Below are positions 1-64,000 of a stretch of DNA of 64,000 nucleotides, piece by piece; within the stretch, counting starts at the first letter, position 1; every line of letters begins with the position of its first letter. Source of the DNA: an uncultured delta proteobacterium. GTDB taxonomy: Bacteria; Desulfobacterota; Binatia; Binatales; Binataceae. The translations under genes were made by a program, and so were the position numbers. Location: NCBI GenBank assembly GCA_963808235.1, contig CAWEEQ010000004.1, positions 3,680,001 through 3,744,000 on the forward strand, read 5' to 3'. Below the pieces are notes generated by a model, which made no database searches, was not told the DNA's origin, and saw only the letters and a list, made by a program, of their open reading frames with translations.

Positions 1-720
1 ATCGCCGGCGCCGACCGCAACGATTCCACCGCGAGCCGCGAGCGCGTTCCCGACTACAGCGCGAGCCTCCAGTCCGACATCAAGGGCAAACGCGTCGGCA
101 TCATTCGCGAGCTGAACGACGGACTCAGCGACGAGGTCGCGAGCTCATTCAACGCCGCGCTCGATACTTTGAAATCGCTCGGCGCGATCATCGACCAAGT
201 TACGATTCCATCGCTTCCGCTCTCCGGCGCAATGAACGGGATCATCACCTGGGCCGAGGCGCTCGAGATCCACGAGGACTGGATGCGCACCCGGCCGCGC
301 GACTACGGCGATGACGTCCGGCGGCTGCTGGAAAATGGCATGATGACGCCGGCGACCAGCTACATCCGCGCGCAGCGGGCGCGCGCCCGCACCCTGGCGG
401 AGGCGAGCGCGGTGCTCAGCGACCATGACGTGCTGGTCGCTCCTGCAAGCGCGATCGTCGCCCCGAAGATCGGCAATACTCAGATGCTCGAAGCAGGTGA
501 AGACCGCGTTGACGTGGTAGCGGAGATCCTTCGTTTCACGCAGCCGTTCGATTCGACCGGGCAACCGGCGCTGGCTATTCCGACTGGACTCTCGCCGGCC
601 GGACTGCCCATTGCGATGCAGGTCATCGGGCGTCCATTCGGCGAAGTCGAAGTACTACAGGTCGCATCCGCCTACGAACGCGCCCGTGGTGAGATCAAGC
701 GTCCGCCGGAACTCGCATAA
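1..720 (+). CDS. Amidase signature family protein (GatA-like), 5'-partial
   Basis: Frame open from base 1 (IAGADRNDST...); C-terminal amidase motifs 'FTQPFDSTGQPALAIPTG...GLPIAMQVIGRPFGE'. Confidence 0.85.
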   Translation: MAGADRNDSTASRERVPDYSASLQSDIKGKRVGIIRELNDGLSDEVASSFNAALDTLKSLGAIIDQVTIPSLPLSGAMNGIITWAEALEIHEDWMRTRPRDYGDDVRRLLENGMMTPATSYIRAQRARARTLAEASAVLSDHDVLVAPASAIVAPKIGNTQMLEAGEDRVDVVAEILRFTQPFDSTGQPALAIPTGLSPAGLPIAMQVIGRPFGEVEVLQVASAYERARGEIKRPPELA

Positions 721-726
721 CAGCAC

Positions 727-764
727 TTACACGATCCGCAAATAGTCCGGTGACGGTAGCGGCG
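727..764 (-). repeat. Orphan duplicate of the 3' end of the GH172 gene (copy of 4354-4391); left boundary of inserted cassette
   Basis: Both copies encode PLPSPDYLRIV* on the minus strand; 32/38 nt identical, all 6 differences at third codon positions. Confidence 0.9.
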
Positions 765-832
765 TTTAGCCAGGCGGAGTCGCATCATGCAGGAGCCAAT
801 TCGCTGGGTCTTGAATAGCCTCCGTGCAGGGA

Positions 833-864
833 ATATTGCTAGTTACGCTTGTAACTAGTAATAT
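833..864. promoter_or_regulatory. Palindromic operator overlapping the start of the MerR-type regulator
   Basis: ATATTGCTAGTTAC-gctt-GTAACTAGTAATAT, 14-bp arms with 1 mismatch, AT-rich, ending on the ATG at 863. Confidence 0.65.
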
Positions 865-1339
865 GAAACGTGTCCTAAAAGAGAAATTTTCCGTAGGCGA
901 GGTGCACCAACTCACGGGTTTTAAACCGCGAATGCTCGACTACCTTTACCGGGCAGGCGTGTTGATCCCGACACTGGACCCGAGCCCTGGGAGAGGGAAG
1001 GATAGGTTCTATAGCTTTAACGACGTTGTTATCGGGAGGGCACTGAGCGATCTGCTCCGATGCGGAATTTCGGTCTCCAAGCTAAAAAAGGCGTTGGCGA
1101 AACTCCGGTCAAATCCCGCGATTGCACCCGACCATCTGCCCGGCAGATATCTTGTGACCGACGGAACCGAAGTTTTTTTCACAGATCGTAAGGATGTCTT
1201 TGTGAACCTCAATAAGGGCGGCCAGCTCGCCTTCGCCTTCGTTTTTCAGGCACGACGGCTCCGTGACGAAGTTCTGGAAAAGTGCGGCACGATGTCGGCG
1301 GCCGCTGCGGCACCTCGCCGCGCCGCTCAACCTAGGTGA
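863..1339 (+). CDS. MerR-family HTH transcriptional regulator
   Basis: 'FSVGEVHQLTGFKPRMLDYLYRAGVLIP...GRGKDRFYSFNDV...LLRCGISVSKLKKAL' MerR HTH pattern; C-terminal 'GQLAF' motif; ATG at 863 chosen over GTG 824. Confidence 0.8.
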   Translation: MKRVLKEKFSVGEVHQLTGFKPRMLDYLYRAGVLIPTLDPSPGRGKDRFYSFNDVVIGRALSDLLRCGISVSKLKKALAKLRSNPAIAPDHLPGRYLVTDGTEVFFTDRKDVFVNLNKGGQLAFAFVFQARRLRDEVLEKCGTMSAAAAAPRRAAQPR

Positions 1340-1407
1340 AGACTATGAGAATTCACGCTGGCGTTCTGTAGCCAGACCCTACGGATGGAGAATGATCGAC
1401 GGCGCTC

Positions 1408-2295
1408 GTGTTGAACCGGGACGAAATCAAAAGGCCGGGCATCATAGCTGAGAATGCTGCCAGTGAGGGCAACCAAAGCTGGCGCGCGGCCAGCTATGAC
1501 GTGCGCGTCGGAACAATTCTCGCGGTGGAATCGGACGGCCGGAGCCGTTTGAGCGAGGCAAACTTCTGCGTAGTTCCACCGCAGGGAATGGTTGAGGTCA
1601 TCTCGCTTGAGACCATCAAAGTGCCGGAGAATGTCGCCGGTTATGCCTCAGTATTGACGAGGCTATCGAGACGCGGCCTCTTGGCTCTAAATACCGGGAT
1701 AATCGACCCGAGCTACGAGGGGCCGGTTTCGGCAGTCATGGTGAACTTCGGGAAGACTGCGTTTAGCCTGAGCAGCGGCGACTCATTTTTGAGGCTTTCG
1801 TTTCATCAATGTACCGTTCCAGACAAGTTCGAGCCAATACGGCGCGTTGATCGAGAGGAATTCCTGCGCGAGCGAAAGAAGGAGGCTGGGGAGCGCTTTT
1901 CCGAATCTTTCCTCGACATCGCGGCGCATATCGATGAAATCGCCAAAGGCGCTTTCTGGCGGTATCTTGGCCGAGCGGCGGCGTTGGTAGCCCTTGTGGC
2001 GTTGATGGTAACCCTTGTCACGTGGGGAGTCACCCTTGGAGTTGCGCACTGGCAAGGGGGCTTTCTTTCCAAGGACCAAATCAGAGCGGCAGTGGATGAG
2101 TACTTCCAGAGCGACGATTTTAGGTCTCTCAAGTCAAACCTAGCAGAGATCAAAAGAGAAGATCTGCACGAGGAAGTGCGTTTGGCGGTGGAGCGGGCTT
2201 TGGCTAGTTCTCAGCCGAAGGCCGCAAACTCCGCCGAGCAAGGCGGTGCGGAAAACGCAAAGCGGCCAAGTCGGCAAGGAGCGGAGCACAAATGA
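1408..2295 (+). CDS. dCTP deaminase/dUTPase-fold protein with C-terminal transmembrane helix and helical tail
   Basis: 'AASYDVRVG', 'RRGLLALNTGIIDPSYEGPV..N.G' motifs; hydrophobic 'AAALVALVALMVTLVTWGVTLGVAHW' segment. Confidence 0.75.
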   Translation: MLNRDEIKRPGIIAENAASEGNQSWRAASYDVRVGTILAVESDGRSRLSEANFCVVPPQGMVEVISLETIKVPENVAGYASVLTRLSRRGLLALNTGIIDPSYEGPVSAVMVNFGKTAFSLSSGDSFLRLSFHQCTVPDKFEPIRRVDREEFLRERKKEAGERFSESFLDIAAHIDEIAKGAFWRYLGRAAALVALVALMVTLVTWGVTLGVAHWQGGFLSKDQIRAAVDEYFQSDDFRSLKSNLAEIKREDLHEEVRLAVERALASSQPKAANSAEQGGAENAKRPSRQGAEHK

Positions 2296-3311
2296 ACGGT
2301 TTTGACGGCCAAGCTCCAACCTTTGAATCGCTGGATGAGGTCCAAACGTGGGTGCTCTCCTCTCTGTTGGATCACGGGAGCCCGGTCACTTCCCGCGGGA
2401 TGCCGACTCTCGAACTCTTCCCGGTTTCATTCACCCTCGCGCATCCCCGGCGGCGCTGCATCACAAATCCGGAACGCCGCTGGAACCTCCCGCTTGCGAT
2501 TGGCGAATTTTGCTGGCACGCGACCGGATCGAACGACGTGCGCTTCATCGAGTATTACGCGCCTCGATGGAGGGAATTCACTGACGGGATTGCGATTCTC
2601 GGCAGTTGCTACGGACACCACATCTTTTCTCGGAAGGACGGGCAGCCCAGCCAATGGGAGCGCCTGATCGGTCTGTTGCGCGCGGAGCGCCATTCGCGGC
2701 GGGCCGTGCTCCAATTATTTGCGCCCGAACCAGGGCTCGACCCGGATACGAAGGATGCGCCTTGCACGTGCAGCGTTCAGTTCATGATTCGTGACAACCG
2801 GCTGCACGCGATTGTCTATATGCGGAGCAACGATTCGATCTGGGGCCTGCCGTACGATGTCTTTCTGTTCACCATGCTGCAGGAATTGCTCGCCGTCGAG
2901 TTTGGCGTCGAGTTGGGTTCGTATCACCATATCGTGGGTTCGCTGCACTTGTACCGGCGGCACTTCGAACTTGCCAAGCGGATCGTTTCATCCCGCGCCT
3001 CCTTCGCCTACGAAATGCCTCCGATCGAGGCGCACAGCGAGCTCCCATCGTTTTTGAAAATGGAAAGTTTGATCCGCACCAACGCTCCGGTGAGTGCAGA
3101 AATCGATGCGCTGCATCCCTACTGGAAGGATCTCCTTCATGTTCTGCGGTGGCATTCGCAACGGAAGCTGAACAATGGGCAGGAGGCAGACTTCCCCCAA
3201 GAATCCATATATGCGCCTTTACTGCTTGCGACGGCTCGGATCGCCACGAGCGCGGCGGAACACCAGCAGGCTGCCCCCACGCCATTGCGGCTTGGCCGTA
3301 GCGAGCACTAG
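2292..3311 (+). CDS. Thymidylate synthase-family enzyme, probable dCMP hydroxymethylase/methylase type
   Basis: 'SRRAV', catalytic 'DAPCT', 'MRSNDSIWGLPYD', 'GSLHLY'; ATGA overlap with upstream gene. Confidence 0.85.
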   Translation: MNGFDGQAPTFESLDEVQTWVLSSLLDHGSPVTSRGMPTLELFPVSFTLAHPRRRCITNPERRWNLPLAIGEFCWHATGSNDVRFIEYYAPRWREFTDGIAILGSCYGHHIFSRKDGQPSQWERLIGLLRAERHSRRAVLQLFAPEPGLDPDTKDAPCTCSVQFMIRDNRLHAIVYMRSNDSIWGLPYDVFLFTMLQELLAVEFGVELGSYHHIVGSLHLYRRHFELAKRIVSSRASFAYEMPPIEAHSELPSFLKMESLIRTNAPVSAEIDALHPYWKDLLHVLRWHSQRKLNNGQEADFPQESIYAPLLLATARIATSAAEHQQAAPTPLRLGRSEH

Positions 3312-3340
3312 CAAGACCGCGTGGAGCGCGAGAGATCGCC

Positions 3341-4318
3341 GTGGATCCCGATATCACGCCTCTTTTCGACACATACTGGCGATTTGCCGCTGAGCGCCAA
3401 GGGATCTTCTGCCGTCGGCTTACCGACCCGGCCGGTCCGTGGACGGACGATCCAATCCTGCGTTCCTATCGATTCACCAACGCATACCGAGCATCCGATC
3501 GGGTCAGCCAGTATCTCATCCGAGAAGTTCAGTATCGCGCCGACCGACCGCAAACTCCGCCCGAGTTATTCTTCCGGACGCTGCTGTTCAAGTTCTTCAA
3601 TCGCATCGGAACCTGGGAGGAAATCGAACGCGCGATCGGTCCGGTCGTTTGGGAGGGGTTCGACCTGACGGCGATCGCCCGTGTCTTTGAGACGATGATC
3701 GAGCGCGGGATGCCACTCTATTCCACCGCCTACATCATGCCGGCGCCGCGGCTGGGCTGCCGCCGGAAGTACGAAAACCATCTGGTTCTCTTGGCGCACA
3801 TGATAAGAGAACACCTGCCGGAGCGCATTGAACGTGCGCCGTCGCTTAAGTCAGTTTACGAAATGCTTCTCGCATTTCCAGGGATCGGCCGGTTCTTAGC
3901 CTTTCAGTACGCCGTCGACCTGAACTATTCGGCGATGCTCAACTTCGACGAGGCAGATTTTGTCGTGGCCGGACCGGGTGCGATCGATGGTATCGCCAAG
4001 TGTTTCGCAGACACCGCCGGCATGACTCCCGAGGATGTCATTCACTGGATGGTTGAGCGCCAGAAAGCCGAATTCGCGCGCCTTAGCTTACGGTTCCAAG
4101 ACCTGTTTGGTAGGCGGCTTCAGCCGGTCGATATCCAGAACATCTTCTGCGAGGTTTCGAAATATACTCGGGTGTCACACCCAGAGGTGGTTGGAGCTTC
4201 GGGGCGAACACGAATCAAGCAGACCTATCGCTCGAATTCGGCGCCATTGGCCGAGCCTATGTATCCGCCGAGATGGCGACTTCGTCTATCTCGACCGCTC
4301 ACTTATCTACACGCATAA
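3341..4318 (+). CDS. 5-hmdU DNA kinase helical domain / aGPT-Pplase1-like protein
   Basis: 'YWRFAAERQ.IF.RRL...PWTDDPIL..YRFTNAYRASDRVSQYLI', 'LLFKFFN', HhH-like 'FPGIGRFLAFQYAVDLNYS', 'GPGA.DG', 'DIQNIFCEVSKY'. Confidence 0.8.
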   Translation: MDPDITPLFDTYWRFAAERQGIFCRRLTDPAGPWTDDPILRSYRFTNAYRASDRVSQYLIREVQYRADRPQTPPELFFRTLLFKFFNRIGTWEEIERAIGPVVWEGFDLTAIARVFETMIERGMPLYSTAYIMPAPRLGCRRKYENHLVLLAHMIREHLPERIERAPSLKSVYEMLLAFPGIGRFLAFQYAVDLNYSAMLNFDEADFVVAGPGAIDGIAKCFADTAGMTPEDVIHWMVERQKAEFARLSLRFQDLFGRRLQPVDIQNIFCEVSKYTRVSHPEVVGASGRTRIKQTYRSNSAPLAEPMYPPRWRLRLSRPLTYLHA

Positions 4319-4353
4319 GCGGCTCTATGCCACCAGGAGCCGGTGGATAACGC

Positions 4354-5451
4354 CTACACGATCCGTAAGTAGTCCGGCGAGGGCAGCGGCGGGAACTTCG
4401 GCGCCGGCAGGGTCTGGTACCAAAACGCTACGGATGCGATATCGTCCTGGAGCGGGAGGAACTCCGCGCCGCGCCGCGGGTCGCCGGCCCATCCCAGCGC
4501 CTGGATCGTGACGCGCAGATCTTTCGCGAACCTTATCGGGTCCGCGATATGCCATCGGTACATTCCGAATCTCTGCTGCGACGCGTAAAGCCCGTCAGGC
4601 CGTATGACTTGCGCTAGTCCTGCATACGGCGTCGTGAACTCGCGGTACCCGCCATTTTCCTTGCCAACGTCGAAGTTATACGAGCCGCAAAAATAATCTT
4701 CGGTTCCGGTGCCGCAGATAGTCGGGAACTCGGCGTCGCCATCGATAAAAAACTTTATCTCGCCCTCGCCCCACCATCCGCTGTTGTGCACGCCCCACGC
4801 CATGTAGGTGCCGACGTAATGCCCGCGGCCGCTGATGCCGTCGAGAATCGTAAACACTTCCTTGTACGGAAGGGGATTCACGCGCCGGAACTGCGCATGG
4901 AAGTATGCGGCGTCATTAGGCACTTCGGTAAGTGAGTAATTGATTTGGTAGTATAGAATCATCGCCGTTTCGGCGGTGTTGGTCATCGTGATCCGGCATC
5001 GCTTGCGAAACGGCATCTCCCAATAGCAATTGAACGCGCTGCCCGGATTCACGCAGACCGCCAGCGACGAGACTTGCGCATAGCGGTTCCATCCGCATGC
5101 GAAAAAATCGCCGACCGGGCATTCCACCGACGGCGCCGCCGAGTCGTCCCAGTAAATCCGCATGATACTCGAGCGCCATGGCCCGGTCGGCGTCATCCAG
5201 ATTTGCGCGATCGCGCCCGCACCCGCGATATCGGCGATCACCTTCACTTCGCCCGGCTCGACTACGACGTACGGCGAGACTTTCCATCCGCGCCCGAGCC
5301 TGCGCGCCGGACTCTTTAACGGGTCGGGCGACGCCATCGCGCCCTTTCCTTTCTCGCCGGTCGGATTTTCGGGACTTATCGAGCGGCTTTCCGCCTTCGA
5401 CAGAAGCGAAAGATTGCCCATGTGCATGCCGAGCCCGTTGAACGATTCCAT
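4354..5451 (-). CDS. DUF2961 / glycoside hydrolase family 172 protein
   Basis: 'SRSISPENPTGEKGKG', 'WWGEGEIKFFIDGD.EFPTICGTGTEDYF', 'DDIASVAFWYQ'. Confidence 0.85.
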   Translation of the reverse strand: MESFNGLGMHMGNLSLLSKAESRSISPENPTGEKGKGAMASPDPLKSPARRLGRGWKVSPYVVVEPGEVKVIADIAGAGAIAQIWMTPTGPWRSSIMRIYWDDSAAPSVECPVGDFFACGWNRYAQVSSLAVCVNPGSAFNCYWEMPFRKRCRITMTNTAETAMILYYQINYSLTEVPNDAAYFHAQFRRVNPLPYKEVFTILDGISGRGHYVGTYMAWGVHNSGWWGEGEIKFFIDGDAEFPTICGTGTEDYFCGSYNFDVGKENGGYREFTTPYAGLAQVIRPDGLYASQQRFGMYRWHIADPIRFAKDLRVTIQALGWAGDPRRGAEFLPLQDDIASVAFWYQTLPAPKFPPLPSPDYLRIV

Positions 5452-5507
5452 CGCGAGCGAATTCCTCCCCGGACACTTTCAACTTTCAACGGGCATCTTT
5501 CAACGAG

Positions 5508-6470
5508 CTACATTTCGAACTCAACCGTCACAAAATCGTGGTCCGATGCGCGCCGCGACAATATCGACAGGCGCGGCGAGATCACAGCCGCGCTCCCCGC
5601 AACCGGACGCAGGCCGCGGAACGCGAGCCAGTCGAGTTTCGGCCTCATTAAGTGCGGGATAAATCCTGCGAAGGTAAAGGTCGCGCGATATTTTACGTTG
5701 GCGCCGTCGATCTCGAGTCCACGTTCCCTTATTCGCTCGAATAATGGCTCGTAGCGTTCGGGATCGCGGAACCGGCGCGGGCTTGCGATCATTTGCGCCG
5801 CCACCGTTGCCAGTCCGGATAGTCCCGGCAGCTCGGTAGTGGTCGTGTTCAGATCGCCTCCGAAAATCGCGCGCCCAATCTGCGGAAACTCGGCCATGTA
5901 CGCAGCCATCTGCCGTTCGCGCTTGGCCGGAGTGCATCGGCTATTCAGATGCGCCACGCCGAGCGTGATCGTTTCACCGCCGAATCGCGCCGACGCATAG
6001 AGTCCGGTCGGCGTGCCGACTCGCTTGAAGCGCGAGCTTAGCGAGGGGATCATCCGCGGGATGCGCGGACTCGGCATCGCGATCGCGACCACATCGTCGA
6101 GCGGCTGCCGGCATAAGATCGTATTGCCCCAATGCTCGATGATCTTGCCGTCGCCCTCCATGATTCCGAACTCCGGAATGTGGGCGTAACTCATGTCGAG
6201 CGACGCGGCGAGTTCCGACGCCACATCGTAGCTCTGCGATCGCCGCGTTCCCGTGTTGGCTTCACAGAGCAGGATCACATCCGCGTCGTGCAGTGGTGGA
6301 CGCTTCAGGCAAGCCTCGGCCGTGCTCAGGCGCCGGCCGCCGGCAATGTTCAGGAGCACGACCCGAATCCGCGAACGCGAAGGCCGCGCCGCACGGTTCA
6401 CGACGATTGGCGGGAAGTAGGGTGTCGGCTTTGCGACGGCCGTGCCGAGATCGCGCGCTTCGAGATTCAT
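5508..6470 (-). CDS. Endonuclease/exonuclease/phosphatase family protein
   Basis: 'ADVILLCE', 'GN.IL', 'AHL', 'GGDLNT', 'KLDW', 'ASDH' EEP motifs. Confidence 0.8.
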   Translation of the reverse strand: MNLEARDLGTAVAKPTPYFPPIVVNRAARPSRSRIRVVLLNIAGGRRLSTAEACLKRPPLHDADVILLCEANTGTRRSQSYDVASELAASLDMSYAHIPEFGIMEGDGKIIEHWGNTILCRQPLDDVVAIAMPSPRIPRMIPSLSSRFKRVGTPTGLYASARFGGETITLGVAHLNSRCTPAKRERQMAAYMAEFPQIGRAIFGGDLNTTTTELPGLSGLATVAAQMIASPRRFRDPERYEPLFERIRERGLEIDGANVKYRATFTFAGFIPHLMRPKLDWLAFRGLRPVAGSAAVISPRLSILSRRASDHDFVTVEFEM

Positions 6471-6479
6471 CGCAACGAG

Positions 6480-8576
6480 CTATTCGACCAGCTCTTTCTG
6501 AAGTTCCTTGAACGACGTGATCGGCGCCGTGCAGGTGTGCTCGCGGCACACGTAAGCCGTCACACGTCCGTCGATTTGCCGCTTGTCCCGCACCTGCTCC
6601 GGAATGAAACCGGTTTGCGCACTCGCGGGATCGGCGACGTAAAGGGCGCGGTTGGGCACATAGATGAGGCCGAGGCGCTCGATCCATTCGAGCAAGTCCA
6701 CAGAGTGCGCGCCGCCCACCAGCACCACCTCGGTCGGCCCGCGTTGATAAAGATCGACCGCTTCGAGCATGTGCGAAAATCCGAACGGCTGTTTTTCTAT
6801 GAACTCGCGAAACAATTTCAGCGTCCGCTCCGCCTCGACGCGGTACCGCTCTTCGCCGGTGTAATCGTGCAGCCTGAGCAGCGCCATGGCGGCGGCGCTG
6901 TTGCCCGACGGCGTCGATCCGTCGAAGGCAGCCTTCGAGCGCGTGATCAACGCCTCGTGATCGTCCGAGGTGAAAAAGAATCCGCCCTTTTCCTTGTCGA
7001 TGAAGCGCTCGAGAATCACGCCGGCAAGCGTGCGCGCGTGCGCGAGGTACTTCGAATCGAGCGACGCCTCATATAGATCGAGCATCGCGCTTGCGAGCTG
7101 CGCATAGTCTTCGAGGTAAGCGTTGTGCCGCGCGACGCCGTCCTTGAACGATCGCTTGAGCGCGCACCCGTCCCACATCGCCGACATGATAAACCCGGCT
7201 GCGCGCTCGGCAGCCGCGAGATAGCGCGACTCATGCAGCGCGCGATATCCCTCCGCGAATGCGCCGATCATCATCGCATTCCACGCGACCAGAATCTTTT
7301 CGTCGCGCCCCGGTTTCACTCTTTGTTCGCGCGCCGCGAAGAGCTTCTGCCGAATCTCCCGAATCCTCGACCTGAGCTCATCTTCCGAGAGCTTGAACAT
7401 CCGCGCCGCGTCGGCAACTTCGACCGTTCGATGTGCAATGTTTGCGCCTTCGAAATTTCCCTCGATCGTGATGTCGTAATAGCGCTCCGCAACGTCGCTA
7501 AGCTCCGGACCAACCACCCGCTCGACTTCCTCCGGCGTCCAGACGAAGAACTTTCCTTCCTCGCCCTCGCTGTCGGCGTCCTGCGAGGCGTAGAAGCCGC
7601 CTTCAGGACTGGTCATCTCGCGGATCCCGTATTCGAAGATCTCGCGCGCGACGCTCAGGAACTCGGGCTCGTTCAGCGCACGGCCCGCATCCAGGTAGAG
7701 CCGCGCCAGGAGCGCGTTGTCGTAAAGCATCTTTTCGAAATGCGGCACCAGCCATCGATCGTCGACGCTGTAGCGATGGAACCCGCCGCCGATCTGATCG
7801 TAGATTCCGCCGCGCGCCATCTTCTGGAGTGTGTGCCGCACCATCTCGGCCATCGCCTCGTCGCCATCGGCGGCATGCACGCGAAGAAAAAGCGAGAACA
7901 CGAACGTGTTGGGAAATTTCGGCGCCTGCCCGAGCCCACCGTTGATACTGTCATAATGCGCGGCCAGCGCACGCGCCGAATCGGCCGCGAGATTCGCCCT
8001 CAAGTCATCGCCAGTCGGAGTGTAATTGGTGAGCGCGCCGAGCGCCTCAGTCAGCTTCTCGACGTTGCTGATGACTTCCTTCGCGCCGTCACTATAAGCG
8101 CGCGCGACCGCGGCCAGGATTCGCGGGAATCCGGGCATCCCGCCGCGATCCTCAGGAGGATAGTAAGTGCCTCCGAAAAACGGCCGCCCGTCCGGCGCAA
8201 GGAACATCGTGAGCGGCCATCCGCCGCGCCCGGTGATCATCTGCACCGCATCCATATAGATCTGGTCGAGATCCGGCCGCTCTTCGCGATCGACCTTTAT
8301 CGCGACGAAGTTTTCATTAATCAGCTTCGCGATCTGTTCGTTCTCGAACGACTCGCGCTCCATCACATGACACCAATGACACGCCGAGTATCCGATCGAG
8401 AGCATGATCGGCTTGTTCTCTGACTGCGCGCGCGCAAGCGCGTCAGGCCCCCACGCATACCAATCGACCGGATTGTACGCGTGCTGACGCAGGTACGGAC
8501 TCTGCTCATTGATTAGTCGATTCGGCTTCGCGCCGGCGCGACTATGATCGCTATCTGGATTGTTGCCCTGACTCAT
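6480..8576 (-). CDS. YyaL/SSP411 thioredoxin-domain protein (DUF255 + alpha/alpha barrel)
   Basis: '[21 protein letters not shown]', '[13 protein letters not shown]', '[12 protein letters not shown]'. Confidence 0.92.
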
Positions 8577-8698
8577 CTTCTTTCTTCGAAAATATCATGC
8601 ACGCGAATTCGCTGCGAACAGCCTCCCGCGCGGTATGTAGCAGAGCGGCGCGCCTGACGGTTACAATTCATCGCGATGCCTTCCCGCAGGGAAATACG

Positions 8699-10465
8699 AT
8701 GACATCGGCAACCGCGCCGCGCGACTCGGCTCCTGATCTCGCGAAAGCTCGCGGCGAGTCTCGCTTTCTTCTATGGGCAGGATGCGTCTGCGCGCTGTCT
8801 GCGATTTTGTTTTTCGCGCGCCTGGGCGCGAGAGCGTTGTGGTCGTCGGAATTCCGATGGGCCGAAATAGCGCGCGAGATGCTCGCCACGCACAACTACT
8901 TCTGGCCGACGATCAACGGCCACGTCTACTACGACAAGCCGCTCGGTTCATACTGGCTCGTCGTGATGTCGGCACCGTTCACCGGCGGCCTCAACGAGGC
9001 GGCAACGCGCCTCCCCTGCGCGATTGCCGGCCTGGTCGCAGTCATCCTCCTGATGCTCCTGGCGCGACGCCTCTACGACGCTCGCACCGCTGCATTGTCG
9101 GGCTTCATCCTGGCAACCAGTTTCAGCTTCGTATTCTTTTCGCGCCACGCGTCCGCCGACGTCGAGACGATCACCGGCGAGCTCGCCGCGCTGTTTCTTT
9201 TTCAGCGCAATCAGGATCGCGCCGGCGGATTCTGGGTCATCGGGCTCTGGCTGGTCATGGCCGCGACTTCGCTCACCAAGGGCCTGCTCGGCTTCGCGTT
9301 GCCGATCCTGGTGATTGGCGCATACTGCCTGCTTCGCGACGGGTGGTCCGAGCTCTGGCGGAGAATCTCGCGCGGCACTCTCGCCGAGCGCCTTCGATGG
9401 CTCATCGAGCGCAACCCTTGGTTCTTCAATTTCTACACGATCGCCGGCGTTGCGATCGGCATCATAGTTTATGCAGTGCCGTTCGAAATCTCGTCGCGCC
9501 TGATGGGCTCCGAAAAGGGACTCCGAATGGTTTTTCGGGAAAACGTGGTGCGGTTCTTCGAACCATTCGACCATCGCGGGCCTATCTATCTTTATGTCTA
9601 CGTGATCTTCGCCCTGATGGCGCCGTGGTCGATGCTCCTGCCTGCGGCGCTGGTCGAAGCGCATCACTTGCGCAGCATCGACGCCGAGCCCGCCCGCGCG
9701 GATCGATTCGCGCTGTGTTATTTCTGGGCGACCTTCATATTCTTCACGCTTTCGGGCTCGCGCCGCAGCTATTACATCCTGCCGATTCTACCGGCCGCCG
9801 CGACCCTGGTCGCAAGGATGCTCGCCTTTCCCGGTGCAATTCGCTCCGCGTTCGCTCGACGCCTGATGATCCTCGGTTACGCGATCGTCGCCATCGCCGT
9901 AGTCGGCGGCCTCGTGATGCTGCTGCCTGCCTCCGCGATCCTCTCTGGCGATCTCGGCAAATTGCCGCCGCTGCCGGACAAGTTCGTGTTCGTGGGGCTC
10001 TGGACGATCTCGATCGCAGGCATCGTGTACGCGTTGCGCAAATTTGAGCCGGGGCGCGTTGCAATCTCGATGGGCGCGATCGCGTACTGCGCGCTCGCCT
10101 ATATATATATATTTGCGATGCCTGCGGCTGAGGCCTATCGCGGTGAAAAACCCTTTGGATACGCGGTGCTGAGCAAGATTGGCAATCGCACCGACAAGCT
10201 CGCTCTGTTCAAGACTGTAGGACCGCTCTTCTATCTGAATCCGCCCAAGCCTCTCCCGGAATTCGACAAGAAGCAGGAACTGCGCGACGCGATTGCTAAC
10301 GCCGGCGTCGAGTGGTTCATCGTGCGCCGCCGCGATATGCCTCAACTCGACGTCCCGACCACAGTCGAACTAAGCGAAGCGTCATTCCCATGGGATAGCG
10401 GCTCGAGCCTGGACAACAAAGTGGTACTGGTCCGCGTGGGACCGTCGAACGATAGACAACGATAG
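8699..10465 (+). CDS. ArnT/GT39-like membrane glycosyltransferase
   Basis: 'LWSSEFRWAEIAREM...P..NG..YYDKPLGSYW', 'LTKG', many TM helices. Confidence 0.85.
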   Translation: MTSATAPRDSAPDLAKARGESRFLLWAGCVCALSAILFFARLGARALWSSEFRWAEIAREMLATHNYFWPTINGHVYYDKPLGSYWLVVMSAPFTGGLNEAATRLPCAIAGLVAVILLMLLARRLYDARTAALSGFILATSFSFVFFSRHASADVETITGELAALFLFQRNQDRAGGFWVIGLWLVMAATSLTKGLLGFALPILVIGAYCLLRDGWSELWRRISRGTLAERLRWLIERNPWFFNFYTIAGVAIGIIVYAVPFEISSRLMGSEKGLRMVFRENVVRFFEPFDHRGPIYLYVYVIFALMAPWSMLLPAALVEAHHLRSIDAEPARADRFALCYFWATFIFFTLSGSRRSYYILPILPAAATLVARMLAFPGAIRSAFARRLMILGYAIVAIAVVGGLVMLLPASAILSGDLGKLPPLPDKFVFVGLWTISIAGIVYALRKFEPGRVAISMGAIAYCALAYIYIFAMPAAEAYRGEKPFGYAVLSKIGNRTDKLALFKTVGPLFYLNPPKPLPEFDKKQELRDAIANAGVEWFIVRRRDMPQLDVPTTVELSEASFPWDSGSSLDNKVVLVRVGPSNDRQR

Positions 10466-10512
10466 GATGATGCTGTCTGGCTCCCTCGCTAGCGTATCGA
10501 GAGAAACCGGCG

Positions 10513-11649
10513 CTACAGACGCATCGGCATTACGACGTAGGTGTACTGCTGATCCGACTCGGTTCTGATCACGCCGGGACTGACGTCGTCGCTCAGGCCG
10601 AGTTCCACGTCCACGCCTTGCGGAATCACGCCGAGAACTTGCTGCACGTATGCCGCATTGAAGCCGATCGCGAATTCTTCGCTCTTGAAGTCCACGTCGA
10701 GCGATTCGCTCGCCTCGCCGGTCTCGGGACTCGTCGACGATACCGTGAGCGTGCCTGCCGACAAGGCAAACTTGACGCCGTGATAACGTTCACTCGAGAA
10801 AATCGCCGCGCGCTTGATTGCCGCGAACAGCAAGTCCCGCTTCACCGCGATTTTGTACTTTGATTGCTTAGGGATGACTCCGCGATAGTCGGGAAACTCG
10901 CCCTCGACCAGGCGCATCGAGACTTCCGTCTGCCCGCGCTTCAGATACGCGAGTTGCCCTTCGAGGCTCAGGCGCACTTCGGCGTCGCCGGGCACGTCGA
11001 GGATTTTGCGCAGCTCGGCGAGGCCCTTTCGCGGAATGATCGCGCCGGCGTCCATCTTGAATCCCGGCACTTCGCGCTCGATCATCGCGAGCCGATGCCC
11101 GTCGGTCGCGACCATCCGGGCCGAGCCCGGTGCATTGGACTCGACGAACACGCCGCTCAAGTTGTAGCGGGCTTCGTCGGGGCTGACCGCGAAGATCGTC
11201 TTGTCGATCATTTTCGCGAGCACGTCGGCCGAGATTGCGAGTTCGGCCTTGAGCTGTTTTTTCGCCGACGCGGATTCTTTGCCGGAGGTCTGACTCGGCA
11301 TCGCCGGGAAGCTGCGCGGATCGAGGCCCATCATTTTGAACTTGGCGCGTCCGCACTTGAGCTCCACCCAATCGCTGTCGAGGGTGGTCAGCGCAACCTC
11401 GTCACCTTCGGCTTCGCGCACGATTTCGAAAAGTTTGCGCGCGTTCAGGGTCAGGCTTTTTTCCTTGCCCGAGCACGCGACCTTGGTTTTGATACCGACT
11501 TCCAGGTCGGTGGCGCTTAAGCTCAGACCGTTGCCGTCGGGTTCGATCAGAACATGGCCGAGTATCGGAACGGTCGTGCGTCGTTCCACGATCCCCTGCA
11601 CCAACCCAAGTCCGCTGAGCAACGAAGCGCGCTCGATAGAGAGTCCCAT
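10513..11649 (-). CDS. dnaN: DNA polymerase III beta sliding clamp
   Basis: 'ATDLEV', 'VATDGHRL', 'GEFPDYRGVIP', C-terminal 'VVMPMRL'; directly downstream of dnaA. Confidence 0.97.
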   Translation of the reverse strand: MGLSIERASLLSGLGLVQGIVERRTTVPILGHVLIEPDGNGLSLSATDLEVGIKTKVACSGKEKSLTLNARKLFEIVREAEGDEVALTTLDSDWVELKCGRAKFKMMGLDPRSFPAMPSQTSGKESASAKKQLKAELAISADVLAKMIDKTIFAVSPDEARYNLSGVFVESNAPGSARMVATDGHRLAMIEREVPGFKMDAGAIIPRKGLAELRKILDVPGDAEVRLSLEGQLAYLKRGQTEVSMRLVEGEFPDYRGVIPKQSKYKIAVKRDLLFAAIKRAAIFSSERYHGVKFALSAGTLTVSSTSPETGEASESLDVDFKSEEFAIGFNAAYVQQVLGVIPQGVDVELGLSDDVSPGVIRTESDQQYTYVVMPMRL

Positions 11650-11680
11650 GAATTGTTAGCCCGTCTTCCTATTCCTGATC

Positions 11681-11736
11681 TTTAATTCTTTAAAATACAT
11701 TAGCAGTAACAGTAGGAGTTGTGGATTTGTGGATGA
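11681..11736 (-). promoter_or_regulatory. oriC basal unwinding system: tandem DnaA boxes + DnaA-trios + AT-rich tract
   Basis: Minus strand TCATCCACA/AAATCCACA (11720-11736), then trio run CAT TAG CAG TAA CAG TAG (11698-11715, + strand), then AT-rich 11681-11697, between dnaA and dnaN. Confidence 0.8.
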
Positions 11737-11905
11737 GACTCGCAAGGGCGTGAATTCGCGACCTTATCGACGCTCGCAAACTTGTGCGCCGGCAAACGGG
11801 TACCGACGCGGGCCGGCGCTTCGCACGCCGGCCCTGTCGATATCACTCCGCTTGTGCCCACTTCCTCCACAGCCTCCTCAACACCGTTAAAAACTTAAAA
11901 ATCAA

Positions 11906-13330
11906 TCAAGCCGCATTCGCTCGAATCGCTTTCAGCTCGCGCTCGATTTTTTCGATCGACATCCGAAACGCCGAATCGCTCGTTACCCGCCGCATGATCA
12001 GGTTGTGCGCATGGATCACCGTGGAATGATCGCGTCCGAAGTGATCGCCGATGGTCGGAAACGAGCTGTCGGTCAGCTTGCGGCAGAGATACATCGCGAC
12101 CTGCCGGCAAAATGCGATGTGCTGGGTGCGCTTCTTCGACTTCAGATCGGTCAGCCTGATATGGAAAAAATCCGCGACCGTCTTCTGAATCGATTCCACG
12201 TCGGGCTTCGCGTCGTGAAGGCTGATCAAATCATGCAGCGCCTGCCGCGCGAACTCGACCGTGATCGCCGATTTGTCCATCGAGGCGAGCGCCGCGAGCC
12301 GGGTCAGGCATCCTTCGAGCTCGCGAACGTTTGACGAAACGCTCTGCGCGATATACATCGCGACTTCCGGCGCCAACTTGAGATTGTCCAGCGCCGCCTT
12401 CTTCTGCACGATCGCGACTCGAGTCTCGAGATCCGGCGGCGCGATGTCCGCGATCAGCCCCGACTCGAACCGGTTGCGCAGCCGCTCCTCGAGTCCCGGT
12501 ATTTCGCGCGGAACTTTGTCCGAGGTCAGCACGATCTGATGCCGCTCGGTGTGCAGCGCATTGAAGGTGTGGAAGAACTCCTCCTGGGTGCGCTCGCGGC
12601 CGGCCAGGAACTGCACGTCGTCGAGGATCAAGGTGTCGACGCGGCGGAATTTCTCCCGGAACTCGCCCATCTTGTCGCGGCGCAGCGAATTGATGAGCTC
12701 GTTCATGAAGATTTCGGCCGGCATAAAGAGCACTTTGCGCGGACGATCGCCGCTCGCCCATATATGATGCCCGAGCGCGGTCACCAGATGGGTCTTGCCG
12801 AGTCCGACTCCGCCGTAGATGAAGAGCGGGTTGTACTTTTCGCCCGGCTGATTCGCGACCGCCTGCGCCGCAGCATGCGCGAACTGATTGGCCGATCCGA
12901 CCACGAACTCCGCAAACGTATAGCGAGGATTCAGGTTTGGATGGCGATCGCCCCGCACCGGCGCCGACTTCTCGGCGTGATTTGTCGCCGCCGCGGTTTT
13001 GCCATTGCCGTTACCGTTGCCATTTATGCTGACATGCCCGTTGCCGTTACCGTGTCCATTGGTGGGACGTTGTTGCGGCGCTGCTACTCCATTGGGGCCG
13101 AGCGTCAAGCGCACTTCCATCTGCTCGCCCGCTTCCGCAGTCAGCGCGGAACGCATCATTGCCAGGTAGCGATCGTTGATCCAATCGCGGAAAAACCGAT
13201 TGGGCGCCTCGATTGTGACGGTCGATCCCTGGTGACCGACAAAATTGAGCGGCCCGATCCACGTCTCGTAGCCGACCTCGCCCAGCTCATCGCGCATCCG
13301 GTCGGCAGCCCTTTGCCAAAGTCCATTCAT
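11906..13330 (-). CDS. dnaA: Chromosomal replication initiator DnaA
   Basis: 'NPLFIYGGVGLGKTHL', 'LILDDVQF', 'TQEEFFHTFN', 'GRDHSTVIHA'; ATG 13330 preceded by GGGGAGA. Confidence 0.97.
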   Translation of the reverse strand: MNGLWQRAADRMRDELGEVGYETWIGPLNFVGHQGSTVTIEAPNRFFRDWINDRYLAMMRSALTAEAGEQMEVRLTLGPNGVAAPQQRPTNGHGNGNGHVSINGNGNGNGKTAAATNHAEKSAPVRGDRHPNLNPRYTFAEFVVGSANQFAHAAAQAVANQPGEKYNPLFIYGGVGLGKTHLVTALGHHIWASGDRPRKVLFMPAEIFMNELINSLRRDKMGEFREKFRRVDTLILDDVQFLAGRERTQEEFFHTFNALHTERHQIVLTSDKVPREIPGLEERLRNRFESGLIADIAPPDLETRVAIVQKKAALDNLKLAPEVAMYIAQSVSSNVRELEGCLTRLAALASMDKSAITVEFARQALHDLISLHDAKPDVESIQKTVADFFHIRLTDLKSKKRTQHIAFCRQVAMYLCRKLTDSSFPTIGDHFGRDHSTVIHAHNLIMRRVTSDSAFRMSIEKIERELKAIRANAA

Positions 13331-13405
13331 ATCGTCTCCCCCGGGGAAAACCGGAGCGCTCCCCACGCTCCAGAAGTAAGGTGCTGACCTCAGCGGCCAG
13401 ACGAA

Positions 13406-13437
13406 TTACGCACAGTCTTATCCACATCTGTGGATAA
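13406..13437. promoter_or_regulatory. DnaA box cluster upstream of dnaA
   Basis: Perfect TTATCCACA (13418-13426) and inverted TGTGGATAA (13429-13437) 2 bp apart, plus near-consensus TTACGCACA (13406-13414). Confidence 0.9.
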
Positions 13438-13950
13438 CGCGATTTTCTCTCGTTCCAGCCGACAATTTGACGGCACGACACGCCGAGCTATCAACTTGTC
13501 GGGGTTAAGATCGGTTCTGTTGGGGTGATGATTTTGCTCGAAAGTAAACGTTCTATGCACGCACATCCAAGTCATAGCGAACGCGCCGGACTCGACCGTT
13601 CCGAGGGGACACGGTTCTCGTGAAAACAAAATTTATCTGACAGAGGAACGTGATAAACTTATTTCGCGATGATAACAAGCGCGCAAAAAATTTGTCTGCG
13701 AACTGCGCGAATCGTAAAGGGAATTTCCGCGCGGACGATCGCGTGAAGTTTGCGTGAAAAATCAGCCCAATTTTGCGATCGCTCACGATAGCTCCCAGAG
13801 CGGGCGTGCGTGATCGGAATTTCTTGCATGGCGCCGCCGATCGCAACAAATTTCGCGATCTCGATCGAAAAAATTATTCGTTGACGCTAATTATTTTTTT
13901 CTGATGCTGATATCGCCAAGGAAACGCTACGACTTCTGCGGGAACAGCCG

Positions 13951-15249
13951 ATGACTTCGCGCAAAAACTCAAATGAACTTTTCAATCGCGCCAGCGTTAA
14001 GATTCCTGGTGCGGTGAATTCTCCGGTCCGCGCGTGGAAGGCGGTCGGCGCCGCTCCGATCTTCATCGAAAGTGGCAGCGGTGCAACTTTGATCGACGCC
14101 GACGGCGCGCGATTTCTCGACTACGTCTGCAGCTACGGCCCCGCAATCCTCGGACACGCGAATTCGCGCGTGGTCGAGGCGATTTCAGAGCAGGCGCGGC
14201 TCGGTCTGGGCTTCGGCGCGCCGACCCGGCTCGAAGTCGAGCTGGCGGAGTTGATCTCGTCTGTTATCAAATGTGCAGAAAAAGTCAGATTGGTAACGTC
14301 GGGAACCGAAGCAGGCATTACTGCGCTCAGAATCGCGCGCGCCGCGACCGGACGCGCGAAAATAATCAAGTTCGACGGATGCTACCACGGACATAGCGAT
14401 GCGATGCTGGTGCGGGCTGGTTCGGGTGCGCTCACTCTCGGTCAACCCGATAGTGCCGGAGTGCCGGCGGCACTCGCAGCGATGACGACCGTTGCACGCT
14501 ATAACTCGATTGAGACAGTCGAAGACATATTCGGTTCCGCGCGGAATGAAATCGCTGCCGTGATCATCGAGCCGGTCGCCGCGAACATGGGCGTTGTGAA
14601 TCCGGCGCCGGATTTTTTGAGATCGCTCACCGATCTCACTCATCGAAACGGCGCTATCCTGATTTGTGACGAGGTTATATCCGGGTTCCGCATGAACTTC
14701 GGCTCGGCTGCTGAAGCGATGGGCATCGAGCCCGATCTCATCATGCTCGGAAAAATAATCGGCGGCGGGATGCCGGTCGGCGCGGTCGCGGGACCCGCCA
14801 AGTTGATGGATCTGCTCGCGCCGGTCGGACCGGTCTACCAGGCGGGCACGCTGTCGGGAAATCCGCTCTCGGTTCGCGCCGGCCTCGAGACGCTAAAGAT
14901 TCTTAAAGAGACGAACCCGTACGCATCGCTCGACGCAGCTGGCGCGCGGCTCGAAGCGGGGCTCCGCGACGCGCTGGTGAAAAACAATCAACCGGGATGC
15001 GTCAATCGCGCCGGCTCCCTTCTGACGATGTTCATCGGGCCTCGCCAAGTCCGCGACGCCGACGAGGCGCGCCGCTCCGACGCCGGCAAATTCGCGAAGT
15101 TTTTCCATGCGATGCTCGAGCGTGGCATCAACATCCCGCCCTCGCAGTTCGAAGCGATGTTCCTCTCGACTGCCCACACAAACGCCGACATCGACCGCAC
15201 CATCGCCGCCGCCACCGAATCGCTCCATTTGACTGGCGCGCGGTCGTGA
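13951..15249 (+). CDS. hemL: Glutamate-1-semialdehyde 2,1-aminomutase
   Basis: 'PGAVNSPVRA', 'KFDGCYHGHSD', 'GKIIGGGMPVGA', 'YQAGTLSGNPL', 'PSQFEA'. Confidence 0.95.
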   Translation: MTSRKNSNELFNRASVKIPGAVNSPVRAWKAVGAAPIFIESGSGATLIDADGARFLDYVCSYGPAILGHANSRVVEAISEQARLGLGFGAPTRLEVELAELISSVIKCAEKVRLVTSGTEAGITALRIARAATGRAKIIKFDGCYHGHSDAMLVRAGSGALTLGQPDSAGVPAALAAMTTVARYNSIETVEDIFGSARNEIAAVIIEPVAANMGVVNPAPDFLRSLTDLTHRNGAILICDEVISGFRMNFGSAAEAMGIEPDLIMLGKIIGGGMPVGAVAGPAKLMDLLAPVGPVYQAGTLSGNPLSVRAGLETLKILKETNPYASLDAAGARLEAGLRDALVKNNQPGCVNRAGSLLTMFIGPRQVRDADEARRSDAGKFAKFFHAMLERGINIPPSQFEAMFLSTAHTNADIDRTIAAATESLHLTGARS

Positions 15250-15271
15250 GCCAGGAGAAGTTCTAATCACC

Positions 15272-15490
15272 ATGGCACTTAGCGCCGGCAAGATGGCTCG
15301 ATTCACCGCGATCGCGTGGGAATTCACGATGCCGATGATCGCCGGCGCGGTAATCGGCCATTTTCTGGACGCATATTTTCATACCGACCCGAAGCTGACC
15401 CTCGTTCTGTTCCTGCTCGGCCTGTTCGGAGGCTTCTACCGCGGGATTTACGAGCTCAGCCGGTTCCAGCGCGAGAACAATGACTCCTGA
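15272..15490 (+). CDS. AtpZ/AtpI-family small membrane protein
   Basis: 'G..IG.FLD.YF.T.P' two-TM pattern at the head of an atp locus. Confidence 0.75.
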   Translation: MALSAGKMARFTAIAWEFTMPMIAGAVIGHFLDAYFHTDPKLTLVLFLLGLFGGFYRGIYELSRFQRENNDS

Positions 15491-15902
15491 ATCGGTAGCC
15501 GCATGGTCGGTGCCGACGATCGCGTCGATTCAGCGCACCAACGTGGTGATGGTCGGGATCGCAGCCGCGATTCTCGCTTTGTTCGCCTCGATGGCATCGG
15601 TAATAGGATGTCTTCTCGGCGGTGCGGTCGTGATCGCTAACTTGTGGATCCTGGCCGCACTCGGCCGACTGCTTTTGGGTGCCGCAGGCGCAGGCATTTC
15701 AAAAGGCGCGGCGCGGTTAGGTGCGCTCGCAATCCCGATGAAGCTGTTCATCGTCGTCGGACTTCTTTACCTGGTCTTCACCCGCGCGCGAGTCGACGGG
15801 ATGGGATTTGCGGCCGGCGTCCTTACCCAGATGGCCGCGATTATCTTTGAAACCGCGCGCGCCTCGCTCAGCGCGGCAAAGTCGGCGGCAAAATCAGTCT
15901 GA
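15480..15902 (+). CDS. atpI: ATP synthase subunit I-like membrane protein
   Basis: Four TM helices, 'G.LLGG....N', position between atpZ and atpB. Confidence 0.7.
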   Translation: MTPESVAAWSVPTIASIQRTNVVMVGIAAAILALFASMASVIGCLLGGAVVIANLWILAALGRLLLGAAGAGISKGAARLGALAIPMKLFIVVGLLYLVFTRARVDGMGFAAGVLTQMAAIIFETARASLSAAKSAAKSV

Positions 15903-15905
15903 CGT

Positions 15906-16685
15906 CTAATCGCCAGTCCGCAGGAGGGCGAGCACCTTGTCGAGCAAGACTTTGTTGGTCGAGACCGCGTTGCCCCCGCGAATCGTTCGCTTGCCGTTCC
16001 AATCGGTAAAGGTGCCTCCCGCTTCCTCGAGGATTGGCATCAGCGCCGCGCAATCCCACACATTCATCAGTTGATCGACCGCGACGTCCGCGCGTCCGGT
16101 GGCGACCAGGATGTGCGCGTAGCAATCGCCCCAGGTTTTCGAGGTGCGAAACGATCGCTGCAGAAGATGCATCACGTCGCGGAAGGAATTGTCGCGGCCC
16201 TGCCCGAAATCAGTGGCTGCGAGCAGCGCGCGATCAAGCGAATCGACGCCGGACACGTGCGCCTGCTTTCCATTGAGGAAGCATCCGGCACCGCGCGCGG
16301 CATGGACCGTCTCGTTTATCGCGGGCAGGTTCACCACTCCAACCTGGGGCTCTCCGTCGATTTCAACGCCGATCATCACGCCATATAGAGGGATCCCGCG
16401 CACGAAAGAGTAAGTGCCGTCGAGCGGGTCGAGGATCCAGCATCGGCCGGAAGTGCCTTCGCGCGAGCCTTCCTCTTCGCCAAGGATCGCGTCATCGGGA
16501 AAGCGCTCGATGATTCGGGCGCGGAGGAATTGCTCAGATTCGCGGTCCGCGGGCGTCACGTATGAGCCGTCGGGTTTCTTATCGACGCGATGACCGCTGC
16601 GGAAATAGCGCAGCGTGATTTCACCCGCGCCGCGCGCGATTTCTATCGCGAAATCGAGAATCGGCTGGAGATTTGAATCGGACAT
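15906..16685 (-). CDS. Inositol monophosphatase family, histidinol-phosphatase HisN-like
   Basis: 'VTPADRESE', 'ILGEEEG', 'WILDPLDGT.SFVRGIP', 'WGDCY..ILVATG', 'WDCAA'; start at MSDSNL. Confidence 0.8.
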   Translation of the reverse strand: MSDSNLQPILDFAIEIARGAGEITLRYFRSGHRVDKKPDGSYVTPADRESEQFLRARIIERFPDDAILGEEEGSREGTSGRCWILDPLDGTYSFVRGIPLYGVMIGVEIDGEPQVGVVNLPAINETVHAARGAGCFLNGKQAHVSGVDSLDRALLAATDFGQGRDNSFRDVMHLLQRSFRTSKTWGDCYAHILVATGRADVAVDQLMNVWDCAALMPILEEAGGTFTDWNGKRTIRGGNAVSTNKVLLDKVLALLRTGD

Positions 16686-16818
16686 TTGGCCAAGACTAGC
16701 CGGAGGCCGGTCGGAAACAAACTGGATTGGTGTCTGCGCGTCTTGACTCCGATTGCTGCGATTATTATTCAAACCACGCGGCCTTTGGTCCGCTTCGCAA
16801 GTCTTCGGAGATACCTTT

Positions 16819-17511
16819 TTGCAAAAATCCGTAAATTTTCTAGAGCTGCTTGGCGGCGGCAGGATTCCCGAGGTGCTGATCGGCACCTGGATCGTGATGG
16901 GCATCCTGATCGTCTTTGGATTTCTCGCTCGCGCCGCGCTCGCGGCCGCCGCCGACCCTGTAATTCCCGACGAAGGGATGAGCCTGCGCTCGGTCGCAGA
17001 AATGATCGTCGAAACGCTCGACGCCTTCGTTAATCAAGTCACCGAGGTGCACGGTTACCGCGCGATGGTCCCGTTCTTCGGATGCATCTTCATTTTCATT
17101 CTGGCCTGCAACTTCTTCGGGCTGATCCCGGGGATGGAACCTCCGACCGGCGACTCCGACCTGACCTTCGCGCTCGGGACGATCTGCTTCTGCTACTACA
17201 TCTACCAGGGCTTCGCCGAGAAGGGCGTCTGGTATCTGAGAAGTTTCCTCGGCCCCTACCTGCCGCTGGCGGTGCTGATGCTTCCGATCGAGCTGGCCGA
17301 CAACCTGTTTCGCCCGTTTTCGCTCGGCGTTCGTCTCTACGCCAACATGTTCGCCGATCACACGGTGCTCAGTGTTTTTACCGGGCTCACCAAGCTCGTT
17401 ATCCCGCTTGCTTTCTACGCGCTCGGCGCGCTGGTTTGCGTGATCCAGGCGGTCGTCTTCGTGACTCTTTCGATGAGTTACGTACGAATGGCTGCGAGCC
17501 ACGATCACTAG
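16819..17511 (+). CDS. atpB: F0F1 ATP synthase subunit a
   Basis: 'N.FGLIPG..PPT', 'RPFSLGVRLYANMFADH', 'IQA.VF..L...Y'; TTG start preceded by GGAG. Confidence 0.93.
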   Translation: MQKSVNFLELLGGGRIPEVLIGTWIVMGILIVFGFLARAALAAAADPVIPDEGMSLRSVAEMIVETLDAFVNQVTEVHGYRAMVPFFGCIFIFILACNFFGLIPGMEPPTGDSDLTFALGTICFCYYIYQGFAEKGVWYLRSFLGPYLPLAVLMLPIELADNLFRPFSLGVRLYANMFADHTVLSVFTGLTKLVIPLAFYALGALVCVIQAVVFVTLSMSYVRMAASHDH

Positions 17512-17634
17512 GGTTGGAGTTTGAACTGAAGGCTTTTCCGCGCACGGGAATCTGCCCGGGAACGGTGGTGGTAGAGGAAGAGAAGGCGGCCCGTCAGCAG
17601 GACCTTAGGCGCGAAATACAAGGAGGATCGAGAA

Positions 17635-17973
17635 ATGTTACGACGGATGGGAACTGTAATGACGATGGTCGGGATGGCCATCCTGGCGTCGCCGCTGCTC
17701 GCGATGGCGCAAGAAGCGGCAAATGCCGCCGGCGGTGGTGGATCATGGCGCGGCGGACTGATCGCGATCGGCGCCAATATCGGCGTCGGTATCGCGGCGT
17801 TCGGGAGCGGCCTCGGTCAGGGCCGGATAGGTGCATCGGCGATGGAATCGATCGGGCGCAACCCAAACAGCGCCAATCAGATCTTCGTCCCGATGATCAT
17901 CGGGCTTGCGTTCATCGAAGCATTGACCCTGTACGCGCTGGTGATCGCATTCTTCCTGCAGGCGAAGGTTTAG
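17635..17973 (+). CDS. atpE: F0F1 ATP synthase subunit c with N-terminal signal-like extension
   Basis: 'GLGQG...GRNP...GLAFIEALTLY'; AAGGAGG SD. Confidence 0.95.
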   Translation: MLRRMGTVMTMVGMAILASPLLAMAQEAANAAGGGGSWRGGLIAIGANIGVGIAAFGSGLGQGRIGASAMESIGRNPNSANQIFVPMIIGLAFIEALTLYALVIAFFLQAKV

Positions 17974-18005
17974 CGACTACGCACGAGACGATGTGCGAAT
18001 GACAG

Positions 18006-18034
18006 CGGGGCCCACTCTCGGGCCCCGTTTTTTT
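18006..18034 (+). terminator. Rho-independent terminator after atpE
   Basis: CGGGGCCC-actctc-GGGCCCCG followed by T7. Confidence 0.85.
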
Positions 18035-18440
18035 ACGGCATCTTCGCGGCGGCGTCGGCGATTTCCTTCCTCGAGGTCCGCGTCCGGATTTCCAGGAGAT
18101 GGCCGTTGAGTTCGCGGAAATAGACTGTGCGGCCTCCATTCATCTCGCGGACGCTCCCGTCCTCCGGCGTCCACGGCATGCTGCCGAAGGCGAGGCCAGC
18201 CGCCTTGACGCGCCCGAAGATAGCGTCGAACTCCGCATCGCTCACGTGAAACGCGTAATGATACACGTCGAAGCGTTCGCGCCGGTCGTCGAAGTCAAAC
18301 GTTAGCGTCTCGTTCACCTGCACCGGCGCGAACGGTCCCATCGGCGCGCCAGCGGTCAGCCCGAACAGGTTCGCGAAGAACTTTGCAGATGCGGTCTTGT
18401 CGTGCGACGGTACGATCGTGTGATCCAGTACAATGGCCAT
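18033..18440 (-). CDS. VOC/glyoxalase family protein
   Basis: 'LDHTIVP..DK..SA.F', 'HYAFHV', 'GGR.VYF....GH.LE'. Confidence 0.85.
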   Translation of the reverse strand: MAIVLDHTIVPSHDKTASAKFFANLFGLTAGAPMGPFAPVQVNETLTFDFDDRRERFDVYHYAFHVSDAEFDAIFGRVKAAGLAFGSMPWTPEDGSVREMNGGRTVYFRELNGHLLEIRTRTSRKEIADAAAKMP

Positions 18441-18533
18441 GACGCACCTCCACTCAGAGCGTAATTGATAATTAGTAAAGTATTCCCTTTCGAAACTTAG
18501 TCAAGAGAATGCTTAACTAATGTCGGGGATGCA

Positions 18534-19358
18534 CTAATCTCTGCGTTTCGCGCCCTGCAGGATGTCGAACGGGGAGCGGCTCTTCTCACGTTTCAGCAGG
18601 ACGTAGGTCGCGCCGGCGCCGCCGTCGGCGGGGCGCGCGCTGGTGAATGCCAGCACGTGACCTCCGATTGCGCCGTGCGAGAGCCATCCCGCCGACGCAT
18701 GCTTGAGCACCGAGTGGCCGCCCGGCGATCGGAGTCCCCGTCCATGCACGACTAGCACCGTGCGCAGGCCCTTGCGCACCGACGCGAGGATGAACTCTTT
18801 CAGCGCTTCTTTGGCGTCGCCCTGGATGAGCCCGTGCATATCGAAATGCGCCTGCACCGCGAACTTGCCGCGGCGAAGTTCCGACACCAGCCGCGGGTCA
18901 AGGCCGACCCGATATCCCTCGACGTATTCGTCGGATTCCGTGATATCGAACGGCGCCTGCCCCGACACCAGGTCCGAGAGCAGTGCGATCACTTCCGCAT
19001 CTTCGTTGACGATGGTGTGGGTCGTGCGCGGCTCGACCGGGGTGCGAATCCGCCGATCGCCGTTTAAGGGTCGCACTCCCTCCAGCGCGCGCTGCAAAAT
19101 AGTCTCGTCATCGACGGCCTCGTCGCCGGGCAGTGCGTCGGATAGAACCTGCCGAGCTTGCGGAAGTCGATCCGCAACTTGATGCGCCGGCGCGGCAGCC
19201 TTGGGCGCGGCAGCCTTGGAATGGATCGGCGCCGCCTTCTTCGCGGCCTCCGCGAGCATCTTCTTGAGATCTTTGAATGGCGACGAAAAGCCTTCGCTCG
19301 GCGGCGCGGGCTTCGGAGGCGACGCTTTGGCGCCGCCATGCTTGCGTTTCTTTGCCAT
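18534..19358 (-). CDS. Smr/MutS2 domain endonuclease
   Basis: 'LRRG....A..DMHG', 'VLVVHGRGLRS', 'DGGAGA.YVLL'. Confidence 0.88.
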   Translation of the reverse strand: MAKKRKHGGAKASPPKPAPPSEGFSSPFKDLKKMLAEAAKKAAPIHSKAAAPKAAAPAHQVADRLPQARQVLSDALPGDEAVDDETILQRALEGVRPLNGDRRIRTPVEPRTTHTIVNEDAEVIALLSDLVSGQAPFDITESDEYVEGYRVGLDPRLVSELRRGKFAVQAHFDMHGLIQGDAKEALKEFILASVRKGLRTVLVVHGRGLRSPGGHSVLKHASAGWLSHGAIGGHVLAFTSARPADGGAGATYVLLKREKSRSPFDILQGAKRRD

Positions 19359-19527
19359 CGGGAGAAGTTAACCGATTCTGGTGAACCGGATCCGAATGTG
19401 CCCTCAAGTATTCGCCACGCTATCGCAAAAGAAAAGCGCACTCGAATTGGTGCGCATTTCGCGCGCATGGTCTAAGCTCTCGGCAAATGCGCCAATCGCA
19501 TCAACCGCCTGATGTGAGGATCCACCT

Positions 19528-22062
19528 ATGCGCCGCGTTCTCGTCATAGCTATCGCAGTTGTAGGAGCGATCGTGATCTTTATCGGCGCGGTCCTCTTCT
19601 ATGCCGCCGCCAACCTGAACTCGATCATCGCCGAGCGCCGGCAAACTATTCTGGACAAAGTGAGCGCATCGCTCGGACGCCCCGTTCATGCCGCCGACAT
19701 CAAGGCGTCTCTTGGATGGGGCATCATGGCCGACATAACCGGTGTTCAGGTCGGCGACGATCCCGCGATCTCGGACAAGCCGTTCATCGAGGCGAGCAAC
19801 GTCTACGCCAAGCTCCACCTGATACCGCTGCTGGCGCGGCAAATCGAAGTCGCCGAGGTGGTGCTCGACAAGCCGGTGATCAGAATCGTGCAGGGGCGCG
19901 ACGGAACCTACAACGTCTCGACCATCGGCAGGAACCGGCGCGAGCAAACTCGCGAGGCCGAGGCCAAGGGCCCGAAGACGCTCACCGAGACCGCCAAAGG
20001 CGGCTCGTCGGCGCTCGGCAGGTTGCAGGTGCGGGATTTCACAATCAATGACGGCACCGTGATCTACCAGGCGCCAGGCGCGCCGACCGGCGTGAGCATC
20101 AACGCGATCGACGTGGCGGTGCGGGATTTCGATTTCATATCGGCCTTCACCGTTGCCATCACCTTCGCCGCGGCGTCCGACAAGCAGAATTTCGATCTTT
20201 CGGCGACCGTCGGCCCGTTGATCAAAAACGGCGAGATCGACGTGGATGCGATTCCGCTGTCGGTCAAGGCGACCGTCGGCCCCATCCTGCTCTCTCAACT
20301 TAAGGAGGTCTCGATCCTGGCGAAATCGATTCCGCCCAAGCTCGCGATTGCCGACGGCGTAAGCTTCGAGGCATCGGCGGACGGCACAACGGGCGTTCTC
20401 AAGTTCAACGTGTCGAGCGATCTTGGTGCGAATGCGATCACGTTTGGCGACGCCTTCAACAAGCCCGCCGGTCTCCCGCTCAAGATATCCGCGCAAGGCG
20501 CGCGGACGGGATCCGCCGTCGGCGTGAGCCTTGCCAACGTGGCGCTCGACGACCTTGCGATGAAGGCGACTGATATCAAGGTCGGCGGGGGCACGACCTC
20601 GGCCCGCGTCGATACCAACAGTTTCGATCTCGCTTCGCTCGCCAAGGTTATTCCCGCGCTGGGCAAATACACCCTGTCCGGCAAATCCGAAATTCATAGC
20701 GACGTGACGATTGCGGATGGCAAGCCGTCGGCGCACGGGACCGTCTCGCTCGCGGATGTGGGCCTGTCCGAGCCCGATCAGAAAGCGCCGCCGCTGAGTC
20801 ATCTGAGCGGCAACGTGAAGCTGGCCGGCACCGGCGCCGACGTTGGTCCGCTAACGTTTAATCTCGGCGCGGCGCAGGCGACTTTGAGCTCCCAGGTCGA
20901 TCGGTTCCAGCCGTTGTCCGCGAGCTACAAGCTCAGCACGGCGTCGATTCATCCGGCGGACTTCGCGCCGTCGCGTCCGGCTGACGAGCAGGTGAACCAA
21001 CTGCTTGCGAAAGGCTCCGTGTCGATCCAGCCGATCGGCCCGATGGTGGACTCGCAGATCACGTCGGCATCGGGAAACCTCGCCAACGTCGCGTACCAGG
21101 ACTTGAACCTGTCGATATCGATCGAAGGAAAACGCGCGCGGGTCATTTCGCTCAAGCTGAAGGCGTTCTCGGGCGACATCGCCGCGACCGGGGAATCGCG
21201 GCTCGAGCCGGCGGCGCCGTTTAATGCCTCGATCAGTTTCACCAATCTAGACATCAAGCAGATGCTCGACGCGCAAAAGGCCAAGGCCGCGGGCACCCTG
21301 CGCGGCACGCTCGGCGGCAACATGAACGTCTCGGCCAGGGGTGGCAGCTTCGAGGATATGAAACCCACGATGAAGGGTGCGGGCAGGCTCGAGCTGACCA
21401 ACGGCAAGCTCATCGGCGTCAATATCGGCGGAGAGGCGCTGAAGAAAGTGCAGAACCTGCCCGCGATCGGCAACCTGGTTCCGGCCCCCGTCGTCCAGAA
21501 TCATCCCGAGCTGTTCAGCAATCCCGACACGGACATCCAGACCGCGAGCCTGAGCTACGTTCTCGCCGGCCCGCGAATTACCTCGCACGACATCAAGGTG
21601 CAGACCGTCGATTACAACCTGCTCGGCGATGGATGGTTCGACATGGACAAGAACATCGACATGGCGGCGCGGATCGTGCTCTCGCCGCAATTCAGCAAGG
21701 AGCTGATCGAGCAGAAGCAGCAGGTCTCGTTCGTTGCGAATCGCGACGGGCAAATCGACATCCCGCTGCAGATATCCGGGCAGTTGCCCAAGCCGAGCAT
21801 CCTGCCCGACGTTACCGAACTCGCGCAGCGGGCGGGACAGCACGCGGTCCAGGCGCAGGGTCAGAAGTACCTCGGCAAGGTCTTCGGCAAGAAGGGACTT
21901 CCGGGCGGCCTGGGTAAATTTTTCGGCACCGATTCGAGCGGAGGATCGGATAGCGGCGCCGGCGACGGAAGCGGATCGGCGGGCAGCGGCGGCGGCGCCC
22001 CAGCAGGCGGAGGATCAAATCCACCGCCGAACCCACTCGATCAGTTAAAGAAGTTGTTTTAG
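19528..22062 (+). CDS. AsmA family protein
   Basis: N-terminal TM anchor, 'LIPLL..QIEV.EV.L..P.I.I.....G..N', beta-rich body, C-terminal 'IPL.ISG.L..P'. Confidence 0.8.
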   Translation: MRRVLVIAIAVVGAIVIFIGAVLFYAAANLNSIIAERRQTILDKVSASLGRPVHAADIKASLGWGIMADITGVQVGDDPAISDKPFIEASNVYAKLHLIPLLARQIEVAEVVLDKPVIRIVQGRDGTYNVSTIGRNRREQTREAEAKGPKTLTETAKGGSSALGRLQVRDFTINDGTVIYQAPGAPTGVSINAIDVAVRDFDFISAFTVAITFAAASDKQNFDLSATVGPLIKNGEIDVDAIPLSVKATVGPILLSQLKEVSILAKSIPPKLAIADGVSFEASADGTTGVLKFNVSSDLGANAITFGDAFNKPAGLPLKISAQGARTGSAVGVSLANVALDDLAMKATDIKVGGGTTSARVDTNSFDLASLAKVIPALGKYTLSGKSEIHSDVTIADGKPSAHGTVSLADVGLSEPDQKAPPLSHLSGNVKLAGTGADVGPLTFNLGAAQATLSSQVDRFQPLSASYKLSTASIHPADFAPSRPADEQVNQLLAKGSVSIQPIGPMVDSQITSASGNLANVAYQDLNLSISIEGKRARVISLKLKAFSGDIAATGESRLEPAAPFNASISFTNLDIKQMLDAQKAKAAGTLRGTLGGNMNVSARGGSFEDMKPTMKGAGRLELTNGKLIGVNIGGEALKKVQNLPAIGNLVPAPVVQNHPELFSNPDTDIQTASLSYVLAGPRITSHDIKVQTVDYNLLGDGWFDMDKNIDMAARIVLSPQFSKELIEQKQQVSFVANRDGQIDIPLQISGQLPKPSILPDVTELAQRAGQHAVQAQGQKYLGKVFGKKGLPGGLGKFFGTDSSGGSDSGAGDGSGSAGSGGGAPAGGGSNPPPNPLDQLKKLF

Positions 22063-22067
22063 AAAAA

Positions 22068-22095
22068 TTGCCTCTCCCTGTTATGGGAGAGGCAA
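22068..22095. terminator. Bidirectional terminator between convergent genes
   Basis: TTGCCTCTCCC-tgttat-GGGAGAGGCAA, 11-bp stem with A/T flanks. Confidence 0.75.
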
Positions 22096-22103
22096 ATTTC
22101 AGA

Positions 22104-23294
22104 TCAGGATTGGGTGACCGGCTTGGCGATGATGGCTGGCGCCGGGGCGGATTTTGCCGCGTCGTTGTCGGATGCGGTCGCGCCGTCGCTCTTCGCGCTG
22201 TTCGCCTTCTGCCGTAACTGGATCAGCATCGTGCGCAGTTTGGCGGGATTCACCGGTTTCTTGAACAACGCGCCTTCCAGACCGCGGAGCCGCGAGCGCT
22301 TCAGGATGTGATCCTTGTCGTAGTAGTAGGCGGTCATCAGGATCACCGGCAGCGACGGCATCTCTTCCTTGACCTTCAGGTAGAAATCGTAGCCGTCCAT
22401 CTCGGGCATCACAACGTCGGAAATCACCGCATCCACCTTGACGTTGCGCAGGATTCCAAATGCTGCGGATGGGCGGGTCGCGCAGTTGACGACGCATCGC
22501 TCGGCGCGGAGCAGGTCGGCGAGCGAATTCACCACGGCGGTATCGTCGTCGAGCACCAGGATCGACATCCCATCGAGGGGCCGCGCGGCGCTCATGCGTT
22601 CGGCTTCTTGAGGACGCACGCGTCCTTTGTCGCCTTCGCGCGGCGCGAGATCCGCCATCCGCTTGCCGGCCAGATAGTCGCGGGTTTCGTACTCGCCGCG
22701 GCGGGTCATCTCGTCGAGGCGGCGGACGATGGCCTGCACGCGCTCGATCGAGGTTCGAATCGAGTCGAGACGCTCGTTCTCAACGACTTTTTCCGACTCG
22801 CTCAGCCGCTCCTGGACGCATCGCGAGAGCAAATCGATGTTGTTGGTGATCGATTCCAGCGGATTGTTGATTTCATGCGCGAGGCTGACTGCGATTTCGC
22901 CCGCGGTGGCGAGCTGTTGCGCGTGGCGCAGCCGGCGGATATCGCGCGCGAAGCCGATCGAACCGGCTTCCTTGCCGTCATCCTCGTGGATCAGCGAACC
23001 CGAAATCATCACCGGGATCAGCTCGCCCGCCTTGTTGCGGAAGACCGTCTCGAAGCTGGCGATGCGGCCTTTGTCCGACGAATCGCGCATCGCCTTCATC
23101 ACCCGGCGGGCTTCTTCAAGCGAGCTATAGATGCTGGAGCAGTTCTGGCCGATGATTTCTTCGGAGCTGTAGCCGAGGCTGGTTCGCGCGCCCTCGTTGT
23201 AATAATTCACGATGCCGTCGATATCTACGGCGATTACGATATCCGACGAGCTCTCTATAAGACGCTGAAGGTGTTTTTGATCGAGCGGCAACAT
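22104..23294 (-). CDS. PAS + HisKA + receiver protein lacking an evident HATPase domain
   Basis: PAS N-terminus, H-box 'LAHEINNPL', REC 'ILVLDDD...SDVVMPEMDG...MTAY...KKP'. Confidence 0.8.
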   Translation of the reverse strand: MLPLDQKHLQRLIESSSDIVIAVDIDGIVNYYNEGARTSLGYSSEEIIGQNCSSIYSSLEEARRVMKAMRDSSDKGRIASFETVFRNKAGELIPVMISGSLIHEDDGKEAGSIGFARDIRRLRHAQQLATAGEIAVSLAHEINNPLESITNNIDLLSRCVQERLSESEKVVENERLDSIRTSIERVQAIVRRLDEMTRRGEYETRDYLAGKRMADLAPREGDKGRVRPQEAERMSAARPLDGMSILVLDDDTAVVNSLADLLRAERCVVNCATRPSAAFGILRNVKVDAVISDVVMPEMDGYDFYLKVKEEMPSLPVILMTAYYYDKDHILKRSRLRGLEGALFKKPVNPAKLRTMLIQLRQKANSAKSDGATASDNDAAKSAPAPAIIAKPVTQS

Positions 23295-23334
23295 TATTTT
23301 TATTTATTTTTGTCCGTGTTTAAAATTCCGAGAC

Positions 23335-23751
23335 TTAATCCCCGCTGCGGAGCCGGAACTTCGGAATCGATACATCGTCACTCAGCTTTTCAAACATCAC
23401 CTCGACCGGCATCCCGCATTTAATCTCGTGCGGCTTGACGCCGATTAGGTTCGATACGAATTTGCATCCTTCCTCAAGTTCGACAACCACCACCGCGTAA
23501 GGAACCTCGGCGGCGAAACCGGGATGATAGACCTGATGCATAATATTAAAGCTAAACACTTTTCCGCGGCCCGTGACGGAGACCCAGCTCGACTTCGTCG
23601 AGTTGCACTTCGAGCATAGCTCGTAAGCGGGAAATCGCAGCATGCCGCAGCCGCCGCACTTCTGAACCATCAGGCGGCCAGCGCGAGCGCCGTCAAAAAA
23701 CTCCCGCATTTCGGGCGTAATTGCTGGAATTGGTTTACTGATTGACGGCAT
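23335..23751 (-). CDS. DUF35 Zn-ribbon/OB-fold protein
   Basis: 'CGGCG...FP....CSKC', 'PY.V..VELEEG'; adjacent to thiolase. Confidence 0.85.
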   Translation of the reverse strand: MPSISKPIPAITPEMREFFDGARAGRLMVQKCGGCGMLRFPAYELCSKCNSTKSSWVSVTGRGKVFSFNIMHQVYHPGFAAEVPYAVVVVELEEGCKFVSNLIGVKPHEIKCGMPVEVMFEKLSDDVSIPKFRLRSGD

Positions 23752-23807
23752 ATACAGGTTGACGTTCCGCGTTTTCACGCAACCGCGTGACAGGTCGCGA
23801 TTGGGGT

Positions 23808-24977
23808 TCAGGGATGCGAGCCAAGGACAAGTGTCGAATGGGTAGCAAGGATACCGCCGTTGCCGGAAACGAGTCCAACCTCGTGTTTAGGCACCTGTCG
23901 ACGGCCGCCATCGCCACGAATCTGGACGATCGCCTCGCTGACCGGGGTCATCCCCCACATATAGAAGGAGCTTAGCTGGCCGCCGCCGGTATTTACTGGA
24001 ATCGAGCCGCCGGGGCCGATTGCGCCGCCGGCAACGAACGGGCCGCCTTCGCCTTTTTCGCAGAAGCCGTAATCCTCGAGCGTGACCAACACCGTGAAGG
24101 TATAGCAATCGTAGATTTCGCAGAAATCCACGTCATTCAAGCTGATATCCGCCATCTTGAACGCGGTCGTTTTGGCGATCGGTGCGCCCGAGACCAGCGT
24201 TTCCATCGGGTCACCGCCGGGATGCCCCTGCGCCATCCCTAATATATAGACGGGCGGACGCTTAAGATTCTTCGCGCGCTCGGCCGACGTCACGATAACC
24301 GCCAGACCGCCGTTCGAGACGAGGCAGCAGTCGTACAGATGGAACGGCTCAACGACCCATCGTGAGGCATGGTAATCGGCTAGCGACATCGGGGTGTCGA
24401 AAAATTGGGCGTCGGGATTCGAGTTGGCCCACGCGCGCTCGGCGACGGCGACCGCACCAAGGTGATCGCTGGTGGTGCCGTAGCGATGCATATGGCGCTG
24501 GGCGACGAATGCATACTGAGCATTGACGCCGAACAGTCCGTAGTGGGCGTTGAGTCCCTGGGCATACCCGTAAGCGCTCGCGGAACCCTCGCCTTTGCCC
24601 TTGCTGGGCGATGGTGGACGAAGCGGAGCGTCGGCGAATACGCATGCGACGCACTCTGCCATGCCGGCCGCGATCGATTGCGCCGCATGCATGACCATCG
24701 CGGCCGCGGTCGCGCCGCCAAGATTCATCGTCGCGGTCAGACGGAGATTGCGCAGCCCCATCGCCTGCTGCAACGAGTACGACGCCATCGGATTGTTGAA
24801 CCAGGTGATACCGGGATTGACGAGCAGGCCGTCAAGGTCGGAGTGCTCGAGGCCGGCGTCGGCGAGGGCGAGGTTGACGGCCTCGGCAGCGAAGCCGGCC
24901 GGGCCGGGATGATCGAAGTTCTTGCCCATCCGGGTCTGTCCGAGCCCGGCGATCGCGCATTTTGCACGTAAGTCCAT
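23808..24977 (-). CDS. SCP2/lipid-transfer-type thiolase family protein
   Basis: 'DCCLVSNGG.A', 'EIYDCYT', 'LEDYGFC.KGEG', 'PVNTGGGQLS'. Confidence 0.85.
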   Translation of the reverse strand: MDLRAKCAIAGLGQTRMGKNFDHPGPAGFAAEAVNLALADAGLEHSDLDGLLVNPGITWFNNPMASYSLQQAMGLRNLRLTATMNLGGATAAAMVMHAAQSIAAGMAECVACVFADAPLRPPSPSKGKGEGSASAYGYAQGLNAHYGLFGVNAQYAFVAQRHMHRYGTTSDHLGAVAVAERAWANSNPDAQFFDTPMSLADYHASRWVVEPFHLYDCCLVSNGGLAVIVTSAERAKNLKRPPVYILGMAQGHPGGDPMETLVSGAPIAKTTAFKMADISLNDVDFCEIYDCYTFTVLVTLEDYGFCEKGEGGPFVAGGAIGPGGSIPVNTGGGQLSSFYMWGMTPVSEAIVQIRGDGGRRQVPKHEVGLVSGNGGILATHSTLVLGSHP

Positions 24978-25206
24978 AGCGGTTATTTCTTACGCTGTTT
25001 TGCAAGGGGCTTCCAGCGCCGGAACGAATGTTCATACCGCGCCGTCAGTCCGAGGAGGGCGTATCCAGATCAAATGCGGGAACGTCATAGAGGTACGATA
25101 TCGTGACTGCGGGGCTTGGTTTATCCTGTGGCAGTCTCGTATTCTAATTGGTCGGTTGCCAAGATCGGCAGCTTGAACCTACAATCAGCATTGGGAGATT
25201 TGCGAA

Positions 25207-26508
25207 ATGGCCGACCCGCTTAGCTTCGAGGCGCTCGCGAGCAGCGAATACGTGCTCTCCAGCGCGGAAAACTTCGTCCTTTACGTCCTGCTCGAAGCGG
25301 TGGCCCGCGGCAAAGGTGGCGGTGGCGGTACCCGCGTGCCACTAAACCTGGGCGTCGTTATCGACCGCTCGGGTTCGATGTACGATGAGCGGCGCCTCGA
25401 ATTCGTGGTCGAGGCCGTCAAGTTCCTGGCCGGCAATCTGAACAGCGATGACAAGGTCTCGATCGTCGTGTTCGCGGACTCGGCGCGAGTGATCCTGACC
25501 CCGGAGGCGTCGCGCGACAAGAGCGCTGTCATCAGGGCTCTCGACGATATCGATCAGCTCGAAATCGGCGGCGGCACGCAAATGGCACTCGGGATGAAGG
25601 CGGCGATCGACGAGGTCAAGAAAAATTTGAGCGGCGATCGGCTCAACCGCGTCCTGGTGCTGACCGACGGGCAGACCTACCAGGAGACGGCGTGTATCGA
25701 CCTGGTCGAGAAGAATCGCGATCAGATTTCGTTCTCGACCATGGGCGTCGGCGTGGAGTTCAACGAGAAGCTGCTGCAGCGGTTGGCGGAAGAATCGAAC
25801 GGCAAATATCATTTCATCGGCGATCCGGCCGAGATTCCCGGTATTTTCGAAGACGAGCTCGAAGGGCTGCGCTCGGTCACGCTGCGCAACGGGCGAATCG
25901 AAGTGACGCTGTCGCAGGGCGTCCAGGTGCGCGAGGCGTTTCGCGCGTCGCCGGAAATCTATGTGCTCGGCACTCCGCTCATTGGCGAGGATCGCAAGAT
26001 CGGCTACGAGATAGGCGACCTGCAGGCCGGAGTGCCCGGCTCGGTGCTGCTCACGCTGGTGCTTCCGCCGCGCAAGCCGGGACAGGTCCGAATCCTGCAA
26101 AGTAATTTTCACTACGAAGTTCCCGGCGCCGGCGAGGCGACCGCGACTTGCGATCTCGCAGTCGATTACACGCTCGATCGCACGCTCACCAGCAAGCGCA
26201 ACGGCCGGGTGATGAACCTGGTCGACCAGGTCTCGATCGCAAAGCTGCAGGCGAAAGCGGAAGAGGAACTCAAGGCGGGCAACGTCGATCGCGCGACGCG
26301 GCTACTCGGCAACGCGCTGCAGGGCACCCAGCGGATGGGCAACGTGAAGGCGACCCAGGCGCTGGCGGGCCTGATGGATCAAATCAAGAAGACCCAGACC
26401 CTGCAGACCAAGGCGGCAAAAACCACGCTGCTCCAGGCGCAGGCGGTGGTGCGCAAAACACAGATGCTCGATCCGGAAGCTTTGAAGGATTTTCAGAAGT
26501 CTGAATAA
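25207..26508 (+). CDS. vWA domain protein (YfbK/TerY-related)
   Basis: MIDAS 'VIDRSGSM', 'GGT', 'VLTDG'; helical C-terminus. Confidence 0.85.
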   Translation: MADPLSFEALASSEYVLSSAENFVLYVLLEAVARGKGGGGGTRVPLNLGVVIDRSGSMYDERRLEFVVEAVKFLAGNLNSDDKVSIVVFADSARVILTPEASRDKSAVIRALDDIDQLEIGGGTQMALGMKAAIDEVKKNLSGDRLNRVLVLTDGQTYQETACIDLVEKNRDQISFSTMGVGVEFNEKLLQRLAEESNGKYHFIGDPAEIPGIFEDELEGLRSVTLRNGRIEVTLSQGVQVREAFRASPEIYVLGTPLIGEDRKIGYEIGDLQAGVPGSVLLTLVLPPRKPGQVRILQSNFHYEVPGAGEATATCDLAVDYTLDRTLTSKRNGRVMNLVDQVSIAKLQAKAEEELKAGNVDRATRLLGNALQGTQRMGNVKATQALAGLMDQIKKTQTLQTKAAKTTLLQAQAVVRKTQMLDPEALKDFQKSE

Positions 26509-26564
26509 TGTATTTTGAGACTGGAACAACGGAACTGCCTACTCCCCAATCGAGGGCCTAGAAA

Positions 26565-27239
26565 ATGATCAAATGCGGCGAATGCGGCTACGAAAACATG
26601 GACGGACTTGATTACTGCGACGGATGCGGCGCGAAGCTCGCGGCCGCCGCGGGAGGCAGCTCCTCCGCTGGGACTGCCGCACCCGCGGCTCCCGCCGCAG
26701 AGAACAAGAGCGAGACTCCAGCTGAGCCGAGCGCGGAAAGTATCGACGCGAACGCGACTCCGTCGCTCGCCGCCGATGCGAAGCCCGACGGCGAAGCGCC
26801 GACCTCTGAAACTCCGACCGGAGATCTGAAGAAGGAAGCGGCGGAAGCACCTGCGGCGGCAAGCGCCGATGCGGCGGCGCCGTCGGCAGCACCGGCTGCG
26901 TTCAAGGCCAAGCTCTCGGTCGTTCGCGGCGGACGCAAGGGCCAGGAGTTCCCGCTCGAAGACGGCAACAACCTGATTGGGCGATGGGATCCGGAGACCG
27001 GATCGTTTCCCGAAGTGGATCTCGACGCCGACGATCCGGAGGCCAAGATTTCACGCAAGCATGCGCTGATACGAATCGATGGCGCCAAGATCACGATCGA
27101 GGATATCGGCAGCCTGAACGGCACCTACGTGAATCGTCAACCGCGCCTGTCGCCGGGCAGCCCAGCCGAGATCAAGTCGGGCGATGAGGTAATTATCGGG
27201 AAAACGTTCCTTAAGCTGGTGATCGAACCGATATCTTGA
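26565..27239 (+). CDS. Zn-ribbon + FHA domain protein
   Basis: 'CGECG.EN.....CDGCG', Ala/Pro linker, FHA 'IGR...ISRKHA...DIGSLNGT'. Confidence 0.88.
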   Translation: MIKCGECGYENMDGLDYCDGCGAKLAAAAGGSSSAGTAAPAAPAAENKSETPAEPSAESIDANATPSLAADAKPDGEAPTSETPTGDLKKEAAEAPAAASADAAAPSAAPAAFKAKLSVVRGGRKGQEFPLEDGNNLIGRWDPETGSFPEVDLDADDPEAKISRKHALIRIDGAKITIEDIGSLNGTYVNRQPRLSPGSPAEIKSGDEVIIGKTFLKLVIEPIS

Positions 27240-27313
27240 TCACCCTGCCCTTAAGCGCGCTCGAGAGTTTTGACCGCGTGCGCGGAAGTAATCGAGGGCT
27301 TTTGTAAATTTTT

Positions 27314-29038
27314 ATGAATGCGGGTGAGGAGCTCACCGAGGGCCATCTTCTCGACGGTCGCTACCGCGTCAAGAAGGTCCTTGGCGTGGGAGGGATGGGT
27401 CGCGTCTACCTGTCCAATGACACGCGGCTCGCAAACCGTCCGGTCGCGGTCAAAGAGATGATCGTCGGCGACGGAATCCAGGAGAAGAAAGCGATCGAGG
27501 ACTTCACCCGCGAGGCCAACGTGCTCGCGCGCCTGTCGCATCCGGGAATTCCGACTCTCATCGATCACTTTGCCGAGAACCAGCGCCAGTACCTGGTGAT
27601 GGAATTCGTCGCGGGCGGTGACCTGCAAGCGGTGCTCGACAAGCTCGGACCGGGCGGCAAGCTCGACGAGGACAAGGTCCTTCGATGGGCGCGGCAGATG
27701 CTCGAGGTGCTGGATTTTCTGCACGCGCAGAAGCCGCCGATTATTTATCGGGATCTGAAACCCGGCAACATCATGATCGACAAGGACGGCCGCGCGATGC
27801 TGATCGATTTCGGTATCGCGCGCTTTCTGCCGCCGGGCGGACGCGGCACCCAAATCGGCTCGGTCGGATACGCTCCGCCCGAACAGTACATGGGCAAAGT
27901 CGAGCCGCGCTCGGACCTCTACTCGCTGGCCGCCACCATGCATCATCTGCTGAGCGGACGCGACCCGCAGCTCGAGCCGCCATTCAGTTTTCCGCCGCTG
28001 CGCGGCCTCGCGCCCGAAGTTTCGGTCAAGACCGCCGAGGTCGTGATGCGCGCGCTCGAACAGGACATGACCAAGCGGCCGGGCGCGGCCAAAGAGATGC
28101 TGCGCGCGCTGCCGATACCGCCGCCGAAAGCCTCGGGGCAACTCGGCGCGAGCGCGGGCCTTGCGAACTCGCCGGAGCCGGTTTCCACGATGCCGACGGT
28201 GGTCTTTGACGGTGCTCGCGCGGAGCCAAAACGATCCTATTCAGGCACGCCAAGCGTATCGACGCCGTCGCGATCCAAAGCGCCGTCCTCGACGATGCCG
28301 ACGATCGTGCTCAGCGAGCCGGTCGCGGAGAAAGTCAAAAGTGGCGAAAGCCCGGCGGTGACCGCCGCCAGGATGGTCGGGCCGCAAATCAAGAAAGCGA
28401 TCGAACTTGGCGGCAGGGCGCGCGACCTGATCGAGCGGAGGCTCAAGTCACGCTTAGCCGCAATGAATTCCGGCGCCACACCGAGGGTCTCTTCGACCGC
28501 GAAAACCAGAGACTTGAAGCCGCTTAGCGGAGAGGCGTCATACGCCGCGCGGAGCGGATCGACGCAGGAATCTCCGCCGGCGAGCACGGCGCCGAAAAAA
28601 TGGTCGAGCGCGAAGTCCTCGCGCAACAACGCGCCCTTGAAAAGTTCGAGAGCAGACCGTCTGTTCGAGGAGATCAATTCCAACGGCCGCGACATCTCGA
28701 AGGCGCCGGCAAAGCTGGTGGCGCGCGGCGACGAAACCGAGTTCGGCATCTTCGGGATGCGGACTCTTATCGGGCGAACGCGAGACAGTAACGACGCCGG
28801 CGGCAGTGACAAACTCGATATCGACCTCAAGGGACTCGCGCGCGGCGCGGAGCGCGTATCGCGTCATCATGCGGAGATAATCAAACGCGGCGCGGATTAC
28901 TTTATCCGCGATTTAGGCAGCCTGAACGGCACCTACGTCGCGGGCCGCGGCAAGTTGGGTCGCGATCAACTCTACAAATTGAAGGATCGTGACCAAGTGG
29001 TGCTTGGTGGTGCTATATTGCAGTTTCGAAAAGGGTAG
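27314..29038 (+). CDS. Hanks-type Ser/Thr kinase with C-terminal FHA
   Basis: 'LGVGGMGRVY', 'AVKEM', 'YRDLKPGN', 'DFG', 'APPE'; FHA 'VSRHHA...DLGSLNGT'. Confidence 0.92.
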   Translation: MNAGEELTEGHLLDGRYRVKKVLGVGGMGRVYLSNDTRLANRPVAVKEMIVGDGIQEKKAIEDFTREANVLARLSHPGIPTLIDHFAENQRQYLVMEFVAGGDLQAVLDKLGPGGKLDEDKVLRWARQMLEVLDFLHAQKPPIIYRDLKPGNIMIDKDGRAMLIDFGIARFLPPGGRGTQIGSVGYAPPEQYMGKVEPRSDLYSLAATMHHLLSGRDPQLEPPFSFPPLRGLAPEVSVKTAEVVMRALEQDMTKRPGAAKEMLRALPIPPPKASGQLGASAGLANSPEPVSTMPTVVFDGARAEPKRSYSGTPSVSTPSRSKAPSSTMPTIVLSEPVAEKVKSGESPAVTAARMVGPQIKKAIELGGRARDLIERRLKSRLAAMNSGATPRVSSTAKTRDLKPLSGEASYAARSGSTQESPPASTAPKKWSSAKSSRNNAPLKSSRADRLFEEINSNGRDISKAPAKLVARGDETEFGIFGMRTLIGRTRDSNDAGGSDKLDIDLKGLARGAERVSRHHAEIIKRGADYFIRDLGSLNGTYVAGRGKLGRDQLYKLKDRDQVVLGGAILQFRKG

Positions 29039-29044
29039 CGGCGC

Positions 29045-31177
29045 ATGATCACCTGTCCCGAATGCGGCCAAGAAGCACCGGACGACGCAAAGTTTTGCGA
29101 TCGATGCGGCCAGGGCCTGTCCCGGTCCGCGTCGTCCGCGCCATCCTCACCGACGCGGCCGACACCGCTTAGTGCGGGCGCGACTCTGAAGGGCGGAATC
29201 GAGATCGTCGAGCTGATTGGGCAGACTTCGATCGAAAATAGATACCGCGCCAGGCAAACCGGCAAGGACAATTCAGCGCCCGCGACGATCACGCTGCGCG
29301 AGCGACTCGGTCCGTCGCAACCTGAGCAGGTGGAACAAGAGCCCGCGCCCGAGCCGAAGGAGCCTGCGCCCAAGCCGGCCGAGGATCCCAACGGCCCGCG
29401 CGCCAAGACGGCCGAGTTACGACGACCTTCCGCGGAGAAAAACGGGACCTCGTCAGCGCTTCCGGCCGCGAGCTCGCGATCGGAAATCGCGCCGGGCGCG
29501 GGAGCGTCGCCGGCGAGTCCTGAAGCGGGAATTGAAATCGAGTCGATCGAGTCTGGTTCTGTGAGGGCTGAGAGCAACGAGGACGCGCTTTCCGCAGGCG
29601 CGGACGCCACGACTTCCGAGCCCCTGAGTGCTGAAGCGCTCGATCCGGTCGCTGCAGAGCCTAGCGAAGACTCCAGGGAAGACGCCAAGCAAGACGCCAA
29701 AGTTGATACTGAAGATCTCGACCGTGCGGGAGAACGTTCGGAAGAGCCGGTCGAAGATCATGCCGCCCCGGAAGACCTTGGCGAGGTCTTCGGCCGCGTG
29801 CTCGCGCTCTCGCAGATGATCAGTCATCCCGCGTTCCAGCGCGCGGCTGCGGGGTTCAGCGACAACGGGCGCGTTTACCTGGTGTATGCCGACGAAGGCC
29901 TGTCGCCGCTGCAGCGCACCGGGAAAGGTGTTGCTCGCATGAGCGAGGCTGACGCGGTCGCGTCGGCGGTGCAGGTCTGCCAGGCAATTTCGTTTGTGCA
30001 TCGCAGGGCGCTGCGCCTGAACGACATCTGCCCGGAGTCGATCGCGCTCGCGAAGGATGGCCGTCTGAAGCTGACCGGCCTTGACTACGTGAGCAATGAC
30101 AATGAGCTGCAATCCGAGCCTATTTTCAACGACGGATACACGGCGCCGGAAATCTATCGCGGCAAGCGAGTTGACAAACGCGCGGATATTTTTTCTGCCG
30201 GCGCGCTGCTCTACACGTGGCTGACCGGATCGAGAATTCCGAGCGAGAGCTGGCGCGAGGAGGGCGGCCCGGTCCAGTTCTATCCGCCGCACGTGGTTAC
30301 CCCAAGGCTCGAGAATGCGATCCGTCGTGCGATTGCGTTCAATCCCGCGGACCGATGGCAAACGATCGACGAGTTCAAGGCTGAGCTGATTGCGCTCGGC
30401 GGCAGCTTGCGGATGCGCGCGGCCGCGATGACCGACGTTGGGCGGGTGCGCGAGCATAATGAAGACTCGGTGCTCGCGGTCGAGTACACGCGCGAGTCGA
30501 TGGTCGATCCGGCCGAGCAGCATTTGTACGTGGTGGCCGACGGCATGGGCGGCGCCGAAGCCGGCGAAGTCGCTTCTGCAATTGCCGTAGAAACGATCCG
30601 GGAATACATTGAGGGCAAGCTCGAAGGTGCGGGCAGCGGCGCTTCGAACGGTGCGGAGTTGTTGGCCGCGGCACTCGAGCAAGCCAATTCCAGGATTATC
30701 GAATACGTGGCGAGTCACCCGGAGTCCCGAGGAATGGGTTCCACCGGCGTGTGCGCGCTGGTGACGCCGCCCAATGCGGCGCTTGCGTGGGTGGGCGACA
30801 GCCGCGCCTACGTCATGGAGGGTTCGACTCTGCGCCAGGTCACCAAGGATCATTCGCTGGTGCAGCGGCTGGTTGAAATCGGCCAGATCAGCGCCGACGA
30901 AGCGCGCACCCACGAACACAAGAACGTGATCACGCGGTCGCTCGGCGCGCGACAGAGCGGACCGGCCGGTGCGGAATCGCTTGCGTTAAAGCTGAAGCGC
31001 GGAGACAAGATGGTGCTCTGCAGCGACGGACTGACCGCGCATGTCGAGGACAATCAGATCCACGACATCCTCGGACGGCATCATGATCCGTACGAGGCCG
31101 CGCGTGAGCTGATCGTCGCGGCGAACGCGGGCGGAGGAACCGACAACATTTCCGTGGTGGTGGTGTTTGCAAGCTAG
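29045..31177 (+). CDS. Zn-ribbon + pseudokinase + PP2C (Stp1-like) phosphatase fusion
   Basis: 'CPECG....CDRCG'; degenerate kinase 'LNDICPESI/LTGLD/YTAPE'; PP2C 'GRVREHNED','VVADGMGG','GDSR','CSDGL','GGTDNIS'. Confidence 0.88.
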   Translation: MITCPECGQEAPDDAKFCDRCGQGLSRSASSAPSSPTRPTPLSAGATLKGGIEIVELIGQTSIENRYRARQTGKDNSAPATITLRERLGPSQPEQVEQEPAPEPKEPAPKPAEDPNGPRAKTAELRRPSAEKNGTSSALPAASSRSEIAPGAGASPASPEAGIEIESIESGSVRAESNEDALSAGADATTSEPLSAEALDPVAAEPSEDSREDAKQDAKVDTEDLDRAGERSEEPVEDHAAPEDLGEVFGRVLALSQMISHPAFQRAAAGFSDNGRVYLVYADEGLSPLQRTGKGVARMSEADAVASAVQVCQAISFVHRRALRLNDICPESIALAKDGRLKLTGLDYVSNDNELQSEPIFNDGYTAPEIYRGKRVDKRADIFSAGALLYTWLTGSRIPSESWREEGGPVQFYPPHVVTPRLENAIRRAIAFNPADRWQTIDEFKAELIALGGSLRMRAAAMTDVGRVREHNEDSVLAVEYTRESMVDPAEQHLYVVADGMGGAEAGEVASAIAVETIREYIEGKLEGAGSGASNGAELLAAALEQANSRIIEYVASHPESRGMGSTGVCALVTPPNAALAWVGDSRAYVMEGSTLRQVTKDHSLVQRLVEIGQISADEARTHEHKNVITRSLGARQSGPAGAESLALKLKRGDKMVLCSDGLTAHVEDNQIHDILGRHHDPYEAARELIVAANAGGGTDNISVVVVFAS

Positions 31178-31198
31178 CCGCGCACGACGCGCGGACGA

Positions 31199-33610
31199 AT
31201 GACCATGGCCGATACCAAAGATCAGTCGCAGCCGATGACCGGGCCGCTGGCCCCGGGCACCGTGCTGCAGAACCGCTACGCGATCGAGAAACTTCTCGGC
31301 GGCGGCGGGATGGGAATGGTCTACCTGGCGCGCGATCAGCGGCTTGCGAATCGTCCCTGCGCGATCAAGGAAATGGTCGATCACTTTATCGATCAGGCGC
31401 AGCGGATCGAGGCCAACGAATATTTCGCGCGCGAGGCCGACACGCTGGCGCAACTGAAGCATCAGGCAATTCCCGCGATCACCGACCGCTTCGAAATCTC
31501 CAATCGACATTACCTGGTGATGGAGTACGTCGAGGGGCGCAACCTCGAGGAGGAGCTTGCCGCGCGCGGCGAGCCGCTGCCGGAGGGGCTGGTGATCGAC
31601 ATCGCGCGCCAGTTGAGCGACGTGCTTGCGTATCTGCACGGTCTGAAGCCGCCGATCATCTACCGCGACATGAAGCCCTCCAACGTGATGCTGAATCCCA
31701 ACGGGCGCGTGGTGCTGGTGGACTTTGGAATCGCGCGGCTCTTCAAGGCGGCGCGCAAGGGCACCATGATCGGCACGCTCGGCTTCGCGCCGCCCGAGCA
31801 GTACCAGGGCAACGTCGATCCGCGCAGCGACATCTATTCGCTCGGCGCGACGCTGCACTATGTCCTGACCGGCCGCGATCCGGAGAAGTTCCCGCCGTTC
31901 AGTTTTCCGCCGCTACGCGAGCTGCGGCCCGGCGCCTCGAGCAACCTGGCCGGCGCGATCGACGCGGCGCTCGCTTACGAGATGAACGGGCGGCCCGCCA
32001 CGATCCAGGAATTCCGCGACATGATGCTTTACGGGCGCGGGCTCTCGCAGGGTGGCTCGGCCGGAGTCAGCTCCACCAGCGGCACCGGCGGACTCGCGCA
32101 ATATGCGGAGCTGCCTTACGAAGACGACTATCCGCTCGAAGCGCGCAAGCCGCGCAGCCGCGCCGGCCGCGCGATCGGGCTCGCGATTTTTCTATGCGTG
32201 CTCGGCGGCGGTGCTTTCGGCGCGACCTATATTTATTCGAACCCCGAGCTTCAGCTTCGGCTCGGGATCAAGCCGCTAATCGACGGGCTTCCGTGGCGTC
32301 ATGAGGAGTTGCTTGCGAAGGCGCGCGAAAATCCGCTCGAGTTTCAGCAGATGACGCTCGCGCTCTCGACTCGTGAAGGCACCGCGCTCGGGCCGCCGCA
32401 GGCGGTCTTCAACGACACCGACTTGACCAACGCGCGCTATCTGAAATGGACGGCGAGCTTCAAGAACCTGCTCGCGGGGCTGGACGGCCGCGACGAAAAA
32501 GTCGAGGCGCGATTTTACGATCCGAACGGGCTTCAGATTGCGTCCAGCGACGCGAATCTCTTTATCGGTCCAGCGCAGTCGACCGCTGACTTCACCGGCG
32601 TCGCGCTGATGCCGACGATGACTGACAAGCCGGCCGGCAGCTACAAGGTGGCGCTCTATTCCGATGACAAGATGCTCGCGCAGGAAGGATTCAAGGTTAA
32701 TCAGGATGTAAACGCGCGGGCCTCCGCGGCTGCGGCCGAGGCGGCGACCGTTGCGGCGGCAAAGGCCGAGGAAAAGAGGCGCGAAGACGAGGCGCGCCGC
32801 CTTGCAATGATCGATGAGCGGCGCGCGAAGCCGCTCGCCCTTCGGAGCATCGACTTCCTCAATACGACCAAGACCGGCGCCGCGATTTCCGGAGTGACCA
32901 ACTCCTTTGACGTGGCCAAAGTGTTGTTCGTCGGCTGGCAGGTCAAGTTCGACAACCGGCTCTATAAGCTCGAGCCCAATCAATATCGGGTCGACGCGGT
33001 GTATATCGGCCCCGACGGGCGAACGCTCGGGAGCGTCAACGACTTCCAGGCGGTCTCCGCCAGCACGCGGGCGGTGACCTTCAGCGGACGCGTCGGCAAC
33101 TCGCGCGGCGGCGCCTTCCTGCCGGGAACCTACACGGTCAATTTTCTTTTGAACGGGCAATCGTTCGCGGAGAAGCAATTTCGCGTGGTCGCCGATGCCG
33201 GCGGACCGTACGCGACCTACCCCGGCTCGAGCGGCGCTATCGGCACCTCGATGGGCCGCAGCGGAGGCGGTGGCGGTAGCGTGGCGTCCTCGGGCGGCGG
33301 AAGCATGCTGGGGCCGACAATCGCAACCGGCACGATCAGCGGTCTTCGTAGCGGGGGCACTCCTGAGATGGAGCTTAGACTCCGTCCGCAGCCCAACGGG
33401 TTCCTGCATGGCGAGCTCGATATCCACCTCTCGGGGTTTGGCTCTACGCCGATCGAAGGATACGTCCGCGGCGACCATCTTCAGTTCCAGGTCCCGTACG
33501 GCACCGAGACTTTTTACTTCGAGGGACAGCGCCGGCTCGATCAAATCAGTGGCACCTTCGAGTCGACACCGTCGGGTGAGCGCGGCACCTGGACCGCGCA
33601 AGCGAACTGA
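31199..33610 (+). CDS. Membrane-spanning Ser/Thr kinase with extracytoplasmic beta-rich domains
   Basis: Intact kinase motifs 'GGGGMG', 'AIKEM', 'YRDMKPSN', 'DFG'; TM 'IGLAIFLCVLGGGAFGATYIY'. Confidence 0.9.
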   Translation: MTMADTKDQSQPMTGPLAPGTVLQNRYAIEKLLGGGGMGMVYLARDQRLANRPCAIKEMVDHFIDQAQRIEANEYFAREADTLAQLKHQAIPAITDRFEISNRHYLVMEYVEGRNLEEELAARGEPLPEGLVIDIARQLSDVLAYLHGLKPPIIYRDMKPSNVMLNPNGRVVLVDFGIARLFKAARKGTMIGTLGFAPPEQYQGNVDPRSDIYSLGATLHYVLTGRDPEKFPPFSFPPLRELRPGASSNLAGAIDAALAYEMNGRPATIQEFRDMMLYGRGLSQGGSAGVSSTSGTGGLAQYAELPYEDDYPLEARKPRSRAGRAIGLAIFLCVLGGGAFGATYIYSNPELQLRLGIKPLIDGLPWRHEELLAKARENPLEFQQMTLALSTREGTALGPPQAVFNDTDLTNARYLKWTASFKNLLAGLDGRDEKVEARFYDPNGLQIASSDANLFIGPAQSTADFTGVALMPTMTDKPAGSYKVALYSDDKMLAQEGFKVNQDVNARASAAAAEAATVAAAKAEEKRREDEARRLAMIDERRAKPLALRSIDFLNTTKTGAAISGVTNSFDVAKVLFVGWQVKFDNRLYKLEPNQYRVDAVYIGPDGRTLGSVNDFQAVSASTRAVTFSGRVGNSRGGAFLPGTYTVNFLLNGQSFAEKQFRVVADAGGPYATYPGSSGAIGTSMGRSGGGGGSVASSGGGSMLGPTIATGTISGLRSGGTPEMELRLRPQPNGFLHGELDIHLSGFGSTPIEGYVRGDHLQFQVPYGTETFYFEGQRRLDQISGTFESTPSGERGTWTAQAN

Positions 33611-33637
33611 GCCGGTGGCATCGCGAGTATAAGTAAT

Positions 33638-34033
33638 TTGGACTTGCTCGAAGAGGCGGGAATTCCGCCACCGCGTTCACCGATCATAACCGACGAGGAT
33701 CGCGCCGCGCTTGCGAGCATCGCGCTCGCGCAGCGGCAGTTCTACTACGTCTTCACATTTTTCGTGGGGCTGGTTGCCGGCGCGGCGATCGCCTACGCAA
33801 TCGGTTATGACGACATGGTTCGTAGCATCTTCCGATGGGCGATTTCGGGCACTGGCCTGGCATTGATCGTGAGCGTGCTCAACTTATCGAGATTGTTTTC
33901 CTTCAAGTGCCCGCGCTGCGATCAGCCGTTTTTTCTGGGCGTCGGAGATCCTGGAAAAATTTTCTCGAAGCAGTGCGGCACCTGCGGCCTGCCGCTCAAC
34001 CTACCGCCTGAACCGTCGTTCGACACCGACTGA
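33638..34033 (+). CDS. Small two-TM protein with C-terminal Cys4 Zn ribbon
   Basis: Two hydrophobic segments, 'CPRC...CGTC'. Confidence 0.6.
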   Translation: MDLLEEAGIPPPRSPIITDEDRAALASIALAQRQFYYVFTFFVGLVAGAAIAYAIGYDDMVRSIFRWAISGTGLALIVSVLNLSRLFSFKCPRCDQPFFLGVGDPGKIFSKQCGTCGLPLNLPPEPSFDTD

Positions 34034-34107
34034 CAAGCCACAGAGGGTCACTTCCGATATGCGCTTGAACACGCTTCATGCACCGGTAATGCTGATTGGG
34101 AAGCATC

Positions 34108-34977
34108 ATGGCTAGCAACGTCTCACAGGAAAAGCTTCTGTTTTATGCCGCAGCCGGCGCACTGGGCGGTTTCGCGGCGTGGGGCCTGGCCGAGCCGATC
34201 CTCGGAATCCGATCGGTCTATGGACGCGACATTTTATTCGGCGCACTGATCGGCGCGCTGATCAGCGCATTTCTCGCGTCGATCGAAACGCTGAGCGTCG
34301 GGCAGTGGCGGCAAGCGGCGCGTCGATTCCTGATGGGAGGAATAATCGGCGCTGTGGGCGGAGCCCTGGGCCTGATTATCGGCGAGTTTGCGTTCGACAT
34401 ACTGGGCGGGCTCACCGGGCGAATCCTCGGCTGGGGCGTGCTCGGAACCGCGGTCGGACTCGGCGTCGGATCGGCGTCGGGATCGGCAGCGCGCAGGCGC
34501 AATGGCGCTATCGGCGGGATGCTTGGCGGGGCGATCGGCGGATTTTTTTACCAGGGTCTCACCACTACATTTCCGCAGGCGTTCGGACGCGCGATCGCAA
34601 TTATCATTCTTGGCGCGCTGATCGGATTCTTTATCGGATTGGTCTCGGAGCTGCTCAAGCGCGGATGGCTGATGGTGGTGCGCAGTCAGAGCCGCAACGC
34701 GCGCGAAGGCCGCGAATATCCGCTGACCAAGGGCGTGACGATTATCGGCCGCGCCGAGGAAAGCGATATTGGATTGTTCGGCGATCAGACCGTGCTCGGC
34801 AGTCACGCGATCATCAGGCGCGAGGGCAAGAATTTCGTGATCAGTCCCACTGGTGGCCAGATTTTTGTCAATCGACAACCGGTGGCGGGCCGCTATGCGC
34901 TCAAGAGCGGTGACCGGCTCGAAGTCGGCGGCACGCTGTTTCTCTTCCGCGAGCGCGCCCAAGTCGCACAGCGATAA
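34108..34977 (+). CDS. Gly-rich multi-TM membrane protein with C-terminal FHA
   Basis: GxxxG-rich helices; 'IGRAEESDIGLFGD..V...HA.I' FHA-like end. Confidence 0.8.
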   Translation: MASNVSQEKLLFYAAAGALGGFAAWGLAEPILGIRSVYGRDILFGALIGALISAFLASIETLSVGQWRQAARRFLMGGIIGAVGGALGLIIGEFAFDILGGLTGRILGWGVLGTAVGLGVGSASGSAARRRNGAIGGMLGGAIGGFFYQGLTTTFPQAFGRAIAIIILGALIGFFIGLVSELLKRGWLMVVRSQSRNAREGREYPLTKGVTIIGRAEESDIGLFGDQTVLGSHAIIRREGKNFVISPTGGQIFVNRQPVAGRYALKSGDRLEVGGTLFLFRERAQVAQR

Positions 34978-34988
34978 AGAGGGGGATC

Positions 34989-35765
34989 GTGCGGCGATCG
35001 ATCACCAGTCAGGCCGTGCTACTGGTGGCCGTTGGCTTGATCCTCGCCTCGATGCCCTCAGGATGCGCGACAATTGGGCTCGGCAGCGCGCCGGCGCTGC
35101 CGGCGACCTCGATGCAGACGCTCGAGTACTACCCGTTCCAGGTCAAAGGCTACCAGAACAGTTATCCGCATCGATCGATCCTGATCCTGATGCCGGCCGA
35201 TACGCGCGATATGGCTGATACCGGCACCAGCGATACCGCGCCGCTCAATGGCAATCCGGAAGTTGGAGTTATGCTCGACAAGGACGGGGCGGTCGCGCAG
35301 CGCCTGTATGCCAATCCGCTTGGGGCGACCTTGCGCAACGCGATCGCGCGCTCCGCCGATGAGGCCGGATTGACCGCATCCACGTCGGATGACATCGCGT
35401 ACAAACCCGGCGTGAAGAACGCGAGCGAGTATGTGCTCGAGGCCAGGATCACGCGATGCTGGGTGAAAAAGAGCCGCGAGGCCGACGGCCGCTACGGTCC
35501 GGTTTTCCGCGCCGTCGCGGATGTTCGAATCGAGGTCTCGATCTACAAGCCGCCATTCAGCGTTCCATTCTGGACGGGAACTACCGCCGACACCTACTAC
35601 GACCCGCCGGTCGGCAGTTTCGGCCTCGGGCCCGACGACGAGGCGGGCATCTACGACGAGCCAGGACAGGTGCTGTCGGTCGCGATAACGCGCAGCGTCG
35701 CGCAAATCTTCGAGCGCCCGGACTTGCGCAACCTGATGCTCGAAGACGATATCAAGACGCGCTGA
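34989..35765 (+). CDS. Putative lipoprotein
   Basis: Signal peptide with lipobox-like 'PSGC'. Confidence 0.6.
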   Translation: MRRSITSQAVLLVAVGLILASMPSGCATIGLGSAPALPATSMQTLEYYPFQVKGYQNSYPHRSILILMPADTRDMADTGTSDTAPLNGNPEVGVMLDKDGAVAQRLYANPLGATLRNAIARSADEAGLTASTSDDIAYKPGVKNASEYVLEARITRCWVKKSREADGRYGPVFRAVADVRIEVSIYKPPFSVPFWTGTTADTYYDPPVGSFGLGPDDEAGIYDEPGQVLSVAITRSVAQIFERPDLRNLMLEDDIKTR

Positions 35766-35883
35766 GTTGACCGCCTCGGCCCTCGCTCTTTGAAGAGCAA
35801 CGTGGTTGGAATAGCCTTGAGTTTCGCGCCGGAAATTTGAAACGCCGCGCGCCGCCGCTCACTGGAAAAGGAATCAACGCTCG

Positions 35884-36792
35884 ATGGAAATCGGATTCGT
35901 CGGACTCGGCAAAATGGGCATGAATATGGTCGAGCGCCTGCGCCGCGACAATCACAAAATTGTCGCGTTCGATCTCGACCCGGCGAAACTCGAAGAAGTC
36001 TCTACCTTTGGCGCCGACGGCGTCGATTCGCTCAAGGAAATGGTCGCCAGGCTGAAAGCTCCGCGCGGGGTGTGGGTGATGGTCCCGGCCGGCGAGCCGA
36101 CTGAGACCACCATCAACCAGCTAGCCGAATTGCTCCAGCCCGGCGATACCATCATCGACGGCGGCAACACCAACTTCCACGATGACATCCGCAGGGCCTC
36201 GGAACTCGCGAAGAAAAAACTGCATCTTGTCGACGCGGGCACCAGCGGCGGCATCTGGGGCCTCAAGGTTGGCTATTGCTTGATGATCGGTGGCGACCAG
36301 GAAATTTTTCGCCGCTACGAACCAATCTTCAAGACCCTCGCCCCGCCTGATGGCTACGACTACATGGGCGGCGCGGGCGCCGGGCATTACGTGAAGATGA
36401 TTCACAACGGGATCGAGTACGGGCTGATGCAGGCGTATGCGGAAGGCTTCGAGGCCATGCACAAATCCGAGTACGGGCTCGATCTGGAGAAGATCGCGAA
36501 CCTTTGGGGTCAGGGCAGCGTGGTGCGATCATGGCTGCTGGAGCTGACCGCCGACGCGCTCCGGCGGGATCCGGGACTCAAACACATCAAGGGGTTCGTG
36601 GTGGATTCCGGCGAAGGGCGCTGGACGGTGCAGGACGCGATCGACAATGGCGTCTCGATGCCGATCATCACGATGTCGCTGTTCGCGCGGTTCCGATCCC
36701 GCGCCGACAAGGGCGCTGAGGGCACCTTCGCCGAGAAGTTACTTGCCGCGCTGCGCGGCGAATTCGGCGGCCACGCCGTCGTCAAAGAATAA
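35884..36792 (+). CDS. gnd: 6-phosphogluconate dehydrogenase (decarboxylating, short type)
   Basis: 'GLGKMG', 'DGGN', 'DAGTSGG', 'GHYVKMIHNGIEYG', 'DSGEGRW', 'FGGH'. Confidence 0.93.
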   Translation: MEIGFVGLGKMGMNMVERLRRDNHKIVAFDLDPAKLEEVSTFGADGVDSLKEMVARLKAPRGVWVMVPAGEPTETTINQLAELLQPGDTIIDGGNTNFHDDIRRASELAKKKLHLVDAGTSGGIWGLKVGYCLMIGGDQEIFRRYEPIFKTLAPPDGYDYMGGAGAGHYVKMIHNGIEYGLMQAYAEGFEAMHKSEYGLDLEKIANLWGQGSVVRSWLLELTADALRRDPGLKHIKGFVVDSGEGRWTVQDAIDNGVSMPIITMSLFARFRSRADKGAEGTFAEKLLAALRGEFGGHAVVKE

Positions 36793-36812
36793 GTTTTTAA
36801 GGGGCTTGCATC

Positions 36813-38354
36813 ATGGCCGCGACCGCAAACAGGACTGCCGATTTCAGCCATCTGACCCATCCGATCAAGGAACGCCAGCGTTACGATCCATGCATTGTCG
36901 TGATTTTCGGCGGCGCCGGCGATTTGAGCCATCGCAAGCTGATCCCGGCGCTCTACAATCTTTCCCTAGACGGCGAATTGCCCGAGAAGTTCGCGATCCT
37001 CGGATTTTCGATGGAGGATCTCGACGACGAAAAGTACCGCGCGTTTGCGCGCAGCGGAATCGAGCAGTTTTCGCGCCGCCCGATCAAGGAAGATCATTGG
37101 GCAAAGTTCGCTCCGCTGCTCCATTTCAACCGCGGCTCATTCACAGAACCTGCCGACTACGACAATCTGCGCAAAAGGCTCGAGGGACTCGACGTCGAGT
37201 GCGGCACCGCGGGGAATCGCGTGTTCTATTTCGCCATCCCGCCCGCTTTTATCGACACCTGCTCGGAGGGGATGACCAAGGCTGCGCTGATCCATCCGCA
37301 CCAGAAGGGGCTTCCGTTTACCCGGGTAGTGGTCGAAAAACCAATCGGCTCCGACCTCGCGAGCGCATCGGAGATCAACGGCCAGCTCGCGCGGCATTTC
37401 GACGAAGGGCAAATTTTCCGAATCGATCACTACCTCGGCAAGGAAACCGTCGAGAACCTGATGGTGCTCCGCTTTGCCAACGCCATCTTCGAACCAATCT
37501 GGACCGCGCGCTTCGTCGACCATGTGCAGATTACGGTCGCCGAGGCCGAGGGCGTCGGCACCCGCGCGTCGTACTACGATCACGCGGGCGCGTTGCGCGA
37601 CATGGTCCAGAGCCATCTCCTGCAAACGCTGTGCATGATCGCGACCGAGCCTCCCAACACGACCGGAGCGGAGTCAGTGCGCGATGCGAAGCTCGACGTG
37701 CTCCGCGCGCTGCGTCCGCTCGGCGACGACGATATCGAAAAGTGGGTAGTCCGCGGCCAGTACGGCGAGGGTCTGATTGGCGGCGTGCCGGCCAAGGCGT
37801 ATCGCGACGAGGAACATATCGCGCCCGATTCTAAGATCGAAACTTTCGTCGCGCTCCGATGCTGGATCGACAATTGGCGATGGGCCGGCGTGCCGTTTTA
37901 CCTGCGCACCGGAAAGCGGCTCCCCAAGCGCGCTAGCGAGATTGCGATCTACTTCAACAACGTGCCGCGAATCCTGTACAACGCAAATCCGAGGGCGCCG
38001 CTCGCGCCCAATATGCTGACGATCAGAATTCAACCCGACGAAGGTCTCGACCTGCACATCATGTCGAAGGTTCCCGGCTCGCAGACCCGTCTCCAGCAAG
38101 TCAAAGTGGATTTTCACTACGTGACCTCGACTCCGGAGGCCTACGAGACGCTGCTCAACGACGTGATAATTGGCGACCAGACGCTTTTCATGCGCCGCGA
38201 CACGGTCGAAGAAGCATGGCGGTTTGTGCAGCCAATTCTCGACGCGTGGGATCAATCGCCGATGGACGCGCCCCTGTACGCGGCGGGATCGTGGGGCCCA
38301 CTGGAGGCAGCGCTGATGATCGCGGCCGATGGACGCACCTGGCGAACGCTATAG
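36813..38354 (+). CDS. zwf: Glucose-6-phosphate 1-dehydrogenase
   Basis: 'FGGAGDL', 'RIDHYLGKE', 'RWAGVPFYLRTGK'. Confidence 0.95.
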   Translation: MAATANRTADFSHLTHPIKERQRYDPCIVVIFGGAGDLSHRKLIPALYNLSLDGELPEKFAILGFSMEDLDDEKYRAFARSGIEQFSRRPIKEDHWAKFAPLLHFNRGSFTEPADYDNLRKRLEGLDVECGTAGNRVFYFAIPPAFIDTCSEGMTKAALIHPHQKGLPFTRVVVEKPIGSDLASASEINGQLARHFDEGQIFRIDHYLGKETVENLMVLRFANAIFEPIWTARFVDHVQITVAEAEGVGTRASYYDHAGALRDMVQSHLLQTLCMIATEPPNTTGAESVRDAKLDVLRALRPLGDDDIEKWVVRGQYGEGLIGGVPAKAYRDEEHIAPDSKIETFVALRCWIDNWRWAGVPFYLRTGKRLPKRASEIAIYFNNVPRILYNANPRAPLAPNMLTIRIQPDEGLDLHIMSKVPGSQTRLQQVKVDFHYVTSTPEAYETLLNDVIIGDQTLFMRRDTVEEAWRFVQPILDAWDQSPMDAPLYAAGSWGPLEAALMIAADGRTWRTL

Positions 38355-38417
38355 TAAATGACTATTACCAGCGAACTGGTAGAATGACTATTGCGATGGG
38401 TGGAGGCGAATAGCCAG

Positions 38418-39420
38418 ATGAGCGGGAAACGAATTACTCTTACCCGTCATATCATGACCAAAAAAGCGACCGCGGTTCCGGTCGCCGACCTGGCCCTGAT
38501 CATGGAGCGCATCGAGCTTATCGGCAAGCGCATAGCGCGCGAGCTGACCGCGGCCTCGCTCGGCGGCGAGCTTGGTTATACCGGCGCGACCAACGTGCAG
38601 GGGGAACAGGTCAAAAAGCTCGACCAGTGGGGCAACGACGTTTTTCTCGAGGCATTCGAGCATGGCTACCCGGTATGCAGTCTCATTTCGGAGGAAATGG
38701 ACGAGCCGCATCATTACTCATCGAACTGCCGTGACAATAGCTACTGCATACTCTATGACCCTATCGACGGGTCGTCGAACACCGATGTAAACGGATCGCT
38801 CGGTACCATCTTCGCCGTGAAGAAGCGCGCGAAGAGCCACGGCGCCGGCATCGAAGATCTCCTCGGGCCGGGAAGTGCGCAGGTCGTCGCGGGATACATA
38901 CTTTATGGGCCGAGCACGCAGCTCATTTATACTGCCGGCGACGGTGTCGACATCTTCACGCTCGACCGCAGCCTCGGCGAGTTCATTTTGTGGAAGGAAA
39001 ACGTAAAGATGCCGCCGCATGGCGGCTACTACGCGGTGAACCAGGGCAACGTGGGAAAGTGGCACGACGGCGCGCGCAAATTCCTCGCGCATATCACCAG
39101 CCGCAAGGACAAGCGCACCAGCTACTCGCTGCGCTACTGCGGCGCGTTCGCCGCCGATTTCCATCGATGCCTGCTCGAAGGCGGAATCTACTTGTACCCC
39201 GGTGAAGTCTCGGAGGGCGGCAAGGCCAAGGGCAAGCTTCGCCTCCTCTATGAACTCGCGCCGCTCTCGATGCTGGCGGAGCAGGCGGGCGGGCGCGGCT
39301 CGACCGGCAACGGGCGGATTCTCGATATTAGCTGCAACCGCGATTCACGAGCGGCATCCGATCTACATCGGCAGCGTCGAAGAAGTCGCGCTGGCCGAGC
39401 AATTCAAAGTCGAAGGTTGA
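38418..39420 (+). CDS. fbp: Class 1 fructose-1,6-bisphosphatase, frameshifted near 39330
   Basis: 'SEE', 'DPIDGSSN', 'GTIF', 'KGKLRLLYE'; conserved tail 'IHERHPIYIGS' lies in another frame ending at 39420; GGAGG SD. Confidence 0.88.
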
Positions 39421-39437
39421 CGCGGCGCAGATCGGGA

Positions 39438-40432
39438 ATGGCGAGGTCGGACAATCTGATCCTGGCCGGCGACGTCGGTGGCACCAAAACCAATCTGGGA
39501 CTTTTCCGGCGCTCGGGCGGAGAGGTCGAAGTCGTTCGCGAGCATCTCTACGCGACTGCTGACTTCGCCAGCCTCGAGTCCGCATGTGCGGATTTCCTCG
39601 GCGACGCGGCGAGCGTCGATGCGGCCTGCGTCGGCGTGCCCGGTCCCGTAATCGACGGCCGCGCCCATGCCACCAACGTTGCGTGGCAACTATCCACCGC
39701 CGCGCTGTCGCGCGCACTGAACGGCGTCCCCGTCCGCCTTATCAATGATCTCGCCGCGACGGCTTACGGCGTGATTCATCTGAAATCAGCGGAGCTCGCG
39801 GTGCTGCATCGCGCCGAGAATCCACCCGAGCACGGTAACATCGCGGTGATCGCGGCGGGCACCGGACTCGGCGAGTCGGCGCTGGTGTGGGAGGCGGATC
39901 GATACTACGCGGTCGCATCTGAGGGCGGGCACGCCGATTTTGCGCCGCATGGCGAGGAGCAAATCGAGCTGTTGCGTTTTCTCGAAGCTGAATTCGGCCA
40001 CGTCAGCTACGAGCGCGTTCTCTCCGGCCCCGGCCTGTCGAACATTTACCGATTCCTGCGCGCGCGCAGCCACATCGACGAACCGGCGTGGCTGACCGCG
40101 CAGATTGCGGCCGGCGACCTGCCGCTGCGATAAGCGAGGCGGCGCTTGCCGCGCGCGATTCCGTTTGCGTTCACGCCATGGCTATGTTTTGCGATATTTA
40201 TGGTTCCGAGGCGGCGAACCTCGCGCTCAAGGTGCTCGCGCTTGGCGGAGTTTTCCTGGGCGGAGGAATCGCGCCGAAAATTTTGCCGATGCTGATGCAG
40301 GGCCGATTCATGCGGGGATTTTTGTCCAAGGGCAGGCTGAACGAAATCTTGAGCCGGATCGAAGTGCGCGTCTCGCTCAATCCGGCCGCCGCTCTCCTCG
40401 GCGCGGCCCACTGCGCGGCGGCGATGCTGTGA
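39438..40432 (+). CDS. glk: Glucokinase, frameshifted near 40118
   Basis: 'LAGDVGGT', 'LIND', 'GTGLG', 'SEGGH', 'ERVLSGPGL'; tail 'ANLALK...GGV.LGGGIAPKI' in shifted frame. Confidence 0.88.
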
Positions 40433-40473
40433 TATAGGAATCAATCGACACTACCGACGGGGATAGAGGGAAT

Positions 40474-41388
40474 ATGACCAAACGAGTTCGTGAAATTCTG
40501 AGCTACTACGATTCCGAAAATGCCGGCGTGCGCACCAATCTCGCCCGCATGCTCAACCACGGCAAGCTCGGGGGCACCGGCAAGTTCGTGATCCTGCCCG
40601 TCGATCAGGGCTTCGAGCACGGTCCGGCGCGGAGCTTCGCGGTAAATCCGCCCGCTTACGATCCGCGCTACCATTTCCAACTCGCGATCGACGCCGGATG
40701 CAACGCATACGCCGCTCCACTCGGATTCCTCGAGGCCGGCGCCGCCGAATACGCCGGCGATATTCCGCTCATCCTGAAGCTCAACAACCATGATGTGCTG
40801 AACGATGAAAAAGATCCCGCGCCAGCCGTTACCGGCAGCGTTCACGACGCTCTCCGGCTCGGATGCGCCGCGGTCGGCCTCACAATCTACCCGGGCTCGA
40901 CGCAAGAGAAATCGATGTACCAGGAGGCGCGCGAAATCGGCGCGGAGGCAAAGGCGCACGGCCTTCCGATGATCATCTGGTCGTATCCGCGCGGCTCCGG
41001 CGTCAGCAAGCAGGGCGAGACCGCGCTCGACGTGGTTGCCTACGCGGCGCAGATCGCGGCGCAGCTCGGCGCCAATATCATCAAGGTCAAACCGCCCACC
41101 GCATTCATCGAACTGGCAGAAGCCAAGAAGGCCTATGACGCCAACAAGATCCCGCTCGAGCCGCTCTCCGAGCGCGTCAAGCACGTGATTCAGTCGGCGT
41201 TCGACGGCCGCCGCATCGTGATTTTTTCTGGCGGAGTCAAAGAGACCGACGAATCGCTGTTGAACACCGTCCGCGGAATTCAAGCCGGCGGCGGTTACGG
41301 CTCGATCATCGGGCGCAACTGCTTCCAGCGTCCAAAGCCCGAGGCGATCGCCCTGCTCGGCAAGGTCATAGACATTTACCGCGGTTGA
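40474..41388 (+). CDS. fbaB: Class I fructose-bisphosphate aldolase (DhnA/FbaB)
   Basis: 'ILPVDQGFEHGP', 'TIYPGS', 'WSYPRG', 'IIKVK', 'GSIIGRN'. Confidence 0.9.
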   Translation: MTKRVREILSYYDSENAGVRTNLARMLNHGKLGGTGKFVILPVDQGFEHGPARSFAVNPPAYDPRYHFQLAIDAGCNAYAAPLGFLEAGAAEYAGDIPLILKLNNHDVLNDEKDPAPAVTGSVHDALRLGCAAVGLTIYPGSTQEKSMYQEAREIGAEAKAHGLPMIIWSYPRGSGVSKQGETALDVVAYAAQIAAQLGANIIKVKPPTAFIELAEAKKAYDANKIPLEPLSERVKHVIQSAFDGRRIVIFSGGVKETDESLLNTVRGIQAGGGYGSIIGRNCFQRPKPEAIALLGKVIDIYRG

Positions 41389-41399
41389 TCGGGATGTAA

Positions 41400-42209
41400 A
41401 TGAAGTACAGCGAGTACCAGCATCTCCTGTTCGAGCGGAAGGACGATGGGATCCTCTTCATCACTATCAACCGTCCCGAAGTTCTCAACGCGACCAATGC
41501 CCGCCTGCACTGGGAGTTGAGCCGCGTCTGGCTCGACATCGCCGAGGACGACGAAACCAACGTCGTGGTGGTGACCGGCGCCGGGCGCGCGTTCTCGGCC
41601 GGCGGCGATCTCGAGATGATAGCTCTGATGGCCGCAAGCCCCGACAATATCGGCAAGGCGATGAAGGAAGCCGGCGATATCGTCTACAACATGATCAACC
41701 TCGAAAAGCCGATAATTTCCGCGATCAATGGGGTCGCCGTCGGCGCCGGTCTGGCGGTCGCTTTCATGGCGGACATCAGTATCGCGTCGGAGTCGATGCG
41801 CATCACGGACGGACACCTCCGGCTCGGGGTCGCGGCGGGAGACCATGCGGTGATTATCTGGCCGCTGCTGTGCGGGATGGCCAAGGCCAAGTACTACCTT
41901 ATGACCGCGGATTTCATAGACGGCAAAGAGGCTGAGCGAATCGGACTGGTAAGCCTCTGCGTGCCGGCCGACAAGCTAATCGACAAGGCGATGGAAGTGG
42001 CGCGGAAACTCGCGCGCGGGCCGCAGCAGGCGGTGCGTTTCACCAAGCGATCGCTCAACAACTGGCTGCGCGTCGCAGGCCCGGCGTTCGACGCGTCGCT
42101 GGCGCTGGAAATGATCAATTTCTTCAGCGCAGACCTGGCCGAGGGTGTCGCCGCGCTGCAAGAAAAACGCCAGCCAAGCTTCCCGGGCTTCCGCAAAGCA
42201 AAGAGCTGA
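41400..42209 (+). CDS. Enoyl-CoA hydratase/isomerase family protein
   Basis: 'NRPE..NA', 'AFSAGGD', 'AING.AVGAG'. Confidence 0.9.
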
Positions 42210-42295
42210 GCAGCTGGTCATCGCTGTTTTGATTAGCTGCTGGTTTTGAATATACTACCCGTCGCTTGGAAACGGACTAACCTCGAGGGGAAAAA

Positions 42296-42646
42296 ATGTT
42301 GATCAAGAAAATTGCGGTTGCGGCAGCTTCGGCGATGCTGGTGGGGACAATGGTATTCGCTGCAGGTGCGCGTCCAGCGTTCGCGTCGACCAAGGTCGAT
42401 TGCGACGCTGTCATGAACGAAGTGAACAGCGGCAAGCATGCCAAGGATGTCGCAAAGGATCTGTCGATCTCTACTTCGAGCGTCTACAGGTGCAAGCGGC
42501 AGGCAAAGGCTGCGGCCAAGGCGGGTACCAAGTCGTCGATGCAGGCAAAATCCGGAAAAGATGTATTGGTGCCCTCGGCGGCCGGCTCGGCTTCTCTGCC
42601 GCCGTCTCCGGCGGCCGCTGCTTCTCCGGCTGCCAAGACCAAGTAA
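42296..42646 (+). CDS. Small secreted protein with HTH-like core and two Cys
   Basis: Signal peptide ('...ARPAFA'), 'KHAKDVAKDLSISTSSVYRCK', Ala/Lys/Pro tail; GAGGGG SD. Confidence 0.65.
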   Translation: MLIKKIAVAAASAMLVGTMVFAAGARPAFASTKVDCDAVMNEVNSGKHAKDVAKDLSISTSSVYRCKRQAKAAAKAGTKSSMQAKSGKDVLVPSAAGSASLPPSPAAAASPAAKTK

Positions 42647-42665
42647 GGATTTCCAATCCCAACGG

Positions 42666-42696
42666 CACATCGCGAGCCACCACGGCTCGCGATGTG
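42666..42696 (+). terminator. 13-bp stem hairpin, probable terminator
   Basis: CACATCGCGAGCC-accac-GGCTCGCGATGTG; no strong U-tract. Confidence 0.5.
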
Positions 42697-42715
42697 TCTG
42701 TTGACGGCGTACTCG

Positions 42716-43021
42716 ATGCCCAAGTGCGAACTATGCGAGTTGCGTGACTACACGCAGCGCTATGCCAATTTTGTTCATCCGTTCCGGTTCACGATCCTCG
42801 ATTGCGATTCCTGCGACACGCCGATGGCGGTGCTCGGAGATCATCGCGTCAATCCCACCGACGAAGAGCGCGCGTTCATGGTCGAGGCCCTCTCGATGGT
42901 TGCACGGGCGAAATTCGGCAGGGACAAGTCCGGTGCGGACAAGTTCGTGATCGACGGCGTGATGCGCCAGATTCCCGATCACTGCCATATCCACGCCCGC
43001 AAGGTCTGGAAGTACGAATAA
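42716..43021 (+). CDS. Small HIT-like protein with two CxxC motifs
   Basis: 'CELC', 'CDSC', C-terminal 'IPDHCHIH' histidine triad. Confidence 0.6.
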   Translation: MPKCELCELRDYTQRYANFVHPFRFTILDCDSCDTPMAVLGDHRVNPTDEERAFMVEALSMVARAKFGRDKSGADKFVIDGVMRQIPDHCHIHARKVWKYE

Positions 43022-43213
43022 CCGCCAGATTGTTTAACGAGCCCGGCCAGCGCGATATTACCGCTCTGTGAGCGCCGCGTTACCTGCTTGGTAAGCGGCC
43101 CATCTTATGCTATATGCCGCGCCGTACGCAGCCGTCTGGGGAGGCGGCGCCGCTGGCAGGAGCGAAGTGCGCGGGGGCGCTCTTGCCGGTTCCCTTCAGG
43201 AGGTATGGGGGAC

Positions 43214-43414
43214 ATGGCTAACGGCACGGTTAAGTGGTTCAGCCCTAAAAAGGGCTACGGCTTCATCACGATGGAGGACGGGCAGGAAGTGTTCGTCCAT
43301 TACAGCGCCATCGATGGGGCAGGATTCCGCTCGCTCGAACAGGGCGAGCGTGTCGAGTTCGAAGTCGCGCAGGGCCCAAAGGGACTGCAGGCATCGAACG
43401 TAAACAAGGGATAA
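43214..43414 (+). CDS. cspA: Cold shock protein
   Basis: 'GTVKWF...KGYGFI', 'VFVHYSAI', 'GPKG.QA.NV'. Confidence 0.93.
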
Positions 43415-43558
43415 GCGCAATAAGCGCTACCCACTCGGGAAACGCAGGGGGCGCTGAGCAACTGCGACGGTCCGGCATCTGAAAATGCGGGCCGTCGCGG
43501 TAGCGCGCGCTTGCGCCGCGAGATTTGACATTGCACGCACGCGCGCTATGACATCGGC

Positions 43559-44512
43559 ATGAGCGACGCACTTCCGCTGCGCAACAGTCTCCGCTTCGGC
43601 ACGATGATCGGACTCTCGGACCGCGAGCACGCGATCCGTGTCGTCGAGTCGATTTCACGATGGGGCTACGAAGTGGTGTGGACCGGCGATCACGTCGCGT
43701 TCACCGGCCCGATAAGCGACCCGCTGATCCAGCTGACTTATCTCTCGGCGCTCGATCCCAAACTCATTTTCGGCACCAGCGTTTATCTGCTGCCGCTCCG
43801 TCATCCGACTACCGTCGCCAAGATGGTCGCGACGGTCGATCGAATGCTCGGCGCGGGACACTTTATCTTCGGCGTTGGCGTCGGCGGCGAGTTCCCGCGC
43901 GAGTACGAGGCTTGCGGCGTGCCGATCAAGGAACGCGGCGGACGCGCGACCGAGGCGATTCAGTTGATCAAGCGGCTATGGACCGAGCCGCGCGTCGAGC
44001 ATCGCGGCAAATATTTCAGCTTCGGCGAAATCAGCATGCAGCCGCGTCCCGCGACGCCGGGCGGCCCGCCCATCTGGGTCGGCGGTCGTGCGGAGGGCCC
44101 GCTGAAACGCGCCGCCCGATTCGGCGACGGCTGGATGCCCTACGTCGTAACCGCCAAGCGCTACGCCGACGGAATGGATTTCATCGGCAAGGAGGTCGAG
44201 CGCATCGGCCGCAAGCTCGCGACCTTCGGCACCTCGATCCATTTGTTTTGCACTCTGGGCGCGACCGTCGAAGCGGCCCACGAGGTCGCGACCGAGCATC
44301 TGAGCAAGCGCTATGCGATGGACTTTCGCGAGCCCGCGCGGCGCTACTCGGCACTCGGCCGTCCAGCCGACGTTGCGGCCAAGATCAGCGAGTACATCAA
44401 GGCGGGTGCCCGCGACATCGGCGTCGACGCAGTCTGCCATCCCTCAGACCGCGACGCCCAACTAGAGCAATTCGCGCGCGAGGTAATCCCGCTACTGCGA
44501 CCCTCCCAATAG
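43559..44512 (+). CDS. LLM-class flavin/F420-dependent oxidoreductase
   Basis: 'WTGDHV', 'LPLRHP..VAK..AT.D', 'PPIWVGG', 'RAAR.GDGW'. Confidence 0.88.
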   Translation: MSDALPLRNSLRFGTMIGLSDREHAIRVVESISRWGYEVVWTGDHVAFTGPISDPLIQLTYLSALDPKLIFGTSVYLLPLRHPTTVAKMVATVDRMLGAGHFIFGVGVGGEFPREYEACGVPIKERGGRATEAIQLIKRLWTEPRVEHRGKYFSFGEISMQPRPATPGGPPIWVGGRAEGPLKRAARFGDGWMPYVVTAKRYADGMDFIGKEVERIGRKLATFGTSIHLFCTLGATVEAAHEVATEHLSKRYAMDFREPARRYSALGRPADVAAKISEYIKAGARDIGVDAVCHPSDRDAQLEQFAREVIPLLRPSQ

Positions 44513-44673
44513 CCTCGGTTGCATAGCGCTCTAGTACAACAGCTGGCTGTCCCTACCGAAAACACTAGGCAACGACTTTTCTTCCACAGGGAGTCGTTTT
44601 GAGCCGTTTAGAGCCACTGGTTGCCGCAGAACCTCACTTTTGATACTCCAGTGCCGCGGGGGTTGCTTCACTG

Positions 44674-45519
44674 ATGAAAACAAGACGGTCCTTGGGTCTA
44701 TCGATCCTTGTTGCCACGTCGCTCGCGATCCTTCCATCGCCGCATGGCGCATCGGCGCAGGACGTGAACGCGATAGTTGGCCGGCGCGCCTACGTGCCGC
44801 ACATTTTCGTGCGCGGCGGTAGCTCCAAGAGGACGAATAAGAACCTCATCGATCACGGTGGCCCGGTGCTACCGACCTCGCACGTCTATGCCCTCTTCTG
44901 GGGCCCGGTGCCACCTGACATTTCCGGCGCACTGGACTCGTTCTTTGAAGGCTTTGGCGGCAGCAGCTACGCAAACATCTTGACCCAGTACATGCGCGGA
45001 GTTCCGCCCGCTCCGCCAGCGTCGACCTACATGGTCCTTGCTTCGGATTCTTCCGCGCCGCCGGCGCATGCGCCTGCCGTCAGCACGATCGTCAACGAGA
45101 TCTGCTCGTCGCTGGGTGGCGAGCCGCCGGATCCTACAGGCGTGTACTTTGTAATCACTTCAAACTTTCCCAAGGCGGCGAACTTTTGCGCTTGGCATGC
45201 AAAGGGAACCTGCAACGGCGATCCGATTGCGGTGGGCTATCTGCCAAACATCACCGGGGTCAGCGGATGCGGCGTCACCCCTCTAGGTTCCAACCCGTTC
45301 AGCAGCGGCGGTCAGGCGATGGCGAACGATGCGGCGCACGAGTTGTCGGAATCGATCACCGATCAATTGCTGAATGCCTGGTACGATTCGGGCGGACAGG
45401 AGGTCGGCGACAAATGCGAGACGCAATACGGCAGCCCAGTGACGATCAACGGAATCGAATGGCGGCTTCAGGAGGAGTGGTCGAACATGAACTCCGGCTG
45501 CGTTCAGTCGATTCCGTAG
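44674..45519 (+). CDS. Secreted Phi-1/EXORDIUM-like protein
   Basis: Signal peptide; 'HGGPVL', 'FCAWH', 'AHELSESITD', 'AWYD..G.EVGDKC', 'QEEWSN...GCV'. Confidence 0.65.
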   Translation: MKTRRSLGLSILVATSLAILPSPHGASAQDVNAIVGRRAYVPHIFVRGGSSKRTNKNLIDHGGPVLPTSHVYALFWGPVPPDISGALDSFFEGFGGSSYANILTQYMRGVPPAPPASTYMVLASDSSAPPAHAPAVSTIVNEICSSLGGEPPDPTGVYFVITSNFPKAANFCAWHAKGTCNGDPIAVGYLPNITGVSGCGVTPLGSNPFSSGGQAMANDAAHELSESITDQLLNAWYDSGGQEVGDKCETQYGSPVTINGIEWRLQEEWSNMNSGCVQSIP

Positions 45520-45607
45520 GCGCTGAACTTACTATAATGCGGTGGTGCCGGAGGTTGAGTCATTGGCAGCTCTGACTCAACCAAATTCATCTCGAGTCGG
45601 ACTGCGT

Positions 45608-45698
45608 CATCGGCGTCGACGCAGTCTGCCATCCCTCAGATCGCGACGCGCAACTCGAACAATTCGCGCGCGAGGTAATCCCGCTCCTTCGTCTTTGA
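45608..45698 (+). repeat. Orphan duplicate of LLM gene 3' end (copy of 44416-44499)
   Basis: Encodes IGVDAVCHPSDRDAQLEQFAREVIPLLR(L*), identical peptide, differences synonymous. Confidence 0.9.
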
Positions 45699-45716
45699 GT
45701 CCGACCTTGGCTTCAA

Positions 45717-46536
45717 TCACTCCTTGATGAACGCGAGCAGGTCGGCGTTGATCGTGTCGGCTTGCGTAGTAGGAATGCCGTGCGGAAAGCCCTTGTAGGT
45801 CTTAAGCCGCCCGTTTTTCAGCAGCTTCGCTGACAACGGCCCTGCATCAGCGTAAGGAACGATCTGATCGTCATCCCCATGCATTACAAGCACCGGCACC
45901 GTGATCTTTTTGAGATCGCCGGTGAAATCGGTCTGTGAGAACGCGACGATACCATCATAGTGAGCCTTCGCCCCGCCCATCATGCCCTGACGCCACCAGT
46001 TCTGGATAATTGCCTCGGAGGCTTTCACGCCCGGTCGGTTGAAGCCATAGAAAGGCCCGGCAGGCAGGTCGCGATAGAATTGCGAGCGATTAGCCGCGAG
46101 CTGTGCTTGCAATCCGTCGAACACTTCCTTGGGCAGGCCGCCCGGATTGGCCGCCGTCTTCACCATCAACGGCGGCACCGCACTTATCAGCGCTGCCTTC
46201 GCAACCCGGCTCTCGCCATGCCGTCCCAGGTAGTGCGCAACCTCGCCGCCGCCCGTCGAGTGACCTACATGCACGGCATTCTTCAAATCGAGATGCGCGG
46301 TAAGCGCCGCAAGATCGTCAGCATAATGATCCATGTCGTGACCGTCGCCTGTTTGCGTGGACCGGCCGTGCCCGCGGCGGTCATGGGCGATCACGCGATA
46401 GCCGTGATTCAAGAAGAAGAGCATTTGCGTGTCCCAGTCATCCGCCGACAGCGGCCATCCATGGCTGAACACGATGGGCTGTTCCCCAATCCTTGTAGAA
46501 GATCTCAACGCCGTCTTTGGTCGTGATAATAGGCAT
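45717..46536 (-). CDS. Non-heme chloroperoxidase / alpha-beta hydrolase, frameshifted near 46484
   Basis: '[18 protein letters not shown]' (ATG 46536, AAGGAG SD) is out of frame with '[11 protein letters not shown]...GHSTGGG...HGDDDQIVP...PHG'. Confidence 0.85.
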
Positions 46537-46702
46537 GGCATCGTCTCCTTACTTTAGTTTGTTGGATTATTGCCGCGTGGCGCGGCTGACGCCAATGTCG
46601 CTCCAGCGGACGCTCGCATGGCGTGAAGATACGCAAAAGAACGCAGGCAAGACTTCCGCACCAGAGAGATATAGCGCGACAGGACAGCTTGTTCATGTCC
46701 AT

Positions 46703-46736
46703 TATTAAACCGTAGTATATATTAAACCGTAGTATA
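46703..46736. repeat. Perfect 17-bp tandem duplication
   Basis: TATTAAACCGTAGTATA x2. Confidence 0.9.
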
Positions 46737-46769
46737 ACTTGATCAAAAGAAAAAAGGGCGGTCAGGGCA

Positions 46770-47460
46770 GTGAAAGAGTGGCACCAAGTTGTCAGTTCAA
46801 TCTCCCCATCTGTAGTAAAGATTGAAACCCCTGATGGGCATGGGACCGGTTTCTTATGCGCATATAACGCAGACAAAACTTTAGTTGGGATCGCAACCGC
46901 TCATCACGTCGTTGGGCATGCCGACAAATGGCAGCAACCAATTCGTATTCACAATCTAACTAAAGACACAACAATTTTTCTTCAGGAAGCTGACCGCGTA
47001 ATTATTCCAGACTCCTTAAAAGATTCGGCGGTTATCATTATCTTCTCGGAAGCCCGAATAAAGGCGCTTGATCTTCCAGAGGAACCGATAGGTTTCATCG
47101 CCCCGGGGAAGCATTCCATCACAGGTGTTGAAGTAGGTTGGCTAGGTTATCCTAGTATTGACCGGATATTCTGTCCTTTTTTCGCGCTTCAGCGCGTGGC
47201 AAGCGGCCAGTACGCGTATCCCATCATGGCGTCGCTAGCAATGGCCAGCGGCAAGACCGGCTTAGGCGGTATCAAACGACGGCGCACCGCCTCGAATCAT
47301 TGGTTCGTCACTGCGGATAGCCCATCGGAATCAGAGCGACGGTTCCGGGGCTTTCGATTGCTCAAGAGTTACTCACTTCCAGAAAGTCATAACCATGCTT
47401 AAAACTAGGGATGAAGCTGAGCGCAAGAAAAAGGAACAAGAAGCCGCTGCTGCTGTAGCG
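46770..47460 (+). pseudogene. Trypsin-like (S1) serine protease, corrupted central segment
   Basis: 'GHGTGF', 'IATAHHV', 'DSA', 'GWLGYP'; remnants of AY-I-GVA-NG-SG and 'PGLSIAQ..HFQKVITMLK' across frames; AT-richer than flanks. Confidence 0.6.
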
Positions 47461-48235
47461 CCGTTAGCCACGCCCAGACCCCGCCCCTCCACCAGCCAAA
47501 TCGGGCTGATTACCAAAGCCGCCCACTACCTGATATTCCGCGCTCCGCAATCTTCACCCTCAACTACTGCATGCCGCACGAGAACGATCTGCCAATCTAC
47601 ATATGCCGCAGCCCAAAGCAGCCGTTATGCGACCTATGGCGCGTGCCAAGTCCTTCGGCTGACCCTGTCTGGTTCCCCGCCCGCCCGTCCTTCTCTGCTA
47701 TCTCGATCGAGTTGGGTATCGCCCTGCGTAAGTAGAAAGGCTTTCGCTCAACTGCGAACCCGAACTCCTAGACAGTCTTTACTTCGGCGCCTACTGCAAG
47801 TAGATCGAAAGGGACGACCCGTTAACAAAATGCTTAGGCTCGGAGGTTGTTTTTACGCTCTGAAAGCAGATGGCCGGAGGAATCAATACTCATGAGGAGG
47901 AGGAATTGGCCGCATATTTCGCTAGCCATTTGCGGCACGGAACCTGGTGGGAGAACCTTCTAGGTCATCTGGACACCAGTCAGGATCTTGATCTCAATCT
48001 CGGAAAGTTCAAGATACCACTGCCGTTGAGGCTAGTTCGCCCTTTCTCCACGACTGTATTAATGCGTAGCGTGGCGAGGCGATGAATCGCGACGAGACCC
48101 CATCCAAGATATACGAGATCTGAGCAGGCTGCGCACTACGTTCGGCTTTTCAGATCTGACGCTGGCGGACTTTGCGCAGAAGATCCGCGAGCAATATACA
48201 GAAATTCAGCATGAGCACGCGCCGATGCCCGATGG

Positions 48236-49129
48236 GTGCAGAGGCAGGTCGCCCAAGCCAATCTGGCGAGTTCTCCGCCGGCAGAAAAGTCGTCGGAGCT
48301 GATCCAAGCAGCGATCGCTCTGAGGAACGGGAATCATCAGGCAGTTGGATTTCTCTCATTTGATCCGGTTGCCGCAATCAACCTGGCAGATGAAATCTCA
48401 CGCTCAGCTCTCCGGGCGGCGGGCCTAGCGGTATGTACCGTCTTTGGCGGCGAATGTCATTTCAGCGCGAACCTCATGATTCCGGTCGCTAGCGATTCAC
48501 CTTTACCTGAACCAGCACAGCATTCTGAAGCAGCAACGGTGCGCGCGCGTGCGGATCAACTATGGAGAGGCATCCATTCGGACCGCCGCTTGGTCGTTGT
48601 CAGTGAGACAGAGCGGGCCGGGCATCTCGGCTTCTGGGTTCCCACAGCCCACGGTCGCAACTCTAATATTCTGCCTGGCGCACCTCGCACATTTCTGCAG
48701 ATGTCTGGGAACGCCGTATTCAAGGGTGACCTACCCAAGATTGAAGGCTTTCCGGAGGAGGTCGGAAAAAGATGGGCAGGGTACATGGAAGAGCACTTTA
48801 CAGAGCGCCTTTTTGTGTCGCTCCCACTCTTGGTCCCAGCGTCTACGATTTCCGGGACCGGCTCGGCGGTCGCGGCGGTCGTCAATATCAATGCGTCGCC
48901 GCAAAACGAGGAACTCTGGTACCGTGCGTACCATGAAGAATGGTTGAAAATCGCACAAAACAGGGTAGCGGAGCTTGCGGAGATTGCGTTTTACGCCATG
49001 CTGGTTAAGTTTGAGGCCGAGATGGCGTTGGGTAGTTCCTCGATTCGTATTGACACGGGATGTAGGCTCTGGGATAGACTCCCCGTTGCCGAAGTAGAAC
49101 GACGCTTACCAGGACCCCGCGATGAATAG
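48236..49129 (+). CDS. Hypothetical protein (possible GAF-like fold); N-terminus may extend to 47870 via frameshifts
   Basis: 297-aa ORF, atypical codon usage; 'ANLM.P', 'LPGAP', 'FVSLPL', 'AVVNIN'. Confidence 0.5.
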   Translation: MQRQVAQANLASSPPAEKSSELIQAAIALRNGNHQAVGFLSFDPVAAINLADEISRSALRAAGLAVCTVFGGECHFSANLMIPVASDSPLPEPAQHSEAATVRARADQLWRGIHSDRRLVVVSETERAGHLGFWVPTAHGRNSNILPGAPRTFLQMSGNAVFKGDLPKIEGFPEEVGKRWAGYMEEHFTERLFVSLPLLVPASTISGTGSAVAAVVNINASPQNEELWYRAYHEEWLKIAQNRVAELAEIAFYAMLVKFEAEMALGSSSIRIDTGCRLWDRLPVAEVERRLPGPRDE

Positions 49130-49307
49130 AACAAAGTCCGCTGTTGGCTCTCCGGCTTCCCGCAAGCTGGTCATGGCTGTCTTGAAGCACGAGGCGCATC
49201 AAGTCCTCAATGCTGCCAACGAGTCTATCGATCGCGCAGAAGAGGCAGCCGGTGCGCATCTCATTATTAAAACTGAATCTCGTACGCCGGAGCGATCCAG
49301 CGAATAG
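49122..49307 (+). CDS. Small hypothetical protein
   Basis: ATG overlapping upstream ORF end, AGGA SD-like sequence. Confidence 0.35.
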   Translation: MNRTKSAVGSPASRKLVMAVLKHEAHQVLNAANESIDRAEEAAGAHLIIKTESRTPERSSE

Positions 49308-49485
49308 CTCCGCTGAAACGCTTCGGCCGCCTCGATTTTGAATCAGAGGCGTGAGAGGACTAGGTTAAACATGGCGCTCCGCGCAATGCAGGAGGCGAGC
49401 GATCTGGCCAGCACTGACCTGCTCACTCCGGAACCTTCCGCTCTCCCTTATCCATCGGGCCGGACTCATTGCCTTGCCGCGTGGT

Positions 49486-50172
49486 TTAGATCTTTCTTCC
49501 TTGGCGACACTCAAGTGATCGAGTTTTCAGGGGCCAGACGCGATCCCATCTTCCGTCATGCAGGCGCGGGAAGACCGGCTTGCGATACGGGCGCTTGAAA
49601 GGTGCGTCGGGATAGCCCATCGGAATCAGAGCGATCAGCTGATATTCCGCGGGCACCCCAAGGAGCGCTTTGGTCTCCGGCTCGCGGCTGGTCAGCATCG
49701 TGGTCATCGCGGTGCCGACTCCGAGCGCGCGCGCCGCGAGCATCATTAGTTCGATAGCGGGAAAGATCGAGCCGTAAGTCGCGCCGAAGTTGAACAGATC
49801 GTTGGCGCTGCCGCGCTCGACGCGCATCTTGGGGCGATTGAGAAATACCAGGACGTGAACCGGAACGACGGCGAGCTGCGCCGCGAACTCGTCGCCAGTG
49901 CGGAGAGCCTTGACCGCTCGCGGCGACAGCGTGGTGCGGCCGCGAATGATCGCGGAGTCTTTGTACGGCCCCCAGACCGCTTCGTAGAGGTGCTGGATCT
50001 CGCGGCGCATCTGAAGATCGCGCACCACGACGAACTCCCACGGCTGCGCATTGGAACCCGACGGCGCCATGTTGGCAGTCTCGAGGATTTTCACGAGCTC
50101 GTGCTCCGCGATCGGGCGATCGAGAAATCGTCGCATCGTAGGCGTTGAAGTGGCGACTTCGAAGAAATCCAT
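49486..50172 (-). CDS. Nitroreductase family protein
   Basis: 'RRF', 'APSGSNAQPWEFVVV', 'MLAARALGVG', 'IPMGYP'. Confidence 0.88.
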   Translation of the reverse strand: MDFFEVATSTPTMRRFLDRPIAEHELVKILETANMAPSGSNAQPWEFVVVRDLQMRREIQHLYEAVWGPYKDSAIIRGRTTLSPRAVKALRTGDEFAAQLAVVPVHVLVFLNRPKMRVERGSANDLFNFGATYGSIFPAIELMMLAARALGVGTAMTTMLTSREPETKALLGVPAEYQLIALIPMGYPDAPFKRPYRKPVFPRLHDGRWDRVWPLKTRSLECRQGRKI

Positions 50173-50194
50173 CAGCGGCCTCCGCGATGACTAG

Positions 50195-51268
50195 CTAGAT
50201 CAATTCGATTGGGAAGTCCGAGCGAGGCGTGACCCGGCCGACGATTGCGGCGTCGCGATGCCCCGATTTTTGCAGCTCCGCGAGCAGCGCCAGGGCTTGC
50301 GCATCGGGGAGCGCAATCAGCAAGCCGCCCGAGGTCTGCGGATCGAAAGCCAGCTCCGCGATCTGTTCCGAAACTTCGTCCGAGATTCGCAAGCTTGGCG
50401 CGTAGTACTCCCGATTGCGCACGCCGCCGCCTGGAATCATTCCTGCGCCGGACAGTTCGAGCGCGTCCGGCAGAAGAGGCAGGTCGGACTCCTCGAACAC
50501 GATTGTCACGCCGCTGCCCTCGGCCATCTTGAGCGCATGACCAACCAGACCGAATCCAGTGACGTCCGTCGCCGCGTGAACGTCGAACTTGAGCATCGCG
50601 AGCGCGGCGTCGGCATTGAGCTGAACCATCGAGCGCACCGCGGCCTGGTACGCTTCATCGGCGAGCTTGTCGCGCTTGAACGCGGTCATCAGGATTCCGG
50701 TGCCGAGCGCCTTGCTCAGCACCAGCGCGTCGCCGACTCGCGCGCCGACGTTGCGCACGATTCGGCGCGGATCGATCACGCCGGTAATCGCCATCCCGAA
50801 CTTCACTTCCTCGTCGGCAACGGTGTGGCCGCCGACAATTACGACGCCGGCTTCGCGCGCCTTCTCTGCGGCGCCGCGCAGAATCTCGGACAGCATCTCG
50901 CCGGGTAATCCGGTCTGTGGCCAGCACACGATGTTCAGCGCGGTGCGCGGCACTCCGCCCATCGCATAGACGTCAGAGAGCGCGTTGGCGGCCGAGATTT
51001 GTCCGTACGTGAACGGATCGTCGACGATTGGGGTGAAAAAGTCGACGGTATTCACGATCGCGAGATCGTCGGAAAGACGGAACACTCCGGCGTCGTCGCC
51101 GGTGGAAATTCCGACCAGCAAATCAGGATGGCTCGGCAAGTCGAGCCGCGCGAGGACTGCGGAAAGGTCCGCCGGACCGAGCTTACCGGCTCAACCCGCA
51201 GCCTTGCACCGCGCCGTCAGGCGAATCAGATCGCCCCGCGAGGGATTGTTGTCCTTCGTTTTGGACAT
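50195..51268 (-). CDS. selD: Selenophosphate synthetase, selenoprotein with in-frame UGA (Sec26)
   Basis: ATG 51268 reads MSKT...RLTARCKAAG-[TGA 51191-51193]-AGKLGP in frame with 'DDAGV','TVDFFTPIVDDP','AANALSDVYAMGG','DPQTSGGLL'. Confidence 0.93.
51166..51178 (-). promoter_or_regulatory. Candidate bacterial SECIS hairpin for selD
   Basis: GGTCC-GGC-GGACC starting 13 nt after UGA, G-initial apical loop ~18 nt downstream. Confidence 0.55.
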
Positions 51269-51539
51269 CGCGGCTATTGTCGCGCATCGCAGGGGTGAAG
51301 TCAGCGGGTATGGGATTCGGATTCAGACCGCTACGCGCGGGGCGGCAGGGGTGACCCCTGCACCCGGTGTCCATTCAATCGCAAAGCAGCCCACAGAGCG
51401 CGAACGCCATTTTGCTCTCGGCCGCCTGGAAGATTTAACCTTCGAAAAAGTGGGCTGACTCTGTAGCTGCGAGATCACTTCATCGAACAGGAGTGTTCAA
51501 CACGCTCTGAACGACGGAGGACCTTACCGCGGACCGCGG

Positions 51540-53471
51540 TTATGGATTCGGAGTGCGCAAGCGGCGGGCGTCGCCGACGCGGGTGGTGACGCCGGTGTGG
51601 TCGAAGTGATCGAGGAGGGCGATTGCGAACTTGCGCGAGGCGCCGAGGAGATCGCGGAAGATTGCGGCGGTGATTTCGGGGTGGGCTTTCAGATATTCGA
51701 CGAGGGTCTGGCGGGCGGCGTCAGAGGCGGCGCGGCTGAAGTATAGATCGGTCGCGATTTTCACCACCCGGCCCTCGCGTTCCATCGCGGCGAGTACGGT
51801 GCGCAGGCGTGGCAAATCGGCGGCGGAAAGTTTCAACGCATCGGCGAGTTGCTTGAGGTCGGGCGGCTGGAACTTTGCGCTGGTCAGTGCCGCCTCGATG
51901 CTTGCGCCCATGACGCTCGCGTCGCCACCGAGCTGGACGCGATGGCTTTTGAGCCGCACGATGCTCTCTTCGCGGACAATTCCCGCCTCGCGGCCGATAC
52001 GATCGATGATCGGGCGGAACGCGCGCGCGCCGATCTCGTAGGGCATCCGCGTGCGCATCGCTTCCATCTCGAGCCCTGCCGACAGCGGCTCCTTCTTGTG
52101 ATGAGTCTCGAGTGCGGAGAGCGCGAAGCGTTTCAACTCCTCCCATTTGGTCCGGGTGGTGAAAGCGTCTTCATCTCCGACTGATAGTTTGACGAAGCGC
52201 GGATCCTTGAGGGCGGTTTCGGCTTCCTGGATGGGAATGTTCATCAGGGTCGCGATTCGAACCGGGCCGAGCGCGAAACTTTCATTCAAATTAAGCAACG
52301 CTTCGATCGCGTCGGAGCCCGACGATTCCTTGAGTGCGCGGAGATTTGCGCGATACGCGTCGAACGGTTTGCGGGCGCGGCGTCCGAGCGGATTCAGCAC
52401 GATGCCGCCGCCGAGAGTGCGCGAATTGGTTTCGTCGCGGATGACGAAGCGGTCGCCAGCGAGCGCGACGACCGGCGTGTCCGCGACCAACTGTGCGAAG
52501 CCGGCGTCCTTGGGTGCGATCACGGCAGTTTCGTCGAGCACGATAGCGCGCGCGATCGTCTCGGCGGTCGCGATGAACAGACGCACGCGGCTGTTGTTCT
52601 TGAGTGCGCGCTTGGCGGCGGGACGAATTTCCAGCCACGCGTCGAAGCGCGAAGTCGCAGCGTCGAGCCGCTCATCGGCGAGTACGTCGCCGCGCGCGAG
52701 ATCGATTTTTTCTGCGCCGGTCAGATTCAACGCAACGCGCTGACATAGGCCCGCGCTTTCAACCGATTCTGAATGCACCTGGATCGATCGCACGCGCACT
52801 TCGTGGCCATAGGGCAGTACGCGGAGCCTAGCACCGACCTTGACCTCGGCGCCCATCGCGGTGCCGGTGACGACGGTGCCGTGTCCTTTGATTACAAACG
52901 CGCGATCGAGCGGAAGACGAAAGACTCCGGTCGCGCGACGGGCCTGAAAGCCGTCGAGCTGACGGACTATCTCGGCGCGCAGCTCGTCGATGCCAGCGCC
53001 GGTTATCGACGAGACGGGAATGATCGGCGAACCGTCCAGCGTAGTGCCGTCAGCGAGCAGCTCGATTTCGTCGCGGACTTCGCTGATGCGCGCAGAATCG
53101 GCAAGATCGGACTTGGTGATGACGAAGATGCCGCGGCGAGTGCCGAGTAGATGGAGGATGTCGAGATGCTCTTCGGATTGCGGCATCACGCCGTCGTCGG
53201 CGGCAATCGCGAAGAGCACCAGGTCGATGCCGTGCGCGCCGGCGAGCATGTTGCGGATGAAGCGCTCGTGCCCCGGAACGTCGACGATACCGGCGCGGGT
53301 GGCGTCGGGCAGGGTGAAGTAGGCGAAGCCGAGGTCGATCGAAATTCCGCGCTCCTTTTCCTCTTTGAGGCGGTCGGTGTCCTGGCCGGTGAGCGCTTTG
53401 ATGAGCGCGGTCTTGCCGTGATCGATATGACCAGCGGTGCCGATGATGGCGTGGGTGACCGTAGGAGCCAT
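51540..53471 (-). CDS. selB: Selenocysteine-specific translation elongation factor
   Basis: '[11 protein letters not shown]', '[13 protein letters not shown]', 'DVPGHE', C-terminal '[26 protein letters not shown]'. Confidence 0.95.
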
Positions 53472-53499
53472 CAATTAAAACTAAATGCGGACGCTATGG

Positions 53500-53874
53500 C
53501 TACGCCATCTGCTTGGTGTACATCGCCATGTCGAAGTAGTCGCGCCATGCGGTTATCTTACCGTCGCTTACTTCGAACACGCCTGCTACCGGAAGCGAGA
53601 TGGTTTTGCCGCCGCCCAGGTCGAAGACGTCAACGCGCTCGTTGAAGACTACATTGCCGGCGCTTGCCGTTTTCAACACTTTGAAATGAAGCGACTTGGC
53701 CATCGGCAGGAAAGTGTTGATGACGGCTTTGATTGCGGCTTTGCCGCGCGCGGGGTCCATCGGGATGTTGTGGTAGACGGCGTCGTCGCTGAAGAAGCCG
53801 AGGATTTCATCGAGGTTCTTGCGCGGCCACGCGTTACAAAATTCGGTCACCACTTTTTCAGCATCGGTAGCCAT
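53500..53874 (-). CDS. Limonene-1,2-epoxide hydrolase family (NTF2-like)
   Basis: 'DAVYHNIP', 'FNERVD', 'LPVAGVFEV.DGKI..WRDYFD'. Confidence 0.85.
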   Translation of the reverse strand: MATDAEKVVTEFCNAWPRKNLDEILGFFSDDAVYHNIPMDPARGKAAIKAVINTFLPMAKSLHFKVLKTASAGNVVFNERVDVFDLGGGKTISLPVAGVFEVSDGKITAWRDYFDMAMYTKQMA

Positions 53875-53903
53875 CGGAAATTCTCCTTGCGCGCCTGGCG
53901 CGC

Positions 53904-54392
53904 CTATTCGTTGTCGAGATAGAAGCGGTCTTCGTCCTTGTTATAACCGAAAAGCTCCGCAAAGCGCCCCCAGTTCACCATCGTGGAAAACTGGCGCTCG
54001 GGCTTTTCACTGGGCAGGAGCATCGCAAGATGCTCGAGCACAACTTCCTTTGTAAGCGACTTGTCTTCCTGGCCGTGAAGAAGCCGGATGAAGTAACTGA
54101 AGAGGCTGTGCTTCTTCAACTGCTCGCGCACGATCAGCTTGCGCTCGTTGATCTTGGCGTCGAGGAGCTGCTTTCCGAGCGGCTCGAGCACGACGTCGCC
54201 GGCCGGCGTTGAGACGAAGCCAAGAATTTCGCCGGACTTCATCACTTTGAGCAAATCGCCGAATCTGAAATTGAGATCGCGCGCGATCTTGTAGCCGTCT
54301 TCGTGTCCGCCGCGGTCCTCGAGCAATTCGAGCAGGCCAAAGACCAGCGTCAAGCCGCAATCGGGGAGCGGATATATGACCGGGGCCGGCAT
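53904..54392 (-). CDS. Stand-alone AAA-associated domain of NitT/TauT-type ABC ATPase
   Basis: 'GLLELL...GG.ED', 'E.LGF......GD..L...G', 'NWGRFAELF.Y'; TGATG coupling with upstream ATPase. Confidence 0.75.
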   Translation of the reverse strand: MPAPVIYPLPDCGLTLVFGLLELLEDRGGHEDGYKIARDLNFRFGDLLKVMKSGEILGFVSTPAGDVVLEPLGKQLLDAKINERKLIVREQLKKHSLFSYFIRLLHGQEDKSLTKEVVLEHLAMLLPSEKPERQFSTMVNWGRFAELFGYNKDEDRFYLDNE

Positions 54393-55150
54393 CAGGCGCG
54401 CTCCTCGATCATCGAGAAGACCTTGTCGGTCAAGGCGTTGAAACTTTCGGCGCGGCGATCGCGCGGGCGCGGCAGCTCGACCTTGAGATCGGAGACGATG
54501 CGTCCGGGTCCCGACGCGAGCACGATTATTCGATCGGCAAGTTCGATTGCCTCTTCGATGATGTGCGTGACGAGCACGATGTTTTTGACCGGCATGTCGG
54601 GCGACTGCCAGATCTCGAGCATTTCCTCGCGCAATGTAATCGCGGTCAGGGCGTCGAGCGCGGAGAACGGCTCGTCCATCAGGAGCACCTTGGGCTCGAC
54701 GGCGAGCGCGCGCGCGAATCCGACCCGCTGCTTCATCCCGCCCGAGAGTTCGCGCGGGTACGCCTCTTCGAAACCGTCGAGGCCGACCTTGTCGATGTAA
54801 ACGCTCGCGCGTTTCTCGCGCTCGGCAGGCGGCAGGCCCTGCGCTTCGAGTCCTAGTTCGACGTTGGCCTTGACCGACAGCCATGGCAATAGCGCGAACG
54901 ACTGGAACACGAGCGCGCATTCGAGATTGATCCCATCAACCTGACGGCCGCGATAGAGCACCTGTCCCGAAGTCAGCGGCACGATTCCGTTGATGATGCG
55001 CAGCAAGGTGGACTTGCCACATCCCGAGGGGCCGACGATCGCCACGAACTCCCCTTCCTCAATGTTAAAGGTGATGTCCTCGAGCACCTGCAAAGTGCCC
55101 TTGGCGTGTGCGAAGCTTTTGGAGACGTGTTTGAGCTCGAGCAGGGCCAT
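54392..55150 (-). CDS. ABC transporter ATP-binding protein (nitrate/sulfonate family)
   Basis: 'GPSGCGKST', 'LSGGMKQR', 'MDEPFSALD'. Confidence 0.92.
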   Translation of the reverse strand: MALLELKHVSKSFAHAKGTLQVLEDITFNIEEGEFVAIVGPSGCGKSTLLRIINGIVPLTSGQVLYRGRQVDGINLECALVFQSFALLPWLSVKANVELGLEAQGLPPAEREKRASVYIDKVGLDGFEEAYPRELSGGMKQRVGFARALAVEPKVLLMDEPFSALDALTAITLREEMLEIWQSPDMPVKNIVLVTHIIEEAIELADRIIVLASGPGRIVSDLKVELPRPRDRRAESFNALTDKVFSMIEERA

Positions 55151-55190
55151 GGTTCAGATGAGTCCGCATCGCACATAGTCAGTTGCCATC

Positions 55191-56918
55191 TCAGTAGTCG
55201 AGTCTGTAGCGCTCGGTTGCGATGTTGTACAAGCGCCGCCACATCAGCCGGTTCAATAGTAGCACCACCAATATCATCGACAGCAGGCTCAGCAGTATCA
55301 TCACGCCGTTGCCGCTCTGGTAGGTGGCTTTGTCGAGCAGCGAGCCGATCCCGAGTACCTGGTAAGTATGTTGCTGGTAGACGAAGTACTCGGAAAGGAT
55401 TAGCGCGTTCCATCCGCCGCCCCATGCAGTGATGCTGCCGGTGATCAGCGAAGGCGCTACCGCGGGCAGGATCAGTTTGCGCCAGGTGGCGTAGCGCGAG
55501 AGCCCGAACGCGCGCGCGGCTTCCTTGAGATCCTCGGGTACCTGGTTGATTCCCGCGAGCAGATTGAAGAGCAGGTACCATTGCATCCCGGTCAGGATGA
55601 GAAGTATCGAGGCGAGATTCATGCCGCCGGTAGCTCGAATGACGAAGAGCACGATCACCGGGAACAGCGCCGTCGCGGGCATCGAGCCAACGATCTCCGC
55701 GATCGGCGAAAGGATTCGGTTGAAGCGCGGGCTCTCGCTGGCGGCCAGCGCGACCGGGACTGTCCATGCGAGCGAAATTGCGTAGGCGATGGTCATGCGA
55801 AGCGTGGAGGCGAGAATCGCCGTGGGAATCAGCCGCGCATCGGACGGCCACGGCTGCGAGAGCGTCCTGATGAGCGCGACCAATCCTCGACCGACTGCCC
55901 AAGCGAAGAAAATCGCGATCGAGCCGACCAGGAAGATCTGGAAGATCGCGCTGGCGCGCTTGCTCTGTCCGGGCGTGAGCAACTCGCGGCGCGGCACGGA
56001 GCGCATCGCGCGGCCGATCATGCGGATCGGTGGCACCAATATTGAGCGCAGCGCCCGCGTGATCGCGGGGCCAACGCCGGCTAGCGCATCGAACATCCCG
56101 AGCGATTGCACCGCGCCGGATGAGGCCGCGAACTCGTAACGAAACTTCTCAGCCCACGTCGAAAGCGGCTGCCACACGATCATGTCCATCGCGACGATGA
56201 TCGCCAGGAGCGTCAGCAGGCCGGCGACCAGATCAAACGTGCGGCCCTTCTCGGCGGCCTCCCAGAGAAAGCTGCCGAGGCCGGGGAGTCGATAGCTTGC
56301 GGGACCGACCGTGATGATTTCGCACGCGATGAGGAAGTACCAGCCGGCGACCCATGACAGAATCGAGTTGTAAACGAGCTTCGGCACGCTCGCGGGCAGC
56401 AGCAAGCGCTTGAACTTGAGCCATCCGCGCGCGCCGAACGCCTCGAGCGACTCAGCCGAATCGCCGGGAATCGTTTTCACCGCTTCGTAAACGCCGAGCG
56501 CCATGTTCCACGCCTGGCTGGTAAAGATGAGGAACACGGCGGCCATCTCGACGCCGAGCCGGCTGCCGTGCGCGAGTGCGACGAAAAAATAAACCGCGGC
56601 GGGAAAAAAGCCGACCACCGGCACCGACTGCGCGATGTCGATCGCGGGAATCATGATGCGTTCATACGCTCCGCCGCGCGCCGCGCCCATCCCATAGATC
56701 ACCGAAAACAGCAGCGCGATTATGTACGCGGCGAGCATCCGGTAGAACGAGCAGAACGCGTAGTATGGAAGATGCTCGATCGAAACGGGCACGCGGCGTT
56801 CGATGAGGTGCTGGGCATGGCCACGATACGCGAAGAACAGTGCGATGATCGCGGCAAGCGCGAGAAATGAAAGCGACCCGTTGACCAGGCGGCGAGTGTT
56901 GATCTCGATCTTGAACAT
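55191..56918 (-). CDS. ABC transporter permease with two BPD_transp_1 domains
   Basis: Duplicated permease modules, EAA motif 'DLKEAARAFGL'. Confidence 0.88.
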   Translation of the reverse strand: MFKIEINTRRLVNGSLSFLALAAIIALFFAYRGHAQHLIERRVPVSIEHLPYYAFCSFYRMLAAYIIALLFSVIYGMGAARGGAYERIMIPAIDIAQSVPVVGFFPAAVYFFVALAHGSRLGVEMAAVFLIFTSQAWNMALGVYEAVKTIPGDSAESLEAFGARGWLKFKRLLLPASVPKLVYNSILSWVAGWYFLIACEIITVGPASYRLPGLGSFLWEAAEKGRTFDLVAGLLTLLAIIVAMDMIVWQPLSTWAEKFRYEFAASSGAVQSLGMFDALAGVGPAITRALRSILVPPIRMIGRAMRSVPRRELLTPGQSKRASAIFQIFLVGSIAIFFAWAVGRGLVALIRTLSQPWPSDARLIPTAILASTLRMTIAYAISLAWTVPVALAASESPRFNRILSPIAEIVGSMPATALFPVIVLFVIRATGGMNLASILLILTGMQWYLLFNLLAGINQVPEDLKEAARAFGLSRYATWRKLILPAVAPSLITGSITAWGGGWNALILSEYFVYQQHTYQVLGIGSLLDKATYQSGNGVMILLSLLSMILVVLLLNRLMWRRLYNIATERYRLDY

Positions 56919-57049
56919 TTCCGAGGCCCGAAACTCCCAGCATAACCGCGTCCGGGTTTGGCTCAAGTCCGAATTGCGTTTCTGCGCGATGAATTTTTTG
57001 GGCGTTCGCGTTGACAACGCACGAGTAGGTGACTAGCAGGCGGTAGAAA

Positions 57050-58705
57050 ATGTCGACTGGCGAAATAAATCCAGAAGATCGGTGGCGGCTCGACGAGGAG
57101 CCGGACGAGCCGCGCGAGCCGGATGAGCCGCGCGTCGAGCCGTCGCGTGCGCCGACCGTTTCCAATTTGAGCCGCGATCGGCTGTCGCGTGCGGTCTACG
57201 TCGTTACCGCGGAGCATCTCGGCTGGTTCCTGATCGCGGTGTACGTGCTCATAACGCGCCTGATGGCTCTGGGAGCGCGTCCACTCGATCCGGGCGAGGC
57301 AGGCCGCGCGCTTGCCGCGTTCGCGATGTCAAAAAATGGGATCGACGCGCTCGGGAACGGAACCTGGACGACGATGCTGCAGGCGCGCGTATTTGCGGAG
57401 CTCGGCGCCGGCGATGCGACCTCGCGAATCGTCGTCGCGCTATGCGGGCTTATCTTGATCGCGAGCGGATTCGCGATGCGTCCCTACCTTGGACGGGCCG
57501 GTGCGCTGGCATTGGCCGCTATCCTCGGACTCTCGCCGAGCGTCACATATTTTTCCCGAACCGGATCGACTGTGATCGCGTCGGTGGCATTCATGATGAT
57601 TGCGATCGCGATTGCGGAGAGCATGCGAAGGCGTCCGGGCGCGATCGGCGCAGCCGGACTTGGAGCGGCAATTGGAGTCTGGCTCTCGGCAGATCCAATC
57701 GGCTACGCAATGGCTGCGGCAGTGACCGGCGCTCTGATCTTTGTCGGTGCATACGATGCGATGAGGGTCGATCATCCGCGGCTTCGGATCCGTGTCTGGT
57801 GGGAACGGCGGAGTGCGATCGTGATTATAACTGCAATCGTCGCGATCGCGGTTTGGGCACTGTTGACGACCGAGCTATTCACCCGTCCGCTCCTGAAGAC
57901 GGTGCGATTCGATCTGAACGCCGCGTTTGTCGCACCGGCGATTGGATTGCAGCGCGGATTGCATACCTTGATCCCCATCTGCTGTTTTTACGAATTCATG
58001 ATTCTGATTCTCGCGATCGTGGGCGCGTCGACGATCGTTTCGAGGCAAGTCCAGAGCAGGTTTGCGGTTTGGACCCTGGTCTGGGCGATTGTCAGCTCGG
58101 CGCTGTTTCTGACTGTCGCCGGCAACCGTCCCGACGCGGTGATCGCGATCGTGATTCCATTTGCGATGCTCGCGGCGTTCGGCGTCGAACAGATCCATCA
58201 ATTGGCGCGATGGGATCAGGTTCGTTATGCGCTCGCGGGCGCCGTGGCGCTGACCCTCTACATACAATTCCTCACCAATTTCGCGTATTCGGCGCCCAAC
58301 ACCAGCGAGGCGCCATGGAATCGGCACACACTTTTGTTCTGGTCGGAGCCGGCGACTGCGATTCAGACTCGCACGCAATGCGAGCGCGTGGACACTTCGG
58401 CGATCGCCGGCGCGCGCGCGATGATTCCCGCCGATGCGCCCGCGATCCAATGGTACCTGCGCGATCGTGCGCGCTCGGACTCCGCCGGACCGGTAAATAT
58501 CGTGGCGACTCTCGGCCCGGCCAAAAGCGGCGCGCTCGCAGGTAATCCGTCTGCGGCGCAGTTTGGATTCGAGGAGTGGTGGAATCCCGATTTTCGCCGC
58601 CTCACAATTGCCGGCGCATTTCGCTATTGGCTCACGATGCGCGCGTGGAGCGAGGTTGAGATTCGGGATTTAGAGCTCACTACCTCGGACAAACTCGGGC
58701 CATGA
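57050..58705 (+). CDS. GT-C-like multi-TM membrane protein
   Basis: 'LGARPL.PGEA', 'SP...YFSR', many TM helices. Confidence 0.6.
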   Translation: MSTGEINPEDRWRLDEEPDEPREPDEPRVEPSRAPTVSNLSRDRLSRAVYVVTAEHLGWFLIAVYVLITRLMALGARPLDPGEAGRALAAFAMSKNGIDALGNGTWTTMLQARVFAELGAGDATSRIVVALCGLILIASGFAMRPYLGRAGALALAAILGLSPSVTYFSRTGSTVIASVAFMMIAIAIAESMRRRPGAIGAAGLGAAIGVWLSADPIGYAMAAAVTGALIFVGAYDAMRVDHPRLRIRVWWERRSAIVIITAIVAIAVWALLTTELFTRPLLKTVRFDLNAAFVAPAIGLQRGLHTLIPICCFYEFMILILAIVGASTIVSRQVQSRFAVWTLVWAIVSSALFLTVAGNRPDAVIAIVIPFAMLAAFGVEQIHQLARWDQVRYALAGAVALTLYIQFLTNFAYSAPNTSEAPWNRHTLLFWSEPATAIQTRTQCERVDTSAIAGARAMIPADAPAIQWYLRDRARSDSAGPVNIVATLGPAKSGALAGNPSAAQFGFEEWWNPDFRRLTIAGAFRYWLTMRAWSEVEIRDLELTTSDKLGP

Positions 58706-58862
58706 AAATCGGCTTCGCGAATTCTTCGCCCGAGAGTTTCGCGCTTCGGTGGGAATCGTGGAATTGCGTGAGTACTCTTGCTTTAGGATAAACTGCTAAC
58801 GCCGCGAAGCGCAATTTTCCGCGTCCGCGCGTACTTTCATCCGCCAACTTCAAGGAGCGCCG

Positions 58863-59552
58863 ATGGACTCTGTCGTCAAATTCCTCCAGCCCTATCAACT
58901 GCATCCGATGGTCGATCACTTCAGCGTCGCGTTGCTGTTCACCGCGGTTCTGCTCGATCTGATCGCGAGTATGGCGCCGAATCGAATCTGGCTTCGTTAC
59001 ACCGCCTTGACGCTCATCATTCTTGGCGCAATTGCGGCAGGCGGTTCGTTTTTCACCGGCGACATGGAGGCGGACCGCATCTGGAACGCGCTCGGACAGC
59101 CGGCCAAGGACGTGCTGAAGACCCACGCGAAGCTGGGAGAGTACCTTGCGATCACGTTTGGGATCCTCGCCGTGTGGAGAATCCTGATCCAGGCGGCCGG
59201 CTTCATGGCAGGATCGCGCGCGATCTACTTGATCGTCGCAATCTTCGCGATCATTGTGCTCGGATACTCGGCCCATCTCGGCGGCGAGCTCGTCTATGAC
59301 TACGGCGCAGGAACCGCGCTGATGGCCGCGGCTCCGGTCCCGTCGGAGGGTGCGAGCCCGGCCGGAGCGCCGACCTCGGTTGCGCCGATTCCGATGGTCT
59401 CAGTGCCGAGTCCAGAGCCGACGCCAACGTCGCCACCGTCACCTGCTTCAGCGGCACCCGCGTCGCCAGCACCGCCGGCCTCGGCGGCTTCGTCGGCTGG
59501 CGCTGCGGCCCCGACTCCTACGGCTCAACCGACCGGCTCGGTGAACATGTAG
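58863..59552 (+). CDS. DUF2231-like membrane protein with Pro/Ala-rich tail
   Basis: 'LHP...HF', 'TG', 'H..LG', 'HLGG.LVY..G.G'. Confidence 0.75.
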   Translation: MDSVVKFLQPYQLHPMVDHFSVALLFTAVLLDLIASMAPNRIWLRYTALTLIILGAIAAGGSFFTGDMEADRIWNALGQPAKDVLKTHAKLGEYLAITFGILAVWRILIQAAGFMAGSRAIYLIVAIFAIIVLGYSAHLGGELVYDYGAGTALMAAAPVPSEGASPAGAPTSVAPIPMVSVPSPEPTPTSPPSPASAAPASPAPPASAASSAGAAAPTPTAQPTGSVNM

Positions 59553-59571
59553 GATGCATCCCTGCGGTCCC

Positions 59572-59613
59572 GTTAGAAGTTAAACGTTAAACGTTAAGAG
59601 TTAGAAGTCAGAA
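59572..59613. repeat. Degenerate heptamer tandem repeat (6 units)
   Basis: GTTAGAA GTTAAAC GTTAAAC GTTAAGA GTTAGAA GTCAGAA. Confidence 0.7.
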
Positions 59614-59641
59614 GTGTGAACGAGAAAAAAGGAGATCTGTA

Positions 59642-60808
59642 ATGACCCAGCGTCTCGGATTTGGCGTGTTCCTCGCGCCGCATCATCCTATCGGGGAGCA
59701 TCCCACGCTCCAGTTGCAGCGCGATCTGGAACTCGCCGAATGGCTCGATGAACTTCACTACGACGAGTTCTGGGTCGGGGAGCATCATTCGGCCGGATGG
59801 GAGACGATCGCGTCGCCCGAAATGTTCCTGGTCGCCGCCGCCGAGCGCACCAAGCGAATCAAGCTCGGTACCGGAGTCGTATCGATTCCGTATCATCATC
59901 CATTCAACGTCGCGCAGCGGATGGTCATGCTCGATCATTTAAGTCACGGGCGCGCGATGCTCGGAGTCGGGCCGGGCGCGCTGCCGTCGGATGCGGTCAT
60001 GCTCGGAATCGATCCGATGACGCAGCGCGAGAGGATGGACGAAGGCCTCGGCGTGATTCTGCGCCTGCTCAACGAGGAAGAACCGTTCAGCTACAAGGGC
60101 TCATGGTTCGAAGTCAACAACGCGGCGCTGCAAATCCGGCCGCTGCAGGAGAAGATTCCGATCGCGGTCGCCTCTACGATATCGCCATCGGGAATGAAGA
60201 CGGCGGGCAAGTATGGTGCGGGCGTATTGTCGGTTGCGTCGTACTCGGAAGAAGGACTGATGGCGCTGCCGACGCAGTGGAATTTCGGCGAAACGTCGGC
60301 GAAGGAGTTCGGACAGACGATCGATCGCGCCAACTGGCGAATCGTGATGCCGTTTCATCTCGCGGAATCGAAAGAACAGGCGATGCGCGAAGTCGCGGCG
60401 GGCCTCCAGAAGTGGCAGAACGAATATATCGTCGGGATCCTCGGGACTCCGCAACGACCAATCTTTCCGGACGGTTACGAAGCTGCGAAGCGGATGAGCG
60501 AGTACGGCGGTGCGATTTTCGGCACACCTGAGGACGCGCTCGAGCGAATCGCACGGCTGCAAAAACTCTCGGGCGGATTCGGCACCGTTCTTTGTTTCGC
60601 GCACGATTGGGCGACGCGCCCGCAAATGATGCGCAGCTATGAGCTGCTCGCGCGCTACGTGATGCCGCGATGCCAGGGACTGATCAAGCCGATCGAGGCG
60701 TCGGCGGCGCGGGTCACCGCCAACAAGGAAGAGCTGATGCAAAAGGCGAGCGGCGCGATCCTGAAAGCGATCCACGACTACAACGCGGTGCATCCGCGCA
60801 AGAAGTAG
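59642..60808 (+). CDS. LLM-class monooxygenase (limonene 1,2-monooxygenase LimB-like)
   Basis: 'FG.FLAPHH..GE.PT', 'WVGEHHS.GWE.I.SPE', 'HDWA', 'SYEL.ARYVMP'. Confidence 0.85.
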   Translation: MTQRLGFGVFLAPHHPIGEHPTLQLQRDLELAEWLDELHYDEFWVGEHHSAGWETIASPEMFLVAAAERTKRIKLGTGVVSIPYHHPFNVAQRMVMLDHLSHGRAMLGVGPGALPSDAVMLGIDPMTQRERMDEGLGVILRLLNEEEPFSYKGSWFEVNNAALQIRPLQEKIPIAVASTISPSGMKTAGKYGAGVLSVASYSEEGLMALPTQWNFGETSAKEFGQTIDRANWRIVMPFHLAESKEQAMREVAAGLQKWQNEYIVGILGTPQRPIFPDGYEAAKRMSEYGGAIFGTPEDALERIARLQKLSGGFGTVLCFAHDWATRPQMMRSYELLARYVMPRCQGLIKPIEASAARVTANKEELMQKASGAILKAIHDYNAVHPRKK

Positions 60809-60820
60809 AGGTCTATCACG

Positions 60821-61666
60821 ATGGCGCGACAGATGATCGGCACGGTGAGCGCGCTCGCACGCTACGCGGTCAAGTCGATGCTCGGCGAGAAGCTCGATGA
60901 GGTGTTGGTCACCGAGCGAGGCGTGGTTGGCGATCGCGCCTACGCGCTCCGGGAAGTGGCGACGGGGCGAATCGCGAGTGCGAAGAAGTTCGCGAAACTG
61001 CTCGAATTTCGCTCCAGTTACGATTCTTCGCCGGCGCCCGGGCGCATACCGCCGGTAACGATCGAACTGCCGGACGGGCAGAAGATTCACGCCGAGGACA
61101 AGGATGCGTCGGAGATTATTTCGGCAGCGCTCGGCCGCAAAGTGAAACTGGAGAGTTCTTCGGGTGCGCACGCCGAGCACGCGGGAATCGATGCCGCAAC
61201 TATTTTTGCCGACGTGCCGATTGAGAAGGTCATCCCCGGCCTCACCGCCGAGACTATGCCCGACCACTTTGCGCTCGAGAAGGAGAGTTTTTTCGACACC
61301 GCCGTGATGCACGTGATCGCGAGCGGCACACTGCGCCATATGGCGAAGCTGGCGGAGCCGGGATCGATCTTCGACCCGCGCCGCTTCCGTCCGACGATTT
61401 TTGTGGACAGCGGCGAGCGCGACGACGCGTTTATAGAAGATGATTGGATCGGTGGCACGCTCGAAGTCGGCGGCGCGCTCAAGATCGTCTCGCTCCAGCC
61501 CGCGCTGCGCTGCGTGATGACGACCCATCCGCAGCAGGGCTTGCCGCGCGACTACACGATTTTGCGAACCGCCGCCTACAACCATCGCGCGAACGTCGGC
61601 GTGTTCGCGTCGATCGGCGCGGCGGGCCAGGTCAAAATCGGCGATCCGGTTTACCTCGACAAATGA
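60821..61666 (+). CDS. MOSC domain protein
   Basis: 'RY.VKSM.GE', 'GDR.YA', 'RRFRP', 'RC.MT'. Confidence 0.85.
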   Translation: MARQMIGTVSALARYAVKSMLGEKLDEVLVTERGVVGDRAYALREVATGRIASAKKFAKLLEFRSSYDSSPAPGRIPPVTIELPDGQKIHAEDKDASEIISAALGRKVKLESSSGAHAEHAGIDAATIFADVPIEKVIPGLTAETMPDHFALEKESFFDTAVMHVIASGTLRHMAKLAEPGSIFDPRRFRPTIFVDSGERDDAFIEDDWIGGTLEVGGALKIVSLQPALRCVMTTHPQQGLPRDYTILRTAAYNHRANVGVFASIGAAGQVKIGDPVYLDK

Positions 61667-61677
61667 TCGGCGCACGT

Positions 61678-61707
61678 TGACAACCGTTGTCAGGTTGTTG
61701 AAACAAC
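61678..61707. promoter_or_regulatory. Two adjacent palindromes upstream of addB-like gene
   Basis: TGACAAC-C-GTTGTCA (overlaps TTGACA) and GTTGTT-GA-AACAAC. Confidence 0.45.
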
Positions 61708-61799
61708 ACCCGGCGGCCTATTGCGAGTTCCGATCGTTGTCGAGAGCATGGATCTGGAACGTTAGATTCGTGGCGTGACCATGAGTCGCACACACCCCG

Positions 61800-64000
61800 A
61801 TGCCTCACTCTCGCGAAATTTTAGTTTCATCACGAGCCGCCGAACGAATCGCGGCTGCGCGCGCATGGCTTGAGGCGCTCCCCGCGGACGCGGGCGAGGT
61901 GCTCGTGATCGCGTCGGTCAAGGAGGCGGCCGACGACCTGGTGCGCGGTTTCGCGGAGTCGCGCGGCGCGCTGCTGGGGATGCATCGCATGACGCCGAAC
62001 CGGCTGGTCGGGCTGCTCGCGGCGGAGCATATCGCGGACCGGGGACTTGCTCCCGCCGACGGTCTTGCGGCCGAGGCGGTGGCTGCGCGCGCGGTCTTCC
62101 GCCTGGCGCCGTCGAATGCGCTGGCGCATTTCAGACCCGTGCTCGATCGTCCTGGTTTCGCGCGTGCGCTCGCGCAGACGATTGCCGAACTGCGCTGGAA
62201 CAATATTGCGGCGCACGAGCTGCGCGCGTTCGGAGGTGCGGGCGCTGCGATTGCCGCGACCCTCGAGCGATTCGAGGAGGAGCTGGCCGAGGCAAAGCTG
62301 ATCGATCGGGCCGGGATGGTGAAGGTCGCGACCGACGCGGTGCGCGCGAATCCTGCGCCGCGTTTCGCAGGCCTGCCGATGCTTCTGCTCGATTTGTCGG
62401 TCGATGGAGTCCTCGATCGAGATTTTATCGCGGCGCTGGCCGCGCGATCTCCGTCGATTCTCGCGACCATTCCCGACCGGCGATCCCGCGGTGCAGTCGC
62501 TGCTGGAAGAAGCGCTCGCGGTCAAGGCGAATCCATATTCGGCGCCGGCAAATGAAAACAATCTGCCGTCGCTTCATCGTCTGCAGGCGCATCTGTTCGC
62601 GGATACGGCGCCGCCGGAGCGCGACGTTGATGAAACCGTGAGCGTGATTTCGGCGCCGGGCGAGATGCACGAATGCGTCGAGATCGCGCGCCGAATCGCC
62701 GCGGAGGCTCGGCGCGGCGTGCCGTTCGATCGAATCGCGGTGCTGCTGCACGAGCCGATTCGCTACGCACCTTACTTGCAGGAGGCGCTCGCTCGCGCCG
62801 GAATTCCCGCTTACTTCGCGCGCGGCACGCGCCGTCCGGAGCCCGGCGGGCGCGCGCTGCTCGCGCTGTTAGGATGTGCCGCCGAGAATCTCTCCGCGCG
62901 CCGTTTCGGCGAATATCTTTCGCTCGCCCAAGTGCCCGACGCGGACCGCTCTGCCGCCTCGGCTGACGGCAGCGGATCGATAAGCCCGGAGACTGAACTT
63001 GCCGCCGACGCGCTCGCCGCGGATCTCGAAGTCGAGAGCGAGTCCGCGGTTGTCGACAGTCCGATCTCCGACCCGGTTCCCGTGGTCGAAGGCACCGTGC
63101 GCGCGCCGTGGCGATGGGAGCGGCTGCTGGTCGATGCGGCGGTGATCGGCAACAGCAGTGAGCGCTGGGAGGCGCGGCTCAAGGGCTTGCGCAACGAACT
63201 CGAGGCGCGGCGCGCACAGCTCGCCGACGACGAGGCGCGGGTGCGCGGTGTCGAACGGCGAATTTTGGACCTCACTCATCTAAGCGACGTGGCGATGCCG
63301 ATTCTGTCGGTCCTCGGCGCGACGCCGCGCAACGCGACCTGGATGGAGTGGCTGCAATATCTTCGCGGTCTCGTCGAGCTTGCGATTCGCGATCGCGAGC
63401 CGGTGCTGGCGGCGCTCGCGGAGTTGGAACCGATGGCGCCGGTCGGGACCGATTGGTCTCGACGAAGTGCGGATGGTGCTGAGCGATCGGCTGGGAAGGC
63501 TCGAAGCTCCCCGCGCCCGGCGGCGCTATGGCGAGGTCTTCGTCGCGGCGCCCGCTCGCGCGCGCGGGCTTGCCTTCGACGTCGTGATCGCGCCGGGCCT
63601 CGCCGAACGGATGTTCCCGCGCAAGGTGACCGAGGATCCGATTCTGCCCGACTCAGCGCGCGCGCGGCTGAGTCCATATCTGGCGCGCAACGATCGGCGG
63701 GTCGGTGCGGAGCGGCTTGCGCTTAGACTCGTGGCTGGAGCGGCGCGCGAGCGGGCGATGTTTTCTTATCCTCGCGTCGATCTCGACCAGGGGCGTCCGC
63801 GAGTACCGTCTTTTTACGCGCTTGAAATTTTGCGCGCTGCCGAGGGGCGCTTGCCCGGCTTTGCGGAGCTCGCAGATCGCGCGGCCTCGGAGCAGGCGAC
63901 GCGGCTCGGATGGCCGGTGCCCGCGGATCCGGCCGACGCGATCGACGACGCGGAATTCGATCTGGCGGTTCTGGATAAACTGCTCGACAAGGACCCGGAA
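61800..64000 (+). CDS. AddB-like helicase/nuclease subunit, 3'-partial, frameshifted near 62473 and 63446
   Basis: 'SAPGE..E..EIAR.I', 'IAVL', then in shifted frame 'RGLAFDVV..PGLAERMFP', 'ARER...SYPR.....GR...PSFY'. Confidence 0.75.

Follow-up and report, generated by a model that had tools for sequence, protein, structure and literature searches.

The window, a 64,000-nucleotide stretch of DNA from an uncultured delta proteobacterium, carries a mobile four-gene cassette at positions 765-4354 that encodes, in this order, a MerR-type protein, a dUTPase/Dcd-fold (DCD-like) protein, a thymidylate synthase (TS)-family protein and a PF18723 protein. The TS-family protein is predicted to be a dCMP 5-hydroxymethylase: its residues argue strongly that, like gp42 of phage T4, it most likely makes 5-hydroxymethyl-dCMP from dCMP and methylene-tetrahydrofolate. 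For the cassette as a whole, we lean toward a nucleotide-modification-type anti-phage system, related to DS-4 of E. coli, that would make 5-hydroxymethyl-dCMP from the dC nucleotide pool.

Substrate signature of the TS-family protein

The TS-family protein (positions 2292-3311, plus strand, 339 residues) matches Pfam Thymidylat_synt with an E-value of 1e-27. Positions 2755-2955 encode its residues 155-222 (sequence KDAPCTCSVQFMIRDNRLHAIVYMRSNDSIWGLPYDVFLFT...), which include Cys158 of the PCT motif (codon TGC, 2763-2765) and Asp189 of the GLPYD motif (codon GAT, 2856-2858); a preliminary description of this DNA had given the motifs and the Asp codon exactly. That description had also considered the protein to be cytosine-specific and unlikely to be a second ThyA, and the comparisons below bear this out.

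In a MAFFT alignment with gp42 and gp29 taken from their GenBank records, the column of Asp189 contains the Asp of T4 gp42 (RNDYAW) and the Asn of SPO1 gp29 (GANLCQ). In phmmer alignments, Asp189 lies opposite Asp186 of MilA and opposite the Asn (PFN) of four thymidylate synthases. All 30 aligned homologues (45-87% identity) carry this Asp, which is thus a family trait and no chance substitution. The best solved relative found by phmmer is the CMP hydroxymethylase MilA (E 5e-45), with a match over residues 34-292 that includes the C-terminal extension; thymidylate synthases match at E 1e-18 or weaker and T4 gp42 at E 6e-13. The residue numbers are those of MilA plus 3, with Cys158, Arg136, Ser179, Asp189, His219 and Tyr221 corresponding to Cys155, Lys133, Ala176, Asp186, His216 and Tyr218.

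In this enzyme group, ribo-specific members carry Lys/Ala and deoxy-specific members Arg/Ser, and Asp selects cytosine where Asn selects uracil (PMC5175136). Arg136 and Ser179, the deoxyribose signature, are invariant among the 30 aligned homologues. In T4 gp42, Asp145, located three residues before the Cys, contributes to water activation together with Ser94 and Tyr96 (PMC6400193), and these residues align with Asp155, Ser105 and Tyr107 of the window enzyme. The corresponding position of ThyA is hydrophobic (Leu143 in E. coli TS) instead of a water-activating Asp (PMC6400193); where the window enzyme has Asp155 (DAPC), the thymidylate synthases aligned by phmmer read l-a/p-p-C. The catalytic Cys158, Glu72 (the Glu60 equivalent) and the 3'-OH-binding residues His219 and Tyr221 are invariant as well. 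Across the 30 homologues, every residue of the three signatures (cytosine, deoxyribose and hydroxymethylase) is either invariant or conserved to at least 90%.

Because of the signatures formed by Asp189, by Arg136/Ser179 and by Asp155/Ser105/Tyr107, we read the protein as a dCMP 5-hydroxymethylase and not as a second ThyA. A ThyA identity was rejected, with Asp189 at the position of the uracil-selecting Asn177 of E. coli and Asp155 in place of a hydrophobic residue. The NCBIfam ThyA equivalogs score at most 77 bits against cut-offs of 108-576 (the best 76.9 against 327; TIGR03284 65 against 108). ThyX is encoded in the genome, and the TS-family protein is the only PF00303 match genome-wide. 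TS homologues of this Asp/Arg/Ser clade are common in bacteria, with 593 relatives at E <= 1e-10, and are annotated plainly as thymidylate synthase; term searches of the literature found no experimental work on the clade.

With MilA as the best solved match, C-terminal extension included, the enzyme could be taken for a CMP hydroxymethylase of secondary metabolism that provides 5-hydroxymethylcytosine for the synthesis of a nucleoside antibiotic or pyrimidine antimetabolite. MilA and BcmA share with it the cytosine Asp and the Asp three residues before the Cys. Nevertheless, such a role is very unlikely. Where MilA has the ribo-specifying Lys133 and Ala176, the window enzyme has Arg136 and Ser179, and in the equivalent MilA double mutant (A176S/K133R) the use of CMP is abolished (PMC5175136). 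The cassette contains neither a MilB-type partner nor the biosynthetic genes of an antibiotic cluster, and the partner that it does contain is a dNTP-fold protein.

T4 gp42 resembles the window enzyme in its fold, Cys nucleophile, cytosine Asp, Arg/Ser pair, Asp three residues before the Cys and Ser-x-Tyr motif. The pairing of gp42 with the gp56 dCTPase follows the same logic, in that a dCTP-handling enzyme feeds a dCMP hydroxymethylase. However, the identity to gp42 is only 27%, and gp42 lacks the C-terminal extension of about 100 residues. The window enzyme is bacterial and chromosomal and is partnered by a membrane-anchored protein of the dUTPase/Dcd fold, whereas T4 gp56 is an all-alpha MazG-type enzyme. 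In contrast to T4, there is no dNMP kinase or glucosyltransferase in the cassette.

Proteins encoded on either side of the TS gene

The upstream gene (positions 1408-2295, plus strand) overlaps the TS start with its stop codon (ATGA). It encodes a dUTPase/Dcd-fold domain (about residues 1-160; Pfam DCD 3.6e-8, dUTPase 1.5e-6), one transmembrane helix (about residues 190-215, with a hydropathy peak that begins at residue 190) and a charged tail. The PF00692 score is 28.5 bits (cut-off 22), and the best matches in the PDB are 8y1w and 9ln0, followed by dUTPases. The identity of a bona fide dCTP deaminase was rejected. TIGR02274 scores 52.2 bits, below its cut-off of 92.8, and the protein has a Val where two bona fide Dcd proteins of related genomes (the alignment left out the bona fide Dcd of locus L183) carry the Glu of the LE motif, which we take to be the catalytic Glu of Dcd. 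The counterpart of the dUTPase motif III (IDxDY) reads IIDPSY in this protein, with Ser for the second Asp, against TIDADY in the genome's own Dut; the Dcd-like PDB entries 8y1w and 9ln0 likewise lack this second Asp. The protein most likely binds or hydrolyses dCTP and would in this way supply dCMP. Even a pyrophosphatase activity is uncertain, because the protein has neither the Glu of Dcd nor the motif III Asp of dUTPases.

The downstream gene (positions 3341-4318, plus strand) encodes a 325-residue PF18723 protein (E 3.7e-107), a clade-1 aGPT-Pplase ('HMUDK_hel') without a kinase domain. The match extends from residue 6 to residue 284 and covers model positions 1-280 of 281, and the protein has no other Pfam domain. 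PF18723 relatives are named 'nucleotide kinase domain-containing protein' by NCBI, and the Pfam name comes from 5-hmdU DNA kinase. The kinase name of the family can be traced to fusion proteins such as SP10 gp186 (PMC5889632) and to fusions with Tmk or MazG; among the best 120 of 759 longer relatives, PF18723 is fused to MazG plus MazG_C or to thymidylate kinase.

The preliminary description had taken the protein for a kinase-like member of a family characterised on 5-hydroxymethyluracil, and had proposed that it phosphorylates hmC or that a deaminase joins hmC to an hmU kinase. The database names favour a kinase, but they derive from the fusions, and this reading is extremely unlikely. A regular-expression search found no Walker A motif (P-loop) in the protein and a Pfam search no PF18748; in the 93%-complete genome PF18748 was not found either, in a search that was silent in control genomes too. 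The proven kinase of phage M6, gp54, is a separate PF18748 protein of 187 residues, whereas M6 gp55 matches PF18723 instead. The counterpart of the window protein is gp55 (26% identity; PF18723, 8e-56), with which it shares the motifs RFxN..R..D, AGPGA and CE..KY.RV. The work on 5-hydroxymethyluracil covered the kinase and a clade-2 AADT, and gp55 could be omitted from the lysate reconstitution (PMC8989533). Since the partner is not a kinase, a phospho-hmC chemistry has no basis, and no deaminase is encoded in the cassette.

The AF2 model of the PF18723 protein (pLDDT 92) has a helix-hairpin-helix glycosylase-like fold. In VIA-align, the best match is PaMx11 gp46 PUGT/AADT (clade 2, PDB 8z2n; Z 11.4, 227 residues, rmsd 3.9), followed by QNG1 (Z about 10) and AlkA/OGG/EndoIII-type proteins (Z 6-9); the top rows all belong to the helix-hairpin-helix superfamily, with the restriction that a Z below about 13 is not decisive alone for helical proteins. 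Against PDB sequences, phmmer found no match at E <= 1, and the best Foldseek match of the model in the PDB has an E-value of 0.076; usable Z scores came from the VIA re-alignment alone.

Every one of 37 homologues has Cys270 and at least 90% of them have Glu271; the pair aligns with the LCE of M6 gp55. Cys270 is situated on the last long helix of the model. In PUGT, Cys247 on the C-terminal helix attacks C6 of the flipped-out pyrimidine (PMC11472151), and the equivalence of the two cysteines is suggested by position only. A comparison of the 37-sequence alignment with M6 gp51 (clade 2) by hhalign gave a probability of 0.1, and Cys270 was therefore not aligned by sequence to the AADT cysteine. 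Furthermore, AADT requires a substrate phosphorylated by a kinase, and such a kinase is missing from the cassette. A full-length PF18723 is what the protein has in common with M6 gp55 and the C-terminal part of SP10 gp186, both from thymidine-hypermodifying phages. The phage clade-1 proteins are encoded beside 5-HMUDK, AADT and a dUMP (Asn) hydroxymethylase, whereas the window protein is encoded beside a dCMP (Asp) hydroxymethylase, with no kinase or AADT. We speculate that the protein most likely handles a 5-hydroxymethyl-pyrimidine, as a nucleotide or once in DNA. Tentatively, it may be a kinase-independent Cys-Glu enzyme that acts on the host-made hydroxymethyl-pyrimidine, as a nucleotide N-glycosidase or as a maker of reactive or blocking lesions in DNA.

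A glycosylase-like PF18723 protein would also fit a system directed against modified phages, in which the proteins, instead of making hm-pyrimidines, bind or destroy phage hm-dCTP, hm-dCMP or hmC-DNA by means of a TS-fold sensor and a glycosylase-fold remover. DNA glycosylases directed at the modified DNA of phages form a recognised class of defence (PMC11078745), QNG1, the second-best structural group, is a nucleotide N-glycosidase, and MazG, the usual partner of PF18723, is an NTP pyrophosphatase. We consider this unlikely. The TS-family protein retains the full catalytic set for forward hydroxymethylation (Cys158, Glu72, Asp155, Tyr107 and Asp189, all invariant), and the cassette has no nuclease or TIR effector.

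Boundaries, mobility and sister loci

The first gene of the cassette (positions 824-1339, plus strand) encodes a MerR-type helix-turn-helix protein of 171 residues (Pfam MerR_1 2.8e-5), the probable cassette regulator. A palindrome with 14-nt arms is located at 833-864. The gene is kept with the cassette in loci L088 and L091 (88% amino acid identity) and L089 (49%).

The cassette is flanked by 37-nt direct repeats at 728-764 and 4355-4391 that are identical at 32 of 37 positions and form the longest repeat within 600-4600. The right copy is the present 3' end of a DUF2961 gene (4354-5451, minus strand); the left one duplicates, as an orphan, the final 11 codons and stop of that gene and reads PLPSPDYLRIV followed by a stop on the minus strand. 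Among 61 related genomes, the TS gene is present in one, the window's own. Contigs at 82-88% nucleotide identity carry the same cassette with UvrD on one side and, on the other, a gene that directly adjoins UvrD in this genome. The flanking repeats, the other site in a close relative and the presence of the TS gene in one of 61 genomes indicate that the cassette is mobile. Its GC content (0.54-0.59, compared with 0.60-0.65 in the flanks) differs too little to carry weight.

No promoter-like sites were found in 600-4500, and the two terminator-like sites there lie on the wrong strand and are fewer than in shuffled sequences. The 15 kb upstream contain no tRNA genes. No RNA sequencing runs were listed that carry the cassette sequence. 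Contigs from four soil-metagenome runs of one study span parts of the cassette and both junctions, and no joint that skips the cassette, as expected for an excised or empty form, was found in the contigs of those four runs. PADLOC gave nothing for the DCD-like, TS-family and PF18723 proteins and a weak mad1 match for the MerR-like protein (E 0.004).

Because the protein families are best known from phages and the cassette is mobile, it might be the inert relic of a phage module for DNA modification that a mobile element carries along and that is devoid of present function. This is quite improbable. All four open reading frames are intact, homologues at 45-87% identity show no change in the catalytic residues, and the gene order is kept in the relatives at 82-88% nucleotide identity. 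Moreover, 113 relatives were found in metagenome contigs as against only 7 in viral contigs, and there are no phage structural genes near the cassette.

Within this TS clade, the partner that stays constant is the gene for the membrane-anchored dUTPase/Dcd-fold protein, found ahead of the TS gene in 48 of 52 loci (or in 38 of 41 groups when loci are grouped at 97% nucleotide identity). The third slot of the sister loci varies: it holds a dCMP deaminase gene in 23 of 55 loci, a PF18723 gene in six (4 of 43 groups) and neither in 26. The loci from the metagenome scan are Asp-type by construction, because they were retrieved with the peptide pattern WGLPYD. The PF18723 gene follows the TS gene in so few loci, and neither third-slot gene is present in so many, that PF18723 is dispensable to the DCD-TS core pair. 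The deamination link proposed in the preliminary description has support only at the level of the family, where dCMP deaminase genes occur in the third slot, instead of the PF18723 gene rather than between it and the TS gene; the cassette itself encodes no deaminase. Sister loci adjoin Dcm-HNH-Vsr, integrase, resolvase, transposase, Eco57I-like and ImmA genes. A defence-island context is seen in these loci, and the genes on either side of the window's cassette are housekeeping genes.

In 81 PF18723 loci, counted by our own clustering of open reading frames in high-GC DNA with one Pfam-checked representative per cluster and shadow frames ignored, MazG-MazG_C occurs 59 times, a short TS-like gene 37 times and a long TS-like gene 9 times (10 reading frames). 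By the same count, ImmA/IrrE is found in 36 loci, TIR in 26 and DCD+TM in 12. The TS-like genes beside PF18723 genes elsewhere have Asn in 44 or 45 of 46 cases, so that the contrast between an Asp-type TS and a PF18723 partner, which had been pointed out before, is real.

Dpd and Dnd islands place other modifications in the DNA of bacteria themselves, and the cassette could similarly place 5-hydroxymethylcytosine, or a derivative that the PF18723 protein produces, in host DNA as an epigenetic or restriction-protecting mark. The enzyme logic is that of the T4 hmC pathway, with a dCTP-handling protein and a dCMP hydroxymethylase, the phage relatives of PF18723 are located in DNA-hypermodification clusters, and Dcm, Vsr and HNH genes often adjoin the sister loci. 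Cellular homologues have been noted and unexplored modifications suggested (PMC5889632). We nonetheless find self-modification doubtful. The cassette has no dNMP kinase, dCTP exclusion, partner nuclease or glycosyltransferase, it is sporadic (one of 61 relatives), and its third gene is swapped for a dCMP deaminase gene or missing in sister loci, a pattern easier to reconcile with pool chemistry than with a permanent mark on DNA.

Relation to DS-4 and proposed function

Bacterial nucleotide-modification cassettes form a combinatorial family to which the window's cassette belongs. Members mix an NTP pyrophosphatase or dNMP kinase, PF18723 and a TS-like enzyme, and some also include TIR, ImmA or a deaminase. 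The one member of this family that has been validated experimentally as an anti-phage system is DS-4 ('NTTI') of E. coli, described with DefensePredictor, which consists of a TS, an adenylate-kinase-like dNMPk, PF18723, TIR and Nmad2 (PMC13092281). Like the cassette, DS-4 is an operon of a TS-family gene, a stand-alone PF18723 gene and a gene for a nucleotide-handling enzyme. In contrast to it, DS-4 includes genes for a dNMP kinase, TIR and Nmad2 but none for a DCD-like protein, and its TS, read by eye from the supplement sequence, appears to be Asn-type and of another clade. A term search of the main text of PMC13092281 found no mechanism for DS-4. The model of that paper also flags a 327-residue TS (GLPHD) and a 283-residue DCD+TM protein as predicted defence genes (PMC13092281). 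Most likely, the window's cassette is a cytosine-type variant beside DS-4-like PF18723 systems.

Nucleotide-depletion defence by dCTP deaminase (bioRxiv 10.1101/2021.04.26.441389) is similar in that it defends by removing dC nucleotides. The depletion protein combines a P-loop kinase with a CDA/APOBEC-type deaminase, according to domain matches in the supplement of PMC13092281, whereas the DCD-like protein of the cassette is of the Dcd/dUTPase fold and lacks the deaminase Glu.

In the anti-phage system that we favour, the MerR-type protein would regulate the cassette, and the membrane-anchored dUTPase/Dcd-fold protein would take dCTP to dCMP. The TS-family enzyme would then turn dCMP into 5-hydroxymethyl-dCMP, and the PF18723 protein, with its DNA-glycosylase fold and Cys-Glu pair, may act on the 5-hydroxymethyl-pyrimidine. 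Diversion of the dC nucleotide pool to hydroxymethylated nucleotides would starve or poison replicating phage DNA. Because the cassette has no dNMP kinase, entry of hm-dCMP into DNA would depend on host kinases.

If the TS clade makes hm-dCMP, the synthesis of hydroxymethyl-cytosine nucleotides extends beyond T-even phages and antibiotic pathways, and would be a widespread mobile bacterial trait in tight association with a dUTPase-fold protein that is anchored in the membrane. The 'nucleotide kinase domain-containing' or 'HMUDK_hel' proteins of the type studied here bear a misleading name, as they have no kinase domain. The cassette offers a minimal four-gene setting, free of kinase and TIR, for the function of clade-1 aGPT-Pplase/PF18723 proteins. 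Should the tentative role of the PF18723 protein be correct, it would be the first activity assigned to clade-1 aGPT-Pplases, on cytosine rather than thymine derivatives, and would represent a new immune principle in which the base-modification chemistry of phages is turned against replicating phage DNA.

Active-site residues of the TS homologue

The thymidylate synthase (TS) homologue of the cassette is a 339-aa protein encoded on the plus strand at 2292–3311, with a match to Pfam PF00303 (E = 1e-27). Its residues 155–222 are encoded by the stretch 2755–2955, which includes Cys158 within the motif PCT (codon TGC, 2763–2765) and Asp189 within GLPYD (codon GAT, 2856–2858). A phmmer search against solved structures aligns Asp189 with MilA Asp186 and, in four thymidylate synthases, with the Asn of the PFN motif. 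An alignment with T4 gene 42 and SPO1 gene 29, taken from GenBank records, places the Asp of T4 gp42 and the Asn of SPO1 gp29 in the same column. Asp189 is a family trait, shared by all 30 homologues compared (45–87% identity), and the cytosine-type Asp reported in the preliminary description is exact in both codon and column.

The nearest solved protein is MilA, a CMP 5-hydroxymethylase (E = 5e-45, residues 34–292, including the C-terminal extension); in the same search, thymidylate synthases follow at 1e-18 or weaker, and T4 gp42 at 6e-13. The NCBIfam ThyA equivalogs score far under their cut-offs. Active-site numbering in the window's protein is that of MilA plus three. As described for MilA, Lys-133' and Ala-176 are the hallmark of the ribo-specific MilA and BcmA, deoxy-specific enzymes are marked by Arg and Ser, and Asp-186 marks cytosine enzymes where Asn marks uracil enzymes; CMP use is abolished in the A176S/K133R mutant (PMC5175136). 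At the corresponding positions the TS homologue has Arg136, Ser179, and Asp189, the combination of a dCMP enzyme. With MilA as nearest solved relative and ThyA equivalogs under cut-off, these residues bear out the earlier proposal that the gene is unlikely to be a second thyA. In the ternary complex of the T4 enzyme, water activation is assigned to Asp-145, three residues before the Cys, together with Ser-94 and Tyr-96, and E. coli TS has Leu-143 at the position of Asp-145 (PMC6400193). Asp155, Ser105, and Tyr107 of the TS homologue occupy these three columns, and all are conserved. Because of the dCMP residue combination and the conserved water-activation residues, the protein is most likely a dCMP 5-hydroxymethylase, and the sequence strongly suggests that it would convert dCMP and methylene-THF to 5hm-dCMP.

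The 93%-complete host genome has no PF00303 gene apart from that of the cassette; it contains ThyX and a normal Dut. No ThyA besides the cassette gene was found in this genome, nor a bona fide Dcd scoring over the TIGR02274 cut-off. A sample of 26 genomes from the class, with the host among the 26, gave 9 that have a Dcd over that cut-off.

The DCD-like partner and the variable third slot

The upstream gene (1408–2295), whose stop codon overlaps the TS start, encodes a dUTPase/Dcd-fold domain, one transmembrane helix (near residues 190–215), and a charged tail. When aligned with two bona fide Dcd proteins of related genomes and the host's own Dut, this DCD-like protein carries Val in place of the Glu of the Dcd LE motif, and Ser replaces the second Asp of Dut motif III; judged by these two residues, it is therefore not a deaminase. 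Among solved structures, its nearest relatives are two entries of 155 aa that bear the label dCTP deaminase and likewise lack the Dcd Glu and the second motif III Asp; dUTPases rank next. A role as a dCTP pyrophosphatase or in dCTP binding is plausible, and the membrane protein would supply dCMP from dCTP or gate the system.

The TS clade comprises 593 relatives at E ≤ 1e-10. We examined 80 metagenome loci, which are Asp-type by construction since the search pattern included WGLPYD. Upstream sequence of 900 nt or more is available at 52 loci, and in 48 of these a DCD-like gene directly precedes TS (38 of 41 groups after merging at ≥97% nucleotide identity). On the downstream side, 55 loci have 700 nt or more available; of these, 23 have a dCMP/CMP deaminase (PF00383), 6 have a PF18723 gene, and 26 have neither (16, 4, and 23 of 43 groups). 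The six PF18723 loci are those with a TS at least 70% identical to that of the window, and the HAE and PCxxC motifs are retained in 28 of 29 deaminase ORFs. The core is therefore DCD-TS, with a variable third slot.

Neighbours at the sister loci include Dcm-HNH-Vsr, integrase, resolvase, transposase, Eco57I-like methylase, and ImmA genes. At sister locus L123, the TS and dCMP deaminase pair is flanked by two adjacent thymidylate kinase paralogues (8007–9385, minus strand), which could phosphorylate the hydroxymethylated nucleotide, and by a 1227-aa ORC/CDC6-like protein with a protein kinase domain. At L110 (7473–9765, minus strand), a P-loop kinase-like domain fused to adenylosuccinate synthetase and a DUF7002 protein adjoin a Dcm-HNH-Vsr-DCD-TS-deaminase block; the fusion locus may be another nucleotide-directed conflict gene.

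The PF18723 protein

The 325-aa product of 3341–4318 has PF18723 (HMUDK_hel) as its sole domain match (E = 3.7e-107, residues 6–284), and no Walker A motif was found in it. Phage M6 encodes its proven 5-hmdU DNA kinase separately, as gp54 (187 aa, PF18748), and the PF18723 protein is the neighbouring gp55, which is 26% identical to the window's protein over the whole length and shares its Cys-Glu motif. The family name traces to fusions such as SP10 gp186 (PMC5889632, Table 3), and formation of the glycinyl-thymidine product in reconstituted M6 lysates did not require gp55 (PMC8989533). The alternative that 3341–4318 encodes a 5-hmU-type kinase, as first supposed, thus fails on domain content. 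Phage records label PF18723-type genes "aGPT-Pplase1 domain-containing".

Among the best 120 of 759 longer PF18723 relatives, PF00303 is absent and the fusions are with MazG and MazG_C or with thymidylate kinase. In this set (P0121–P0240), bacterial proteins 51–57% identical to the window's carry either MazG and MazG_C (about 650 aa) or thymidylate kinase (about 575 aa). The NCBI name "nucleotide kinase domain-containing protein" probably stems from such fusions.

An AlphaFold2 model (pLDDT 92, with 37 homologues as input) has its best structural match in PUGT/AADT, PaMx11 gp46 (Z = 11.4, 227 residues aligned), with the queuosine-5'-monophosphate glycosidase QNG1 at a Z of about 10 and HhH DNA glycosylases at 6–9. 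Across the homologue alignment Cys270 never varies, and Glu271 is kept in at least 90% of the sequences. Cys-247 of PUGT, on a C-terminal helix, attacks C6 of a flipped-out pyrimidine (PMC11472151). Cys270 may be its equivalent, by position only, because a profile comparison of the PF18723 alignment with one clade-2 protein gave no match. Speculatively, the protein would act on a hydroxymethyl-pyrimidine through Cys270 and Glu271. Its target might be the nucleotide, because it shares a slot with a nucleotide deaminase, is fused to nucleotide enzymes, and resembles QNG1; alternatively it might be DNA, given the likeness to PUGT and the phage relatives in DNA-modification clusters.

Species genomes contain 421 confirmed PF18723 relatives, with 50–63% identity across phyla. 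At 81 loci the neighbours include MazG-MazG_C (59), a short TS-like gene (37), ImmA/IrrE with an inhibitor domain (36), TIR (26), a papain-like peptidase (19), DCD with a transmembrane helix (12), and a long TS-like gene (9 loci, 10 ORFs). The Asp189 column is Asn in all 37 short genes and in 7 of the 10 long ORFs, the others being one Asp and two fragments. Since nearly all TS-like genes beside PF18723 have Asn, the window's Asp enzyme is the unusual partner. Among the 81 loci, only one other long gene adjoining PF18723 is Asp-type (GLPTD; L034, 7715–8701); its genome, a Sandaracinaceae MAG, encodes a short Asn-type TS-like gene as well. The short proteins (269 aa; L009, L013, and other loci) keep the Cys and Asn, have no Asp three positions ahead of the Cys (GPCLSH), and just exceed the Pfam TS cut-off (26.2 versus 24.3 bits); by sequence they are a divergent TS-fold family.

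Mobility and possible role of the cassette

Among 61 related genomes, the TS is present in the window's own only and PF18723 in three. A 37-nt direct repeat (728–764 and 4355–4391, 32/37 identical) brackets the cassette. On the minus strand both copies encode PLPSPDYLRIV-stop, the 3' end of a DUF2961 gene, and all five mismatches are synonymous. In metagenome contigs of 82–88% DNA identity, the MerR-DCD-TS-PF18723 block is flanked by a UvrD gene and another gene, and in the host genome these two adjoin each other directly, 10 kb upstream of the cassette. The host flanks are housekeeping genes, and soil-metagenome contigs cover the cassette and both junctions. The cassette is mobile and sporadic. 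Shortly after the GTG annotated as the start of the MerR-like ORF, positions 833–864 form a near-perfect palindrome (14-nt arms, 13/14 complementary, 4-nt spacer). This palindrome may serve as the operator of the regulator, and translation may in fact begin at an ATG near 863.

The E. coli system DS-4, consisting of TS, dNMP kinase, PF18723, TIR, and Nmad2, has been validated as anti-phage, and the model in the same study flags a 327-aa GLPHD TS and a 283-aa DCD protein with a transmembrane helix as predicted defence genes (PMC13092281). Because of these precedents and the mobile, sporadic nature of the cassette, we favour a role in phage defence, in which the dC pool would be diverted or poisoned. 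Counting against defence, PADLOC gave no match for the three enzymes of the cassette, no effector such as TIR is present among its genes, and the DS-4 TS appears to differ from the cassette TS. The competing explanations are that the cassette modifies the host's own DNA, that it has an anti-modification or sensor role, that it belongs to secondary metabolism, or that it is an inert relic.

In the literature searched, we found no description of the bacterial Asp/Arg/Ser hydroxymethylase clade, of its near-obligate DCD partner with a transmembrane helix, or of a third slot in which dCMP deaminase and PF18723 alternate. Every domain family in the cassette is already known, and DS-4 shows that operons of TS plus PF18723 can defend.
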